Origin: Parvibaculum sp.
GTDB lineage: Bacteria; Pseudomonadota; Alphaproteobacteria; Parvibaculales; Parvibaculaceae
Direction of reading: 5' to 3'
Length of the DNA stretch: 64,000 nucleotides
NCBI RefSeq assembly: GCF_035325945.1
Contig: NZ_DAOKYX010000002.1
Coordinates: 13,757-77,756 of the forward strand
Below are positions 1 to 64,000 of this stretch, one piece after another; within the stretch, counting starts at the first letter, position 1, and each line of letters begins with the position of its first letter. The notes below the pieces were generated by a model. It was not told the origin of the DNA. It made no database searches and saw only the letters and a list, made by a program, of their open reading frames with translations. Position numbers and translations under genes: made by a program.

Positions 1-291
1 CTGAATGCGCCTGAGGATGTTGGCGCGCTGCCTGCCGACTACCGCGAACAGGCGGTTGCCTTCACAAGGGCGAAGCTCAACGATCCGAAGGCCAATGTGA
101 CAGTGCTCGCGCCTTCGAGCGAGATCGCCAACTGCAATGTCAGCGTCATCGGAAGTCATTTCGGCTGGATGGTGCCGGTCGTCTATGACGCGCCGGACGG
201 CTGTGGCGACTGCGAAGGCCACAAGACCATGTATCTGTGGTTCAGCCACGGCAAGATCGAGCACATGTCCTATTTTCCGGACCAGTGCTGA
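1..291 (+). CDS. C-terminal end of a hypothetical protein (5' end outside the window)
   Basis: Frame 1 is open from base 1 to TGA 289-291. Strong G/C bias at third codon positions. Cys-rich tail (DGCGDCEGHK...PDQC). No family recognised. Confidence 0.5.
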   Translation: MNAPEDVGALPADYREQAVAFTRAKLNDPKANVTVLAPSSEIANCNVSVIGSHFGWMVPVVYDAPDGCGDCEGHKTMYLWFSHGKIEHMSYFPDQC

Positions 292-306
292 CGGAGACAT
301 GACGGC

Positions 307-2988
307 CTAACGGTGATGAGCGCTCTCTAGGCGTTCGACCGCGACGGCGGTGAGCTTGTATTCCGGCGCGTGAACGACCCTGTCGCGGTGGGGGCTCGTC
401 ACACGGTTGAGAACGTTCTCAGGATCGTGGAAGGTGGCGAAGACCTCGCCCGTCTTCATTCCCTCATCGAGGCGCAGCGTCAGTTGCGCCTCGCCGTGGC
501 GGCTTCTCACGCACACCCGCGCGCCCGCTTGCAGCCCGAGGCGGGCGGCATCTGACGGCGCCATGTCGAGCGTGTCGGTCGGGCGAAGCTTCGCATTATC
601 CGTTCGCATGGTCATGGTTCCGGCGTTGAACTGGTAGAGATCGCGGCCGGTCATGAGCAGGAACGGAAACTCGTCATCGGTTACTTCTTCGCTCGGTATG
701 TAGTCGATGCAGCGCAGGGGCGCGGCGCGGGCATGGGCGAATTGCGCAACATGCATGATCTCCGTGCCGGGGTCGCTTTCACTGCGGCAGGGCCATTGGA
801 GGCCGCCCGCTTCGAGGCGGTCATAGGCGATGCCGCGTCCGTCAGGCCAGAGAGCGCGGATTTCGTTCCAGATGGCTTCGGACGACGCGAAGGAAAACGA
901 GGAGCCGTGTCCCATGCGTGCGGCGATTTCCTGAACGATCTTCCAGTCCGGCAGGGCCTCGCCCGGCGGCGTGACAGCTTTCCTCACGCGCTGGATACGG
1001 CGTTCCGAATTCATGAAGGTGCCATCCTTCTCGAAGGCCGAGGCGGCAGGAAGAACCATGTGCGCTAAATGGCGCGCGGTTTCGTTGATGAAGAGGTCCT
1101 GCACGACAATGAATTCGAGGTTCGAGAGCGCCTCGCGGGTTTCATTCATGTTCGGAAGGGTCGCCAAAATGTCGTAGCCGACGACCCAGAGCGCCTTGAG
1201 ACTGCCTGCGGCGGCGGCGTCGATCATGCCCAGTAGATCGTGGCCGGGGCGCGTGGGAATGGCAGTCTTCCAGATCGCCTCGAAGCGGCTTCGGCCTTCC
1301 TCGATGGCAATGGCGCCGGTGAGGCTTGCCGGTTCGCAACCCATATGCGCGGCGCCTTGCACATTGTTCTGCCCACGGAGCGGATTGATGCCTGCGCCCG
1401 GCTTTCCGAGATTACCTGTAAGTAGGGCAAGATTTGTGAGCGCCATCACCCCTTCGGTTCCCTGTGTGTGCTCGGTGAGGCCGAGCCCGTGGAACGCCAT
1501 GGCGGGAGACGCCGCCGCATAGAGGCGCGCTGCGTCGCGGATCGCGCCCGCCGGAACGCCGCAGATCGCAGCCACGCGTTCCGGCGTCCAGCCTGCAATG
1601 AAGCGACCGAAATCCTCCCATGCGGCTATGCGTTCGCGGATGAAGGTCGCGTCGAACAATTTTTCCTCGACGATGACGTGGGCGAGCGCGTTGAGCAGCG
1701 GCACGTTCGTGCCCGGCCGGGGCGCGAGATGCAGCGTCGCATAGTCTGCAAGCTCGATCCTGCGCGGGTCGATCACGATGAGTTTGGCACCGTCGAGAAC
1801 GCGCTGCTTGATGCGGGCGCCGACAACCGGATGATTGCCCGTCGGATTGGCGCCGACGATGAGAAACGCGCTCGCCTTCTCGATGTCGTCGAAGGAATTT
1901 GTGGCCGCGCCCGTGCCGAGCATGGCCTTGAGTGCGGCGGCGCTCGGCGCATGGCAGACACGCGCGCAGCAATCGACATTATTCGTGCCGAGCACAATGC
2001 GGGCGAATTTTTGCAGCAGATAGTTTTCCTCATTCGTCGCGCGGGCGGAGCCGAGAACGCCGATGGCATCGGGACCAAATGTCCCGGCAATGCGGGTGAA
2101 TTCCTTTGCGCAACTGTTGAGGGCGACGTCCCAGCCGAGCGGTTCCCATCCATCGTGGCCGCGCTTCAGCGGCTGCCGGAGGCGGTCAGGCGAGGCGTTG
2201 AAGGCAAAGGCATAGCGTCCCTTGGAGCAGAGATGCCCCTTGCTGACGGGGCTGTCCGCTGCGGGGCGGATTTCCAGCACCTGCGAGCCGCGGCTGTGGA
2301 TCTCGATCTCGCATCCGACGCCGCAATAGGCGCAGGTCGAGCGTGTCCATTTGTCGTCGTCGCGAAACGCCGTCGAGAAGATATCCGTGAGCGCGGCCGT
2401 GGGGCAGGTGTCGACGCAGGCGCCGCAGGCAACGCAATCGCTCGAGGCGAGATCGGACGCGTCGCCCGGCACGATCTCGGTTTCGGCGCCGCGGCCGACC
2501 GCATGCCAGACGAATTGTCCCTGCACCTCGTCGCAGATGCGCACACAGCGGAAGCAGTCGATGCACTGCGCCATGTCGACCTTTATGATCGGGTGCGAAT
2601 GATCGCGCTCGCGCTCCGGCGATGGCTGCCCGCGCGGTTCGACGCCATAGCGGCGCATGAGCATGTGAAGCTCTTTTCCGGGCAACGCATCGAAGCTCGC
2701 CGGTGAAATGCGATCTGCCATCCAGGCGAGGATGGTCCTCCTGAAACCTTCGAGCGCGGGCGAGCGAGTCGTGATGGACATGCCGTCGGTGGCTGCCGTC
2801 GTGCAAGCCATGCGAGGATGCGGTTCGCCCGCAATCTCCACGGCGCATATGCGGCAGCCGCCGGCGGGGCGCAGGCGCGGATCGTGGCACAGCGTCGGCA
2901 GGTCGATGCCGATATGACGTGCCGCCTCCAGGACGGTGGTGCCGGGGGCTACGTCCAGTTTGCGGCCGTCAATTTCCACGACAGGCAT
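307..2988 (-). CDS. Molybdopterin oxidoreductase, formate dehydrogenase alpha-subunit type (FdhF/FdsA-like, Cys form)
   Basis: ATG at 2986-2988 has GGGAGG 5 nt upstream (the longest ORF extends to 3024). N-terminal 2Fe-2S motif CHDPRLRPAGGCRIC and 4Fe-4S motifs CIDCFRCVRIC and CVACGACVDTCP. NNVDCCARVCHAPS matches the FdhF active-site segment, with Cys where E. coli has Sec. Confidence 0.9.
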   Translation of the reverse strand: MPVVEIDGRKLDVAPGTTVLEAARHIGIDLPTLCHDPRLRPAGGCRICAVEIAGEPHPRMACTTAATDGMSITTRSPALEGFRRTILAWMADRISPASFDALPGKELHMLMRRYGVEPRGQPSPERERDHSHPIIKVDMAQCIDCFRCVRICDEVQGQFVWHAVGRGAETEIVPGDASDLASSDCVACGACVDTCPTAALTDIFSTAFRDDDKWTRSTCAYCGVGCEIEIHSRGSQVLEIRPAADSPVSKGHLCSKGRYAFAFNASPDRLRQPLKRGHDGWEPLGWDVALNSCAKEFTRIAGTFGPDAIGVLGSARATNEENYLLQKFARIVLGTNNVDCCARVCHAPSAAALKAMLGTGAATNSFDDIEKASAFLIVGANPTGNHPVVGARIKQRVLDGAKLIVIDPRRIELADYATLHLAPRPGTNVPLLNALAHVIVEEKLFDATFIRERIAAWEDFGRFIAGWTPERVAAICGVPAGAIRDAARLYAAASPAMAFHGLGLTEHTQGTEGVMALTNLALLTGNLGKPGAGINPLRGQNNVQGAAHMGCEPASLTGAIAIEEGRSRFEAIWKTAIPTRPGHDLLGMIDAAAAGSLKALWVVGYDILATLPNMNETREALSNLEFIVVQDLFINETARHLAHMVLPAASAFEKDGTFMNSERRIQRVRKAVTPPGEALPDWKIVQEIAARMGHGSSFSFASSEAIWNEIRALWPDGRGIAYDRLEAGGLQWPCRSESDPGTEIMHVAQFAHARAAPLRCIDYIPSEEVTDDEFPFLLMTGRDLYQFNAGTMTMRTDNAKLRPTDTLDMAPSDAARLGLQAGARVCVRSRHGEAQLTLRLDEGMKTGEVFATFHDPENVLNRVTSPHRDRVVHAPEYKLTAVAVERLESAHHR

Positions 2989-3114
2989 GAGCGCCTCCCA
3001 TCCGCCGGCCGGGTGCGGGGCCATGCGAACGGGATCATTCTAGGCGCGGGCTGCTGCCGGGTCTTTAGGGAATGACCCTGCTTGACAAGAGAGGTGGGCG
3101 GCGCGCAAAGCCGC

Positions 3115-6100
3115 TCAGATTTCGGCTTCGAGCTCGCCTATCTCGTCTTCCTCTCCGGCGATCGCCTGATGGTCCTCGGCGATGAGCATATACATGGCCG
3201 GGACGACGAAGAGCGTGAAGAGCGTGCCGATGGCAAGGCCGCTTGCGATGACGAGACCGAGATTGAAGCGGGAGACGGCGCCGGCGCCGCTTGCCAGGAT
3301 GAGCGGCATGACGCCGAGCACCATGGCGGCCGTCGTCATGAGGATGGGTCGCAGGCGGATGCCTGCCGCTTCCTCGATCGCCTCGCGCTTCGACCGGCCC
3401 TGAAGCTGAAGGTTGTTCGCAAACTCGACGATGAGAATGCCGTGTTTGCTGATGAGGCCGATGAGCGTGACCAGTCCGACCTCGGTATAGATGTTGAGGC
3501 TCGCGCCGCCGAAGCCGAGATTGATGAACAGGAGAGCGCCGCAGAGCGACATGGGCACGGTGATGAGGATGATCACCGGGTCGCGGAAGCTCTCGAACTG
3601 GGCGGCGAGAGTGAGGAAGATGATGACGAGCGCGAAGAAGAAGGTGATGAGAAGCGCGCTGCTTTCCTGCACGAACTGGCGCGACTGGCCGCCGAAGTCG
3701 ATCGTGTAGCCCGTCGGCAAGGTCCGGCCCGCGAGGTCCCTCAGATAGTTGAGGGCTTCGCCGGTAGTGATGCTGGGATTGGGCACGCCGTTGATCGTCG
3801 CCGCGTTGAGCTGCTGGAAATGGTTGAGCGTTTGCGGAACGGTCTTCGTCTCGATATGCGCGACCGTCGATAGCGGTATCGAGGCGCCGGAGGCCGAGCG
3901 GATATAGTAGTTTCCGAGCTGATCCGTGTTCAGACGGAACTTCTGCTGCACCTGCGGTATGACCTTGTAGGAGCGGCCGGAGAGGCTGAAATAATTGACG
4001 TAGCCGCCGCCGAGCATGGAGGAGAGCGCCGCGCCCACATCGGTCATGGTGAGGCCCATCTGGGCCACCTTGTCGCGGTCGATCACGATCTCGGCCTGAG
4101 GCTTGTCGAACTTCAGATCGGTGTCGAGGAAGATGAAGTTGCCGCTCTTCTGGGCCTCGGCAAGAAACTGCTGCGACACCTCGTAGAGCTGCTCGAACGG
4201 CTCCGTCGTCTGGATCACGAAGTTGATGGGAAAGCCGCGCGCGCCCGGCAGGGGCGGCGGCTGGATGGCGGCGATGCGGGCGAGCGGAATCTTGTTGAGC
4301 TCGGCCTGCAACTCGTTCTGAAGCTTCGTTGCCGATTTGGTGCGCTCGTCCCACGGCGTCGTGACAAGGCCGGCGAAAGCCTGCGTCGGAAGGATGTTCT
4401 GGAAGACGTGATCCGTCTCCGGATGCTTCGCATAGATGTCATAGATCTCGCGCATCGCGATCTGGCGCTGCGCGAGCGTGGCCGAAGGCGAGGACGACAC
4501 GATGCTGACGACGATGCCCTGATCTTCCTGCGGGGCGAGTTCGGTCTTCGCGGTGGTGAACAGGAAATAGAGGCTGCCGATCACGATCAGCGCGAAGACG
4601 ACAACGACCGAAATCTGCTCGTGGCTCGCATGGAGCATCCGGGCGTATCCGTGGCGAAGTCGCTCGAAGCGCTCGTCGATGTAGGCGACGAGGCGCTGCT
4701 CCCAGTGGCTGCGCTCGGCATCATGCGGCTTCAGGAAGCGCGCGCACATCATGGGCGAGAGGGTTAGCGCGACGACCGCCGAAACGGTGACGGCGGCGAC
4801 GAGCGTGAAGGCGAATTCGGTGAAGAGTGCGCCCGTCAGGCCGCCCATGAAGCCGATGGGCACATAGACCGCGATCAGCACTACCGTCATGCTGACGATG
4901 GGGCTGCTCAATTCCCGTGCGGCGATGATTGACGCCTTGAGTGGTGGAAGGCCCTCCTCCAGATGCCGGTTCACGTTTTCGACGACGATGATGGCGTCGT
5001 CGACGACGAGGCCGATGGCGAGAACGAGCGCGAGCAGCGTCAGAAGGTTGATCGAGAAGCCGAACACCACCATGAAGGTGAAGGCGCCAATGAGCGACAG
5101 CGGAATGGCCAGCGTCGGAATGAGAACGGACCGGGGCGAACCGAGAAAGGCGAAGACGACGAGGGTGACGATGACAAGCGCCTCCACCAGCGTGCGGATG
5201 ACTTCGCTGATCGAACTGTTGACGAATTTCGTCGCGTCATAGGCGATGGCGCCGTGCAGCCCCTCGGGAAGCTGCGCCTGGATCTCGGGGAAGATATTGC
5301 GCACCCGCTTCATCACATCGAGCAGGTTGGCCGTGGGCGCCACCTTGATGCCGATCTGGACGGAGGGCTTGCCGTCGAAGGCGGCGGCGGTTTCGTAGTC
5401 CTCCGCGCCGAGGGTCACATTCGCCACGTCCTCGAGCCGGACGGAGGCGCCCTTCTTGTCGCGGATGATGAGGTTGCGGAATTCGTCGAGCGAGTGAAGG
5501 CTCGTCGAGGCTGTGAGGTCGATCTGGACCATCTGGCCCTTGGTCGTGCCGACGGCCGAAAGAAAGTCGTTGCGGGCGAGCGCGGCCGAGACGTCCGACG
5601 CCGTCAGCCCGTAGGCTGCGAGTTTGTCCGGGTCCATCCAGACGCGGAGCGCGAAGCGCTTCTCGCCCAGGAATTCCGCCTGCTGGACGCCTTCCACTGC
5701 CTGCAGCTTCGGCGTGACGACGCGCAGGAGGTAATCGCTGATCTGGTTGTTGGCGAGGACGTCGCTCGAGAAGCCGATATACATGGAGTCGATCGTCTCG
5801 CCGACGGCGATACTGATGACTGGCTCCTGCGCTTCAGGGGGAAGCTGGTTTTTGACCGCGTTGACGCGCGTGTTGATCTCGGTCAGCGCCTTGGCGGAGT
5901 CGTAGTTCAGGCGTATCTGCACCTGAATGACGGAGAGGCTCTGCGAACTCGTCGAGGTGATGTAGTCGATGCCGTTCGCCTGGGCGATCGAGGTTTCGAG
6001 CGGCGTCGTGATGAAGCCGGCCACGACATCGGCGCTGGCGCCGAAATAGGCCGTCTGCACGGTGACGACGGCATTTTCGGTGCGCGGATATTGCAGCACG

Positions 6101-6198
6101 GGCAGCAGCGATACCGACCTGAGGCCGAGCACGAGGATCATCAGGCTCACGACCGTGGCGAGAACCGGACGGCGGATGAAGATGTCCGTGAACTTCAT
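3115..6198 (-). CDS. RND efflux transporter permease (AcrB/MdtB-like)
   Basis: 1027 aa with N-terminus MKFTDIFIRRPVLATVVSLMILVLG. Length and 12-TM architecture fit the HAE1 family. An adaptor gene sits 12 nt upstream. Confidence 0.95.
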   Translation of the reverse strand: MKFTDIFIRRPVLATVVSLMILVLGLRSVSLLPVLQYPRTENAVVTVQTAYFGASADVVAGFITTPLETSIAQANGIDYITSTSSQSLSVIQVQIRLNYDSAKALTEINTRVNAVKNQLPPEAQEPVISIAVGETIDSMYIGFSSDVLANNQISDYLLRVVTPKLQAVEGVQQAEFLGEKRFALRVWMDPDKLAAYGLTASDVSAALARNDFLSAVGTTKGQMVQIDLTASTSLHSLDEFRNLIIRDKKGASVRLEDVANVTLGAEDYETAAAFDGKPSVQIGIKVAPTANLLDVMKRVRNIFPEIQAQLPEGLHGAIAYDATKFVNSSISEVIRTLVEALVIVTLVVFAFLGSPRSVLIPTLAIPLSLIGAFTFMVVFGFSINLLTLLALVLAIGLVVDDAIIVVENVNRHLEEGLPPLKASIIAARELSSPIVSMTVVLIAVYVPIGFMGGLTGALFTEFAFTLVAAVTVSAVVALTLSPMMCARFLKPHDAERSHWEQRLVAYIDERFERLRHGYARMLHASHEQISVVVVFALIVIGSLYFLFTTAKTELAPQEDQGIVVSIVSSSPSATLAQRQIAMREIYDIYAKHPETDHVFQNILPTQAFAGLVTTPWDERTKSATKLQNELQAELNKIPLARIAAIQPPPLPGARGFPINFVIQTTEPFEQLYEVSQQFLAEAQKSGNFIFLDTDLKFDKPQAEIVIDRDKVAQMGLTMTDVGAALSSMLGGGYVNYFSLSGRSYKVIPQVQQKFRLNTDQLGNYYIRSASGASIPLSTVAHIETKTVPQTLNHFQQLNAATINGVPNPSITTGEALNYLRDLAGRTLPTGYTIDFGGQSRQFVQESSALLITFFFALVIIFLTLAAQFESFRDPVIILITVPMSLCGALLFINLGFGGASLNIYTEVGLVTLIGLISKHGILIVEFANNLQLQGRSKREAIEEAAGIRLRPILMTTAAMVLGVMPLILASGAGAVSRFNLGLVIASGLAIGTLFTLFVVPAMYMLIAEDHQAIAGEEDEIGELEAEI

Positions 6199-6210
6199 GG
6201 CCTGCTCCGG

Positions 6211-7344
6211 TTACCGGTCCTGAACGACGGGATTGATCTCGTTTGGCAGCTTCACCTCGTTGTTGATGGTGACCGCCATGCCGTTCTTGAGCTTGAGCTG
6301 GCCGGTGGTCACGATCATGTCGCCTTCCTTGATGCCGCCGGTGATGGCGACCTGATCGCCCCGGGTCTCGCCCGTGGTGACGAAGGTTTCTCGCGCGGTC
6401 ATGACAGGCTTGCCATCGGCGCCGGGCTCGCCCTTGGTGACGACGTATACGGACTGGCCGTAAGGATTGTAGGTGATCGCCGTCTGCGGCAGGGTGAGGC
6501 GCTTTTCGGGCGAGCCGGTCGTGATGTTGATCGAGGCGAACATGCCCGGAAGGAGCCGGCGGTCAGGATTGGCGAGTTGGGCGCGGATGGCGACGTTGCG
6601 CGTTTCCGGGTCGAGCTTGGGGTCGATGGCGATGATCTCGCCGCTGAAGCTCTCGCCCGGGAAGGCGTCCGTGGTCACCACCACTTTCTGCCCGGTTGCG
6701 ATCTGCCTCACGTTCCGCTGGGGCAGCGAGAAGTCGACATAGATCGGGTCCAGCGCCTGCAGCGTCGTGACCTTGATGCCGGCGGCGAGATATTGCCCGA
6801 CATCGACGAGGCGGATGCCGACACGGCCGTCGAAGGGTGCAACGATCCGCTTCTTGTTGACCACGGCCTGCTGGGCGGCGACCTGGGCCTGGGCGCTCTT
6901 GTAGGTGGCGATGGCGTTGTCGAGCGCGGCCTGGCTCACCGTGCGGGACTTCACGAGCTGCTTGTTGCGCTCATAGGTGATGCGGGCAAGCTCGGCCGAT
7001 GCCTTGAGCGCGTTCAGGTTGGCGATGTCGTCCTCGTCGACGAGCCTGAGAATGACATCTCCGGCCTTCACATCGTCGCCCGACTTGAAGGGAACCTCGG
7101 CCACGATGCCGGCAAGCTGGGGAGCGATGTCCGTGCCGCGGACGGCGCGAAGCGTGCCCACGGCCTTCAGAACCGGGCTCCAGTCCATGGCTTCGGCGGG
7201 CATGGCGGAAACCGTCGCGGTCTGGTGGCTCATGGCCGCCAGGAATTTCCGGGTCATCATGCCGACAAACAGTTTCCAGCCGACGAAGCCCGCCAGGATG
7301 ACGCCGACTACGATGAGCATGGTGGCCATGCGCTTGGTCATCAT
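6211..7344 (-). CDS. RND efflux periplasmic adaptor (membrane fusion protein)
   Basis: 377 aa with an N-terminal TM anchor, then coiled-coil/lipoyl/beta-barrel-like sequence typical of HlyD/AcrA-family adaptors. Immediately upstream of the RND permease. Confidence 0.9.
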   Translation of the reverse strand: MMTKRMATMLIVVGVILAGFVGWKLFVGMMTRKFLAAMSHQTATVSAMPAEAMDWSPVLKAVGTLRAVRGTDIAPQLAGIVAEVPFKSGDDVKAGDVILRLVDEDDIANLNALKASAELARITYERNKQLVKSRTVSQAALDNAIATYKSAQAQVAAQQAVVNKKRIVAPFDGRVGIRLVDVGQYLAAGIKVTTLQALDPIYVDFSLPQRNVRQIATGQKVVVTTDAFPGESFSGEIIAIDPKLDPETRNVAIRAQLANPDRRLLPGMFASINITTGSPEKRLTLPQTAITYNPYGQSVYVVTKGEPGADGKPVMTARETFVTTGETRGDQVAITGGIKEGDMIVTTGQLKLKNGMAVTINNEVKLPNEINPVVQDR

Positions 7345-7668
7345 GGACTTCTCCGCGTTCGCAAAGACCGAAGGCTACCCGAATGTTCGTAAAGGGGCGG
7401 TGAGCGGCCGATAAGGCGTAGGATACAGGCAGGCCGCCGCCGCGCCAAAAATAGTTGGGCACATTTACTACGTCCGCGCCGCATACAGGGCAAGGGGTGG
7501 ATGAGGCCGGAAGGCCGGAAATGTGGTTTCCAGAGATTTACTGGCTCTTTCCAGTCGACGGGCCCGCCGCGTTCGCCCCTTCCAGCTCGTCCGGCGCCGG
7601 TCGATCCCGGGCCTTGAGGGATCGGCCGCGCGGATGGCGGGTGAGGGGCGGGACCGTCCGGGCCCTGC

Positions 7669-8451
7669 CTATTTGACGTATTTGCGGAATTCCGGCTTCC
7701 GCTTCTCCTTGAAGGCGTTGGTGCCTTCCCGCGCCTCGTCTGTATCGTAATAGAGCGCGACGGACTGCATGCCCATGGCGCCGATGCCCTTGATGTGATC
7801 GGTATCGGCGTTGAAGGAGCGTTTGGCGATGGCGATGGCGGTCGGGCTTTTTTCGAGGATTTCGGCGCACCAGCGGGCGATTTCGGCGTCGAGTTCCTCA
7901 TGCGGCACCACGGCGTTGACGAGGCCCATGGCAAGCGCCTCGGCGGCCGAGTAGCGCCGGCAGAGATACCAGATCTCGCGCGCCTTCTTTTCTCCGACGA
8001 CGCGGGCGAGATAGGCGGTGCCGAAGCCGGGATCGACGGAGCCGACCCTGGGCCCGACCTGGCCGAAGACCGCCTTTTCCGAGGCGATCGTGAAATCGCA
8101 GACCGTGCAGAGCACATTGCCGCCGCCGATGGCATAGCCCTGCACGCGGGCGATGACGGGTTTCGGTGCTTCGCGGATGAGGCTGTGCACCTCCTCGATG
8201 GGCAGGCCGATCGTGCCGCGGCCGTCATATTTTCCCGAATGCGCCGACTGGTCGCCGCCGGTGCAGAAGGCGCGCTCGCCCGCGCCGCCGAGCACGATGA
8301 CGCCGACCTCCTTCGACCAGGCTGCCCGGTTGAGCGCGTCGATCAGCTCTTCGCAGGTCTGGGCGCGAAAGGCGTTCATCTTGTCCGGGCGATTTATGGT
8401 GATGGTCGCGACGCCGTTCGCCTCGGCGTAAAGGATGTCGGTGTAGCTCAT
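7669..8451 (-). CDS. Crotonase-superfamily enzyme, MenB/BadI-like (1,4-dihydroxy-2-naphthoyl-CoA synthase family)
   Basis: 260 aa from ATG 8449-8451 (the listed 557-aa ORF is an upstream extension with non-protein-like sequence). Motifs ITINRPDKMNAF, AFCTGGDQS and GYAIGGGNVL match MenB-type enzymes. C-terminus is EGTNAFKEKRKPEF. Confidence 0.85.
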   Translation of the reverse strand: MSYTDILYAEANGVATITINRPDKMNAFRAQTCEELIDALNRAAWSKEVGVIVLGGAGERAFCTGGDQSAHSGKYDGRGTIGLPIEEVHSLIREAPKPVIARVQGYAIGGGNVLCTVCDFTIASEKAVFGQVGPRVGSVDPGFGTAYLARVVGEKKAREIWYLCRRYSAAEALAMGLVNAVVPHEELDAEIARWCAEILEKSPTAIAIAKRSFNADTDHIKGIGAMGMQSVALYYDTDEAREGTNAFKEKRKPEFRKYVK

Positions 8452-8499
8452 GCCTGCCTCCTGATTCACTGTCTGCCGAGCGTAAGGCTGCGAGGGGCC

Positions 8500-8528
8500 T
8501 TGGCAAGCGTCCTGCGCAGGCGTAGATT
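8500..8528 (+). promoter_or_regulatory. Candidate sigma70-type promoter (TTGGCA-N17-TAGATT)
   Basis: ttggca at 8500-8505, a 17-nt spacer, then tagatt at 8523-8528. It lies in the divergent spacer between the crotonase and methyltransferase genes. Sequence match only. Confidence 0.3.
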
Positions 8529-8534
8529 TGCGAA

Positions 8535-8689
8535 CGTCCCGGCAGAAGCCGGGCGAATGACTGGACGATGGAAATGGCGCACGGTTTTCTTTTCGTGAAG
8601 GGCTGGTGGACCACCTGAAGGGTGGCCCAGTCATGTCGTCTATCGACCTGCCGGATCGGCCGCCCCATTTGGAGGCGGCCTTTTTGTTT
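8535..8689 (+). ncRNA. Candidate ~155-nt sRNA or terminator-containing 5' leader
   Basis: Bounded by the candidate promoter and a strong intrinsic terminator. Internal hairpins are cccggc-agaa-gccggg (8538-8553) and GGTGG/CCACC/GGTGG (8605-8625). No family recognised. Confidence 0.35.
8658..8689 (+). terminator. Rho-independent terminator
   Basis: Stem ggccgcc (8658-8664) pairs with ggcggcc (8674-8680) and can be extended by 2 bp. It is followed by tttttgtttc. The T-tract exists only on the + strand. Confidence 0.7.
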
Positions 8690-8751
8690 CCGTGTTCGGA
8701 TCGAGGCCGCCCTTCCGGGGAGCGGCATCCGGCCCGAACATGGAGTGCAGG

Positions 8752-9456
8752 ATGATCAAGGAACGCAATCGGACAAGGGAGTTCGCGCTCGAGGGCATCG
8801 TCCCCTGGGGGCGGCGGCTTGAGGAATATCGCGCCTTTTTCGCGCTCGATGATGTCGCGCCTGGTGCGAGCGTGCTCGACGCGGGCGGCGGGCCTGCTTC
8901 CTTTGCGGCCGAAGCCTGTGCGCTCGGCGCGAATGTCGTCGCAGCGGACCCGATCTACGAGCTTCCCGGCGAGGCGATCCGGCAGGGTTTCGAGGCGACG
9001 CGAGCCGCGATGATGGAGAGCCTGCGCATCGCGCGTTATCGCTTCAGATGGAGCCGCTACGGCTCGCCGGAGGCGCTGGAGCGCATCAGGTGCGAGGCGC
9101 TGGAACTCTTTCTCGCCGATTACGAAGCGCGGCGGGGAACGCGCTACGTCCCGGCGTCCCTGCCGCATCTGCCGTTCGGCAACGATGTCTTCGACCTCGC
9201 GCTTTCGTCGCATCTGCTGTTTCTCTATGGCGACGATCTCGACTGCGACTTCCATGTGGCGGCGGTGCGCGAGCTTGCGCGCGTGGCGCGGGAGGTCCGC
9301 ATCTTTCCGCTGGTCAATCTCGACGGGCGGCCGTCGAGCCACCTTCCGGCCGTGATGGCGGAACTCGAGGCCGCGGGCCTTTTCGCCGATCTCGTGCCGG
9401 TGCCGTTCGAATTTCAGATCGGCGCGACGAGGATGCTGCGCGTGAGGCGGGCGTGA
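8752..9456 (+). CDS. Class I SAM-dependent methyltransferase
   Basis: SAM motif I VLDAGGGPASFA. ATG 8752 has GGAG 6 nt upstream. Alternative starts are ATG 8740 and GTG 8692. Confidence 0.8.
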   Translation: MIKERNRTREFALEGIVPWGRRLEEYRAFFALDDVAPGASVLDAGGGPASFAAEACALGANVVAADPIYELPGEAIRQGFEATRAAMMESLRIARYRFRWSRYGSPEALERIRCEALELFLADYEARRGTRYVPASLPHLPFGNDVFDLALSSHLLFLYGDDLDCDFHVAAVRELARVAREVRIFPLVNLDGRPSSHLPAVMAELEAAGLFADLVPVPFEFQIGATRMLRVRRA

Positions 9457-9463
9457 TGCGTTT

Positions 9464-10333
9464 TCAGAACTGCTCGAAGAAGGCGTCGATGGCGGCGAGC
9501 GCTTCCGGCTCGTCGAGGAAAGGGGCGTGGCCGCGATCCTTCACCGTCACGCATTGCAGCTTGCGATGGCGCATCTCCATGCGCCGGGCCGTCTCGGCCG
9601 AAAGAATGTCGGAATTCTCGCCGCGCGTGACGAGCACGGGCACGGCGGTGAGCACGTTGAACTGCGCCCACATGTCGGGGATTTCGCCCTTCGCAGCCTC
9701 CAGCGTCTTGCGGAGCAGGGCGCCGATCCGCGCGTCATAGTCGAATTTCGGCGCGCCGTTTTCCTCCGCATAGGTCCGATGCGCGAAGGCGTACCATTCC
9801 TCGTTCGTCAGCGCCGGGAATTCACGCTCATTCATCATGCGGAGACGAAAGGCAGCTTCGGTCCAGCTTGCGGGCGCGTCTCCGACGCCCGCATATCCCG
9901 CAATGCGTTTCAGCCCCGCGATCTCCACTTCGGGGCCGATATCGTTCAGCACCGCGCCTTGCACAGCATTCGGGCGCTGCGCGGCCATGAGCATGGTCAC
10001 GATGCCGCCGCGCGACGTGCCGATGAAGACGGCGCGGTGAATGCCGGCCGCGCCCATCAGGTCGAAAATGTCGAGCGCCTCGTTGGCGGGCGTATAGTCG
10101 GCGGCGTTTCTGCAATATTCCGAACGGCCGCGACCGCGAAGGTCGGGGCAGAGGACGCGCCGCGAGGTGGAGAGGCGTTCCGCCAGGGCCGCGAAGTCCT
10201 TGGAATTGCGCGTCAGGCCCGGCAGGCAGATGACGGGCGCCCGCTTCGACGTCCGCGAGCCATAGTCTCTCGCGAAGAGGCGCAGGCCATCCTGCGACGT
10301 ATAGAACAGTTCGCGAAAGGGCATCGGCTTCAC
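9464..10333 (-). CDS. Alpha/beta-fold hydrolase
   Basis: 289 aa. VICLPGLTRNSKDF and the nucleophile elbow GTSRGG are typical of alpha/beta hydrolases. The start overlaps the slt stop (ATGA). Confidence 0.85.
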   Translation of the reverse strand: MKPMPFRELFYTSQDGLRLFARDYGSRTSKRAPVICLPGLTRNSKDFAALAERLSTSRRVLCPDLRGRGRSEYCRNAADYTPANEALDIFDLMGAAGIHRAVFIGTSRGGIVTMLMAAQRPNAVQGAVLNDIGPEVEIAGLKRIAGYAGVGDAPASWTEAAFRLRMMNEREFPALTNEEWYAFAHRTYAEENGAPKFDYDARIGALLRKTLEAAKGEIPDMWAQFNVLTAVPVLVTRGENSDILSAETARRMEMRHRKLQCVTVKDRGHAPFLDEPEALAAIDAFFEQF

Positions 10334-12768
10334 TGTTTGGAGTAGCTGCGCCGTGGCGCCAGGGGAGTGCGGCTCGGCACCTCCATCGCGGAGGTTTTCG
10401 TCTCGGCATCGGCGAGTTTGGCGTCATTGACGCTGCCGCCATCACCTGCGGAGGGGCGGTCCTCCTGCTCGACGACAGGCGCCATTGCGGGGCTTGCCTC
10501 CAGCGGCGAGATCGACGGCGCCTTGCCCGGCATCGGCGCCGGGGTCGTGATCGGCGCGCCCGTGTTGCGGCGCAGATCCTTGGACAGCCGGATGCGCTCG
10601 GCCTTGCCGCTGAGGCGGGTTCTGTAGACTTCGAGGTTTTCCATCACGCGCTGCACATAGTTGCGCGTTTCGGAGAAGGGAATGTTCTCGATCCAGTCGA
10701 TCGGATCGACCGCCGGCGAACGCGGATCGCCGAACTGGCTCGTCCAGTCGGACACGCGGCTTCCGCCCGCATTATAGGCGGCGACGCTCATGATGTAGGA
10801 GCCGGTATAGTTTTCGACGAGGTCGCCGAGATGCGCCGAGCCGAGCATCGCATTATAGGCGGGGTCGGTCGTCAGACGGGATGGCGAATAGGGCACGCTG
10901 ATCTTGCGCGCGACCTGCTTGGCCGTGGCGGGCATGAGCTGCATCAGCCCGCGCGCGCCGGCGGGGCTCACCACGGCCGGATCGAATTCGCTCTCCTGCC
11001 GCGAGAGGCCATAGACGAGCGCCTTTTCGACCAATGGCCCTTTTTCGTGGAATTTCGGCATCAGCGAAACGGGATAGGCGCGCTGCGCGAGCACGATGTT
11101 TCGCTGCGCGGCCGACTTGGCCACGCGGAGCGAGAGTTTCGGGTCGCCGAATTTGACGGCAAGGTCGGAGAGCGCCGCGATCTGCGCCGGCTCGTCCAGA
11201 ATGTCGGCGAGGTGGAGCATGAAGCTCCACATCTGATCGTTGCGGTTGAAATCGTGCAGGATGTGCGCCGCGTGCACGAGTTCGAGCCGCTCGAAGCTCG
11301 CCTTGATGTCCTGTGTCGGCTTCGGGTCGCTTGCGAGGTGCAGGCGCGGCTCGCCGCCGCTCATGCTCGCGAGCGCCGCCGCGCCGAGCTGGCCGTAGAA
11401 GGTCGTGGGGTAGGCCGAAGCCTTGCGGTAATAGAGTTCCGCCACCTTCTTGTCGCCCTGTGCCGATGCGGCGCGGCCGCACCAGTATTCTGCTCGCGCC
11501 TTGCTGATCGGCGTCGACACGGCTTCGTTGAGCTTTGCGAAGTGCGAAAGCGCGGCACCGGCATTGTTAAGGTATTGCAGCGCGATCCAGCCGGACATGA
11601 ACTCGGCGTCGGCATAGTCCGCGCCGCTCTTCAGCCCATGCGCCGAGACGATCTGATAGGCGTCCTTATAGCGGCCCTGCGCCAGCGCCTTCCGGGCCGC
11701 GATGCGACGCTCGATCCACCATGCGTTCGGATCGACCATGCCGTGCGGCTTGTTGGGCGCGGTCAGGATGAGCGGCAGCGATGCCTCGTCATTGCCCCGC
11801 CGGCGCTCATAGCGGATCCGGTCGAAAATGAGGCCCGGATCGTCGTTGAAGCGCGAAGGCACGCGCGAAAGCGCGCTGCCCGCGTCGTTCGATCCCGACA
11901 TGAGCTTGATGCGGGCATTCGCGAGTGCCTGCGCGTCGGCGCCGATCAGGGCGGCGGTCGTCTGGGCGTCGCCCGTCCGCTCGTTCCAGAGCAGCCGGTC
12001 GAGCCGGGCCTTGTGCGTCGAGGCTGTGAGATAGGGGCGGAAACTGGCGAGGATTTCCTTCTGTCGCGCGGGCGTGAAGTCGTCCTCGACCCAGGCGCGC
12101 TGGATCCAGCCCTTGCCTTCCTCCGTCCGCCCGGCGGCGATCAGCGCCTGACCGAAGCGGATCTTGCCCTCGCCGGTTACCGGCGGATGGGCCGTGAACC
12201 AGCCGAGCCGGTCCTGATCCGTCATGGCATAGGCAAGAAGGGCCTCCTCCGCGCGGCGCGAGAGGAGCGCCTGGCGCGGCCAGTCGGGGTTCTGCTCCTG
12301 GAAGGCGACGATCTCGCCAAGGGTTGCGCCGGAATCCTGCGCGACGAGGCGGTTCCAGAGAACGAGCTTCGCGGCGACCGGGTCCTTCAGGCGCTTCATA
12401 TGCCGCATCGCTTCCGGCCAGTTCTTCCGGTCGCCCTCGGCGAAGGCATCGGTCAGGGCCGCGATGTCGTCCTTGGTGAGAAGGGTGGAGGTGACGGTGG
12501 CGAGCTTGTGCTTCGGGCGGGTCGCAGCCTTCGCGTGCTTCTTCTTGTGCGCGGTCGTCCCTGTGTGCTTCGCCGGCTTGGCCTTGCTCGAGGAGGTGGC
12601 GCTCTTCTTCGTGGTCTTGGCCGGCTTGTGCGTAGTTTTGGCGGCGGAGGGCTTTTCGGCCGGCAGAGGCGCGGCGAGAAGCGTGCCGGCCGAGCCGACA
12701 AAAAGACAGGCCGAGGCCAGAATGGCGGCGGCGAAGGCGAAACGCCGGCCGAAATTCAGGCCCTTCAT
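10330..12768 (-). CDS. slt: Soluble lytic murein transglycosylase (Slt70-like)
   Basis: C-terminal SLT catalytic motif LSRQESEFDP...GARGLMQLMPATA. Superhelical repeat region. Signal-like N-terminus from ATG 12766-12768 (MKGLNFGRRFAFAAAILASA). Lys/Thr-rich low-complexity linker. Confidence 0.9.
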   Translation of the reverse strand: MKGLNFGRRFAFAAAILASACLFVGSAGTLLAAPLPAEKPSAAKTTHKPAKTTKKSATSSSKAKPAKHTGTTAHKKKHAKAATRPKHKLATVTSTLLTKDDIAALTDAFAEGDRKNWPEAMRHMKRLKDPVAAKLVLWNRLVAQDSGATLGEIVAFQEQNPDWPRQALLSRRAEEALLAYAMTDQDRLGWFTAHPPVTGEGKIRFGQALIAAGRTEEGKGWIQRAWVEDDFTPARQKEILASFRPYLTASTHKARLDRLLWNERTGDAQTTAALIGADAQALANARIKLMSGSNDAGSALSRVPSRFNDDPGLIFDRIRYERRRGNDEASLPLILTAPNKPHGMVDPNAWWIERRIAARKALAQGRYKDAYQIVSAHGLKSGADYADAEFMSGWIALQYLNNAGAALSHFAKLNEAVSTPISKARAEYWCGRAASAQGDKKVAELYYRKASAYPTTFYGQLGAAALASMSGGEPRLHLASDPKPTQDIKASFERLELVHAAHILHDFNRNDQMWSFMLHLADILDEPAQIAALSDLAVKFGDPKLSLRVAKSAAQRNIVLAQRAYPVSLMPKFHEKGPLVEKALVYGLSRQESEFDPAVVSPAGARGLMQLMPATAKQVARKISVPYSPSRLTTDPAYNAMLGSAHLGDLVENYTGSYIMSVAAYNAGGSRVSDWTSQFGDPRSPAVDPIDWIENIPFSETRNYVQRVMENLEVYRTRLSGKAERIRLSKDLRRNTGAPITTPAPMPGKAPSISPLEASPAMAPVVEQEDRPSAGDGGSVNDAKLADAETKTSAMEVPSRTPLAPRRSYSKQ

Positions 12769-13052
12769 GCGATACTGCCCCCGATCGTGCAACGGCGCGG
12801 TCCAATTCATGCTTCTGCGGCCGTTCACGCTCCCCGCTGGAACGATCGAGCCCCTTAACATCAATCCCTACATACGCTATTCCGCGTCGGATTGTCCTTT
12901 GTCGAGATTACCTTTCTGCTATCAAGCAGGGCAACATGCCAAGGACGAAGGATTTGCCGGATTTGTTGCCGCTTTCGCGGGTTATGGTTATCGTGCGCGC
13001 CGCCTCAAAGGCGGTCAACAAGCCCCGTGGCGGGGCATTGGAGCTATAAAAA

Positions 13053-13928
13053 ATGTTCAAGGGATCGTACGTCGCCCTCATCACCCCATTCCGTGACGGC
13101 AAGGTGGATGAGGAGGCGTTCGCCAAATTGATCGAATGGCAGATCGCCGAGGGCACGGACGGTCTGGTGCCTTGCGGGACGACGGGCGAGTCGCCCACGC
13201 TCTCGCATGAGGAACACCGGCGCGTCGTCGAAATCTGCGTCGAGGTCACGCGCAAGCGCGTGCCCGTCATCGCTGGCGCTGGCTCCAACAACACCGCCGA
13301 GGCGCTCGATCTCATGCGCCATGCAAAGTCCGTTGGCGCGGACGGCGCGCTCTGCGTGACGGGCTACTACAACAAGCCGTCGCAGGAAGGGCTCTATCAG
13401 CACTTCAAGGCGCTGAACGATGCCGTCGACATTCCGATGATCCTTTACAACATTCCCGGCCGCACGATCGTTGACATCAGCGTCGAGACGATGACCCGGC
13501 TCTTCGCCCTGAAGAACGTGGTCGGCGTCAAGGACGCGACGGCGAATCTCGCGCGTGTGAGCCTTCAGCGGCAGGCGATGGGCGCCGAATTCATCCAGCT
13601 TTCGGGCGAGGATGCGACCGCTCTCGGCTTCAACGCGCATGGCGGTCAGGGCTGCATCTCGGTCACGGCCAATATTGCGCCGAGGCTTTGCGCCGAGTTC
13701 CAGAAGGCGACGCTCGCCGGCGACTACCGAAAGGCGCTCGAATATCAGGACCGCCTGCTGCCGCTTCACCATAATCTTTTCATCGAGCCGAGCCCGGGGC
13801 CGGTCAAGTATGCGGCGAGCCTGCTCGGCCTTTGCCGTGACGAATTGCGCCTGCCGCTGGTGCCCGTCACCGCGGAGACTCGCGAGAAGATTCGCGGCGC
13901 GATGCGGCATGCCGGTCTGATCGACTGA
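13053..13928 (+). CDS. dapA: 4-hydroxy-tetrahydrodipicolinate synthase
   Basis: [13 protein letters not shown]...[15 protein letters not shown]. 291 aa with full-length DapA signature. Confidence 0.97.
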
Positions 13929-13950
13929 CGCCAATCAGGACAGAAGGACC

Positions 13951-14448
13951 ATGTCCTCCAAGAGCGGCGGTGCGAAAAAGAAGCTCGGAGACGGCCGGAA
14001 GATCATCGCCGACAACCGCAAGGCGCGCTTCAACTACACGATCACCGATACCTTCGAGGCGGGGATCGAGCTGAAGGGCACCGAGGTGAAGTCGCTGCGT
14101 GTAGGGCAGGGAAGCCTCAACGAGGCCTATGCGCAGGCGACGAAGCAGGGCGAGATCATGCTGGTCAACGCCTATATCCCCGTCTATCTCCAGGCCAACC
14201 AGTTCAACCACGAGACGCGGCGGCCGCGTAAGCTCCTGCTGCACCGCCGCGAGATCGACAAGCTCTCCCAGGCGGTTCTTCGTCAGGGGATGACGCTCGT
14301 TCCGCTCAAGATGTATTTCAACGAAAAGGGACGGGTTAAGGTGGAAATCGGTCTGGCGCAGGGCAAGAAGCTCGCCGACAAGCGCGAGACGGAGAAGAAA
14401 CGCACCTGGGAGCGCGACAAGGCGCGGGTGATGCGCGAGCGCGGCTAG
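13951..14448 (+). CDS. smpB: SsrA-binding protein
   Basis: [13 protein letters not shown]...[13 protein letters not shown]...[13 protein letters not shown]. 165 aa. Confidence 0.97.
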
Positions 14449-14480
14449 GTTCGAGCGGAGAACATGCACGGGGAGCGGCC

Positions 14481-15152
14481 ATGAGCGAAGAGGGCAAGCC
14501 CGGCCTGCTTGGCCAGATCAAGGACAGGCTGATCCGTTCCAAGGAAAAGACCGCGGCGGAGGGCCGGCACATCACCGGCAGCCCCGACCGGGGACATGAG
14601 CGCCGATTGCCGCCCGGCCAGCACCTCGTCGAGAAGTGGCCTGTGCTCGACCTCGGCATCCAGCCCGAAGTACCACTCGACGAGTGGCGGCTCGTCGTCG
14701 ACGGCGCGGTGGAAGCGCCGCTGACGCTGACCTTCGAGCGGTTCATGGCGCTGCCGCAGTCGCATTTCGTCAGCGACATTCACTGCGTCACCACCTGGAG
14801 CCGCTATGACAATCGCTGGGACGGCGTGTCGTCGCGTTCGATCCTCGAAATGGTGAAGCCGAAGCCCGAGGCGCGGCACGTCATCTTTCATTCCTATGAC
14901 GGCTACACAACGAACATCACGCTCGAGGCTTTCGCCGCGCCGGACGTGATTATCGCCCATAGCTGGGAGGGGGAGCGGCTCACGCGCGAGCATGGCGGAC
15001 CTGTCCGCATGGTGGTGCCGCAATGGTATTTCTGGAAGAGCGCGAAGTGGGTCAGGCGCATCGAGTTCAGCGCCGTCGACAGGCCAGGCTTCTGGGAGCT
15101 GCGTGGCTACCACAATGAAGGCGATCCGTGGACGGAGCAGCGCTATGGCTGA
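14481..15152 (+). CDS. Sulfite-oxidase-like molybdopterin-binding oxidoreductase
   Basis: DIHCVTTWS (Mo-ligand Cys context) and GGPVRMVVPQWYFWKSAKWV, typical of the oxidoreductase molybdopterin-binding domain. 223 aa. Confidence 0.85.
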   Translation: MSEEGKPGLLGQIKDRLIRSKEKTAAEGRHITGSPDRGHERRLPPGQHLVEKWPVLDLGIQPEVPLDEWRLVVDGAVEAPLTLTFERFMALPQSHFVSDIHCVTTWSRYDNRWDGVSSRSILEMVKPKPEARHVIFHSYDGYTTNITLEAFAAPDVIIAHSWEGERLTREHGGPVRMVVPQWYFWKSAKWVRRIEFSAVDRPGFWELRGYHNEGDPWTEQRYG

Positions 15153-15155
15153 AGC

Positions 15156-15812
15156 TCAGGCCTTGTCGAGAAAGGCTCTTATGTCGCGGAAGACGGCGTG
15201 GAACATCTCCGTCGTGAGGCGTCCCGTGTTCGTGTTGTAGCGCGAGCAGTGATAGCTGTCGAAGAGCCGCACGCCGCCGCCTATGTCATGGCTTGCCTGA
15301 TGGGCGAAGGCGGCCTGTGTGCGCTTCACCTGCCGCTCGACGAGCACGCTGTCATGGGCAATGCGGCCGAGCGCGAGCACGGCCTTGAGGCGAGGCAGCG
15401 CGGCGATGCGTGCGGAAAAGAAGGGCAGGCAGGTTCTCGCTTCGAGCGGGGTCGGCTTGTTCTGGGGCGGCACGCAGCGCACGGCATTGGTGATCATGGC
15501 ATCGACGAGCGTGAGCCCGTCATCCGGGCGCGCGGCATAGCTGCCTTTCGCGAAGCCGAATTCGATGAGCGTCGAATAGAGAAGATCGCCCGCATAGTCG
15601 CCTGTGAAGGGTCTGCCAGTCCGGTTCGCGCCCTGAAGGCCCGGCGCGAGGCCGACGATCAGGAGGTGGGCCTTTTCGCTGCCGAAGGAGGGCACGGGTC
15701 CGTTGAACCAGTCCGGATGCGCGTCGCGGTTGGCCTGCCGAAAGGCGACGAGGCGGGGGCAAAGCGGGCAGTCATGCGGCGGCTCCGCCTCCCACTGCTT
15801 CAGGGCTTTCAT
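15156..15812 (-). CDS. Uracil-DNA glycosylase superfamily protein (family 4/5 type)
   Basis: CPLCPRL...LLIVGLAPGLQGANRTGRPFTGD...CSRYNTNTG motifs. 218 aa. Confidence 0.85.
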   Translation of the reverse strand: MKALKQWEAEPPHDCPLCPRLVAFRQANRDAHPDWFNGPVPSFGSEKAHLLIVGLAPGLQGANRTGRPFTGDYAGDLLYSTLIEFGFAKGSYAARPDDGLTLVDAMITNAVRCVPPQNKPTPLEARTCLPFFSARIAALPRLKAVLALGRIAHDSVLVERQVKRTQAAFAHQASHDIGGGVRLFDSYHCSRYNTNTGRLTTEMFHAVFRDIRAFLDKA

Positions 15813-15829
15813 GGGTGCAAGTCCGGAGT

Positions 15830-16453
15830 TCAGGCGCGGGCGGGGAGGTCGTCGTCGTCCTCGTCCTCGTCGTCGTAATAGTCGTCCTCATCCTCCGCGT
15901 GGAGCGGCGCGTGGCTGCGATTGTCCTGATTGCGGCCAAGCGAGCCGCGCAGGGTGTCGAGGTCGATGAACTGGTCGGCCTGACGGCGCAACTCATCGGA
16001 GATCATCGGCGGCGCGCTGCGGATCGTCGAGACGACCGTGACGCGCTTTCCCTTGCGCTGGATGGCGTCGACGAGGCGGCGGAAGTCGCCGTCCCCGGAG
16101 AAGAGAACGAGGTGGTCGATCTTGTCGGCGAGCTCCATGGCATCGACGGCAAGTTCGATGTCCATATTGCCTTTGACGCGGCGGCGGCCGGTGGAATCGG
16201 TGAATTCCTTGGCGGGCTTCGTCACCACCGAGTAACCGTTATAGTCGAGCCAATCGATCAGTGGCCGGAGCGGCGAATATTCCTGATCTTCCAGAAGAGC
16301 CGTGTAATAAAAAGCCCGGACCAATATGCCTTTTGACCGAAAAAGCTCCAGAAGACGCTTGTAATCTATGTCGAACCCAAGTCCCCGCGCGGCTGAATAA
16401 AGGTTGGCGCCGTCGATGAAAAGGGCAATACGTTCCTGCGGGTAAAAACCCAT
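15830..16453 (-). CDS. NYN/LabA-like (PIN-fold) domain protein with poly-acidic tail
   Basis: From ATG 16451-16453: RIALFIDGANLY...LFSGDGDFRRLV motifs. C-terminal tail AEDEDDYYDDEDEDDDD. Confidence 0.85.
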   Translation of the reverse strand: MGFYPQERIALFIDGANLYSAARGLGFDIDYKRLLELFRSKGILVRAFYYTALLEDQEYSPLRPLIDWLDYNGYSVVTKPAKEFTDSTGRRRVKGNMDIELAVDAMELADKIDHLVLFSGDGDFRRLVDAIQRKGKRVTVVSTIRSAPPMISDELRRQADQFIDLDTLRGSLGRNQDNRSHAPLHAEDEDDYYDDEDEDDDDLPARA

Positions 16454-16597
16454 ACTTCTCTCCTTGAAACCCGGTGCAAGCGGAGATTGGAAAATCCATT
16501 TTTCACGCAAGCTTCGATTGCGTGTGTGAATAGCGCCAAACTATAGAAGTACTCGTGATTTGGGAACGGATATCGAAATCGTGCTGAGCGGGCCGCA

Positions 16598-17146
16598 ATG
16601 ATCCTTGTCGGAATGGGGGCAAATCTGCCCACGGCGCATGGCGACCCCCTTGCGACGCTGCATGCGGCGATCGAGGCCATGCCTTCATTCGGCGTCGATG
16701 TCGTCCGGCGGTCCTCCTTCTACCGCACGCCCGCCATGGCGGCCTATGCGCAGCCGCCCTATGTGAATGCCGTGATCGTCGTGGAGAGCGCCTTGCCGGC
16801 AGAGGAGCTTCTCCAGACGCTCCACCGGATCGAGGCGCAGTTCGGGCGGGTGAGGCTCGTCCGCTGGGGGGAGCGCACGCTTGATCTAGATCTTTTGGAT
16901 TATAGTGGCATGGTTCTGCCACCGAGGCATCCCCAGGGGCTTCAGGCGGGGACGGGGCCTATTCCGCTCTGCCTGCCGCATCCCGGCATCTGCGAGCGCG
17001 GCTTCGTGCTCGTTCCGCTGGCTGAGGTCGCGCCGGAATGGCGCCATCCGGTCGATGGCGAGGGCGCGGCCGCCCTGTTGCGGCGCCTCATTGCGGAACA
17101 GGGCGAGGCCGCAATGGCCGGGATCGAGCGCCTGACTTCAGGATGA
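16598..17146 (+). CDS. folK: 2-amino-4-hydroxy-6-hydroxymethyldihydropteridine diphosphokinase
   Basis: ILVGMGANL...SSFYRTPA...WGERTLDLDLL...PHPGICERGFVLVPL, the HPPK signature. Confidence 0.9.
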   Translation: MILVGMGANLPTAHGDPLATLHAAIEAMPSFGVDVVRRSSFYRTPAMAAYAQPPYVNAVIVVESALPAEELLQTLHRIEAQFGRVRLVRWGERTLDLDLLDYSGMVLPPRHPQGLQAGTGPIPLCLPHPGICERGFVLVPLAEVAPEWRHPVDGEGAAALLRRLIAEQGEAAMAGIERLTSG

Positions 17147-17275
17147 ACCCATGGACAAACCCATGGAATGAGCCAAATCGGGGGCCTAACGCCCTGTTTT
17201 TTCTTGCTTCCCCGAGGGCCAGACCCTACATACTCGGCAAAACCTTTTCCCTGACCTATTGCGGAGTTCCGATCC

Positions 17276-17698
17276 ATGGCGCGTGTGACCGTTGAAGACT
17301 GCGTCGACAAGGTGCCGAACCGTTTCGAGCTCGTGCTGCTTTCGGCCCATCGTGCCCGGGCCATGTCGGCTGGCGCGGAGTTGACGGTCGATCGCGACAA
17401 CGACAAGAACCCGGTGGTGGCGCTGCGCGAGATCGCGGAACGGACCATCGCGCCGGACGATCTGCGTGAGGATCTGATCGGCAGCATGCAGAAGCGCGTC
17501 GAGACGGAAGAGCCCGAGGTCGAGAGCCTGCAGCTTCTGACCTCCGGCGAGGTCGCGGCCTCCGAGATCGACACTTTCGGCGCGGCCGGCGGCGGCGACC
17601 GGATGAGCGAGGAGGAGCTTCTCCGCGCGATCCAGAACCAGATCGACTCTCCGCAGCAGAAATCGGCCGATGCCGACGACATGGATGCGGAAGACTGA
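17276..17698 (+). CDS. rpoZ: DNA-directed RNA polymerase subunit omega
   Basis: [28 protein letters not shown]. 140 aa with an acidic C-terminal extension. Confidence 0.95.
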
Positions 17699-17748
17699 GA
17701 GAAGGCCAAAGGCGGAAGGATGAGGTTCCGCTGCCGAGCGTAATCGAG

Positions 17749-17783
17749 CGCCGCCCCGGCCGGAAGGTGAGGGCGGCGTTTTT
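17749..17783 (+). terminator. Intrinsic terminator-like hairpin between rpoZ and spoT
   Basis: cgccgccc (17749-17756) pairs with gggcggcg (17771-17778) across a 14-nt loop, followed by ttttt (17779-17783). Confidence 0.5.
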
Positions 17784-17822
17784 GTGTGCGTGAGGCGGAT
17801 CGGGTGGACGAACGGGTGAGCG

Positions 17823-19973
17823 ATGCTGCGCCAGTACGAGCTGGTTGATCGGGTTCTGGGCTACGATCCGAAAGCGGACGAAGCCCTCATCAACCGCGCC
17901 TATGTCTATGCCATGAAGCAGCATGGCAACCAGATGCGGGCGAGCGGCGACCCCTATTTCTCGCATCCGATCGAGGTCGCAGGGATTCTCACCGATCTCA
18001 AGCTCGACACCGCGACCATCGTCACCGCGATCCTGCACGACACGATCGAGGATACGGGCGCGACCATGGAGGAGCTGACCAAGCTCTTCGGCGCCGAGGT
18101 CGCCAATCTCGTCGATGGCGTGACCAAGCTCACGCGGATCGAGATCACGTCGGAGCGCTCCAAGCAGGCGGAGAATTTCCGCAAGTTCCTGCTGGCCATG
18201 TCGAACGACATCCGCGTGCTGCTCGTCAAGCTCGCGGACCGGCTCCACAACATGCGGACGCTGCATTTCATTCCGTCCCCGGAGAAGCGCCGCCGCATTG
18301 CGCAGGAGACGATGGACATCTATGCGCCGCTTGCCGGCCGCATGGGCATTCAGGAAATCCGCGAGGAGCTGGAAGACCTCGCCTTCAAGGAACTCAATCC
18401 CGAGGCGCGCGAAACGCTGCTGAAGCGGCTCAACGAATTTCATTCGGCAAGCTCGGAAACGCTCAAGCGCATCGCGGAGAGCCTTCAGGCGCGGCTGGAG
18501 GAGGGAGGCCTTGCCTGCAAGGTCGACGGGCGGCTGAAGCGCGCCTATTCGATCTGGCGCAAGATGGAGCGCCGGGCGATCTCGCTCGAGCAGCTTTCCG
18601 ATATTTTCGGCTTCCGTGTCATCGTCGACGATGTCGGGGACTGCTATCGCGCCGTCGGCATTCTGCATACGAACTGGCCGATGGTTCCGGGCCGGTTCAA
18701 GGATTACATCTCGACGCCGAAGAACAACGGCTATCGCTCGATCCACACCACCATGATCGGGCCGGAGAACAAACGCGTCGAGGTGCAGATCCGCACGCAC
18801 AAGATGCACGAGGTGGCCGAACTCGGCATCGCCGCGCACTGGCTCTACAAGGACGGTTCGAGCGGCGCGGAGCGCTCCGAGGAATTCGCGAGCACGTTCC
18901 GCTGGCTGCGTCAGCTCATCGAAATGCTGGAGCATGGCGGCACGCCGGAAGAGTTTCTGGAGCACACCAAGCTCCAGATGTATTCGGACCAGGTGTTCTG
19001 CTTCACGCCCAAGGGGCTTCTCATCACGCTGCCGCGCGGCGCGACGCCGATCGATTTCGCCTATGCCGTCCATACGGAAGTCGGTGACAGTTGCGTCGGC
19101 TGCAAGATCAACGGCCGGCACATGCCGCTGCGCTCCATCCTTCAGAATGGCGACGAGGTGGAGATCATCCGCTCGCAGGCCCAGCGTCCCTCACCCGGCT
19201 GGGAGGCATTCGTCGCAACGGGCAAGGCGCGCTCGGCCATCCGCCGCGCGATCCGGCAGGCCAAGCAGGCCGAGTTCGGCAGGCTCGGACGGCAGATCGT
19301 CAAGGGCGTGTTCGAGGCGGCGGGCAAGGAGGTGACGGATGTCATCCTCCAGCGCGCCATCGGACCTCTGCATATGGACGATCTCGGCGATCTTCTCGCT
19401 TCAGTCGGCGATGGCACTCTGACCGGCCAGCAGGTGCTCGAAACGGTCTATCCCGAACTCCCGGCGAAGAAGACCCCGGCCCGCAAATCCGTCAAGGCCA
19501 ATGGCGCCGGCGACCACCGCGCCGTGGTGCGGTTGACGGGCCGCGGGCACGGTCTGGCGATCCGCATGGCGCCGGACAGCCAGCCGCTGCCCGGCGAGCG
19601 CATCGTCGGCATCATCACGCCGGGCGAAGGCGTGACCGTCTATCCCATCGACGCGCCCGCTCTGGCCGAGTTCGACGGCGAACCCACGCGCTGGCTCGAT
19701 GTGAAGTGGGATATCGACCCCGACCATCCGCAGAGTTTCCCCGCGCGCCTCAACATCACGGCGCGGAACGAGGTCGGCGCGCTCGGCCACATCACATCGC
19801 TCATCGCCGACTATGGCAGCAACATCACGAATCTGAGCATGACGGAGCGGGATTCCGATTTCTACGACATGCAGGTCGATCTCGAGGTCCGCGACTTCAA
19901 GCACCTGACCCGGATCATGTCGGCGCTAAACGGACTTTCCGTCGTGAGCAAGGTCATCCGGCCCCGCCGCTAG
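17823..19973 (+). CDS. spoT: Bifunctional (p)ppGpp synthetase/hydrolase (RelA/SpoT homologue)
   Basis: 716 aa with HD domain (HPIEVAGIL...HDTIEDT), synthetase domain (YRSIHTT), and TGS and ACT regions. Confidence 0.95.
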   Translation: MLRQYELVDRVLGYDPKADEALINRAYVYAMKQHGNQMRASGDPYFSHPIEVAGILTDLKLDTATIVTAILHDTIEDTGATMEELTKLFGAEVANLVDGVTKLTRIEITSERSKQAENFRKFLLAMSNDIRVLLVKLADRLHNMRTLHFIPSPEKRRRIAQETMDIYAPLAGRMGIQEIREELEDLAFKELNPEARETLLKRLNEFHSASSETLKRIAESLQARLEEGGLACKVDGRLKRAYSIWRKMERRAISLEQLSDIFGFRVIVDDVGDCYRAVGILHTNWPMVPGRFKDYISTPKNNGYRSIHTTMIGPENKRVEVQIRTHKMHEVAELGIAAHWLYKDGSSGAERSEEFASTFRWLRQLIEMLEHGGTPEEFLEHTKLQMYSDQVFCFTPKGLLITLPRGATPIDFAYAVHTEVGDSCVGCKINGRHMPLRSILQNGDEVEIIRSQAQRPSPGWEAFVATGKARSAIRRAIRQAKQAEFGRLGRQIVKGVFEAAGKEVTDVILQRAIGPLHMDDLGDLLASVGDGTLTGQQVLETVYPELPAKKTPARKSVKANGAGDHRAVVRLTGRGHGLAIRMAPDSQPLPGERIVGIITPGEGVTVYPIDAPALAEFDGEPTRWLDVKWDIDPDHPQSFPARLNITARNEVGALGHITSLIADYGSNITNLSMTERDSDFYDMQVDLEVRDFKHLTRIMSALNGLSVVSKVIRPRR

Positions 19974-20081
19974 GGGCGCGCGGGGGCTCGCATCAGCCTG
20001 TCCGGGGCTACGCAGGGCGCGTAATTTTCGGGCCATGGCAGCCGAAATCTGCTATCCCGAAGCGCCATAACGAGGGGCGCC

Positions 20082-20666
20082 ATGAAAGAAGCGAAAGTTC
20101 TCAAGGAATTCGAAAAGGCCGGAGCCCTGCTCAGGGGCCACTTCATCCTGTCCTCCGGATTGCACAGCCCGATGTTCCTGCAAAAGGCATTGGTGTTCAT
20201 GAATCCGAAGCGGACCTCGCGGCTCTGCAAGGCGCTCGCCGCCAAGGTGAGGGACGAGGTGGACGACGATATTGACGCCATCGTCTCGCCGGCCGTCGGC
20301 GGCATCATTCCGGGCTATGAGACGGCGCGGCATCTCGGCGTGCCCGCCATGTATGTGGAGCGCGAGGATGGCGAATTCGTCGTCCGCCGCGGCTTTCCGC
20401 TGAAGAAGGGCATGAAGGTGCTCATGGTTGAGGACATCGTCACGACCGGCCTTTCCTCCCGCGAATGCATCGCGGCGATCAAGAAGACCGGCGCGCGCGT
20501 CGTCGCGGCGGCCTGCCTCATCGACCGCTCGGGCGGCCGGGCCAATGTCGGCGCCAAGCTCGTCTCTCTGGCGCAGATCGACATTCCGGCCTATCCCGCG
20601 AGCGAACTCCCGCCCGAACTGGCGGACATTCCGGCCACCAAGCCAGGCAGCCGGGGCCTCAAATAA
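20082..20666 (+). CDS. pyrE: Orotate phosphoribosyltransferase
   Basis: [11 protein letters not shown]...[13 protein letters not shown], a PRPP-binding motif. 194 aa. Confidence 0.95.
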
Positions 20667-20676
20667 GGAATGATCG

Positions 20677-21279
20677 GTGTTCCGGCGTAGGGTCCAGCTT
20701 TCCGCCTTGCAGAAAATGCGGGAGTCATTGTGGCCCCGCATCGGCTGGAAGCGCGCGAGCCTTTATGTCTGGCGGCGCGTCTGGCGGCTGAGCGGCACGC
20801 CCCATGCGATCGCGATCGGGGTCGCGGCGGGGGCGTTCGTCTCCTTCACGCCCTTTCTCGGCTTCCATGTCATGATGGCCCTGCTGATCGCATGGGTGCT
20901 GCGCGGTAATCTCATTGCGGCCGTATTCGGCACGATGGTCGGCAATCCCGTTTCCTATCCGCCGATCTGGTTTGCCACCTACGATCTCGGCAACCGGCTC
21001 CTCGGCCTGTCGGGGCGGCCGAATGTGAACCTCACCGAGCTGCTGATGGGCGGCAAGGCGTTCGACGTGATCCTCCCGGTCATGGTGCCGATGGCGATCG
21101 GGGCCGTGCCGCTCGGTCTTGCGGGCGGGCTCGCCGCCTATTTCTTCGTCAAGACGGCCGTCTCGGCCTATCAATTACGCAGGCGCGAGCAGCTTGAGGA
21201 GCGGGCGCTTTCGCGGCATGTGGAAGACGCCGTGCCGGCACCGGCAGGCAATGAGAGCGAAAACGACGAGCAGGAATAG
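20677..21279 (+). CDS. DUF2062-type membrane protein
   Basis: 200 aa. PHAIAIGVAAGAFVSFTPFLGFH and several TM helices. Conserved position between pyrE and pdxJ. Confidence 0.75.
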   Translation: MFRRRVQLSALQKMRESLWPRIGWKRASLYVWRRVWRLSGTPHAIAIGVAAGAFVSFTPFLGFHVMMALLIAWVLRGNLIAAVFGTMVGNPVSYPPIWFATYDLGNRLLGLSGRPNVNLTELLMGGKAFDVILPVMVPMAIGAVPLGLAGGLAAYFFVKTAVSAYQLRRREQLEERALSRHVEDAVPAPAGNESENDEQE

Positions 21280-21330
21280 AAGCATCCGGCATTGAGCGCG
21301 CGATCCGCGCTGCCGGCGGAGATGGAAGAG

Positions 21331-22098
21331 ATGAGCGGACAGAAGGCGGCGCATCTGCGCCTCGGCGTGAATATCGACCATGTGGCCACGATCAGGAACG
21401 CGCGTGGCGGCGATCATCCCGATCCGGTGCGGGCGGCCGAGGCCGCCGCGGCGGCGGGCGCCGATGGCATCACGGCGCATCTGCGCGAGGATCGCCGGCA
21501 CATCCGCGACCGCGACATCGAGCAGTTGATGAGCACGATCGGGCTGCCGCTCAATCTGGAAATGGCGGCGACGGAGGAAATGCTTGAAATCGCCCTCCGG
21601 CACCGCCCGCATGCCTGCTGCATCGTGCCCGAGCGGCGCGAGGAGGTGACGACCGAGGGCGGCCTCGACGTCGCGGGCCATCGCGAGCATCTGGCGCCTT
21701 ACGTGGCGAAGCTGCGTGATGCGGGCATTCGCGTCTCGCTCTTCATCAATCCCGACCGCCACCAGCTCGAAGCCGCTGTGGCTCTCGGCGCGCCGGTGGT
21801 GGAGCTTCACACCGGCGCCTATTGCGAGGCGGAGGGAGCGGCGCGCGCGGCCGAGCTTGCCCGCCTCACGGCAGCGGCGCGCGAGGGCGGGGCTCTGGGG
21901 CTCGAGATCCATGCGGGCCACGGCCTCACCTTCGCCAATGTCGGGCCCGTGGCCGCGCTGCCGGAAGTGGCGGAACTCAATATCGGACATTTCCTGATCG
22001 GCGAGGCGATATTCACCGGCCTCGATCAGGCGATCAGGCGCATGCGCGCCCTGATGGAGGAAGCGCGCGCGGAGGCGCTTTGCGCACCGAAGGCATGA
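21331..22098 (+). CDS. pdxJ: Pyridoxine 5'-phosphate synthase
   Basis: [17 protein letters not shown]...HLREDRRHI...EIHAGHGL. Start is ambiguous (ATG 21292, 21322 or 21331). Confidence 0.95.
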
Positions 22099-22108
22099 GC
22101 TCGAGGGC

Positions 22109-22537
22109 ATGGCCATGAGCATGATCATCGGTATCGGCAACGACATGATCGACATCAGGCGGGTCGAGCGGACGCTCGAACGCTTCGGCGACCGCTTCAC
22201 CGAGCGGATTTTCACCGAGGTGGAGCGACAGAAATCCGACCGCCGGAAAAACCGGGCCGCCTCCTATGCCAAGCGGTTCGCGGCCAAGGAGGCATGCGCC
22301 AAGGCGCTCGGCACCGGGCTCAATCGCGGCGTCTTCTGGCGGGATATGGGGGTCGTCAACCTGCGAGGCGGCCAGCCCACCATGGCGCTGACGGGCGGCG
22401 CGCGCGCGCGGCTGGAGGCGATCACCCCGGTGGGCATGGAGGCCGTCATCCATATAACGATTACGGATGATCATCCGCTCGCCCAGGCATTTGTCATAAT
22501 TTCGGCCATTCCGGCGGGGAATATGGCCGGCCGATAG
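22109..22537 (+). CDS. acpS: Holo-[acyl-carrier-protein] synthase
   Basis: [15 protein letters not shown]...[11 protein letters not shown]. Start options are ATG 22109, 22115 and 22121. Confidence 0.93.
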
Positions 22538-22621
22538 AAGCGGTTGGTGGGGCCGGGGTCTATGCTATTGTCCGCCTGTCCCGGGACGGGAATGGAAGGA
22601 CCGGGACGCAGGAGCTGGATA

Positions 22622-23380
22622 ATGTCGATGAGTGAACAAGCAAATACAGGCCGGGGCGGCGCCATAGGCGAAAATATCCGCACCATAGGCTACGCACTTC
22701 TGATCGCCCTCATCATCAGGGCGTTTTTTTTCCAGCCCTTCAACATCCCGTCGAGTTCCATGGTGCCGACGCTGCTCGTCGGCGACTACCTTTTCGTTTC
22801 CAAATACAGCTACGGCTACTCGAAACACTCGCTGCCCTTCAGCCCGCCGATCTTCGACGGCCGTATCCTCGCTCGCCAGCCGCACAGGGGCGACGTGGTC
22901 GTCTTCAAGAAGCCGACCGACAACAGGACGGATTTCATCAAGCGGCTGATCGGCCTTCCCGGCGACCGGATTCAGATGAAGGATGGCGTGCTCTATCTCA
23001 ACGGCACGGCGGTTCCGAAAGTCAGGATCGAGGATTTCGTCGAGCGCGACGAGTTCGGCAGCGTCATTCGCGTGCCGCAATATCGCGAGACGCTTCCCAA
23101 CGGCGTCACCTATACGACGCTCGATTTCCAGCAGAACGGCGACCTCGACAACACCGATGTCTATGTCGTGCCGCCCGGCCATTATTTCATGATGGGCGAC
23201 AATCGCGACAATTCGATGGATAGCCGCGTGCCGAGCGTGGTCGGCTATGTGCCGTTCGAGAACCTCGTCGGAAAAGCCGAGATCATTTTCTTCTCGACCG
23301 ATGGCAGCGCGCATTTCTGGGAGTTCTGGCGGTGGCCGTCCTCGATCCGCTGGAACCGCATTTTCATGTGGGTCGATTGA
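22622..23380 (+). CDS. lepB: Signal peptidase I
   Basis: IPSSSMVPTL (catalytic Ser), RGDVVVF, and GDNRDNSMDSR box E. ATG 22622 is preceded by AGGAG (the longest ORF starts at 22544). Confidence 0.95.
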   Translation: MSMSEQANTGRGGAIGENIRTIGYALLIALIIRAFFFQPFNIPSSSMVPTLLVGDYLFVSKYSYGYSKHSLPFSPPIFDGRILARQPHRGDVVVFKKPTDNRTDFIKRLIGLPGDRIQMKDGVLYLNGTAVPKVRIEDFVERDEFGSVIRVPQYRETLPNGVTYTTLDFQQNGDLDNTDVYVVPPGHYFMMGDNRDNSMDSRVPSVVGYVPFENLVGKAEIIFFSTDGSAHFWEFWRWPSSIRWNRIFMWVD

Positions 23381-24084
23381 GCCGGAATCGCAGTTCCCAA
23401 TATCGGGCGCTCATGGCCCGGCTGGGGCACAGCTTCAAGGATGAGAGCCTGCTCGATCTCGCGCTCTGCCATCCGAGCGCGGTAAGCGGCGCGGCCGAGG
23501 GCGCGAGCAATCAGCGGCTCGAATTTCTGGGCGACAGGGTGCTCGGCCTCGTCATCGCCGAATGGCTGCTTGGCGAGTATCCGGCGGCGGAGGAGGGCGA
23601 GCTTGCGGTGCGCCTCAACGCGCTCGTCCGCAAGGAGGCTTGTGCGGGCGTCGCCGAGAGGATCGCGCTCGGTCCCTGCCTCGCGCTCGGCCCCGGAGAG
23701 GAGCGCGGCGGCGGGCGGGAAAAAATGGCGATTCTGGCCGATGCCTGCGAGGCAGTCATCGCCGCGCTCTATCTCGATGGCGGGCTTGGCGCGGCCGAGC
23801 GCTTCATCAAGACGGAGTGGGCGGGGCTCATCGCCGGCCCGGCGCGCGCGAGGCGCGATGCGAAAACCGCGCTTCAGGAATGGACGCAGGCGCTCGGACG
23901 TGGCATCCCCACATACAGGGAAGCCGGGCGCTTCGGCCCCGATCACGCGCCCGTCTTCACGGTGCGGGTCGAGATCGCGGGGCTCGAGCCCATAACAGGC
24001 GAAGGCGGATCGAAGCGGCAGGCCGAGCAGGCAGCCGCCGGCGCCATGCTGATCAGAGAAGGTGTCTGGAACGACGATGAGTGA
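23377..24084 (+). CDS. rnc: Ribonuclease III
   Basis: NQRLEFLGDRVLGL signature plus a C-terminal dsRBD. Start is either TTG 23377 (overlaps the lepB TGA) or ATG 23413. Confidence 0.95.
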   Translation: MSRNRSSQYRALMARLGHSFKDESLLDLALCHPSAVSGAAEGASNQRLEFLGDRVLGLVIAEWLLGEYPAAEEGELAVRLNALVRKEACAGVAERIALGPCLALGPGEERGGGREKMAILADACEAVIAALYLDGGLGAAERFIKTEWAGLIAGPARARRDAKTALQEWTQALGRGIPTYREAGRFGPDHAPVFTVRVEIAGLEPITGEGGSKRQAEQAAAGAMLIREGVWNDDE

Positions 24085-25009
24085 GATGGCAAACAGGAGC
24101 GGTGAGACACGATGCGGCTTCGTCGCCATCATTGGCGCGCCCAATGCGGGCAAATCGACGCTGCTCAACGCGCTTGTCGGCTCCAAGGTCGCCATCGTCA
24201 CGCATAAGGTGCAGACGACGCGCAGCCGCATCCGCGGCATCGCCATCGAAGGTCAGGCGCAGATCATTTTCGTCGACACGCCCGGCATCTTCAAGCCGAA
24301 GCGTCGGCTCGATCGCGCCATGGTGGAAGCCGCCTGGGGCGGGGCGGGCGATGCCGACCTCATCGTGGTCATGGTGGACACGGAGCGCGGCCGCACCGCC
24401 GATGTCGATCGTGTGCTCGAGGGCCTGCGCGATCAGGGGCGCAAGGCGATCCTCGTCCTCAACAAGACGGACGCGCTCGCCAGCGAAAAGGGGCGAGAGA
24501 AATTGCTGAAGCTCGCAAGCGATCTCGATGCGACGGGGCTCTTCACCGACACTTTCATGATCTCGGCGCTCACCGGCGACGGCGTCGCCGATCTGAAGAT
24601 GCATATCGCGGAGCGCATGCCGAAAGGCGCGTGGCACTATCCGGAGGATCAGGCGGCGGACGTGCCCCTGCGCTCGCTCGCGGCGGAAGTCACGCGCGAG
24701 AAGCTCTTTCTCAGGCTCCATGACGAGCTGCCCTACGAACTCACCGTGGAGACGGAGCAGTGGGAGCACAAGAAGGACGGCTCGATCCGCATCCAGCAGG
24801 TGATCTACGTCCAGCGCGAGAGCCAGCGCAAGATTGCGCTCGGCGCCGGCGGACAGACGATCAAGACGGTCGGCCAGCTCGCGCGCGCCGAACTCGAGGA
24901 AATGCTCGGAACGAAAGTGCATCTCTTCCTGTTCGTGAAAGTGCGTGAAAACTGGGGTGAGGATCGCGAGCGCTATCGCGAGATGGGCCTCGATTTCCCG
25001 AAGGATTGA
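24077..25009 (+). CDS. era: GTPase Era
   Basis: CGFVAIIGAPNAGKSTLLN (G1), DTPG, NKTD, and a KH domain. Start is ATG 24077 or 24086 (the longest ORF starts at GTG 24062). Confidence 0.97.
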   Translation: MSEMANRSGETRCGFVAIIGAPNAGKSTLLNALVGSKVAIVTHKVQTTRSRIRGIAIEGQAQIIFVDTPGIFKPKRRLDRAMVEAAWGGAGDADLIVVMVDTERGRTADVDRVLEGLRDQGRKAILVLNKTDALASEKGREKLLKLASDLDATGLFTDTFMISALTGDGVADLKMHIAERMPKGAWHYPEDQAADVPLRSLAAEVTREKLFLRLHDELPYELTVETEQWEHKKDGSIRIQQVIYVQRESQRKIALGAGGQTIKTVGQLARAELEEMLGTKVHLFLFVKVRENWGEDRERYREMGLDFPKD

Positions 25010-25084
25010 GGGGCGCACGGATCCGCGTCCGCCCGCGGCGTCCGTTCGGGCGTCGCAGGGGCGGCCGAAGAGAGGTGAACGCTC

Positions 25085-25846
25085 TTGGAATGGCGTGACG
25101 AAGGCATTGTGCTCTCCGCGCGGCCCTATGGCGAAACGGGCGCGATCGTCGAGCTTTTGACGCGCGCGCATGGCCGCCATCTCGGCCTTGTGCGCGGCGG
25201 CGCGGCGCGGCGTCACAAGAGCATGCTGCAACCGGGAAACAGCCTCGCGGCGCATTGGCGCGCGCGCCTCGCCGAGCATCTTGGCACCTATACGGTGGAG
25301 ACGCAGAAGCCGCGCGCGGGGCTCATCATGGAAAATGGCTTCTCGCTTCTCGGACTGAGCGCCGCTTGCGCGGTGGCGGGCGTCATTCCCGAGCGCGAGG
25401 CGCATCCCGCGCTCTATGAGGGGTTCGAGCTTCTGCTCGACACGATGGAGGACGCGGATATCTGGCCAGCGGTCTATGTGCGCTGGGAGCTTGGCCTGCT
25501 TCAGGAGCTTGGCTTCGGCCTCGATCTCGGCCAATGCGCCGCGACGGGCGCGCGCGAGGATCTCGTCTATGTGTCCCCGAGAAGCGGCGCGGCCGTCAGC
25601 CGCGCGGCGGGCGAGCCGTGGCGGGACCGCCTCTTTCGCCTGCCGCCGTTTCTCGTCGGCTCGCAGGCGGGCGAGGCGACGGCCGAGGATGTGCTGGAAG
25701 GGCTTCGCATCACCGGGCATTTCCTCGACCGGCATCTCTTTTCCGCGCAGCAGCGCCATTTGCCCGATGCGCGGATCAGGCTTCAGGAGCGCTTCGCGGC
25801 GCGGTCCCGAGGCCAGACGGCGGGGCGCGACGAATCGCTGATATAA
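25085..25846 (+). CDS. recO: DNA repair protein RecO
   Basis: TTG start gives MEWRDEGIVLSARPYGETGAIVELLT, the conserved RecO N-terminus. AGAGGTG lies upstream. Confidence 0.93.
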   Translation: MEWRDEGIVLSARPYGETGAIVELLTRAHGRHLGLVRGGAARRHKSMLQPGNSLAAHWRARLAEHLGTYTVETQKPRAGLIMENGFSLLGLSAACAVAGVIPEREAHPALYEGFELLLDTMEDADIWPAVYVRWELGLLQELGFGLDLGQCAATGAREDLVYVSPRSGAAVSRAAGEPWRDRLFRLPPFLVGSQAGEATAEDVLEGLRITGHFLDRHLFSAQQRHLPDARIRLQERFAARSRGQTAGRDESLI

Positions 25847-25998
25847 TGGCCATCCGCCGACATCCAATCGTCATGGCTCGTTCCCGCCGGGCCGTTCGTG
25901 CCGCCAGCCCGGCGTCGAGGAAGAAACGCGACGATCCGTAACGAAGAGGCGCAAGCCGATCCTTGTGCCGTAGATAGTCCGATGAAAGCTGAACCGAT

Positions 25999-28248
25999 AT
26001 GACCAAACTTGCCCCGCCGCCCCATGGGCCCGAGCATGAGATCAAGCTTCGCGACGCGCTGGAAGAGCGCTATCTCGCCTATGCGCTCTCGACCATCATG
26101 CATCGCGCGCTGCCCGATGTGCGCGACGGGCTGAAGCCGGTCCACCGCCGTGTCCTCTATGCGATGCGTCAGCTCAAGCTCGATCCGGGCTCGGGCTTCA
26201 AGAAGTCGGCGCGCGTGGTCGGCGATGTCATCGGCCGCTATCACCCGCATGGCGATCAATCCGTCTATGACGCGCTGGTGCGTCTCGCGCAGGATTTCTC
26301 CGTGCGCTATCCGCTCGTCGACGGTCAGGGAAATTTCGGCAACGTCGATGGCGATAACGCGGCGGCGATGCGCTACACCGAAGCGCGGCTCACCGACGTC
26401 GCGGCGCTCCTGCTCGACGAGATGGACGACGACACCGTCGATTTCCGCGAGACTTATGACGGCGAGGACAGGGAGCCGGTGGTGTTGCCCGGCGCCTTCC
26501 CGAACCTGCTTGCGAATGGCGCTTCCGGTATCGCGGTCGGCATGGCGACATCGATCCCGCCGCACAATGCGGCCGAGCTTTGCGACGCGGCGCTCCATCT
26601 CATCAAGCACCCCAACGCGCGGACGGACAAGCTCGTCGAATTCGTGCAAGGTCCCGATTTCCCGACCGGCGGCATTATCGTTGAGAGCCGCGAGGCCATT
26701 GCGGAGGCCTATGCGACCGGCCGCGGCGGTTTCCGTGTTCGCGCGCGCTGGGTGCGCGAGGAGCTGCCGCGCGGGCTCTGGCAGATCGTCGTCACCGAAA
26801 TTCCCTATCAGGTGCAGAAGTCGAAGCTCATCGAGAAGATTGCCGAGCTTCTGATGGCGAAGAAGCTGCCGCTGCTCGACGATGTGCGCGACGAATCCGC
26901 CGAAGAGATCCGGCTCGTTCTCGTGCCGAAGAGCAAGACCGTCGATCCCGAGCATCTGATGGAGTCGCTTTTCCGCGCAAGCGATCTGGAGAGCCGTTTC
27001 CCGCTCAATCTGAACGTGCTTTCCGCCGAGCAGGTGCCGGGTGTCATGTCGCTGCGCGATGCGCTTCAGGCATGGCTCGACCATCGCAAGGTCGTTCTCA
27101 TCCGGCGCTCGAACTTCCGCCTGCAGAAGATCGCCAAGCGGCTCGAGGTTCTCGACGGCTACCTCATCGCCTATCTCAATCTCGACGAGGTGATCCGCAT
27201 CATCCGCGAGGAGGATGAGCCGAAGGCCGAGCTGATGCGCGTCTTCAAACTCACCGACAATCAGGCGGAAGCGATCCTCAACATGCGCCTCAGGAGCTTG
27301 CGCAAGTTGGAGGAAATGGAAATCCGCGGCGAGCACAAGGAGCTGACCGCCGAGCAGAAATCGCTGAATGCGCTTCTCAAGTCCGAGCAGGCGCAATGGG
27401 CGAAGGTCGGCGACGAAATCAGGGAGGTGAAGGCGAAATACGGTCCAAAGACCGAGCTTGGCCGCCGCCGCACCACCTTTGCGGATGCACCCGCCATCGA
27501 GTTCGTGCCGCCGGAAGCAATGATCGAGCGCGAGCCCGTCACCATCGTCTGTTCGGCCAAGGGCTGGATTCGCTCGATGAAGGGCCATCTCGCGCCGGAT
27601 GCCGAGATCAAATACAAGGAAGGCGATGGCGAGCGTTTCGTGCTTCACGCCGAGACGACCGACAAGCTGATCCTTTTTGCGACCGATGGCCGCTTCTACA
27701 CGCTCGCCGCCGACAAGCTGCCGGGCGGGCGCGGACATGGCGAGCCCGTGCGGCTGCTCATCGACATGGAGGAGGGCCGCGAGATCGTGCAGATCTTCGT
27801 GCATGAGCCCGGACGCAAGCTGCTCGTCGCCTCGCTTGAGGGCAATGGCTTCATCGTGCCGGAGGACGAGGTCGTGGCGATGCGGCGCGCGGGCAAGCAG
27901 GTGCTCAATGTTTCGGGCGCCGACGAGGCGGTCGCCTGCGCGGTGGTGCAGGGCGATCATGTGGCCGTCATCGGCGAGAACAGGAAGCTGCTTCTCTTCC
28001 CCATTGCCGAGGTCAACGAGATGACGCGTGGCAAGGGCGTGCGACTGCAGAGCTACAAGGATGGCGGCCTCGACGACGTCAAATGCTTCCGGCTCAAGGA
28101 CGGGCTCACCGTTTATGACCGTTCGGGGCGGGCGCGCCAGTTCGCCGATCTCAAGGATTGGGTCGGCAAGCGCGCTCAGGCGGGCCGCCTGCCGCCAAAG
28201 GGCTTCCCGTCAGGTCCGAAGTTCGGCGGCGCGTTCGGCGCGGCGTAG
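25999..28248 (+). CDS. parC: DNA topoisomerase IV subunit A
   Basis: 749 aa. [21 protein letters not shown]...[22 protein letters not shown]...[10 protein letters not shown]. Length and C-terminus fit alphaproteobacterial ParC rather than GyrA. Confidence 0.9.
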
Positions 28249-28268
28249 TAACACGCAAGCGGCCCCGG

Positions 28269-28334
28269 ATGCCGGATCAGGTCCGGCATGACGCGCCTCG
28301 GGCAGACGTGGATGGCCCGGACGAGCCGGGCCAT
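28269..28334. repeat. Two REP-like palindromic units between convergent genes
   Basis: atgccgga-tcagg-tccggcat (28269-28289) and atggcccgg-acgag-ccgggccat (28312-28334). Both are flanked by gg...gac, giving the shared pattern GGATGsCCGG-N5-CCGGsCATGAC. Confidence 0.6.
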
Positions 28335-28366
28335 GACCTTTGAGGCAAGGATCGTTCAGCGATCTC

Positions 28367-28858
28367 TCAGCGTATGGTCACGGGCGCATTGGCCTCATGG
28401 CCCCAGTAGCGCACATAGATGCGGTATTCGCCGGGGCGCACGCGATTGGGATCGAGTTCGACGGGGAAGGATTCGTTCATCGCCCGATGGGCGTCGAGCG
28501 CGGTCGAGACGGTGACTTGCGTGCACGCGCCCTCGTCGGATTGCGATTGCACGAATTCGTTTTTGGAGTCGGTCAGGAACCAGCGGAAGATCTCGCATTG
28601 GTTGGGCGCGGTGAGCGCAATGCGTTCCTTGCTGTTGTTCTCGAGGCGCAGGTCGATATTCATCGGGATCGACTTTTCGCCGCTCGCCGCGTCGCGCTGG
28701 ACCGCGCTGACGGTCAGCTTCACGGGCTCGTCCGGCTCGACCGCGCCCGTATAGAGAAAATAGGCGATGACGCCGACAATCGCGATCATCGCGACCGACA
28801 TGTTGATCATGCGCTGTCCGAGTTCGGACGCGGGGCTCGGCGGTTTCAGTGCGGCCAT
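28367..28858 (-). CDS. Membrane-anchored hypothetical protein (163 aa)
   Basis: ATG 28856-28858. One N-terminal TM (INMSVAMIAIVGVIAYFLY), then a ~120-aa beta-rich domain with 2 Cys. Coding-type GC3. No family recognised. The 420-aa ORF in the track is a spurious extension over bpt. Confidence 0.65.
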   Translation of the reverse strand: MAALKPPSPASELGQRMINMSVAMIAIVGVIAYFLYTGAVEPDEPVKLTVSAVQRDAASGEKSIPMNIDLRLENNSKERIALTAPNQCEIFRWFLTDSKNEFVQSQSDEGACTQVTVSTALDAHRAMNESFPVELDPNRVRPGEYRIYVRYWGHEANAPVTIR

Positions 28859-28881
28859 GGCGGATCTCCGGTGGGGCGGGC

Positions 28882-29619
28882 TCAGGCAGGCACGCGCTGC
28901 CAGCCGTCCGCGCCCAGTGCTTCCTGCGGGCGGAAGCGGGTCTTGTAGGCCATTTTCCGGCAATCCGCGACCCAATAGCCGAGATAGACATAGGGCAGGC
29001 GCAGCTCTCTCGCGCGCCTGATGTGGTCGAGCACCATGAAGGTGCCAAGGCTGCGCTCCGCGAGCGAGGAATCGAAGAAGCTGTAGACCATCGAGAGCCC
29101 GTCCTCGAGCCGGTCGGTGAGGGCGGCGGCGATGAGCGGGCGGCCGCGCCCGTCGCCCGATGTAACGCGGTATTCGAAGACCGAGGTCATGACCGTCGTG
29201 TCCTCGATCATGGACACGTAGTCGAGCGCGCTCATATCGGCCATGCCGCCTTCGGCGTGGCGCTCGTCGAGATAGCTGCGCAGCAATGCGAATTGCTCTT
29301 CGGTCGCGCGGGCGGGCTTTTCGGTGCCCGTCACGTCCTCGTTGCGCGCAAGCACGCGGCGGAAGCTCTTGTTGGGCTCGAACTCGTCGACGAGGATGCG
29401 GACGGAGACGCAGGCCGAACAGCCGTCGCAGGCCGGGCGATAGGCGATGTTCTGGCTGCGCCGGAAGCCGGATTGCGTCAGCACGTCGTTGAGCGCGACG
29501 GCGTTTTCGCCGAGAAGGTGGGTAAAGACCTTCTTTTCGTAGCGCCCGGGCAGATAGGGGCAAGGCTGCGGCGCCGTGATGTAGAACTGCGGAAACCGGT
29601 TGCCGAAATGCTCTGTCAC
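28882..29619 (-). CDS. bpt: Arginyltransferase-family aminoacyl-tRNA-protein transferase (Bpt)
   Basis: [23 protein letters not shown]...[24 protein letters not shown]...YVYLGYW, matching ATE N- and C-domains. 245 aa. Confidence 0.9.
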
Positions 29620-29701
29620 TGGTGCTCATCCATGCGAGGGTACCGGTGACAGGATAGGGCGGATGGGCCTTTCTGACGAGCTTTCTGTGGCCCCACGGGC
29701 T

Positions 29702-30208
29702 TCACGCTTGCTGGGCCTGAGTTACGCCCTGGCGGCGGACGACCACCGTGCCGCAGAGCATGTCGTGCAGGCCGCGCTTGCGCTCATTGAGGAATGGCAC
29801 GATGAGCACAATCGCCCAGGTCACGCTCACGGTGACGTAGAAGAGGATCGTTTGCAGCGCCGCCTGGAGGTAGCCGGGCCGGTATCCGTCCCATGTTCTC
29901 AGTTCGATGCCCTGCCAGCGCATGCCGGGCGTTGCCGAATGCGGCCCGCCAAGGGTCAGAACGAAATAACCGAGACAGATGAGCGGCCAGAGCGCGGCGC
30001 CCGGCCAGAGCAGGCCGAGAGTGAGAATGCCGAGAATGACGAAAACGATCATTGCGGCAAGGCCGATGACCGAAAGGATCAGCAGGTCCGCGATATAGGC
30101 GAGCGCCCGGCTGAGAATGACCCCGTCAAAAGCGCCCTGCGGCCAGGAATAGGCGCTGCTGCCGCTCGTCGCAGGTCCGCTGCGGATCAGGCCGTTTTCC
30201 TCGCTCAT
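29702..30208 (-). CDS. RDD family membrane protein
   Basis: 168 aa with three TM segments and the terminal KRGLHDMLCGTVVV motif typical of RDD domains. Confidence 0.8.
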   Translation of the reverse strand: MSEENGLIRSGPATSGSSAYSWPQGAFDGVILSRALAYIADLLILSVIGLAAMIVFVILGILTLGLLWPGAALWPLICLGYFVLTLGGPHSATPGMRWQGIELRTWDGYRPGYLQAALQTILFYVTVSVTWAIVLIVPFLNERKRGLHDMLCGTVVVRRQGVTQAQQA

Positions 30209-30296
30209 CGGGCTCCCTCATCCTTCCCAATAATCACTCGCTGTCTGGTGAAATAGGAAGGGCCGAGAGGCTTCGCAAGCGGGGAAAGCCCGATTG

Positions 30297-31247
30297 TCAG
30301 GGTTTGAAGCCGGGCGGCACCGGCGGCGCTTCGCGCAGCAGAACGATGGAGAGGCGCCGGTTCGCCGCCATGCGCGGGTCCTCGGGGAAGAGCGGCTCGG
30401 AATCGGCCTTGCCGACAACCTGATAGATGCGGTCGTCCGGAAGCCCCAGCGAGCCGATGATGCGGCGGGCTGCGTTGGCGCGGTCGGCGGTCAGTTCCCA
30501 GTTTGTATATCCGGCCGTGCCCCTGAGGGGCGCGGAATCCGTGTGCCCTGAAATGCTGACGCGGTTCGGCAGCTTCATCAGCACCCTGGCCACCGCCTCG
30601 ATGAGGTGGCGCGTGCGCTCATAAGGTTCGGCGCGGCCGGAGGGGAACATGGAGCGGCCGTCCTGATCGACGATCTGGATGCGCAGCCCCTCGGGCGTTT
30701 CGTCGATGATGACATTCTTCGAGAGTTCGGCGAGTTCGGGGCTGTTCTGCATCGCCTGTCGCAGGCTTTCAGCGGCGCTGCGGAAGTTCTGATCGTCCTG
30801 CGAAATGGCTCCGATGGCGGTCGCGTTCGTCGCGGCCGATGTCATCGTCGCCTTCGCGGCGTTTGTCGATTCGCGATTGCCATTGGAGGCGGCCGCGGTG
30901 CGCTGGTCGTTCGTCTCCGGGCTCTTCGGCGCGGCCGGCGTCGAGATCGTCATGACGACGCGCGGCGTGGTCCCCGGCATGCGCGAGCCCTGCGAATCGA
31001 AGGCGGTGCCTCCCATCACGCCGCCCGAGCCGCTCGTCGAGCGGCTGACATTGGCCGGCGCGAAGTAATCGGCCAGTCCCTGCTTCTGCTCCGGCGTCGT
31101 CATGCTGATGAGCCACATGAGCAGGAAGAAGGCCATCATGGCGGTCACGAAGTCGGCATAGGCGATCTTCCAGGCGCCGCCGTGATGGGCGTGGACGACC
31201 TTCTTCACCTTCTTGAGGATGATCGGGCGTTCGTTGGACGTGGCCAT
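30297..31247 (-). CDS. motB: MotB-type stator protein (OmpA-like C-terminal domain)
   Basis: HHGGAWKIAYADFVTAMMAFFLLMW (TM segment with the conserved Asp). C-terminal peptidoglycan-binding domain ISGHTDS...NWELTADRANAARR...NRRLSIVLL. Confidence 0.88.
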   Translation of the reverse strand: MATSNERPIILKKVKKVVHAHHGGAWKIAYADFVTAMMAFFLLMWLISMTTPEQKQGLADYFAPANVSRSTSGSGGVMGGTAFDSQGSRMPGTTPRVVMTISTPAAPKSPETNDQRTAAASNGNRESTNAAKATMTSAATNATAIGAISQDDQNFRSAAESLRQAMQNSPELAELSKNVIIDETPEGLRIQIVDQDGRSMFPSGRAEPYERTRHLIEAVARVLMKLPNRVSISGHTDSAPLRGTAGYTNWELTADRANAARRIIGSLGLPDDRIYQVVGKADSEPLFPEDPRMAANRRLSIVLLREAPPVPPGFKP

Positions 31248-31268
31248 GCTCGACCCTCCGTTGCGACG

Positions 31269-32135
31269 TCAGGCTGCGGCGGGCTGAAGGTTTGCGGTGG
31301 ATTGCTCCACTTCCGCGAATGTCGGGCGCACCTCGGACATGAGCGCCTTGCGGGCGAATTCGATCGAAACGGCGGGCGCGTAGCCGGCCATATGCGCAAG
31401 GAGGCCCGCCTTCATCGACAGGTAATATTTGGACTCGGCTTCGTAGATGTTGCGCAGCGACTGGGCCATGGGGCCGAAGAAGCCATAGGCGCAGAAGACG
31501 CCGAGAAAGGTTCCCACAAGGGCGCCGCCGATGAGGTGGCCCAGCACTTCCGGCGGCTGGTCGATCGAGCCCATGGTCTTGATGACGCCGAGCACGGCGG
31601 CGACGATGCCGAGGGCCGGCGTGCCGTCGGCGAGCGCCTGAATGCTGGCGACGATCCGCTCGCGCTCCTGATGGTGCGTTTCCAGCTCTTCATCCATCAG
31701 CGCTTCGAGTTCATGGGCGTTTTCGGTGCCCATGGTGATCATGCGCAGGTAGTCGCACATGAATTCGACGGCGTGGTGATCGGCGGAGAAGTTCGGGAAC
31801 TGCTGGAAAATTGAAGATTCGGAAGGGTTCTCGACATGTGCCTCGAGGGCGAGGTTGCCCTTGCTCTTGGCGAGCTTGAAGAGGGTGAACTGGAGGCCGA
31901 GAAGTTCCAGATAGGCCGCCTTGTCGTAGCGGGGCCCGCGAAAGAGGGTCTTGAAGGTGCTGCCGATCTTCTTCAGCACGGCGGGCGGATTGCCGATGAC
32001 ATAGGCGCCGACGGCCGATCCCAGGATGATCAGGGCCTCAAATGGCTGAAACAGCACGGCAAGATGGGCGCCCATGGCGGCATAGCCACCGAAAACGCTC
32101 AGCAAAACCACGAGAGTGCCGACGATCAGGCGCAT
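31269..32135 (-). CDS. motA: MotA-type stator protein
   Basis: 288 aa with N-terminus MRLIVGTLVVLLSVFGGYAAMG. C-terminal channel helices ...PALGIVAAVLGVIKTMG...HLIGGALVGTFLGVF. Lies 21 nt upstream of motB. Confidence 0.88.
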   Translation of the reverse strand: MRLIVGTLVVLLSVFGGYAAMGAHLAVLFQPFEALIILGSAVGAYVIGNPPAVLKKIGSTFKTLFRGPRYDKAAYLELLGLQFTLFKLAKSKGNLALEAHVENPSESSIFQQFPNFSADHHAVEFMCDYLRMITMGTENAHELEALMDEELETHHQERERIVASIQALADGTPALGIVAAVLGVIKTMGSIDQPPEVLGHLIGGALVGTFLGVFCAYGFFGPMAQSLRNIYEAESKYYLSMKAGLLAHMAGYAPAVSIEFARKALMSEVRPTFAEVEQSTANLQPAAA

Positions 32136-32362
32136 TTGCGTCCGTTACTTTCTTCCAGAAATCCCCACATTCGGGAGCGCGGGCCATCCCGTGGGGGCCA
32201 TTCTGGTCGGACGCCTCTTAACAGGCGGTTTAACATGTCGGATTTGCACAAAAAACACAGGATTTGCGCGGCTCGCAGGTTGCGCGGGTCCCAGCCCTTT
32301 GCTTAAACGAAATCGAGTGCCGCTCCCCGCGGTGCCTGCTGAGAGGGAGCGGCAAATCCATC

Positions 32363-32854
32363 ATGACCCACGACACCCGTAAATTTCGTAACGCCCTTGG
32401 CTGCTTCACCACGGGCGTGGCCGTCGTCACCACGCAGGTCGAGGGCAAGGAGCCGATCGGGGTCACGATCAACTCGTTCGCGTCGGTCTCGCTCGAGCCG
32501 CCGCTCGTGCTCTGGAGCCTGGACAAGAAGTCGGACACGCTGCCGGTCTTCAATGCGGCCAAGGCTTTCACGATCAATATCCTGCGCGAGGACCACAGGG
32601 AGCTGTCCTCCCGCCTGGCGCGTCAGGGCGACCACAGCCTAGCGGGCCTGCCCGTGCGCCCCGGTGCCAGCAATGGCTGCCCGGCGCTCGAAGACGCGCT
32701 CGCCCATTTCGAATGCGAGGTCGAGGCGCGGCATGAAGCGGGCGATCACATCATCATGATCGGCCGCGTGCTCCACTTCGAATATTCCGAGGACGGACGG
32801 CCGCTGCTCTATCATCGCGGCAGCTACAGGGGACTTGCCGAGGGCAATCCCTAA
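32363..32854 (+). CDS. Flavin reductase-like domain protein
   Basis: From ATG 32363: FRNALGCFTTGVAVVTT...SFASVSLEPPLVLWS...LLYHRGSY. Its stop overlaps the convergent MarR stop. Confidence 0.88.
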   Translation: MTHDTRKFRNALGCFTTGVAVVTTQVEGKEPIGVTINSFASVSLEPPLVLWSLDKKSDTLPVFNAAKAFTINILREDHRELSSRLARQGDHSLAGLPVRPGASNGCPALEDALAHFECEVEARHEAGDHIIMIGRVLHFEYSEDGRPLLYHRGSYRGLAEGNP

Positions 32855-33375
32855 ACCGGCCCGGCCTGTCCGGCGGCCGCCCTCAGGCGGTCCTCTTCCT
32901 CGACCGACAGCAGATTGGCGCGCATCAGCGTCAGACATTCCAGCATCGCCAGATAATCGGCTTCGCGGATGCCGTCGATCGAGGCGTTGTGAATATCCGC
33001 GTAATGCGCCATGCCGCGATGCTTGTGGGCGTGGAGGAGTTCGGTCAGGTAGATGCATTTGGCGCGCTTGTCGCGCGGATGCGACCGCCGCTCGACGAGC
33101 CCCAGCGCTTCAAGTTCGCTCACATAGATCCCGATCGAGACCTTGTGTATCTGAAGCTCGTTCGCAAGCTCCGTCTGCGTGCGCCCGTCATGCTGGAGGA
33201 GCGCGGTGATGATGCGTGTCTGGTTGCGGGTGAGGCCGCTGCGCCGGTCATAGACGGTGGCGAGAAGCGTGCCGACTTCGGTGATGAGGTTCAGGAAATA
33301 TTGCGGCGAGAAACGTTCGTCGGGCGCTTCGCGTTCGACAGCCTTCGCTGCACCTGCCTGTTTCGCCTTCGCCAT
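32851..33375 (-). CDS. MarR family transcriptional regulator
   Basis: From ATG 33373-33375. Winged-helix region GLTRNQTRIITALLQHDGRTQTELANELQIHKVSIGIYVSELEALGLVERR. Confidence 0.88.
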   Translation of the reverse strand: MAKAKQAGAAKAVEREAPDERFSPQYFLNLITEVGTLLATVYDRRSGLTRNQTRIITALLQHDGRTQTELANELQIHKVSIGIYVSELEALGLVERRSHPRDKRAKCIYLTELLHAHKHRGMAHYADIHNASIDGIREADYLAMLECLTLMRANLLSVEEEDRLRAAAGQAGPV

Positions 33376-33470
33376 GTGATCCCCCTCAGACGACGCACAC
33401 GCGGCGACACGATGTGTCATTCCTTCAAATTTGGCCGCGAATGCCGACTTGACGCCTGCCAGCCCGGATG

Positions 33471-33497
33471 ATTTCGTAACTAAGATTTACTAAAAAG
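33471..33497. promoter_or_regulatory. AT-rich repeat element in the marR/exbB divergent spacer (candidate operator)
   Basis: atttcgTAACTAAGatTTTACTAAAaag is the most AT-rich stretch of the locus, with two similar half-repeats. No experimental or database support. Confidence 0.25.
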
Positions 33498-33563
33498 GCG
33501 CCCGGCGGTCATTGAAATTCGCATCGGCCGGGAATGTATACGCCATTCGGGGAGAATCGGGAG

Positions 33564-34322
33564 ATGGCAGAAGATTCGGCGGTTCAGGCCGTGGCCAATG
33601 CGGCCGGTGCGGCGCAGACGGCGGGCGATGCGATCGCGCAGGCTGCCGCGGCGGGCGCGGCAGAGCCCTGGTATGCGCTTGGGCCCCTGATCGACAAGGG
33701 CGGCCCCATCGTCGCCCTGCTGCTGGTCCTCTCGGTCATTTCGGCGGCGATCATTCTCCTCAAGGTCTTTCAATACTGGAGCGCCGGCCTTTCGAGGCGC
33801 GGCTTCATCGAGCCCGCGGTCGAGCGCATCGAGGCGGGCGATCCGGAAGGCGCGCTCAAGGTGCTCGGCAAGCATCGCACGCCGGTTGCGCGCGCCATGG
33901 CGGCGGGCATTCGCGCCAAGGTGCGCGGCGACTTGCGCGACGAGGACGTCGCCGCCGAGATCCAGCGCGTCGGCGCGGTCGAACTCGGCGCGCTGCAAAG
34001 CTATTTCCGCTGGCTCGAAGTCATCGGCAACATCTCGCCGCTGCTCGGCCTGCTCGGCACCGTCATCGGCATGATCCAGGCCTTCCAGAAGCTCGAACTG
34101 GGCGGCAGCAATGTCGATCCGGCGCAGCTTTCCGGCGGCATCTGGACGGCGCTGCTGACGACGGCCGTCGGCCTCGTCGTCGCGCTTCCCGCCGTGACCG
34201 CGCTCAATCTCTTCGAGGGGCGGGTCGATCAGGTGCGTCTCGTCATGCGCGATGCGTCCGCGCGTGTGATCGCCGGACTTCATGCGCGCCAGAGCGGCGT
34301 GCGCTCGAAAGCCGCCGAGTAG
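33564..34322 (+). CDS. exbB: MotA/TolQ/ExbB proton-channel family protein
   Basis: LEVIGNISPLLGLLGTVIGMIQAF...GGIWTALLTTAVGLVVALPA. ATG 33564 has GGGGAGAA upstream. The longest ORF starts at ATG 33534. Confidence 0.9.
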   Translation: MAEDSAVQAVANAAGAAQTAGDAIAQAAAAGAAEPWYALGPLIDKGGPIVALLLVLSVISAAIILLKVFQYWSAGLSRRGFIEPAVERIEAGDPEGALKVLGKHRTPVARAMAAGIRAKVRGDLRDEDVAAEIQRVGAVELGALQSYFRWLEVIGNISPLLGLLGTVIGMIQAFQKLELGGSNVDPAQLSGGIWTALLTTAVGLVVALPAVTALNLFEGRVDQVRLVMRDASARVIAGLHARQSGVRSKAAE

Positions 34323-34343
34323 CGCCGGAAGGGGCGAGCGTTC

Positions 34344-34751
34344 ATGTTCGACGAGCCCATCAGGCGACGGCGCGTTTTCAGCCTCACACCGTTGATCGAC
34401 GTCGTTTTTCAGCTCCTGATCTTCTTCATGCTGTCGGTGACGTTCCTGCAGACGCAGACGCTCACCGTCTCGACGCCCGCGCAGAGCAGCGGCGCCGCGC
34501 CGCTTGATGCGAATGTCGTCGAGATCTGGCTCTATGCCGATGGCGCGATCAGGGTCGCGGAAAAACCCGTCGCGCCCGCGGGGCTCAATGAGGCTGTCAG
34601 GAGCGCCATTGGCGGGCGGGGCGACATGACGGTTTCGATCCTCGCGCAGCGCGGCGCGCGCACACAGGCGCTTGTCAGCGCGATCGAGGCGGCGCGGCTT
34701 GGCGGGGCGAAGGATGTCGGCACCGCGCGGGTGGAGAATTTCACGCCATGA
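34344..34751 (+). CDS. exbD: ExbD/TolR family protein (Asp-containing paralogue)
   Basis: 135 aa. TM segment FSLTPLIDVVFQLLIFFML with the conserved Asp (gac 34398-34400). Confidence 0.9.
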   Translation: MFDEPIRRRRVFSLTPLIDVVFQLLIFFMLSVTFLQTQTLTVSTPAQSSGAAPLDANVVEIWLYADGAIRVAEKPVAPAGLNEAVRSAIGGRGDMTVSILAQRGARTQALVSAIEAARLGGAKDVGTARVENFTP

Positions 34752-35152
34752 TCGAGTTCGACGAACCGCTGCCGCGCCGGCCCTATGAATCGATCGTGCC
34801 GCTCATCAATGTCGTCTTCCTGCTGCTCATTTTCTTCCTGCTCGCAGGCACGATGGGGCCTTCCGAAACGGTCAAGGTGAACCTGCCCGTGGGCACGCTC
34901 GACGACAAGAACAAGCGCCAGCCCGCCATGATCTATATGGAGCAGGACGGCTTCATGTGGCTCGGCAAGACATTCGTCGCGCCGGAAGCGGCAGGCTTCA
35001 TGGTCAGGGACTTCATCCGGGACGCGGGAACGGACCGCGTCGCCGTGAAGGTCGATGAGGCGGCGCCCGCCGATGCGCTGCTTACGCTGATGGAGGTTTT
35101 GCGGATCGCGGATGTGAAGGAAGTCACCATTCTCACGGAGCGCGCGCGGTGA
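34748..35152 (+). CDS. exbD: ExbD/TolR family protein (Asn variant at the conserved Asp position)
   Basis: 134 aa. TM segment SIVPLINVVFLLLIFFLL (aat 34808-34810). ATGA overlap with the upstream exbD. Confidence 0.88.
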   Translation: MIEFDEPLPRRPYESIVPLINVVFLLLIFFLLAGTMGPSETVKVNLPVGTLDDKNKRQPAMIYMEQDGFMWLGKTFVAPEAAGFMVRDFIRDAGTDRVAVKVDEAAPADALLTLMEVLRIADVKEVTILTERAR

Positions 35153-36009
35153 GCATGGCCCTCGACAGCGCCTCGTTCGATGAGCCGGCCGTGCGGACGC
35201 CGCGTCTGTGGCTCTTCATCGCGGTTTCGATCGCGATTCATCTCGCGCTCTTCCTGTTCGGCCTCGTCAGTGGCGGTATTTTCGGCGGGCCGGGACCGGG
35301 CGGCGGCGACGCGGTGACGTTCCGTCTGGCGGCGGGCGGCGGGCATGATCGTTTCGCCGCGCCGGTATCCGGCCATGCGAAGCCAACGCCGCGGCCGAAG
35401 CGCGTCGAAAAGCCGAAACCCAAACCCGAGCCGAAACCGGAAACGGTGGTTCGCAAGAAGCAGGGCGAGGCGCCGAAGCCGCTCGTGGCGGAGCCCGAAG
35501 AGCAAGCCGAGGCGAGCGCGGAAGAGGCAGGCGCGGCCGGCGGCGGCCTTCCCGGCGGGCAAGGTCAGGGCGCGGGCGGCGATGCGGAGGAAACCATCCT
35601 CAACCGCAAGGGGACGTTGCTCTCGGGCGGCGAGATCACCTCGCGGATGGGCGGGCGCACCTTCCATCTCGAAATGGGCCGCATCGACGTCGAAGGCGGT
35701 AACAGGCTCATCAACACTGTGATCGCCCTCAACCCCGATGGCACATCGGAAGTCACCCTCACGCGCTATTTCTACCAGACCTATCACTCGCAATATTCAT
35801 CGACGAGAAGCGCCACCGGCACGGGGCGCTGGTGGATCGAGGGCAATCGCTGGTGCCACCAGTCGAGCATCATCAATTACGGCACCAAGGACTGCTACAA
35901 CATCACCGTCGATGGCCCGACCGTGCGCCTCTATTACGCGCGCTGCAACCTCGAATCCTCTCAACTCTGCAAGACGGGCCGCATCGCGGGCGAGGGCAAC
36001 GTCAAATAA
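35149..36009 (+). CDS. TonB-like anchored protein with non-canonical C-terminal domain
   Basis: GTGA overlap with exbD2. TM helix carrying S-x3-H (VSIAIHLALF). Pro/Lys rod PTPRPKRVEKPKPKPEPKPE, then a Gly-rich linker. The C-terminal ~135 aa is unrecognised and has 4 Cys. Coding-type GC3 throughout. Confidence 0.8.
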   Translation: MSMALDSASFDEPAVRTPRLWLFIAVSIAIHLALFLFGLVSGGIFGGPGPGGGDAVTFRLAAGGGHDRFAAPVSGHAKPTPRPKRVEKPKPKPEPKPETVVRKKQGEAPKPLVAEPEEQAEASAEEAGAAGGGLPGGQGQGAGGDAEETILNRKGTLLSGGEITSRMGGRTFHLEMGRIDVEGGNRLINTVIALNPDGTSEVTLTRYFYQTYHSQYSSTRSATGTGRWWIEGNRWCHQSSIINYGTKDCYNITVDGPTVRLYYARCNLESSQLCKTGRIAGEGNVK

Positions 36010-36103
36010 TCAGACTGCGGAGCGACATGCGCCGATTTTACACGCTGGCGCCACCCTGCTAGAAAATCGTCTCCACAGCAATTCAGGGACAGGCGAGGCG
36101 ACG

Positions 36104-36982
36104 ATGGCGAGAGTGGCGTTTCTCGGGCTCGGTGTCATGGGCTTTCCGATGGCCGGGCATCTCAAGAAGGCGGGGCATGAAGTCACCGTCTATAATCGCA
36201 CATCGGCAAAGGCCGAGGCGTGGGTCCGCGAATATGGCGGACGCTCGGCGCCGACGCCGGGCGGCGCGGCGCAGGGCGCGGAGATCGTCTTCGCCTGTGT
36301 CGGGAACGACGCCGATGTGCGCGAGGTGACGCTTGGTTCGGGCGGCGCCTTCGCCAGCATGGAACGCAGCGCCGTTTTCGTCGATCACACCACGGCGTCC
36401 GCCTCTCTCGCGCGGGAACTCGACGCGGCAGCGCGGGAGCGTGGGCTCGGCTTCGTCGATGCGCCCGTTTCCGGCGGGCAGGCGGGAGCGGAGAAGGGCA
36501 TTCTCACGGTGATGGCAGGCGGCGAGGAGGCGGCCTATCGCGTGGCGGAGCCGGTGATCGGCGTCTATGCCCGCGCCGTGCGGCTGATGGGGCCTGCGGG
36601 CTCGGGCCAGCTCACCAAGATGGTGAACCAGATTTGCATCGCGGGGCTGGTGCAGGCGCTGGCCGAGGGGCTCGAATTCGCGAAAAAGGCCGGGCTCGAC
36701 GCGGCGGCGGTCATCGACGTGATTTCCAAAGGCGCGGCGCAATCCTGGCAGATGGAAAATCGCTACAGGACCATGATCGATGGCGCTTTCGATCATGGAT
36801 TCGCCGTCGACTGGATGCGGAAGGATCTCGGCATCTGCCTCGACGAGGCGAGGGCGAATGGCGCGCATCTGCCGGTGACGGCGCTGGTGGACCAGTTCTA
36901 TTCCGAAGTGCAGGCCATGGGCGGGGGGCGCTGGGACACGTCGAGCCTCATCGCGCGCTTGCAGCGAGGCGCCGGAACGTGA
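36104..36982 (+). CDS. NAD(P)-dependent oxidoreductase, 3-hydroxyisobutyrate dehydrogenase family
   Basis: From ATG 36104: MARVAFLGLGVMGFPMAGHL (Rossmann fold)...DAPVSGG...GSGQLTKMVNQ. The ORF-track start 35738 is a spurious extension. Confidence 0.88.
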   Translation: MARVAFLGLGVMGFPMAGHLKKAGHEVTVYNRTSAKAEAWVREYGGRSAPTPGGAAQGAEIVFACVGNDADVREVTLGSGGAFASMERSAVFVDHTTASASLARELDAAARERGLGFVDAPVSGGQAGAEKGILTVMAGGEEAAYRVAEPVIGVYARAVRLMGPAGSGQLTKMVNQICIAGLVQALAEGLEFAKKAGLDAAAVIDVISKGAAQSWQMENRYRTMIDGAFDHGFAVDWMRKDLGICLDEARANGAHLPVTALVDQFYSEVQAMGGGRWDTSSLIARLQRGAGT

Positions 36983-36988
36983 AGTAAA

Positions 36989-37017
36989 CCCGGGCGCGTC
37001 TCCACGCCCGGGTTTTT
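36989..37017. terminator. Bidirectional intrinsic terminator
   Basis: aaa-cccgggcg (36989-36996), an 8-nt loop, then cgcccggg (37005-37012)-ttttt. It lies between convergent genes. Confidence 0.8.
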
Positions 37018-37042
37018 CTTCGCCTTTCAGGGGCCGATCTTC

Positions 37043-37472
37043 TCAGAAGTTTGCCGCCAGAGTGAGGAAGGGTCCGTGGATGAAATAGTCGGACTTGCCG
37101 ACATTCATGCCGTAGCCGTTGTTATCCGTGATGGCGACATTGACCGACGACCAGTACTGGAACTGATAGCCGAGAACGAGCTTCGTATTCCCGACAACGT
37201 TCACCGAGGCTTGCGTCCCGGTCGCTCCAGCGATAGCCGGCCAGTGCCTGGCCGAGCCAGCCGTCGCCGGGCGCGGTTCGGGCGGTTTCATGGGGCACGG
37301 CCGGTCCGAACAGCTGCCAGTCCTTCGGCATTGCATCGACGAGGTAGGAGCCCGTCAGCGAGATGAAATAGCCGGATGCGGGTGTCTGATCTTCAGTGCT
37401 TGCACTCGCGATTCCGATGCAGCTCACCATCGCCACGATCGATGCCGAAGCCAATAGCCATGCCTTGTTCAC
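37043..37472 (-). pseudogene. Small outer-membrane beta-barrel-type protein with a 1-nt frame break near 37205-37225
   Basis: The 5' part (frame of 37122..37472) has signal peptide MNKAWLLASASIVAMVSCIGIASA and good GC3. The 3' part (frame of 37043..37336) reads ...NTKLVLGYQFQYWSSVNVAITDNNGYGMNVGKSDYFIHGPFLTLAANF with a terminal Phe. Each frame loses coding-type GC3 beyond the junction. Confidence 0.55.
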
Positions 37473-37655
37473 AGATTGATACCTTTGTGATTGTAAAGAA
37501 AAGACCGTCTGCCCGGCCCGTTATGAAAAGAGGGAGGTCAGCGGGGAAAGCAATGGAGAACGGGGAGGTATGTATCCCTCGCCGATGAACTTGCCCGATG
37601 CCCTGCCGCACTGTCAGACTATGGGTGAAATCCGACGGAGCGTTGCAGCGACGTC
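37473..37655 (+). promoter_or_regulatory. Long 5' leader of the ornithine decarboxylase gene (possible speF-type RNA element)
   Basis: ~180 nt non-coding and G-rich (gagggagg, gcgggg, acggggagg), with a local hairpin gggga-N8-tccct. The call rests on position upstream of an alphaproteobacterial ODC only. Confidence 0.25.
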
Positions 37656-38819
37656 GTGTCTGGCATGGTGAAGCTTGTGGTCAAAGAAGCCCGCTTCTCT
37701 TCCGTCGCCGAGGTGATCGAGCGGCTGAACCCCTCCTATCCGGTGTTCATGGTCTTCCCGGGGATTCTCAAGGATCGCGCGCGTGCCTTCCTTTCCGGTT
37801 TTCCGGGCACGGTGCTCTATGCCGTCAAATGCAATCCGGACCCGCATGTGCTGCGCGCGCTTCACGAGGCGGGCATCCGGCATTTCGATACGGCCTCGTT
37901 GCCCGAGATCGCGAAGATCAACGAACTCTTTGCCGATGCACATTGCTATTTCAACCATCCGGTGAAGAGCAGGGGCGCGCTCGAATCCGCGTCCGATGTC
38001 TATGGGCTCGCGGACTATGTCGTCGATCACATGGCCGAACTCGACAAGCTCTGCGAAGTCGTGGGCACGGACATAACGGTCGAGGTGCGGATCGCCACGG
38101 AGCATGGCAGGGCGGTCTATGATCTCTCCTCGAAATTCGGCGCGAGGCACCGCGATGCGGTGGCGCTGCTCAAGGAGGCGAACCGGCGCGGCACGCGTAC
38201 GGCGGTGGCCTTCCATGTCGGCAGCCAGTGTCCCGATCCGGACGCCTACAGGCTTGCCATGATCGATGCGGCGGCGATCATCCGCGAGGCAGGCGTGCCG
38301 GTCGAGTATCTCGATATTGGCGGCGGCTTCCCTGTGGAATACGGCACGCCGGTGCCGCCCATCACAGCTTTCTTCGACGTCATCATAAGAGCGAGGGATG
38401 AGCTGGGGCTTTCCATGCCGCTCTTCGCCGAGCCCGGACGCGCGCTCAGCGCCGATGGCTGCTCGGTGCTTGCGCAGGTTCAGCTTCGCAAGGATGGCGA
38501 TCTCTATATCAATGATGGCGTCTATGGCTGCCTTGCCGAAATCCAGCTTGGCGGCCAGAAGCCACCGCTGCGGGCGCTCCGCCTTGCCGGTGGAAAATGC
38601 GCGTCCGTTTCGGGCGCGACGCGGACCTTCCGCATCTTCGGTCCCACCTGCGACAGTCTCGACGTGTTCAAGGTCCAGTTCGAGTTGCCGGATGGGATCG
38701 AGGAGGGCGACTGGATCGAGTTCCGCCGCATGGGCGCCTACTCGATCGGGATGCAGACCGCCTTCAACGGATTTTTCACCGATACGGTCGTCGAGGTCGC
38801 GGGGCTGAACGACACCTGA
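37656..38819 (+). CDS. Type III PLP-dependent ornithine/lysine decarboxylase (ODC-like)
   Basis: VLYAVKCNPDPHVL (PLP-Lys motif), HVGSQ, DIGGGFP and EPGRAL motifs. Start is GTG 37656 or ATG 37665. Confidence 0.9.
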   Translation: MSGMVKLVVKEARFSSVAEVIERLNPSYPVFMVFPGILKDRARAFLSGFPGTVLYAVKCNPDPHVLRALHEAGIRHFDTASLPEIAKINELFADAHCYFNHPVKSRGALESASDVYGLADYVVDHMAELDKLCEVVGTDITVEVRIATEHGRAVYDLSSKFGARHRDAVALLKEANRRGTRTAVAFHVGSQCPDPDAYRLAMIDAAAIIREAGVPVEYLDIGGGFPVEYGTPVPPITAFFDVIIRARDELGLSMPLFAEPGRALSADGCSVLAQVQLRKDGDLYINDGVYGCLAEIQLGGQKPPLRALRLAGGKCASVSGATRTFRIFGPTCDSLDVFKVQFELPDGIEEGDWIEFRRMGAYSIGMQTAFNGFFTDTVVEVAGLNDT

Positions 38820-38878
38820 AATTTTTCCCGGAATACATCCTCAGTTCACGGAGTGTTCTACTGCGCTCTGTTGATTTT

Positions 38879-38899
38879 CATGTTAACGATGATAACATG
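38879..38899. promoter_or_regulatory. Perfect 7-bp inverted repeat, candidate TetR operator
   Basis: catgtta-acgatga-taacatg, lying 28 nt upstream of the preferred tetR start. Confidence 0.4.
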
Positions 38900-38926
38900 G
38901 GTTCGCGCGGACAAAGAAGGAACGCC

Positions 38927-39385
38927 ATGAGGGCAAGGCTTCGTGGACAGAAGACGCATTACCATCACGGCGATCTGAAGCGCGCGCTTATGGATGCGGC
39001 GGCGACGCTGATCGACATACGCGGGCGCGACGCGCTCACGCTGCGGGAAGCGGCGCGGAGGGCAGGCGTCTCCGAGGCTGCGCCCTATCGTCATTTCGCC
39101 AATCTCGACGAGCTGTTGGGGGCAGTGGCGCTTGAAGGCTACGAGATGTTGATCACCGATCTCGAACATGCGGGCTCGGCGCGCGGCGTGCGCGACGCCT
39201 ATCTCGCCTTTGCGGGCGATTTTCCCGGCCGCTATGCGCTGATGTTCGGTCCGCTCGCCGACAGGAAGGCGGCGGCGCGGCGCAGGGAAGAGGTCGAGCA
39301 CGTCGCGGAATTGACGGAAGAGGCAGGCGGGCTCACCACGCTGCACGGCATGGCGTCGCTCAGGCTCGCGGGGCTTGCGGAGTAG
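38927..39385 (+). CDS. TetR/AcrR family transcriptional regulator
   Basis: HYHHGDLKRALMDAAATLIDIRGRDALTLREAARRAGVSEAAPYRHF. ATG 38927 has GAAGGAA upstream. The alternative ATG 38897 lies inside the palindrome. Confidence 0.88.
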   Translation: MRARLRGQKTHYHHGDLKRALMDAAATLIDIRGRDALTLREAARRAGVSEAAPYRHFANLDELLGAVALEGYEMLITDLEHAGSARGVRDAYLAFAGDFPGRYALMFGPLADRKAAARRREEVEHVAELTEEAGGLTTLHGMASLRLAGLAE

Positions 39386-39391
39386 CGGGGC

Positions 39392-40477
<1,086 letters not shown>

Positions 40478-40492
40478 TTAGCCTTGCCCGCG

Positions 40493-40521
40493 TTGACAGG
40501 GGGTAGGGGCGTCATTATCAC
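40493..40521 (+). promoter_or_regulatory. Candidate sigma70-type promoter (TTGACA-N17-TATCAC)
   Basis: ttgaca at 40493-40498 and tatcac at 40516-40521, 35 nt upstream of the acyl-CoA dehydrogenase ATG. Sequence match only. Confidence 0.35.
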
Positions 40522-40556
40522 GGCCGGAGGCGCAGGGCCGCAGGAGGGAGATTGCG

Positions 40557-41696
40557 ATGCAGTTCGGGCTTAGCGAGGACCAGCGGGCGTTTCAGGAGAT
40601 GGCGCGGACATTCGCCGCCGAGGAACTGGCGCCCCATGCCGCCGAATGGGACCGGACGCATTTCTTTCCGGTGGAGACGCTGCGCAAGGCGGCGGCGCTC
40701 GGTCTCGCGGGCATTTATGTGAAGGAAGATGTCGGCGGATCAGGGCTCACAAGGCTCGATGCGGCGCTCGTCTTCGAGGCGCTGTCGGAAGGGTGCACGT
40801 CCACGGCGGCCTTCCTGTCGATCCACAACATGGCGTCGTGGATGATCGACACATTCGGGACCGAGCTTCAGCGCCATCGCTTCCTGCCGAAGCTGACGAC
40901 GATGGAACTCATCGCGAGCTATTGCCTGACCGAGCCGTCGTCGGGCTCGGACGCCGCCTCGCTCCGCACGCGGGCGGTGAAAGACGGCGATTACTATGTG
41001 CTCAACGGCTCCAAGGCTTTCATTTCGGGCGGCGGAGTGTCGGACCTCTATGTCTGCATGGTGCGGACGGGCGAGGCGGGCGCGAAGGGCATTTCCTGCC
41101 TCATCGTCGAGAAGGGAACGCCGGGGCTCTCCTTCGGCGCGCCGGAGCGGAAGATGGGCTGGAACTCGCAACCCACCGCGCAGGTGATCTTCGAGGATTG
41201 CCGCGTGCCGGTCGCCAACCTCATCGGCAAGGAAGGCGAAGGCTTCAAGATCGCGATGATGGGCCTCGATGGCGGGCGGCTCAATATCGGCGCCTGCGCG
41301 CTCGGCACGGCGAAGGCGGCCTTCTCGCGCGCCAAAGCCTATCTCGGCGAGCGCCAGCAATTCGGAAAGCCGCTTTCGGCCTTTCAGGCGCTTCAGTTCA
41401 AGCTTGCGGACATGGCGACGGAGTTCGAGGCCGCGCGGCTTCTGCTCTTGCAGGCGGCCACCAAGGTCGATGAGAAAGCGCCGGATGCGACCATGCATGC
41501 CGCCATGGCGAAGCGCTATGCCACGGATGTGAGCTTCAAGGTGGTGAACGAGGCGCTGCAGATTCACGGCGGCTACGGTTATCTCAACGATTTCCCGCTG
41601 GAGCGGCATCTGCGCGATGTGCGCGTGCACCAGATTCTGGAAGGCACGAACGAGATCATGCGCGTCATCATCGCGCGCGAGTTGCTGAAGAGTTGA
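40557..41696 (+). CDS. Acyl-CoA dehydrogenase (isobutyryl-CoA dehydrogenase-like)
   Basis: 379 aa. [14 protein letters not shown]...[35 protein letters not shown]. Confidence 0.92.
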
Positions 41697-42739
41697 GCAT
41701 GAGCGAAGAAGCCGAAGTCCTGTTCTCGCGCGAGGGCCGCGCGGGGATCATTACCCTCAATCGTCCCAAGGCGCTCAACGCGCTGACGCTCGGCATGGTG
41801 CGGCTCATCCATCCGCAGCTCACCGCCTGGGCCGCCGATCCCGAAATCGGGCTCGTCATCATCGAGGGCGCGGGCGACCGCGCCTTTTGCGCCGGTGGCG
41901 ACATACGGGCGCTGCATGACTGGGGCAAGGCGGGCGACCCGCATGTAATCCGTTTCTATGCGGAGGAATATCGCCTCAACACCTTCATCAAGCGCTATCC
42001 GAAACCCTTCGTGTCGCTGATGGACGGCATCGATATGGGCGGCGGCGTCGGCCTGTCCGTTCACGGCTCGGTGCGCGTCGCGACGGAGCGGCTGACCTTC
42101 GCCATGCCCGAGACGGGGATCGGGCTTTTTCCCGATGTCGGCGGAACGTGGTTCCTGCCGCGCTGCCCCGGCGAGGTCGGCATGTTCCTCGCGCTCACGG
42201 GCGAGCGGCTCAAGGCGGCGGATGCGATTTATGCCGGGATTGCCGATGTCTTCGTTCCGAGCGACCGGCTCGGTGCGCTGAAGGAGCGTCTTGCGGCCGG
42301 CGAGACGATCGACGAGGTGCTGAAGGAACTTGCGGGCGATCCGGGCGAGCCGTCTCTGGCCAGGCAACGCGAAGCGATCGACCGGCATTTTGCGCGAGGC
42401 TCGGTCGCCGGGATCGTCGCCTCGCTCGAGGCCGATGGCGGCGAGTGGGCGGCGAAGGTGCGCTCGACGCTCGCGACGAAATCGCCGACGAGCCTCCTCG
42501 TCACCTATCGCCAGATCCGCGAAGGCGCGAAGCTCTCCTTCGAGGAGTGCATGAAGCTCGAGTTCCGGCTGACCAATCGCTTCATGCGGGGGCACGACTT
42601 CTATGAGGGCGTGCGGGCGATCATCATCGACAAGGACCAGACGCCGGTCTGGAAGCCGGCCGCGCTCGGCGAGGTCGGCGCGGAGGCCGTCGATGCCTAT
42701 TTCGCATCGCTGGGCGACGATGAGCTGACGTTCGTCTGA
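41693..42739 (+). CDS. Enoyl-CoA hydratase-family 3-hydroxyisobutyryl-CoA hydrolase-like protein
   Basis: 348 aa. [12 protein letters not shown]...[10 protein letters not shown]...[13 protein letters not shown]. The length and C-terminal extension are typical of HIBYL-CoA hydrolases. ATGA overlap with the dehydrogenase. Confidence 0.88.
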
Positions 42740-42895
42740 GTTAAGGAAAATTGAACGCCGTGTCTCCTTCCGGGTGACAAAGCTTCAATTTGTATCGGGT
42801 TTAAGCAGTCGTTAGGCACATGCGGCTATTCTCTCATGCGGTGGGAGTCCAGGAGCGACTCCAGCCGGTGTTCGCTGAAGTTGAGAGGCTAGATC

Positions 42896-43408
42896 ATGTC
42901 TATGATGACGACGCAGGCTAATGTTGTGGTTGCCCGGGACGACCAGGCAGCAGCTAAGCCGTCATATCTGGAAGCGCTGACCTATGTCGAGCGTCTGCAT
43001 CGCCGGCTTCTCGACGTGATCAAGGACGAACTCGACCGCCTCAACTGCTCGGAGATCAACAGCGTTCAGGCGCTGCTGCTCTTCAATATCGGCGATGCGG
43101 AAATGACCGCAGGCGAACTTCGCACGCGCGGCCACTATCTCGGCTCGAACGTCTCCTACAATCTCAAGAAGCTCGTCGAGGCCGGCTATATCAGCCATCA
43201 GCGTTCGCGGCTTGATCGCCGCTCGGTCAGGGTGCGCCTCACGGAAAAGGGCCACGACATCTGCCGGGCGATCGACGAGCTTTACAACAAGCATTGCCGC
43301 TCCATCGCCGAGGTCGGCGACATCAGCATCGAGGAGCTGAAGCTCATCAATGCGACGCTGAACAAGCTCGAGCGCTTCTGGACCGACCAGATCCGCTATC
43401 GCCTCTGA
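42896..43408 (+). CDS. MarR-type winged-helix regulator, LdtR-like by context
   Basis: 170 aa. INSVQALLLFNIGDAEMTAGELRTRGHYLGSNVSYNLKKLVEAGYISHQRSRLDRRSVRVRLTEKG. Sits directly upstream of an L,D-transpeptidase gene, as described for ldtR-ldtP. Confidence 0.8.
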   Translation: MSMMTTQANVVVARDDQAAAKPSYLEALTYVERLHRRLLDVIKDELDRLNCSEINSVQALLLFNIGDAEMTAGELRTRGHYLGSNVSYNLKKLVEAGYISHQRSRLDRRSVRVRLTEKGHDICRAIDELYNKHCRSIAEVGDISIEELKLINATLNKLERFWTDQIRYRL

Positions 43409-43482
43409 GCCCCAAGGCCCCTTCCATACCGCACCCGTCCTGTCCTGCGCGCGGACTGCATGCTTATTGCAGTCTGGTAGAG

Positions 43483-43542
43483 ATCAGGCGTTAACCTGTC
43501 CCGAAGCCGGACGAAGCGCCGGAGACAGGGTTAATTCTGATC
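43483..43542. repeat. ~60-nt imperfect inverted repeat between the regulator and the L,D-transpeptidase gene
   Basis: Left arm is gatcag-gcg-ttaacc-tgtc (43483-43500) and right arm is gacag-g-gttaa-tt-ctgatc (43524-43542). The centre is GC-rich (ccgaagccggacgaagcgccgga). Confidence 0.5.
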
Positions 43543-43555
43543 GGGCCGTGCCGGG

Positions 43556-44818
43556 TTGGGGCGTATTTTGGCGAAATCGAACGGACTTCGTGTTGCGGGG
43601 CTGTTGCTTCAGGCTGTGATCGCCTGCGGGCTGGCATGGCCTGCTCATGCCTCGTCCCGCGCCGCCCCCCGCGATACGCAATGGATCGACCCCTGGTCGC
43701 TCCAGTCCGATAGCGAGGTGGCGCCCGCCGCAAGCTCGGCCGTGCCAACGCTCGGCGCGGACGGGCTTTCGCGTTTCGGCGAAGCCATCGCGCGCTACAG
43801 GCGCATCGAGGCGCGCGGCGGCTGGCCGCGCATTCCCGAAGGCGAGCTTCTCGAAAAGGGCGTTCGCGATCCGCGCGTGGCGCTGCTCCGCGCGCGCCTT
43901 GCCGCGACCGGGGACATGGCGCAAACGGCAGGCGGCGATGCGCAGCTTTTCGATCAGGCTGTGGCCGATGGCGTCCGAAAATTTCAGACGCGGCTCGGCA
44001 TGCGGGCGGACGGCACGGTCGGGCGCGCGACCATCGCGGCGCTCAACGTGCCGGTTGGAACGCGCATCCACCAGCTTGAAATCAACATGCGGCGGATCGG
44101 CAACGCCGCGCAGGAACTTCCGTCTCGCTATGTGTTCGTGAACATTGCCGGCCAGCAGGTCGAGGCGGTGGAGGGGGGCAGGGTTTCGCTCCGCAAGCGC
44201 GTGATCGTCGGCAAGGAAGATCGTCAGACACCGGAACATACGAGCCGCATCGGTTCCGTCACGCTCAATCCCTATTGGAACGTGCCGCAGTCGATCGCGA
44301 TGAAGGACCTTCTGCCGAAGATCAGGTCGAATCCGGGCTTCCTCGACCGCATGGGCATTCGCGTGCTGCGCGGAGACGGAAGCGAGGTCGATGCGGCAAC
44401 CGTCGACTGGCGCGACCCCGGCGTCGTTGCTAAATACCGGCTGCGCCAGGATCCGAGCAAGTACAATTCGCTCGGAACGGTGCGGATCAATTTTCCGAAC
44501 CCCTATGCCGTCTATCTGCACGATACGCCGGTGAGGACGCTTTTCAGCCGCAACGACAGGAGCTTCAGCTCGGGCTGCGTGCGGGTGGAGGATATTCGCG
44601 ACCTCGCGTCCTGGCTCCTTCGCGATGCGGGCTGGACGCGAGCGCGTATCGACAGGGCCATCGCCGATGGTGAGCACACGGACGTGCCTCTCGCCCGGCC
44701 CATGCCGATCTACATGATCTATCTCACCGCCTGGGTAGGCGAGGATGGCACGGTCAGTTTCCGCGACGATGTCTATGGCCGCGACGGCAAGCTCTCGGCC
44801 GCCTTTCCCGGCCGCTGA
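43556..44818 (+). CDS. L,D-transpeptidase (YkuD domain) with peptidoglycan-binding domain
   Basis: Signal peptide ...GLAWPAHA, a PG_binding-like region (VRKFQTRLGMRADGTVGRATIAALN), and catalytic region LHDTP...RSFSSGCVRV. Start TTG 43556 is uncertain. Confidence 0.9.
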   Translation: MGRILAKSNGLRVAGLLLQAVIACGLAWPAHASSRAAPRDTQWIDPWSLQSDSEVAPAASSAVPTLGADGLSRFGEAIARYRRIEARGGWPRIPEGELLEKGVRDPRVALLRARLAATGDMAQTAGGDAQLFDQAVADGVRKFQTRLGMRADGTVGRATIAALNVPVGTRIHQLEINMRRIGNAAQELPSRYVFVNIAGQQVEAVEGGRVSLRKRVIVGKEDRQTPEHTSRIGSVTLNPYWNVPQSIAMKDLLPKIRSNPGFLDRMGIRVLRGDGSEVDAATVDWRDPGVVAKYRLRQDPSKYNSLGTVRINFPNPYAVYLHDTPVRTLFSRNDRSFSSGCVRVEDIRDLASWLLRDAGWTRARIDRAIADGEHTDVPLARPMPIYMIYLTAWVGEDGTVSFRDDVYGRDGKLSAAFPGR

Positions 44819-44872
44819 ATTCGATTAGACTTTCCGGAATTGTGCCTGAGCGAAAAGGGGGAGAGCGACACC

Positions 44873-45658
44873 ATGCCGTCACCGCGTCCGGCCAGATTTC
44901 CGTATCTCGAACATGAGGGCATATTGGCATTTGCCCATCGCGGCGGGGCGAATGACTGGCCTGAGAATACCATGCCTGCCTTTCAGGGGGCGGTCGATCT
45001 CGGCTACCGCTATCTCGAGACGGATGTTCATGCGACACGCGACGGGGTGCTGCTCGCCTTCCATGACGATCATCTCGACCGGGTGACCGATCGCACGGGC
45101 ATGATCGCGGAGATGGATTTCGAGGAGGTGCGGAAGGCGCGCGTCGCCGGCCGGGAGCCGATCCCGAGGCTCGAGGAGCTGCTTCTCGCCTGGCCGGAAA
45201 TCAGGATCAACATCGACCCGAAGCGCGACAATGCGGTGGGGCCGCTCATCCGGGTTCTGCGTTCCTCGGGGGCGATCGATCGCGTCTGCGTCACTTCCTT
45301 TTCGGGGCCGCGCACGGCCGCCATGCGCGAGGCGCTGGGGCCACGTCTTTGCACCGGGCTCGGTCCGGCGGGTACGACGCGGCTTCGCCTGTCGAGCTGG
45401 CTCGGGCCCATGGGCGGGCTCTGCGGCGGCTTCGTCGAGGGCTGCGCGCAGATACCCGTTTCGCAATACGGGATAAGGCTCATCGACCGGGCGCTGATCG
45501 GGCGCGCCCATGAGGCGGGGCTGCAAGTCCATGTCTGGACCATCGACGATCCGGCAGAAATGAACCGCCTCATCGACGTCGGGGTCGACGGGCTCATGAC
45601 CGACCAGCCGGCGGTCCTGAAGGCCGTTCTCATGCAAAGAGGGCTCTGGAGTTCCTAA
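44873..45658 (+). CDS. Glycerophosphodiester phosphodiesterase family protein
   Basis: From ATG 44873 (AAAGGGGGA upstream): AHRGG...PENTMPAFQGAVDLGYRYLETDVHATRDGVLLAFHD. Confidence 0.88.
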   Translation: MPSPRPARFPYLEHEGILAFAHRGGANDWPENTMPAFQGAVDLGYRYLETDVHATRDGVLLAFHDDHLDRVTDRTGMIAEMDFEEVRKARVAGREPIPRLEELLLAWPEIRINIDPKRDNAVGPLIRVLRSSGAIDRVCVTSFSGPRTAAMREALGPRLCTGLGPAGTTRLRLSSWLGPMGGLCGGFVEGCAQIPVSQYGIRLIDRALIGRAHEAGLQVHVWTIDDPAEMNRLIDVGVDGLMTDQPAVLKAVLMQRGLWSS

Positions 45659-45820
45659 TAACCCTGATGCATGTGCATGAATTTAATGCGACAATTCGCG
45701 GTAACAAAGCTCTGCCGCCTGCGGCTATTGTGTGTTAATTGAAACTTGTGATGCCGCAAGGAGCTGCGGAGCGCGCCGCCCGGCATGGCACCACCACCAA
45801 TGCTGAATGGGAACGCGGCC

Positions 45821-47032
45821 ATGGATTATCAGTCGAAGCTCAGTGATGCGCTGCGGTCCGTGAAGGATGAAGGCCGATACAGGGTCTTCGTGGACATTCT
45901 GCGACATCGCGGCGATTTTCCACGCGCCACGTTTCACACGCCGGAAGGCACGCGCGAGATCATCGTCTGGTGCTCGAACGACTATCTCGGCATGGGCCAG
46001 CATCCGGACGTTCTCGCGGCCATGCACCGCGCCATCGACGAGGTTGGCGCAGGGGCAGGGGGCACGCGCAATATTTCCGGCACCACGCGCTATCACGTCG
46101 AACTCGAGCACGAGCTTGCCGATCTGCACCAGAAGGAAGCGGCGCTTCTTTTCACATCGGGCTATGCGGCGAATGATGCGACGCTGTCCACGCTCGCGCG
46201 GCTCTTCGGCAATTGCGTCATCATCTCGGACGAGATGAACCACGCCTCGATGATCGAGGGGATCAGGCGGGGCGGCGGACCGAAGCGCTTGTGGAAGCAC
46301 AATGATCTCGTGCATCTCGAGCAGCTGCTGAAGGAACTCGACCCGGAACAGCCGAAGATCGTCGCCTTCGAGTCCGTCTATTCGATGGATGGCGATATTT
46401 CGCCCATCGGCGAGATCTGCGACCTGGCACGTCAATATGGCGCGCTGACCTATCTCGACGAGGTTCATGCCGTCGGGCTTTACGGACCTCGCGGCGGCGG
46501 CATCGCCGAGCGGGACGGCGTGCTCGACAAGGTCGATATCATCGAAGGAACGCTCGCCAAGGGCTTCGGCGTCATGGGCGGCTATATCGCCGGTTCGGCG
46601 ACGCTGATCGACGTCGTGCGCTCCTATGCGCCGGGTTTCATCTTCTCGACCTCGCTGGCGCCGGTTCTCGTCGCGGGCGTGCTCGCCGCTGTCCGTCACC
46701 TGAAGGCGAGCAATGTCGAAAGGGAGCTGCATCAGGAACGCGCCCGCACGCTGCGGCGCATGATGGCCGATGCGGGCCTTCCGGTGATGATGTGCGAGAG
46801 CCATATCGTGCCCGTGATGGTCGGCGACCCTGTCGTCTGCAAGCAGGTAAGCGACGATCTGCTTCAGGATCACGGCATCTATGTGCAGCCCATCAACTAC
46901 CCCACCGTGCCGCGCGGCACGGAGCGTCTGCGTTTCACGCCTTGCCCGGTTCACACGGACGAGATGATGAGAGATCTGGTGAAGGCTCTCGATTCCGTCT
47001 GGACGCAGCGGAACATAAGGCGTGCCGCGTAA
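45821..47032 (+). CDS. hemA: 5-aminolevulinate synthase
   Basis: MDYQSKL...[13 protein letters not shown]...[11 protein letters not shown]...SMDGD...GTLAKGFG. The longest ORF starts at 45785. Confidence 0.96.
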
Positions 47033-47318
47033 CGGCGACAGCGGCAATCCGCCATCGGCCGCCTCCGGGGCAGGCGGCCGCCGCGAGGTCATCTTTGAAT
47101 TCTCGCCGATCGGCGGCAGCGTGAAGGTGACGGCGGTCGATGTTGCGACGGGAACGGAGGTTTCCGTGGTCGGCCCCGCGACGGCATCCCAGAACGAGCT
47201 GGAGCGCATCGCCCTGCAAAAACTGCGTTATCGGCTGGGGCGGGACGCCGAAGGGCAGCCGCCACGCCGGATAGAGCCGCCCAAGGATGGCGGGACGGGC
47301 GGTGGCATCCTCGTTTGA
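47022..47318 (+). CDS. Small hypothetical protein, translationally coupled to hemA
   Basis: The GTG start overlaps the last 11 nt of hemA. 98 aa with core [51 protein letters not shown]. Coding-type GC3. Family not identified with certainty. Confidence 0.6.
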
Positions 47319-47324
47319 GAATGA

Positions 47325-47777
47325 TTATTTCTTGCGACGGCCGCGCTGCGTGCTGGGGCTGGTGCGGCCGAGCCCGATCTGCTTGGCGAGGCGGGAGCGC
47401 TGCGCGGCATAGTTGGGCGCAACCATCGGATAGTCGACGGGCAGCCCCCAGCGGGCGCGATATTCCTCCGGCGACAAACCGAACTGCGAGCGCAGATAGC
47501 GCTTGAGCATTTTCAGTTTCTTGCCGTCTTCCAGACAGATGATGTGATCGGGCGTTACCGACTTCTTGATCGGCACGGCCGGGGTCAGTTCCTGGGCGGC
47601 AGCGGCGCTGTCCCCGCTGCGCTCGAGCTCGGCAAGCGTGCCGTGGACAGTCCGGATCATCCCGGGCAGATCCGTGGCCGCTACGGCATTTTTACTCACA
47701 TAGGCGGAAACGATATCGCTGGCCAGGCGAAGTAGTCCTGGCATTGTGCCATCAGTCTTGTTCTTGGTATCGCTCAT
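47325..47777 (-). CDS. mucR: Ros/MucR family transcriptional regulator (zinc-ligand-deficient variant)
   Basis: 150 aa from ATG 47775-47777. VSAYVSKN...PAVPIKKSVTPDHIICLEDGKKLKMLKRYLRSQFGLSPEEYRARWGLPVDYPMVAPNYA. Confidence 0.9.
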   Translation of the reverse strand: MSDTKNKTDGTMPGLLRLASDIVSAYVSKNAVAATDLPGMIRTVHGTLAELERSGDSAAAAQELTPAVPIKKSVTPDHIICLEDGKKLKMLKRYLRSQFGLSPEEYRARWGLPVDYPMVAPNYAAQRSRLAKQIGLGRTSPSTQRGRRKK

Positions 47778-48256
47778 TGCCGATAACACCTTTTTGCCGC
47801 ACGGCAATCGCCGCTAAACGAATCTCTGTGCCTAGAATATGGATACTTATCTAGCGCGTTAAGTCTGTGGGGATCAAGCTGTGCAGTCGGCGTTTATCTT
47901 GCCTTTGTGTTTTCTTTCGGCCCGAAGACCACATTCCAGCGACACAGAAGTCTTTTTTTGGGGTCGAATACATGAGGGGCCGGGTATTAGCTCTTGGCGA
48001 TGGCCTGAGGGGACGCGTTCGCCGGCCTGAAAATACGTGGTGCCTGCCTCGCCGGGAGAGGAATTCTGAGCCTTACGCTGCGTTAAATCTTGAAAAGCGG
48101 TCGGATGGACTCAAGTCAAGTTTTATAGTGGTGCATTGGCTCCCAATCGCGATATGTGGTATCACGCCACGGTGAGCCGGAGGCGGCGCGCCGCCAGTCC
48201 GGCTACCGGGATTCAATCCGGCAGTTCGTCTCATTCCGTCGAAGAAGGTTCAGTCA

Positions 48257-49573
48257 ATGTCATCCAGCAGCGCAGTGGCCGGACGGGGCACCGCCTCGGG
48301 CTTTTTCACAGATGGCCTCGCCCAGAGCGATCCCGAGATCCTGCATGCGATCGAGAAGGAACTTCGCCGGCAGCAGACCGAGATCGAGTTGATCGCTTCG
48401 GAAAACATCGTGTCGCGCGCCGTGCTCGAAGCGCAGGGCTCGATCATGACGAACAAGTACGCCGAAGGGTATCCGGGCAAGCGTTACTATGGCGGCTGCG
48501 AATTCGTGGACATCGCCGAGGAACTGGCGATCGAGCGGGCGAAGCGGCTCTTCAACTGCGCCTATGTGAACGTGCAGCCGAATTCCGGCTCGCAGGCCAA
48601 TCAGGGCGTGATGATGGCGCTTCTGAAGCCGGGTGACACGATCCTCGGCATGAGCCTCGCAGCGGGCGGTCACCTCACACATGGCGCGGCGCCCAACCAG
48701 TCGGGCAAGTGGTTCAACGCCGTGCAGTACGGCGTGCGCAAGCAGGACCATCAGATCGATCTCGACGAGGTCGCGAGCCTCGCGCGCGAACACAAGCCCA
48801 AGCTCATCATCGCGGGCGGGTCGGCCTATCCGCGCATCATCGACTTCAAGGCGTTCCGCGAGATCGCGGATTCGGTCGGCGCGCTCCTGATGGTCGACAT
48901 GGCGCATTTTGCCGGCCTCGTGGCGGGCGGCGCGCATCCGAGCCCGCTGCCCTTCGCCGACATCGTGACGACGACCACGCACAAGACGCTGCGCGGACCG
49001 CGCGGCGGCATGATCCTTTCCAACAACGAAGAGATCGGCAAGAAGATCAACTCCGCCATCTTCCCGGGCATCCAGGGCGGCCCGCTCATGCATGTGATCG
49101 CCGGCAAGGCGGTCGCCTTCGGCGAGGCGCTGCGGCCCGAATTCAAGCTCTATGCGAAGTCGGTCGTCGAGAATGCGCGCGCGCTTGCGGCGACGCTCGC
49201 AGAGGCCGGTTTTGCAATCGTTTCGGGCGGCACCGACACGCATCTCATGCTGGTCGATCTGCGGCCCAAGAAGCTCACGGGCAAGGTTGCGGAAGCCGCT
49301 CTCGAACGCGCCAACATCACCTGCAACAAGAACGGCATTCCGTTCGACCCCGAGAAGCCGACGATCACATCCGGCGTGCGGCTCGGGACGCCCGCGGGGA
49401 CGACGCGCGGCTTCGGCGTCGCGGAGTTCCAGCTCGTCGGCAAGTTCATCACGGAGGTGCTGGCCGGGCTCGCCCAGAATGGCGACGAGGGCAACGCCGC
49501 CGTCGAGGCGTCCGTGAAGGAACGGGTTATCGACCTCTGCAAGCGGTTCCCGATCTATGGCGGCCCGCAGTAG
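48257..49573 (+). CDS. glyA: Serine hydroxymethyltransferase
   Basis: 438 aa. [10 protein letters not shown]...[14 protein letters not shown]...[14 protein letters not shown]. Confidence 0.97.
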
Positions 49574-49639
49574 GATTTGCGGGCGGCTGTCGGCCACGGA
49601 ATCATCAGGGCGAATTGAAGGAATTGGGGGCTAGAGGGG

Positions 49640-50119
49640 ATGCGTTGTCCATATTGCGGCAATGAAGACACGCAGGTGAAGGACTCACGTCCCACGGAGG
49701 ACAATACCGCGATCAGACGGCGGCGCTTCTGCGCCGCCTGCGGGGGGCGGTTCACGACCTTCGAGCGCGTGCAGCTTCGCGAGCTGACCATCATCAAGGC
49801 GAACGGCCGGCGGGTGCCCTTCGACCGCGATAAACTCATGCGTTCCGTGCAAATCGCGATGCGCAAACGCCCTGTTGAGCAAGACCGCATTGAGCGTATG
49901 GTGAGCGGCATCGTACGCCGGCTCGAGAGCATGGGCGAAAGCGAGATCCCCTCGGCGGTGATCGGGCGGCTCGTGATGGAAGGCCTTAGCTCTCTGGATG
50001 CCGTCGCGTATGTCCGCTTCGCATCGGTTTACAAGAATTTCCGCGAGGCTAAGGATTTCGAGGAATTTCTGGGCGAACTCAGCGGCCCGGGTCGCGACGA
50101 GATCGACGACGACCGCTGA
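49640..50119 (+). CDS. nrdR: Transcriptional repressor NrdR
   Basis: [17 protein letters not shown]...[17 protein letters not shown], a zinc ribbon followed by an ATP-cone. Confidence 0.96.
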
Positions 50120-50154
50120 AGCCACTCGCCCCAAGATCAGTTTTGGGATGCGGG

Positions 50155-51264
50155 ATGGCGCGAGCCACGGATAGCGACTTCATGAAAATGGCGCTCAGCC
50201 TCGCCGAGCGGGGACTGGGCATCGTCGCGCCCAACCCGGCCGTGGGCTGCCTCATCGTCAGGGATGGCGTCGTCGTAGGGCGCGGCTGGACGCAGAAGGG
50301 CGGCCGGCCCCATGCCGAGACTGAGGCGCTTGCGAGGGCCGGAGAAGCCGCGCGCGGCGCCACCGCCTATGTCACGCTGGAACCCTGCGCCCATCATGGC
50401 CGGACCCCGCCCTGCGCGGGCGCGCTGATCGAGGCGGGTGTCGCCCGCGTGGTCGGCGCCGTTTCCGACCCCGACCCGCGTGTTGCCGGGAAGGGCTATG
50501 CCATGCTCCGCGAGGCGGGCGTCGAGGTCATCGAGAATGTGCTCGAGGCCGAGGCGCGCGCCCTCAATCAGGGTTTCTTCCTCAAGGTCATGGATGGCCG
50601 CCCGCTGGTCACGCTGAAGCTCGCGACATCGGCCGACGGCAAGACCGCTACCCATTCGGGCCACAGCCGGTGGATCACGGGCGAGGCGGCGCGCGCGCGC
50701 GGCCATCTCCTGCGCGCGACGCATGACGCGATCATGGTCGGCAGCGCAACCGCCATCGTCGACGATCCCATGCTCGATTGCCGCTTGCCCGGCCTCGAGG
50801 ATCGCTCGCCCATCCGCATCGTCGCCGATGGACGGCTTCGCCTGCCGCTGACATCGAAGCTCGTGCGCGATGCGCGCGCGGGCGCGCCCGTCTGGCTGCT
50901 GACGATGGCGGGCGGAGACGCGGCGCGGCGCGCGGCCTTCGAGGAATGCGGCGTCGAACTCATCGACGTGCCGAAGGGCGCCGATGAGCATATGGACATG
51001 CAGAAGGCGCTCGGCCTTCTGGGCGAACGCGGCATCACGCGCCTCCTCGTCGAGGGCGGGGCGCGGCTTGCCGCCTCGCTCATTCGCGCTCACCGCGTCG
51101 ATCGCATCGAGTGGTTCTGCGCGCCGCGGATCATCGGCGGCGACGGCACAAGCGGCATCGCCTCGCTCGGCGTCGATACGCTGGGCAAGGCGCCTTCGCT
51201 CGTCCTCAAGGAAACCCAGTCGCTCGGCGACGACACTCTCTCCAGCTATGTGGTTCGGAACTGA
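50155..51264 (+). CDS. ribD: Bifunctional riboflavin biosynthesis deaminase/reductase
   Basis: PNPAVGCLIV...HAETEAL...TLEPCAHHGRTPPC, then the reductase domain. The longest ORF starts at TTG 50143. Confidence 0.95.
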   Translation: MARATDSDFMKMALSLAERGLGIVAPNPAVGCLIVRDGVVVGRGWTQKGGRPHAETEALARAGEAARGATAYVTLEPCAHHGRTPPCAGALIEAGVARVVGAVSDPDPRVAGKGYAMLREAGVEVIENVLEAEARALNQGFFLKVMDGRPLVTLKLATSADGKTATHSGHSRWITGEAARARGHLLRATHDAIMVGSATAIVDDPMLDCRLPGLEDRSPIRIVADGRLRLPLTSKLVRDARAGAPVWLLTMAGGDAARRAAFEECGVELIDVPKGADEHMDMQKALGLLGERGITRLLVEGGARLAASLIRAHRVDRIEWFCAPRIIGGDGTSGIASLGVDTLGKAPSLVLKETQSLGDDTLSSYVVRN

Positions 51265-51891
51265 ATGTTTACCGGTATCGTCACGGATGTGGGACGCATC
51301 AAATCGGTCGAACGGCGCGGCGACACGCGCTTCGTGATCGAGACCAGCTATGATCCGGACGGCATCGCCATCGGCGCGTCGATCGCGTGCTCGGGCTGCT
51401 GCCTCACCGTCGTCGAGAAGGGACGGGCGGACGGGAAGGGCTGGTTCTCGGTCGATGCCTCGGCCGAGACGCTCGCCTGCACGACGCTCGGCCGCTGGGA
51501 AGCGGGAACGCCCATCAATCTCGAACGTGCGCTGAAGGCGGGCGACGAGCTTGGCGGCCACATCGTGAGCGGCCATGTCGATGGCGTGGGCGAGATCGTA
51601 GAGATGCGCCCGGATGGCGATTCCATGCGCTTCACCTTCGAGGCGCCCGCCGCGCTCGGTCGCTTCATCGCGCCCAAGGGATCGGTGACGATCGACGGAA
51701 CATCGCTTACCGTCAACGAGGTCGAGGACATGCGCGAGGGCTCCAATGCGGGCCGCACGCGGTTCGGCGTCAATATCATCCCCCACACCCAGGCGGTGAC
51801 GACCTGGGGGCAAGCAAAGTGCGGGGATGCCGTTAATCTTGAAATCGACATGCTGGCCAGGTATGTCGCCCGGCTGGCAGAGAAGGATTGA
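51265..51891 (+). CDS. ribE: Riboflavin synthase
   Basis: MFTGIVTDVGRI...GASIACSGCCLTV...GGHIVSGHVDG...SLTVN, a two-repeat signature. Confidence 0.95.
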   Translation: MFTGIVTDVGRIKSVERRGDTRFVIETSYDPDGIAIGASIACSGCCLTVVEKGRADGKGWFSVDASAETLACTTLGRWEAGTPINLERALKAGDELGGHIVSGHVDGVGEIVEMRPDGDSMRFTFEAPAALGRFIAPKGSVTIDGTSLTVNEVEDMREGSNAGRTRFGVNIIPHTQAVTTWGQAKCGDAVNLEIDMLARYVARLAEKD

Positions 51892-53048
51892 GCATCGTGT
51901 ACAAGGAATATCTCTCGTCTATCGAAGAGGTCATCGAGGACGCCCGTAACGGCAAGATGTTCATTCTTGTCGATGCCGAGGATCGCGAGAACGAAGGGGA
52001 TCTCGTCATCCCCGCGCAGATGTGTACGCCGGAGGCCGTCAACTTCATGGCGAAGTACGGCCGCGGCCTCGTGTGCCTCACGCTGACGGCCGACCGGGCG
52101 AAGCAGCTCAATCTGCAATTCATGTCGCAGAACAACCAGTCGCGGAACCAGACGGCCTTCACCGTCTCCATCGAGGCGCGCGAGGGCATCTCGACGGGCA
52201 TTTCCGCGCATGACCGCGCGCATACCGTGTCCGTCGCCATCGACCCGACCAAGGGGCCGAACGACATCGTCTCGCCGGGTCACGTCTTCCCGCTCGTCGC
52301 CAAGGATGGCGGCGTGCTCGTTCGCGCCGGACACACCGAGGCTGCGGTCGATATCGCGCGCCTCGCCGGGCTCTATCCCGCAGGCGTCATCTGCGAGATC
52401 ATGAACGATGACGGCACGATGGCGCGCCTGCCCGATCTCGTGCAGTTCGCGCAGCTTCACGGGCTCAAGATCGCGACCATCGCCGATCTCATCGCCTATC
52501 GCCGCCGCTACGATCATTTCATCCATCGCGCCATCGAAACCGAGCTCGAAAGCAAGTTCGGCGGCGACTTCAAGATGATGGTCTATCTGAACACGGTCGA
52601 ATATGCCGAGCACATCGCGCTGGTGAAGGGCGACATCTCGACGCCCGAGCCCGTGCTCGTGCGCATGCATGCGATGAACGTGTTCGACGATATTCTCGGC
52701 GCGGCCGGATCGCGGTCCGATCTCGTCAAGGACGCGATGCAGATCATTTCGGAAGAAGGGCGCGGCGTCATCGTCATCATCCGCGATACGACGGCGACCG
52801 TCGTTTCCGATCTTCTCTTGCGCAAGGGCGAGAATGTGGAGCAGCGCATGCCGCGGCGTCTGCGCGAATATGGCGTTGGCGCGCAGATCCTGCTTGATCT
52901 CGGCGTGAGGGACATGGTCCTTCTCTCCGACACGGATCGCAGCATCGTCGGCCTCGACGGTTATGGATTGAAGATCGTCGGCCAGCGGCCGATCAGTTCC
53001 GCAAAGCGCGCATCGAGCGAGAAGAAGGCGAAGGAGATCGCATCTTGA
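51888..53048 (+). CDS. ribB: 3,4-dihydroxy-2-butanone-4-phosphate synthase fused to a degenerate GTP-cyclohydrolase-II-like domain
   Basis: [15 protein letters not shown]...[16 protein letters not shown] (DHBPS domain). The C-terminal domain lacks the three Cys ligands. Start is TTG 51888 (TTGA overlap) or GTG 51897 (GAAGGA upstream). Confidence 0.92.
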
Positions 53049-53503
53049 AGACCACCAAGGCCCATGTGCTGATTGTCGAGGCGCGATTCTACGAGCATCT
53101 CGCCGACGAACTGGCGCGTGGCGCCATCGCCGAGATCGAGGGGAGGGGCGCGACCTGGGAGCGCATCCAGGTGCCGGGCGTTCTGGAAATTCCCGCCGCG
53201 GTGAAATTCGCGCTCGATGCGATGGCGCATGGCGGCGTGACGAAGCGGATCGACGGGTTCGTCGTTCTGGGCTGCGTCATTCGCGGCGAGACGACGCATT
53301 ACGACATCGTCTCGAACGAGTCCGCGCGGGCGCTGATGGACCTTGCGGTTGAACGCTCGCTCGCCCTCGGCAACGGCATTCAGACGGTCGAGAACGAGGC
53401 GCAGGCGCTGGCCCGCGCCCGGGTCAATGAAAAGAACAAGGGCGGGGGGGCTGCGGCCGCCTGCCTCGACATGATCGATCTCAAGCGCAAGATGGGCGCG
53501 TGA
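53045..53503 (+). CDS. ribH: 6,7-dimethyl-8-ribityllumazine synthase
   Basis: The TTG start (TTGA overlap) gives [23 protein letters not shown]...[14 protein letters not shown]. Confidence 0.93.
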
Positions 53504-53519
53504 TGCAGGGTGCAGGCAA

Positions 53520-54038
53520 ATGATGGCCGCGGCTGAACCGCCTGTTCCGGAAAGCGGGAAATTCGACACGAACGCGCGCAGCGCAGCGCGCCTCGGTGCC
53601 GTTCAGGCGCTCTACCAGATGGACGTGGCGGGCACGCCGCTCGACGACATCGTCGAGGAGTTCATCGAGCATCGCTTCGGTCAGGAGATCGAGGGCTCTG
53701 TCTATGCGCGAGCGGACGAGGCACATTTCGAGGACATCATCCGCGGCGTCGTGCGCGAGCAGCGCGATGTGGACGTCGCCATCAACGGCGCGCTCGCGCG
53801 GGGCTGGACGCTCGCCCGCATCGACGCGACGCTGCGCGCCATCCTGCGCGCGGGCGCCTATGAACTCAGGCGCTGCAAGGACATTCCGGTGAAGGTGGTC
53901 ATCAACGAATATGTCGATGTCGCGCACGCCTTCTTCGAGGGGGATGAGCCCGGCGTCGTCAATGCGGTGCTCGACAAGCTCGGCGCGAGCTTGCGCAAGC
54001 CGCGCGGAGCGGGCGATGCCGGCGCCGGATCGTCCTGA
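53520..54038 (+). CDS. nusB: Transcription antitermination factor NusB
   Basis: ARSAARLGAVQALYQMD...ILRAGAYEL...VVINEYVDVAHAF. Confidence 0.95.
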   Translation: MMAAAEPPVPESGKFDTNARSAARLGAVQALYQMDVAGTPLDDIVEEFIEHRFGQEIEGSVYARADEAHFEDIIRGVVREQRDVDVAINGALARGWTLARIDATLRAILRAGAYELRRCKDIPVKVVINEYVDVAHAFFEGDEPGVVNAVLDKLGASLRKPRGAGDAGAGSS

Positions 54039-55008
54039 CGAATTCAGCCTGATCGAAAAGCTTTTCGCGCCGCTCGCGGCCGGCGCCCCGGGCGCGCTGG
54101 GCCTCACAGACGATGCGGCCGTCTTCGCGCCGACACCCGGCATGGAGACGGTGCTGACGGTCGACGCCATTGTCGAGGGCGTACACTTCCTGCCCGGCGA
54201 TCCGGCCGGCAACGTGGCGCGGAAGCTTCTGCGTGTGAACCTGTCGGACCTTGCAGCCAAGGGCGCGACCCCGCGCGGCTATCTTCTCGTGACCTCCTGG
54301 CGGCCCGATACACCGCTCTCTTGGATGGAGGCGTTTGCCGAGGGGCTTCGCCTCGATCAGGCGGAGTTCGGCATTTCGCTCTGGGGAGGCGATACGGTTT
54401 CGGCGCCGGGTCCGCTCTCCTTTTCGCTGACGGCCATTGGCGAGGTGCCGAGCGGCCGGATGATCCGGCGCGGCGGCGCGCGGCCGGGCGATGCGCTCTA
54501 CCTCACCGGGACGGTGGGGGATGGCGCGCTCGGCCTGCTTGCCGCACGAGGCGAGCTTGGCTTTCTCGAGGAAGCGGAGAGCGCCGCTCTCGTCCAGCGC
54601 TACCGTCTGCCGGAACCGCGCCTCGGCGTCGGCCTGCGCCTGGGTGAGCTTGCCCATGCGGCGCTCGACGTTTCGGACGGGCTGATGGCCGATCTCGGGC
54701 ATATGTGTGCCGTTTCGGGAGTGGGGGCGCGGGTGGAGGTGGAGCGCCTGCCGCTTTCAGCGGCCGCGCGCCGCGTGCTGGAGGCTCGCCCGGGCCTGAT
54801 CGAGACGGTGCTGGGCGGAGGCGACGATTACGAGCTTCTCTTTGCGGCATCGCCGGAGGCGGCGGGCGAAATCGCGGAAATCGCAGCGTCCGCGCAAGTG
54901 CCCGTGACCCGGATCGGAGAGATCCGGCCGGCGGGCGAAGGCATCGCCGCCGTGGACGTTCACGGACAGAAGCTCAGTCTGAAGCGGGCCGGTTTCCGCC
55001 ATTTCTGA
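54016..55008 (+). CDS. thiL: Thiamine-monophosphate kinase
   Basis: From ATG 54016 (overlaps nusB by 23 nt): EFSLIEKLFAPL...LTDDAAV...TVDAIVEGVHF...GGDTV...GGDDYELLF. Confidence 0.93.
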   Translation: MPAPDRPDEFSLIEKLFAPLAAGAPGALGLTDDAAVFAPTPGMETVLTVDAIVEGVHFLPGDPAGNVARKLLRVNLSDLAAKGATPRGYLLVTSWRPDTPLSWMEAFAEGLRLDQAEFGISLWGGDTVSAPGPLSFSLTAIGEVPSGRMIRRGGARPGDALYLTGTVGDGALGLLAARGELGFLEEAESAALVQRYRLPEPRLGVGLRLGELAHAALDVSDGLMADLGHMCAVSGVGARVEVERLPLSAAARRVLEARPGLIETVLGGGDDYELLFAASPEAAGEIAEIAASAQVPVTRIGEIRPAGEGIAAVDVHGQKLSLKRAGFRHF

Positions 55009-55184
55009 CGCCGATTCAACTTTTCCGAAACCCTTCCAAATAGTTACGTTCAGTTGCTTTCCATGCCGGCATTTGGCATCTTCCGCGGCATTCTGCTTCC
55101 GGAGGGGGGACTGAGCCGGATGAACCCGGATTCGAGTCCAATTTCCCGCACGATATCCAGTTCAAGGAAATCAAGGAAAAAACA

Positions 55185-57299
55185 ATGAGCAACGCACTGT
55201 GGGCAATCATAGGCTGCGGCGGACTCGCAATTCTGTACGGCATATTCGCGGGGCGTTCCGTGCTGTCGGCGGATGCGGGCAACGCGCGCATGCAGGAGAT
55301 CGCTGCGGCGATCCAGGAAGGCGCGGGCGCTTACCTGAACCGTCAGTACACAACCATCGGCATCGTCGGCGCGGTCATCTTCGTGGTGATCTCCTGGCTG
55401 CTGGGCCTCAAGGTCGGCATCGGCTTCCTGGTCGGCGCGGCGCTGTCCGGCGCGGCCGGCTATATCGGCATGCTCGTGTCGGTGCGCGCGAACGTGCGCA
55501 CGACGCAGGCTTCCAGCAAGAGCCTCGCGGCTGGACTTTCCATCGCGTTCCGCGCGGGCACGGTCACCGGCATGCTGGTGGCGGGCCTCGCGCTTCTCGC
55601 GGTCGCGGTCTATTTCGCCGTGCTCGTCGGCTATCTCGGCTATGAAGCCAATTCGCGCGAAGTGATCGACGCGCTCGTCGCGCTCGGTTTCGGCGCTTCG
55701 CTGATCTCGATCTTCGCCCGTCTCGGCGGCGGCATCTTCACCAAGGGCGCCGACGTCGGCGGCGATCTCGTCGGCAAGGTCGAAGCCGGCATTCCCGAGG
55801 ACGATCCGCGCAACCCGGCGACGATCGCCGACAACGTCGGCGACAACGTCGGCGACTGCGCGGGCATGGCGGCCGACCTCTTCGAGACCTATGCGGTGAC
55901 GCTGGTCGCGACCATGGTGCTCGCCTCGATCTTCTTCGTGGGCGACGTGACGGCGAACATGATGACCTATCCGCTGGCCATCGGCGGCGCGTGCATCGTG
56001 ACGTCGATCCTCGGCGTGTTCTTCGTGCGGCTCGGCAAGAGCAACAACATCATGAATGCGCTCTACAAGGGCTTCGTCGCCTCGGCGCTGCTGTCGCTCG
56101 TCGCGCTCTGGTTCGTGACCGACAAGATCGTCGGCTTCCAGACGGAACTCACGGTCGGCGATCTCAGCTTCACCGGCCAGAGCCTCTATATCTGCGGCGT
56201 GGTGGGCCTCGTCGTCACGGGCCTCATCGTCTGGGTGACGGAGTACTACACGGGCGTCGACTACCGCCCCGTGAAGAGCATCGCCTCCGCCTCGGTCACG
56301 GGCCATGGCACGAACGTCATTCAGGGTCTGGCGATCTCGATGGAAGCGACGGCTCTGCCCGCGATCATCATCGTCGGCGGCATCCTCGTCACCTACGCGC
56401 TGGCCGGCCTCTTCGGCATCGCCATCGCGGTCACCACGATGCTGGCGCTCGCCGGCATGGTCGTCGCGCTCGACGCCTTCGGCCCGGTGACGGACAATGC
56501 GGGCGGCATCGCGGAAATGGCCGATCTTCCGGCCTCGGTCCGCAAGACCACCGACGCGCTCGACGCCGTGGGCAACACGACGAAGGCGGTCACCAAGGGT
56601 TATGCGATCGGCTCGGCGGGCCTCGGCGCGCTCGTGCTCTTCGCCGCCTATACGCAGGACCTCAACTACTTCTCGGCTTCGCCGGAAACCTATCCCTACT
56701 TCGTCGGCGTGACGGCGAACTTCTCGCTCTCGAACCCCTATGTGGTGATCGGCCTCTTCATCGGCGGCCTTCTGCCCTATCTCTTCGGTTCGATGGGCAT
56801 GACGGCCGTGGGCCGCGCGGCAGGCTCGGTCGTGGAAGAAGTGCGTCGCCAGTTCAAGGCTGATCCGGGCATCATGAAGGGCACTTCGAAGCCCGACTAT
56901 GCCCGCGCCGTGGACATGCTGACCAAGGCGGCGATCAAGGAGATGGTCATTCCGTCGCTCCTTCCGGTGCTGTCGCCGATCGTTCTCTTCTTCTTCGTGC
57001 AGGCGATCGCCGGCAAGTCCGAGGCTTTCTCGGCCGTCGGCGCCATGCTTCTCGGCGTGATCGTGACGGGCCTCTTCGTCGCGCTCTCGATGACGTCGGG
57101 CGGCGGCGCGTGGGACAACGCGAAGAAGTACATCGAGGACGGCCACTTCGGCGGCAAGGGCTCGGAAGCCCACAAGTCGGCGGTGACCGGCGACACGGTC
57201 GGCGATCCCTACAAGGATACGGCCGGCCCGGCGGTGAACCCGATGATCAAGATCACGAACATCGTGGCGCTGCTGCTTCTCGCGGTGCTCGCGCACTGA
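55185..57299 (+). CDS. hppA: Membrane-bound proton-translocating pyrophosphatase
   Basis: 704 aa. [21 protein letters not shown]...[13 protein letters not shown]...[15 protein letters not shown]. Confidence 0.97.
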
Positions 57300-57323
57300 T
57301 CGGAAAGCGATCCGAAAACAGAA

Positions 57324-57353
57324 GGCCCCGCGAAATTCGCGGGGCCTTTTTTT
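57324..57353 (+). terminator. Rho-independent terminator after hppA (possibly bidirectional)
   Basis: ggccccgcg-aaatt-cgcggggcc followed by ttttttt. It lies between the convergent hppA and bamE genes. Confidence 0.9.
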
Positions 57354-57402
57354 GTTTGGGTTGGTTTGCGCCGCGCGGCGCGTGTCTGGAGGAGGGGCTG
57401 CC

Positions 57403-57918
57403 TCAGCCGCCGGGGCGGCCGGGAACGGGGCCGGTGTTCCTCTTGTCGTTCGCCTTGTTGAAGCGGCCGAGATTGCTGAAGAGCTGGCCGAGGACCGTCA
57501 GCTCCTTGCCGCGCGACGGGGTCGTGCGCGTCTGGAAGTCGACGATCTGGCCGTCCTGAAGACCGTAATAGGCGACCTGCTGGGCGACGCCCTGCTTGTC
57601 GAAATAGACGGCGACGACGGTGCGGTCCACTTCCTCGGGCGGGTAGAAGGTGTCGGTCTCGAAGGTGCTCGAGATGTAGTAATAGGCGTCGTGATGAGGG
57701 CCGCCGAGCGGCGACTCGGTGGAGGGCGAGCCCATATATTCCCGGACCTCCTCCTTCGTGGTCTGGCCGGGCTTGATCCTCTTCAGGTCTTTCTCGTTGA
57801 GCACATAGCCGCGCTGTTCGACGACCGGCGAGCAACCGGCCAGCGCGAGGCCGGCGACCGACAGGGAGGCCACGGCGACCAGGATTCCGGCATGGCGCCG
57901 CAGACGTTGGGAAGTCAT
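57403..57918 (-). CDS. bamE: Outer membrane protein assembly factor BamE (SmpA/OmlA lipoprotein)
   Basis: Lipobox LALAGC, then VVEQRGYVLNEKDLKRIKPGQTTKEEVREYMGSPS. 171 aa with a Gly/Pro-rich tail. Confidence 0.88.
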   Translation of the reverse strand: MTSQRLRRHAGILVAVASLSVAGLALAGCSPVVEQRGYVLNEKDLKRIKPGQTTKEEVREYMGSPSTESPLGGPHHDAYYYISSTFETDTFYPPEEVDRTVVAVYFDKQGVAQQVAYYGLQDGQIVDFQTRTTPSRGKELTVLGQLFSNLGRFNKANDKRNTGPVPGRPGG

Positions 57919-57998
57919 ATGGGAGAATCCTCCTGGCCCATGAATGCATGGGCCCGTTTCCCGCTTCGCCAGGGGGCGAGAGGGCTACAGGCCCTAGA

Positions 57999-58026
57999 TT
58001 GACCTACCCTTGTCGCTGGCTAAATT
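57999..58026 (+). promoter_or_regulatory. Candidate sigma70-type promoter (TTGACC-N16-TAAATT)
   Basis: ttgacc at 57999-58004 and taaatt at 58021-58026, ~57 nt upstream of ATG 58083. Sequence match only. Confidence 0.3.
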
Positions 58027-58082
58027 CAATCGGCTTCTGTAAGCAGAGCCTGGCCGCGCACCCCGCCCGGCGGAGGCAAGAC

Positions 58083-58643
58083 ATGATATGGAAAAGGATT
58101 TTCGGCCGCACGGATAGGGACGAAGGGCCCTATGCGATTTATAATGCGCTGGTCGCGCAGGCCCGCCAGCCCTGGTTCTATCTCGATGGCGGCGTGCCGG
58201 ACACGCTCGAAGGGCGCTTCGAGATGGTCATGCTGCATGCCTTTCTGGTTCTGCGGCGGATGAAGGCGCTGGGCGACCCGGCCAGAGAGGTCGGCCAGCG
58301 GGTCTTCGACATCATGTTCGACGACATGGACCAGACGCTGCGCGAGATCGGCGTCGGCGACCTTTCCGTCGGCAAGAAGATCAAGGGAATGGCGGCCGCT
58401 TTCTATGGCCGCATCGCGGCCTATGACGAAGGGCTCGACGCCGAAAAACCCGGCGTTCTCGACGCGGCGCTGAAGCGCAATCTCTTCGCGATGGCGGAGC
58501 CCTCGGCGACGCAGGTGAGCGCGGTGGCGAATTATCTGCGTCTCGCGGATGGCGCGCTCGCCACGCAGGAGGCCGACACGATACTGGCCGGCGCGATCCG
58601 CTTTCCCGTAGTGCCGGTCGAGGAAAACAGGAGCGTCAGTTGA
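58083..58643 (+). CDS. Ubiquinol-cytochrome c chaperone (Cbp3-like) domain protein
   Basis: From ATG 58083: EGRFEMVMLHAFLVLRRM...FDDMDQTLREIGVGDLSVGKKIKGMAAAFYGR. Confidence 0.8.
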   Translation: MIWKRIFGRTDRDEGPYAIYNALVAQARQPWFYLDGGVPDTLEGRFEMVMLHAFLVLRRMKALGDPAREVGQRVFDIMFDDMDQTLREIGVGDLSVGKKIKGMAAAFYGRIAAYDEGLDAEKPGVLDAALKRNLFAMAEPSATQVSAVANYLRLADGALATQEADTILAGAIRFPVVPVEENRSVS

Positions 58644-59200
58644 GCACCGACATGGCCCCGGAATTTCATATCGTCATCCCGCTTTCGGACGTGCCGCCGC
58701 AGGGCCGCGAAATCGCCTTCGAGGCGGATGAGGAACAGAGGCGCGGGCTCGCGGCGCGATTCGACCTCATCGAGCTTCGCTCGTTCAAGGGAACGGGGAC
58801 GCTCCGTCCGTGGCGCCGGATCGGCTATGCGCTGGAAGGGCGATTCGAGGCCGATGTCGTTCAGGCCTGCGTCGTCAGCCTCGAGCCGGTCGAGGCCCGC
58901 CTGACGGAGCGCTTCAAGGTTCATTTTCTGCCTGCCGAATATCTTGAGGCGGATGCGGGCGCTCCGGGTTCGGAGCGCGAGATCGTCATCGATCCGGAGA
59001 GCGACGAGCCGCCCGAGGCCATGTCCGGCAATCATATTGACGTCGGGGAAGTATTGGCGGAACAGCTTGCGCTTTCGCTCGATCCCTATCCGCGAAAGCA
59101 AGGCGCGGTCTTCGAGGAAGTGGTTTCGGACGAGGGAGAGGTTGAGGAAGTCCGCCCGAATCCCTTTGCCGTGCTCGAAAAACTCAAGAAAAATGATTGA
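58640..59200 (+). CDS. yceD: YceD/DUF177 family protein
   Basis: 186 aa and acidic. ...VVQACVVSLEPV...IDVGEVLAEQLALSLDPYPRK. Conserved position upstream of plsX. Start is TTG 58640 (CAGGAG upstream) or ATG 58652. Confidence 0.8.
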   Translation: MSTDMAPEFHIVIPLSDVPPQGREIAFEADEEQRRGLAARFDLIELRSFKGTGTLRPWRRIGYALEGRFEADVVQACVVSLEPVEARLTERFKVHFLPAEYLEADAGAPGSEREIVIDPESDEPPEAMSGNHIDVGEVLAEQLALSLDPYPRKQGAVFEEVVSDEGEVEEVRPNPFAVLEKLKKND

Positions 59201-59330
59201 TGGGGCCGCGTCTCGGGCCGATACGAGAATATTGTCTGGGGGCTTCAACCCTGTATCTTCGGGGCGCGGCTGACGGGGAATTCAGCGCCGCGCGCGAAGA
59301 CGCGAAGCGGCGGGAAGGAGAAGGGGCATT

Positions 59331-60416
59331 GTGACGCTTGGACTCACGGTAGCGCTGGACGGGATGGGCGGCGATCACGGTCCCGAGACGGTGATCGGCG
59401 GGGCCGACATGGCCTCTGTCCGCCATCCCGATGTTCGGTTTCTCATCTATGGCGACGAAGCGAAGATGCGCCCGGTGCTCGATGCGCATCCGCGCGTCGC
59501 CGCCGTGAGCGAGATCGTTCACACGGATGTGTCCGTCGCCATGACGGACAAGCCGAGCCAGGCGCTCCGGCGCGGGCGAAAGACGAGCAGCATGTGGCTC
59601 GCTATCGACGCGGTGAAAACGGGCAAGGCGCAGGCCGCCGTGTCGGCAGGAAATACCGGCGCGCTGATGGCGATGTCGAAGGTGGTTCTGCGGACCATGC
59701 CGCATGTCGAGCGGCCCGCGCTCGCTGCGCTCTGGCCGACAATGCGCGGCGAGAGCGTCGTGCTCGATGTGGGCGCGACGATCGGGCCCGACGCCTTCCA
59801 GCTCGTGCAGTTCGCGGTGATGGGTGAAGCCTATGCGCGCGTGATCCTCGGCGTCGACAAGCCGACGGTCGGCCTCCTCAATATCGGCGAGGAGGAGGTC
59901 AAGGGAACCGAGCAGGTGAAGGAGGCCGCGCAGATCCTGCGCGAGGCTAATCTGCCGATCCGCTTTCACGGCTTCGTCGAAGGCGACGACCTCGGCAAGG
60001 GTACCGTCGATGTCATCGTGACGGATGGCTTCACCGGCAATATCGCGCTCAAGACTGCGGAAGGCACGGCGCGCCAGGTCGCCTCCTATCTGCGCGATGC
60101 GATTTCGCGTTCATGGATTTCGCGGCTCGGCTATCTCTTCGCGCAGGGCGCTTTCCGCGCACTGGCGAAGAAGCTCGACCCGCGCTCGTCCAACGGTGCG
60201 CTCTTCCTCGGATTGAATGGCCTCGTCGTGAAAAGTCACGGCGGAACGGATGCGCAAGGCTTCGCATCCGCCATCGACGTTGCGGTCGATGTCGCCTCGG
60301 CGGATCTGCTCAAGAAGATCGTCGCCGATCTCGAGGCATTGGACGGGCTGGAGCAGGTGGCCCAGCGGCGCGCGCAAACACAGATCAACGAAGAATCCGA
60401 GGCTGTAATACTGTGA
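59331..60416 (+). CDS. plsX: Phosphate acyltransferase PlsX
   Basis: The GTG start gives [12 protein letters not shown]...[10 protein letters not shown]...[13 protein letters not shown]. Confidence 0.95.
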
Positions 60417-61390
60417 GTGTCATTCGTAGTGTTGTCATGGGCTGCGGCAGCTATCTGCCGGAGCGGCGGGTCACCAATGACGATCTCGCCAAAATGGTCG
60501 ATACGACCGATGAGTGGATCGTCGAGCGCACGGGCATTCACGAGCGCCACATCGCGGCCGAGGGCGAACTCACCTCGCATCTGGCCCTGAAGGCGGCGCG
60601 CGCCGCCATTGCCGATGCCAAGATCGACGCGCAGGAGATCGACATGATCGTTCTCGCGACGACGACGGCGGACAACACGTTTCCGGCGACCGCCGTGACC
60701 GTGCAGGCGGAGCTTGGCCTGCATCATGGCGCGGCCTTCGACGTGCAGGCGGTCTGTTCCGGCTTCGTCTATGCGCTCAGCATCGCCGATACGTTCATCC
60801 GCTGCGGCCAGGCGAAAACCGTTCTCGTCATCGGCGCGGAGACATTCTCGAGGCTGCTCGACTGGACCGACCGGACGACATGCGTGCTCTTCGGCGACGG
60901 GGCGGGCGCGGTCGTGCTGCGCGCGGCCGAGGGCGAGGGGACGACGGCCGACAGGGGCATTCTCACCTCGCATCTCCATTCCGACGGGCGCTACAAGGAA
61001 AAGCTCTATGTCGATGGCGGGCCGTCATCGACGGGCACGGTCGGCCATGTCCGCATGGAAGGGCGCGAGGTGTTCCGCCACGCCGTCATCAATATCTCAG
61101 ACACGATCAACGAGGCTCTGGAAGCGACGGGGCTCAAGGCCGCCGATATCGACTGGTTCGTGCCTCATCAGGCGAACAAGCGAATCCTCGACGGAACCGC
61201 CAAGCGCATCGGCCTGCCGCCGGAGAAGGTCGTCATAACCGTCGGCCAGCATGGCAACACGTCGGCCGCTTCCGTGCCGCTGGCGCTCGACACGGCGGTC
61301 AGGGACGGGCGAATCAAGCGGGGCGATCTCGTGCTTCTCGAGGCGATGGGCGGTGGTTTCACCTGGGGATCCGTGCTTTTGCGCTGGTGA
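60413..61390 (+). CDS. fabH: Beta-ketoacyl-ACP synthase III
   Basis: GTG 60413 (GTGA overlap with plsX) gives [25 protein letters not shown]...[10 protein letters not shown]...PHQANKRI...GNTSAAS. Confidence 0.96.
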
Positions 61391-61516
61391 GCGCAGCCAC
61401 CGAACCTTGCGCAATCCGCCGTATTCCGGCCTTGAGAAAACTCAGCCATCCCTTTGAATATTGACGGGTTTCGCGCCCCGCAATAGGCTTCGCAGGGAAC
61501 TTGGAGGTAGGAAGCC

Positions 61517-61834
61517 ATGGGGGATACGGTCACGCGGGCGCATCTGAGCGAAGCCGTCTATCAGGAAGTCGGCCTTTCTCGAAACGAATCCGCGGAACTG
61601 GTCGAATTGGTGCTTCAGCAGCTTTCCGATTGCCTTGCCACGGGCGATACGGTGAAGCTGTCGTCGTTCGGCTCCTTCTCGGTGCGCCAGAAGGGCGGAC
61701 GCATGGGGCGCAATCCGAAGACGGGTGAGGAAGTTCCGATCAAGCCGAGGCGGGTTCTGGTTTTCCGTCCGAGCCACGTGCTCAAGGAACGCATCAATGC
61801 GGCGCTGAGCGGCAAGGCCGCTGCGGCCGATTAG
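61517..61834 (+). CDS. ihfA: Integration host factor subunit alpha
   Basis: [26 protein letters not shown]...[25 protein letters not shown]. Confidence 0.96.
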
Positions 61835-61850
61835 GGCCTGAGGCGCTATC

Positions 61851-62375
61851 TTGATCGGATCGACATTGAGAGATCGGGTTGAGGAGCGGCAGCAGGGATC
61901 TGGTTTGTCTGTACAAAAATCGCCTGACGCATTCCGGACTATCAGCGAGGTCGCTGCGGAACTGGATGTTCCGCAGCATGTGCTGCGATTCTGGGAGAGC
62001 AAATTCACACAAATCCGCCCGCTGAAGCGCGGCGGAGGACGGCGCTATTATCGCCCGGAAGATGTCGATCTTCTGCGCGGCGTGCGGGCGCTTCTCTACA
62101 ATGACGGCTACACCATCAAGGGCGTGCAGAAGGTCTTTCGCGAACAGGGCGTGAAGTTCGTGAGCGAGACCGGCAAGGGCACGGTCGATGCCTCGCTTGC
62201 CGAGCGCGCCCGTGAGGCCGTGAAGCGCGGCGAGCGGCGGGAGCGCGACGAGGAAGGCGGCGCCACGCTCGATTCGGGGGCGCGCGAGACGCTCGATGCG
62301 ATTCTCAACGAGCTCATCGCGCTCAAGGATGAGGTCGACGAGACGCTGTGGGAGAGCGACGAGGAGGAGAACTGA
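61851..62375 (+). CDS. MerR family transcriptional regulator
   Basis: [45 protein letters not shown]. Start is uncertain (TTG 61851 or TTG 61905). Confidence 0.88.
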
Positions 62376-62511
62376 ACCTCCGCGCCGCGCGCGCCCCGCG
62401 CAGGACGAAAAAGCCTTTGAAAAAGCGAGATTGAGGCGTTGCCCGTTCGGGATGTGACGTCTATATTCCGCGCGCCTTCGGAAGGGCACGGCCTTTCCAT
62501 ACCGGTTCAGT

Positions 62512-62588
62512 CGGAGCGTAGCGCAGCCCGGTAGCGCACTTGTCTGGGGGACAAGGGGTCGTCGGTTCAAATCCGGCCGCTCCGACCA
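62512..62588 (+). tRNA. tRNA-Pro (anticodon GGG)
   Basis: Acceptor stem CGGAGCG/CGCTCCG, D arm GCGCAGCCCGGTAGCGC, anticodon stem CTTGT/ACAAG with loop CTGGGGG, T arm GTCGG-TTCAAAT-CCGGC, and an encoded CCA. Confidence 0.93.
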
Positions 62589-62672
62589 TTTACCTGGCGG
62601 TCCGTCGTGGCGGCCTATGCCCCCGGCGGGGCGCAGTCGAGCGGCCGCATAATGGCGTCAATGGAGAGTGCC

Positions 62673-62753
62673 ATGCTGACCATCCTTCCCATCCTCATCA
62701 TGCTCGTCGTCATCGCGGCTCTGAACAAGGCGCAGACCGGCCACTTCTTCTGA
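62673..62753 (+). CDS. Candidate 26-aa single-TM hydrophobic peptide (below the ORF-track size cut-off)
   Basis: GGAGAG lies 4 nt before the ATG. Product MLTILPILIMLVVIAALNKAQTGHFF. Most third positions are G/C. In-frame upstream ATGs at 62652 and 62661 are possible. Confidence 0.45.
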   Translation: MLTILPILIMLVVIAALNKAQTGHFF

Positions 62754-62768
62754 GCGCGACGCCGGCGC

Positions 62769-62984
62769 TCATTCGTCGGGACGCAGCATCCAGATCATGA
62801 GGTAGCGGGCCGGAAACGCCCAGGCGACGCCCGCAATCAGATAGTAGAAGAACTGCACCAGACCGTGATCGGGCAGATGGCCGCTGACGGCGATCGTCAT
62901 GATCAGGAACGAGTAAAGCGTAAGAAAGACCAAAAGCACCACGGTACCGATGAGCTTGCGAACGCGAATGGGCAGGCGGGGCAT
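62769..62984 (-). CDS. DUF2842-type small membrane protein
   Basis: 71 aa from ATG 62982-62984 (MPRLPIRVRKLIGTVVLLVFLTLY...YYLIAGVAWAFPARYLMIWM), with two TM helices. Divergent from ctaA. Confidence 0.7.
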   Translation of the reverse strand: MPRLPIRVRKLIGTVVLLVFLTLYSFLIMTIAVSGHLPDHGLVQFFYYLIAGVAWAFPARYLMIWMLRPDE

Positions 62985-63055
62985 CTCGATCTCCGGTCGC
63001 TGGGCGTGTGGTGCTCTGATAAGGCATTCCGCTTCGATCGGCAAAGGGGGCGCAC

Positions 63056-64000
63056 ATGGCGGTGAGCGTTCAGACCGGAACTCCGGATCGGGGATTGGGC
63101 AGCGCCTCCGATCGCCAGATCGCGGCCCGGCGCCAGATCGCCTGGTGGCTCTTCGGCGTTGCGGGGCTCGTTTTCGCAATGGTGATCGTCGGCGGGCTTA
63201 CGCGGCTTACCGAATCGGGCCTCTCCATCACCGAATGGAAGCCTGTCATGGGCGCGCTGCCGCCGATGAGCGAAGCGGCCTGGGCCGACGCCTTCCAGAA
63301 GTATCAGCAGATCCCGCAATATGAATTCGTCAACAAGGGCATGACGCTCGACGAGTTCAAGACGATCTTCTGGTGGGAGTGGGGCCACAGGCTGCTCGGG
63401 CGGCTGATCGGCTTCGCATTCCTGCTGCCGTTTCTCTGGTTCATTGCGACGCGCCGCGTAGAGCGCGCGCTCGCGCCGCGGCTCGCCATCATGTTCGTTC
63501 TGGGCGGCCTTCAGGGCGCGCTCGGATGGTGGATGGTGAAGAGCGGCCTCACGCACCGGGTCGATGTGAGCCAGTACCGGCTGACCGCGCATCTCGGTCT
63601 TGCGACGCTGATCTATGCCTACATGTTCTGGACGGCCCTCGGGCTCTGGCGCGAGCGCGCGCCCATTGTCGTGAGCACGGGCCTCCGACGCGCTGCCTAT
63701 GGCCTTGTTGGCCTCGTCTTTCTGCAGATGCTGCTTGGCGCCTTCGTGGCCGGGCTCAAGGCCGGCTATATCTACAACACCTGGCCGCTCATGGAGGGGC
63801 GCTTCATCCCTTCGGGGCTTTTCGCGCATGAGCCGTGGTGGATCAATTTCTTCGAGAGCATGCTGACCGTGCAGTTCGATCACCGCATGGTTGCCTATCT
63901 CGTCGCCATTCTTGCGCTCTGGCACTGGCATGCGGCGCGGCCCTTCGCCGAGGCCCGGCGCAGCGCGACATGGCTTGCCCTCGCCGTCATGGCGCAGATC
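63056..64000 (+). CDS. ctaA: Heme A synthase (COX15/CtaA), 3' end outside the window
   Basis: ATG 63056 with AAAGGGGG upstream. The frame is open to the window end. GGLTRLTESGLSITEWKPVMGALPPMS...FWWEWGHRLLGR...NTWPLMEG. Confidence 0.9.
   Translation, partial: MAVSVQTGTPDRGLGSASDRQIAARRQIAWWLFGVAGLVFAMVIVGGLTRLTESGLSITEWKPVMGALPPMSEAAWADAFQKYQQIPQYEFVNKGMTLDEFKTIFWWEWGHRLLGRLIGFAFLLPFLWFIATRRVERALAPRLAIMFVLGGLQGALGWWMVKSGLTHRVDVSQYRLTAHLGLATLIYAYMFWTALGLWRERAPIVVSTGLRRAAYGLVGLVFLQMLLGAFVAGLKAGYIYNTWPLMEGRFIPSGLFAHEPWWINFFESMLTVQFDHRMVAYLVAILALWHWHAARPFAEARRSATWLALAVMAQI

Follow-up and report, generated by a model that had tools for sequence, protein, structure and literature searches.

Ton- and Tol-type motors are the known routes by which inner-membrane energy reaches the outer envelope of Gram-negative bacteria. 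To our knowledge the output heads described so far are few, namely TonB_C, TolA-III and, by recent prediction, von Willebrand A (vWA) heads. The vWA heads are carried on TonB/TolA-like anchors whose genes lie 3′ of a tolQ-like gene and two heterologous tolR-like genes (PMC12204202, 2025, Mol Biol Evol). HasB of Serratia and FusB of Pectobacterium are described as dedicated TonB-type proteins that serve one system beside the housekeeping TonB. Two features of the TonB anchor are relevant here: the SHLS motif, which has been defined in PMC12215075 and whose second half (Leu/Ser) is poorly conserved among TonBs, and the D-box, a strand of alternating hydrophobic and hydrophilic residues that lies soon after the transmembrane (TM) helix and binds the ExbD dimer (PMC10907165, PMC12215075).

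The window, i.e., the whole 64,000 nt stretch of Parvibaculum sp. DNA that was analysed, contains an ExbB/ExbD operon that ends in an ORF of a different kind. Our preferred explanation, to which we assign a probability of about 0.6, is that this ORF encodes a protein in the tonB slot of the operon, with a TonB anchor and linker, in which the TonB C-terminal domain has been swapped for a four-Cys, beta-barrel-like head; it would be driven by ExbBD and would act on a partner other than a TonB box. The features of the locus are in Table 1.

Table 1. Features of the exbB-exbD-exbD-target locus; nucleotide positions are those of the window and residue numbers those of the respective protein.
Feature	Position	Strand	Evidence
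MarR-family regulator, divergent from exbB	32851..33420	-	PF12802 E 4.8e-14; PF01047
ExbB/TolQ-type proton-channel subunit, long N-terminal extension	33534..34322	+	PF01618 E 1.5e-29
ExbD paralogue 1 (ExbD1), TM aspartate D19 (nt 34398-34400)	34344..34751	+	PF02472 E 8.7e-18
ExbD paralogue 2 (ExbD2), N21 (nt 34808-34810) replacing the TM aspartate	34748..35152	+	PF02472 E 6.6e-17
Target gene, putative TonB-slot transducer with non-TonB head	35149..36009	+	286 aa; homologues, AlphaFold2, GC3
TM helix with S27-x3-H31 (first half of SHLS), residues 20-42	35206..35274	+	AlphaFold2 helix, pLDDT ~90
Post-TM module: Gly-rich GGIFGGPGPGGGD, then D-box-like strand A55-VTFRLAA-G63, residues 42-63	35272..35337	+	near-invariant in family
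Pro/Lys/Glu rod PTPRPKRVEKPKPKPEPKPE, residues 79-98	35383..35442	+	sequence; within ~100-residue disordered linker (43-149)
Gly-rich hinge AGAAGGGLPGGQGQGAGG, residues 127-144	35527..35580	+	sequence
C-terminal head, residues 150-286, four invariant Cys, WWIEGNRWCH motif	35596..36006	+	AlphaFold2

The target ORF is a real, conserved gene, because its GC3 is 0.81 versus a GC2 of 0.53, its homologues form 84 clusters, and the Cys residues at positions 236, 249, 266 and 274 are invariant (4/4) across the 84-sequence alignment. Both the third-position G/C bias and the four C-terminal Cys had been pointed out in the original prediction. Its placement of the ORF as the fourth cistron after exbB-exbD-exbD is in agreement with the PF01618 match and the two PF02472 matches upstream, and the GTG start overlapping the exbD2 stop is found in the sequence (...CGG TGA / GTG AGC ATG). 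An in-frame ATG at 35155, two codons 3′ of the GTG, is a possible alternative start. Overlaps of 4 nt are present between exbD1 and exbD2 (34748-34751) and between exbD2 and the target ORF, and, from the overlap of its start codon with the exbD2 stop, translation of the target may be coupled to that of exbD2. No convincing terminator was found inside the operon. In most of the 59 Parvibaculaceae loci, also where exbBD is missing, the MarR-family gene stands at this place, and from its position it is a candidate regulator of the operon. The marR-exbB intergenic region displayed neither an inverted repeat, as a possible MarR operator, nor a sigma-70-like promoter.

In alignments with E. coli ExbB and TolQ, the pore Thr motifs of the window ExbB (GTVIG and TTAVG), its TM3 Pro and its TM1 Ser (S67) line up with their counterparts, and Ala71 stands where the E. 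coli TM1 Trp contacts TonB His20. Ala, Leu or Val occupies this position in the ExbB subfamily of the target operon. The TM position that is Asp in ExbD1 in 48/48 Parvibaculaceae operons is Asn in ExbD2 in 48/48, and Asn was also found in 120/120 database relatives of ExbD2, in a search that is biased by its word index. A literature search found no account of Asp/Asn ExbD pairs.

The Asn-type ExbD2 led to homologous operons in Afifella sp. JA880, Poseidonocella sp. HB161398 and a third genome (loci L074-L076). In these the order is exbB-exbD(Asp)-exbD(Asn)-X, where X is a canonical TonB (PF03544 and PF13103) whose start overlaps the exbD2 stop (GTGA/ATGA) by 4 nt, as in the window. Gene order, the Asp/Asn ExbD pair and the 4-nt overlap are thus common to the two kinds of operon. 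The products of the fourth genes agree in further features: each has one TM helix in which a His is invariant, then a Gly-rich segment that leads into a short strand, and a long linker rich in Pro. The difference is at the C-terminus: the three TonBs end in TonB_C/TonB_2, whereas the target ends in an unrelated 137-residue four-Cys head. Since the same operon ends in a canonical TonB in other Alphaproteobacteria, the window ORF appears to occupy the tonB slot with a swapped head.

The N-terminal part of the target is, judged by its sequence, TonB/TolA-like. The TM helix, Pro/Lys rod and Gly-rich linker named in the original prediction are all present. The S-x3-H of the TM helix had also been named there as half of the TonB SHLS signature, and this half is in register; the Leu/Ser half is not, with L39 at His+8 and S41 at His+10, and not at His+7 and His+11. 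H31 is nearly invariant in the family alignment. A feature that had been overlooked is the conserved Gly-rich segment with the D-box-like strand (residues 42-63). In this strand V56-TFRLAA fits the hydrophobic/hydrophilic alternation of a D-box, and its distance from the TM helix, 13 residues, is that of E. coli TonB (PMC10907165, PMC12215075); the flanking residues, however, are Gly and not Pro. The linker is Pro-rich and of periplasm-spanning type like that of TonB, by sequence and by the AlphaFold2 model, in which residues 49-132 have a pLDDT of <55 and residues 43-149 are predicted to be disordered. Residues G141 and G144 of the hinge are nearly invariant in the family alignment. With the target-family profile, E. 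coli TonB (9ddo_F) is matched in its N-terminal part, over the anchor and linker, at an E-value of 3.8e-4; this match rests partly on the compositionally biased linker. The TolA N-terminus is matched over the same parts weakly (E 0.003). An hhalign comparison of target N-termini with those of the three TonBs from the homologous operons fell short of significance (E 0.027, probability 1.8%), and because of this we claim no homology of the N-termini at the sequence level, only the shared motifs and operon position. This hhalign value, the replaced Trp in ExbB TM1 and the out-of-register Leu/Ser half of SHLS were counted against the preferred explanation.

The head, according to the models, is an uncatalogued domain unrelated to TonB_C or TolA-III, with a predicted beta-barrel-like fold. 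No Pfam or NCBIfam match was found for the whole protein's head region or for the head alone even at E≤10, which includes TonB_C and TonB_2 (PF03544/PF13103) and TolA, and scans of 18 distant relatives with the same libraries gave nothing for the head. Nor was the head matched by an HMM made from the C-terminal domains that the TonBs in the homologous operons carry, and among PDB sequences the head profile found 0 matches at E≤10. AlphaFold2 predicts one helix and eight up-and-down antiparallel strands, with pLDDT mostly >90 for the head in the full-length model and a pTM of 0.77 for the domain-only model. In Foldseek searches of PDB with both models nothing was found at E≤1e-3, and no TonB or TolA structure is among the best matches listed. 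Thus the claim of an output domain lacking TonB C-terminal features withstood both the HMM scans and the structure prediction with Foldseek that had been proposed as checks. Lipocalins head the list of Foldseek matches, with E≥0.02 and domain-normalised TM scores of 0.40-0.45, and these weak matches are mixed with spurious ones to coronavirus spike N-terminal domains; the bile-sensing periplasmic domain of ToxS is matched with a probability of 0.98 and a target-normalised TM score of 0.52. One weak sequence match of the head profile carries Pfam Lipocalin_4/DUF5640, and the head itself has no lipocalin Pfam match. None of the vWA Pfam models matches the head, whose predicted fold is mainly beta. 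The head is probably stabilised by two disulfides.

An identity with DUF995 (PF06191) was also considered. UniRef names a distant secreted homologue, P0095, a “DUF995 domain-containing protein”, but neither P0095 nor the window head has any Pfam match at E≤10. A profile of the secreted homologues, aimed at DUF995 or other families, returned only its own members, and a literature search found nothing on the target head or on DUF995.

The target gene lies directly downstream of exbB-exbD-exbD in 48 of the 59 Parvibaculaceae loci. The post-TM motif F-[QRE]-L-[AS]-A-G is found in 47 of these 48 copies, the remaining one displaying IVFQLAAG, and in 0/11 of the Parvibaculaceae copies without exbBD; two tandem second copies of the target gene likewise do not have it. 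It should be noted that some of the copies without exbBD are a paralogous subtype that can sit in tandem behind a first copy (L014), so that part of the correlation between motif and operon may reflect paralogy. In a neighbor-joining tree the 11 loci without exbBD fall at four to five places among exbBD-bearing lineages, and the deepest branches carry exbBD. An ancestral absence of exbBD is therefore unlikely. A gene that is always linked to its motor genes was likewise rejected, from the 11/59 loci.

Distant homologues of the head, with profile E-values from 1e-15 to 1e-6, fall into two groups. The first consists of anchored proteins of 273-410 aa with the same architecture and S-x3-H in 21/21; adjacent exbBD genes are absent in all three of those whose context was read. 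With the 11/59 positional orthologues, these three show that adjacency to exbBD is not obligatory, and E. coli tonB is likewise unlinked to exbBD. The second group consists of proteins of ~155-185 aa with an N-terminal hydrophobic, signal-peptide-like segment. Since the same head occurs in these free secreted proteins, it is probably a self-contained binding module of the periplasm that came to be mounted on a TonB chassis. The target family was seen only in genomes labelled as Alphaproteobacteria, with the exception of one protein from a Kangiella-labelled MAG that looks mis-binned.

TonB-dependent receptors were sought among all window ORFs of at least 550 aa with a plausible coding signal, and none was found, as the original prediction had stated for the 64 kb. 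Orthologues do not routinely sit beside such receptors either, as none is found within ±6-8 kb of the target gene in the annotated neighborhoods examined. A TonB_C HMM run against six-frame translations of the window and of the Parvibaculaceae loci (~16 kb per locus, a small part of each genome) detected no canonical TonB.

These results bear on the possibility that the target is still a working TonB, whose replaced head energises ordinary TonB-dependent receptors encoded elsewhere through a new interface. Its place in an operon that elsewhere ends in a canonical TonB, and the lack of another TonB in the regions scanned, are in keeping with this. Against it, the head has neither sequence nor predicted structural similarity to TonB_C, and the same head is found in free secreted proteins, which are unable to transmit force. 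No receptor gene is linked in any neighborhood read, the adjoining regulator is of MarR type with no iron-uptake gene beside the operon in the annotated neighborhoods, and several TonB paralogues are present in most Alphaproteobacteria. In its favour, on the other hand, a need for TonB function in the Parvibaculum group is probable, because a BtuB-type receptor has been reported in Ca. Phaeomarinobacter ectocarpi, which is placed near Parvibaculum (PMC4110880). On balance a TonB with a new interface is considered unlikely.

About equally improbable is the reading that the target transduces no force and, tethered to the membrane, acts in the periplasm as a sensor or binds a ligand in a lipocalin-like pocket, with the anchor a mere tether and the linkage to exbBD historical. 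In its favour, the structures matched most closely are barrels that bind ligands (retinol-binding protein, other lipocalins and ToxS), free secreted homologues exist, and many family members are encoded without adjacent motor genes. However, beside exbBD the TM His and the post-TM strand hardly vary, and the strand motif is absent elsewhere, which is unexpected for a passive tether. The S-x3-H retained by every one of the distant anchored relatives and the suggested translational coupling to exbD2 also speak against it, and the ~100-residue Pro-rich linker would be unnecessary if a sensor stayed at the inner membrane. A TolA-like envelope-integrity tether outside the Ton type is very improbable: the NCBIfam tolA_full match (E 0.003) covers the N-terminal part only and the window ExbB scores slightly better with the TolQ than with the ExbB NCBIfam model, both far below cutoff, whereas tolB, pal and ybgC are missing from the operon and neighborhoods, TolA domain III is absent from the head, and the homologous operons end in TonB_C proteins.

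The preferred explanation, a tonB-slot protein with a swapped head, can be put as a sequence of steps. The four genes would be co-expressed, as the 4-nt overlaps point to co-transcription. By homology to the E. coli 5:2 motor, an ExbB pentamer around the ExbD1/ExbD2 pair would conduct protons, and the motor residues for this, the ExbD1 Asp and the ExbB pore Thr, are present. The target may dock on the motor via its TM helix with the Ser27/His31 face, and the strand V56-A62 may be captured by the ExbD periplasmic dimer in the manner of a TonB D-box; such a capture is supported by the loss of the motif wherever exbBD is absent. The Pro/Lys/Gly-rich linker of ~100 residues would span the periplasm, and the head would bind a partner or ligand other than a TonB box and be pulled on by the motor. 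Because the receptor-binding head is replaced by an unrelated domain, the load on this proton-driven motor is probably not one of the usual nutrient receptors of the outer membrane. The original prediction, of an ExbBD-energised transducer with a target different from that of classical TonB, is thus supported in both parts: the first by the tonB-slot position, the S-x3-H anchor and the D-box-like strand, whose motif is kept only in copies preceded by exbB-exbD-exbD, the second, as a probable reading, by the non-TonB head and the lack of a receptor nearby.

More tentatively, and with somewhat less than even confidence, the target may represent a further class of force transducers driven by the proton motive force, in which a TonB chassis bears a lipocalin-like head held by disulfides and is served by an ExbB-ExbD(Asp)/ExbD(Asn) motor of its own. 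Force could be exerted on a partner that is not a TonB-dependent receptor, or could serve ligand loading or release in the barrel, and the wider alphaproteobacterial family with S-x3-H anchors could work alike. What the locus seems to show is an exchange of heads in a Ton operon that is otherwise conserved; with the canonical version at hand in related bacteria for comparison, it is a system for asking what else Ton- and Tol-type motors can act on. The lineages that have neither motor genes nor docking motif provide a defined system for the residues that couple a transducer to the ExbD pair, and the Asp/Asn pair poses the question of how 5:2 motors work with the conserved TM aspartate on only one of the two central subunits.

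Compared with known systems, HasB and FusB are described as paralogues or homologues of TonB whose action is on receptors of the outer membrane or on the substrates of these, whereas the target has no TonB_C head and no linked receptor. Like the target, TolA is anchored by a TM helix with S-x3-H, has a D-box-like strand behind this helix and reaches across the periplasm with a long region, but the target has no tol-pal context (TolB and Pal are absent beside the gene), no domain III and no helical domain II. The predicted head weakly resembles the lipocalin/calycin barrels (1hbp/1qab; ToxS 8u2f; N. meningitidis 2lfu), in that an N-terminal helix precedes eight up-and-down antiparallel strands; no model in Pfam or NCBIfam covers the four-Cys pattern or the WWIEGNRWCH motif, and the Foldseek E-value is never ≤1e-3. 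The vWA transducers are like the target in their TM helix with the SHLS His, motor box, disordered linker and globular head of neither TonB nor TolA type (PMC12204202). The operon arrangement by which that class is characterised, a tolQ-like gene and two heterologous tolR-like genes upstream (PMC12204202), is also found at the target locus. The two differ in the head itself: that of the vWA transducers is a von Willebrand A domain and is spread over several phyla (PMC12204202), whereas that of the target is small, four-Cys and beta-barrel-like.

The GTG start of the target ORF shares nucleotides with the TGA that ends the second exbD (…CGGTGAGCATG…), and the place of the ORF as fourth gene behind exbB-exbD-exbD, as in the original prediction, is borne out by the ORF coordinates and by Pfam matches to ExbB (PF01618, E 1.5e-29) and two ExbD paralogues (PF02472). 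The two exbD genes overlap by 4 nt. The predicted single TM helix with S-x3-H is present as S27-x3-H31 inside an AlphaFold2 helix (residues 20-42), and the Pro/Lys rod (residues 79-98), the Gly-rich linker (residues 127-144) and the four C-terminal Cys (positions 236, 249, 266, 274) were likewise found as described. The third-position G/C bias, which had been read as a sign of translation, amounts to a GC3 of 0.81 against a GC2 of 0.53. Because of this bias, the 84 homologue clusters and the invariance of all four Cys in the 84-sequence alignment, the ORF is a real gene under selection. The operon shares 97-99% amino-acid identity with that of a Parvibaculum sp. MAG contig, where the DNA stretch is near-identical.

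Features of the window and of the compared homologous loci (L handles)
Feature	Sequence	Coordinates	Strand	Remarks
Target ORF	window	35149-36009	+	286 aa
ExbB A71	window	33744-33746		
ExbD1 D19	window	34398-34400		
ExbD2 N21	window	34808-34810		
MotA/MotB stator pair	window	30297-32135	-	MotA_N + MotA_ExbB; MotB_plug + OmpA
Two overlapping ORFs	window	37043-37472	-	different frames
Tandem gene copy	L014	7470-8420		316 aa; S-x3-H kept, post-TM strand diverged (AAYRLAMG)
Tandem gene copy	L039	8531-9220		229 aa, shorter; TM helix, without His or Pro-rich rod
PF01804 gene	L001	8916-11321		
PF01804 gene	L006	8967-11378		
PF01804 gene	L012	5597-7978		
P0095, secreted head homologue	L008	6001-6492		Oleomonas cavernae

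The MotA/MotB pair is encoded on the opposite strand some 1.4 kb upstream, a position kept in most related loci. In the marine clade a convergent penicillin-amidase-family gene (PF01804) directly follows the transducer gene; this gene is absent behind the transducer gene in the window. The two overlapping ORFs are situated between the dehydrogenase and an ornithine-decarboxylase-like gene. One opens with a signal-peptide-like MNKAWLLASASIVAMVSCIGIASAS, while the final residues of the other, FLTLAANF, resemble the C-terminus of an outer-membrane protein. Neither has a Pfam match; they could represent a frameshifted small outer-membrane protein gene.

Judged from sequence, the N-terminal part of the protein is a putative motor-docking module of the TonB/TolA type. 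The family profile matches the N-terminal ~120 residues of E. coli TonB (9ddo_F) at E 3.8e-4 and those of TolA at E 0.003, with the biased linker contributing to the score. The SHLS motif reads S-x3-H-x6-L-x3-S, and in the TonB-ExbBD cryo-EM structure TonB Ser16 and His20 touch ExbB Ser34 and Trp38 (PMC12215075). S27 and H31 are in SHLS register, and the Leu/Ser half is out of register. In TonB the D-box (45-ISVTMVT-51) forms a strand in which hydrophobic and hydrophilic residues alternate and which is captured by an ExbD dimer (PMC10907165). Its putative counterpart here is V56-T-F-R-L-A-A62, 13 residues past the TM helix and preceded by a near-invariant GGIFGxPGPGGGD segment. ExbB A71 occupies the position at which E. 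coli has a TM1 Trp (Trp38 in ExbB, Trp32 in TolQ), the residue in contact with TonB His20 in the E. coli structure. Members of this ExbB subfamily carry Ala, Leu or Val there, but keep the adjacent Ser, the TM3 Pro and the Thr residues of the pore.

Relatives of the Asn-type ExbD2 exist beyond Parvibaculaceae. All three operon contexts obtained there (Afifella, Poseidonocella and a 4.4-Mb contig) have exbB, an exbD with the TM Asp, an exbD with Asn, and a fourth gene that overlaps the exbD2 stop with its own start, and each time this fourth gene is a canonical TonB (PF03544 + PF13103). The operon architecture points to replacement of the TonB head in the Parvibaculaceae lineage. These TonBs resemble the target protein in their invariant TM His and in a Gly-rich strand after the TM helix (GAGGDATVSLQGA; GVGGMEVAFGTAGG); a profile-profile test of the short N-termini of the two groups was not significant. 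The TM residue that binds protons is not the same in the two ExbD paralogues: D19 in ExbD1, N21 in ExbD2. This split is seen in 48/48 Parvibaculaceae operons and in the three canonical exbB-exbD-exbD-tonB operons, and Asn is present in 120/120 database relatives of ExbD2, in a search biased by its word index. Such a pairing would imply only one conserved TM aspartate in the motor's central pair; no mention of an Asp/Asn ExbD pair was found in the literature.

The C-terminus had been said to lack TonB_C features, and no Pfam model matched at E<=10, either with the whole protein or with residues 142-286. Weak NCBIfam matches to TolA and TonB are confined to the anchor and linker, an HMM of the C-terminal domains of TonBs from homologous operons did not match the ORF, and no PDB sequence matched the head profile at E<=10. 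AlphaFold2 (84 sequences) folds residues 150-286 into one helix followed by eight antiparallel strands, with pLDDT mostly >90, and a domain-only model has the same fold (pTM 0.77). Foldseek found no PDB match at E<=1e-3; its best matches were retinol-binding protein and further lipocalins, together with a meningococcal protein and the periplasmic domain of ToxS (domain-normalised TM 0.40-0.45), and the matches listed include no TonB_C or TolA-III structure. The model suggests a lipocalin-like up-and-down beta domain, without a claim of lipocalin identity. No report of this head was found in the literature.

An exhaustive profile-based search gave 50 representative clusters at E<=1e-3, and no distant relative has a Pfam or NCBIfam match. 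One kind (273-410 aa; named examples from Zavarzinia and alphaproteobacterial MAGs) has the same architecture, with S-x3-H in the TM helix in 21/21, a four-Cys head in all, and a Pro-rich or acidic linker in the 12 distant ones whose sequences were read; the three contexts read showed no adjacent exbBD or receptor genes. The other kind (~155-185 aa, e.g. from Oleomonas cavernae) has an N-terminal hydrophobic, signal-peptide-like segment. The head would appear to be a mobile periplasmic module, and because of the invariant Cys pairs and secreted homologues it fits a periplasmic binding domain with putative disulfides. P0095 carries the UniRef label 'DUF995 domain-containing protein' and matched no Pfam model at E<=10; a distant link of the head to DUF995 is a lead. 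The family was seen only in genomes labelled Alphaproteobacteria, except for one MAG protein labelled 'Kangiella sp.', a gammaproteobacterium (P0062). Over the first 125 residues compared, it shows no difference from the protein encoded on a Parvibaculaceae chromosome (L061), and therefore the MAG is probably mis-binned.

We favour, with a probability of about 0.6, a motor-coupled, periplasm-spanning transducer with a TonB chassis and a non-TonB head: the fourth gene of a Ton operon would have kept the chassis, carry a different head and couple it to the motor across the periplasm. The partner of the head is probably something other than a TonB box. As predicted, no TonB-dependent receptor occurs in the 64 kb, among all scanned ORFs of at least 550 aa with coding signal. 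A continued role in energising ordinary receptors, by way of a new interface, is unlikely; in its favour, a BtuB-type receptor is reported for an organism placed near Parvibaculum (PMC4110880).

A species-representative genome scan gave 59 Parvibaculaceae loci, 48 with exbB-exbD-exbD directly upstream of the gene and 11 without it at the same syntenic site (marR-X-dehydrogenase). The pattern [TRQIK]F[QRE]L[AS]AG is found in 47 of the 48 copies behind exbD2, the remaining one having IVFQLAAG, and in none of the 11 exbBD-less copies, including L071, merely a 68-aa fragment. Some of the latter have a more classical D-box-like strand (LVDITIFPxPKP), others diverged strands (MKYQRAAG, AAYRIAMG, ALEVTLVHG). 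In an NJ tree of the head, exbBD is present on the deepest branches, and exbBD-less loci appear at four to five places amid exbBD-bearing lineages. A second copy directly follows the first in some genomes. One exbBD-less subtype is a paralogue that can occur as this tandem second copy (L014), so some of the pattern may stem from paralogy instead of loss. A function as a tethered sensor or ligand binder that transmits no force is unlikely. A TolA-like role is very improbable.

The concept behind the favoured transducer, a non-TonB head on a TonB/TolA-like anchor, is already known. Williams-Jones et al. (2025) reported vWA heads on such anchors, encoded behind a tolQ-like gene and two heterologous tolR-like genes, and suggested that these proteins make up a new force-transducer class (PMC12204202). 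The principle is common to both systems; what differs here is the head, at a locus clearly derived from a Ton operon.
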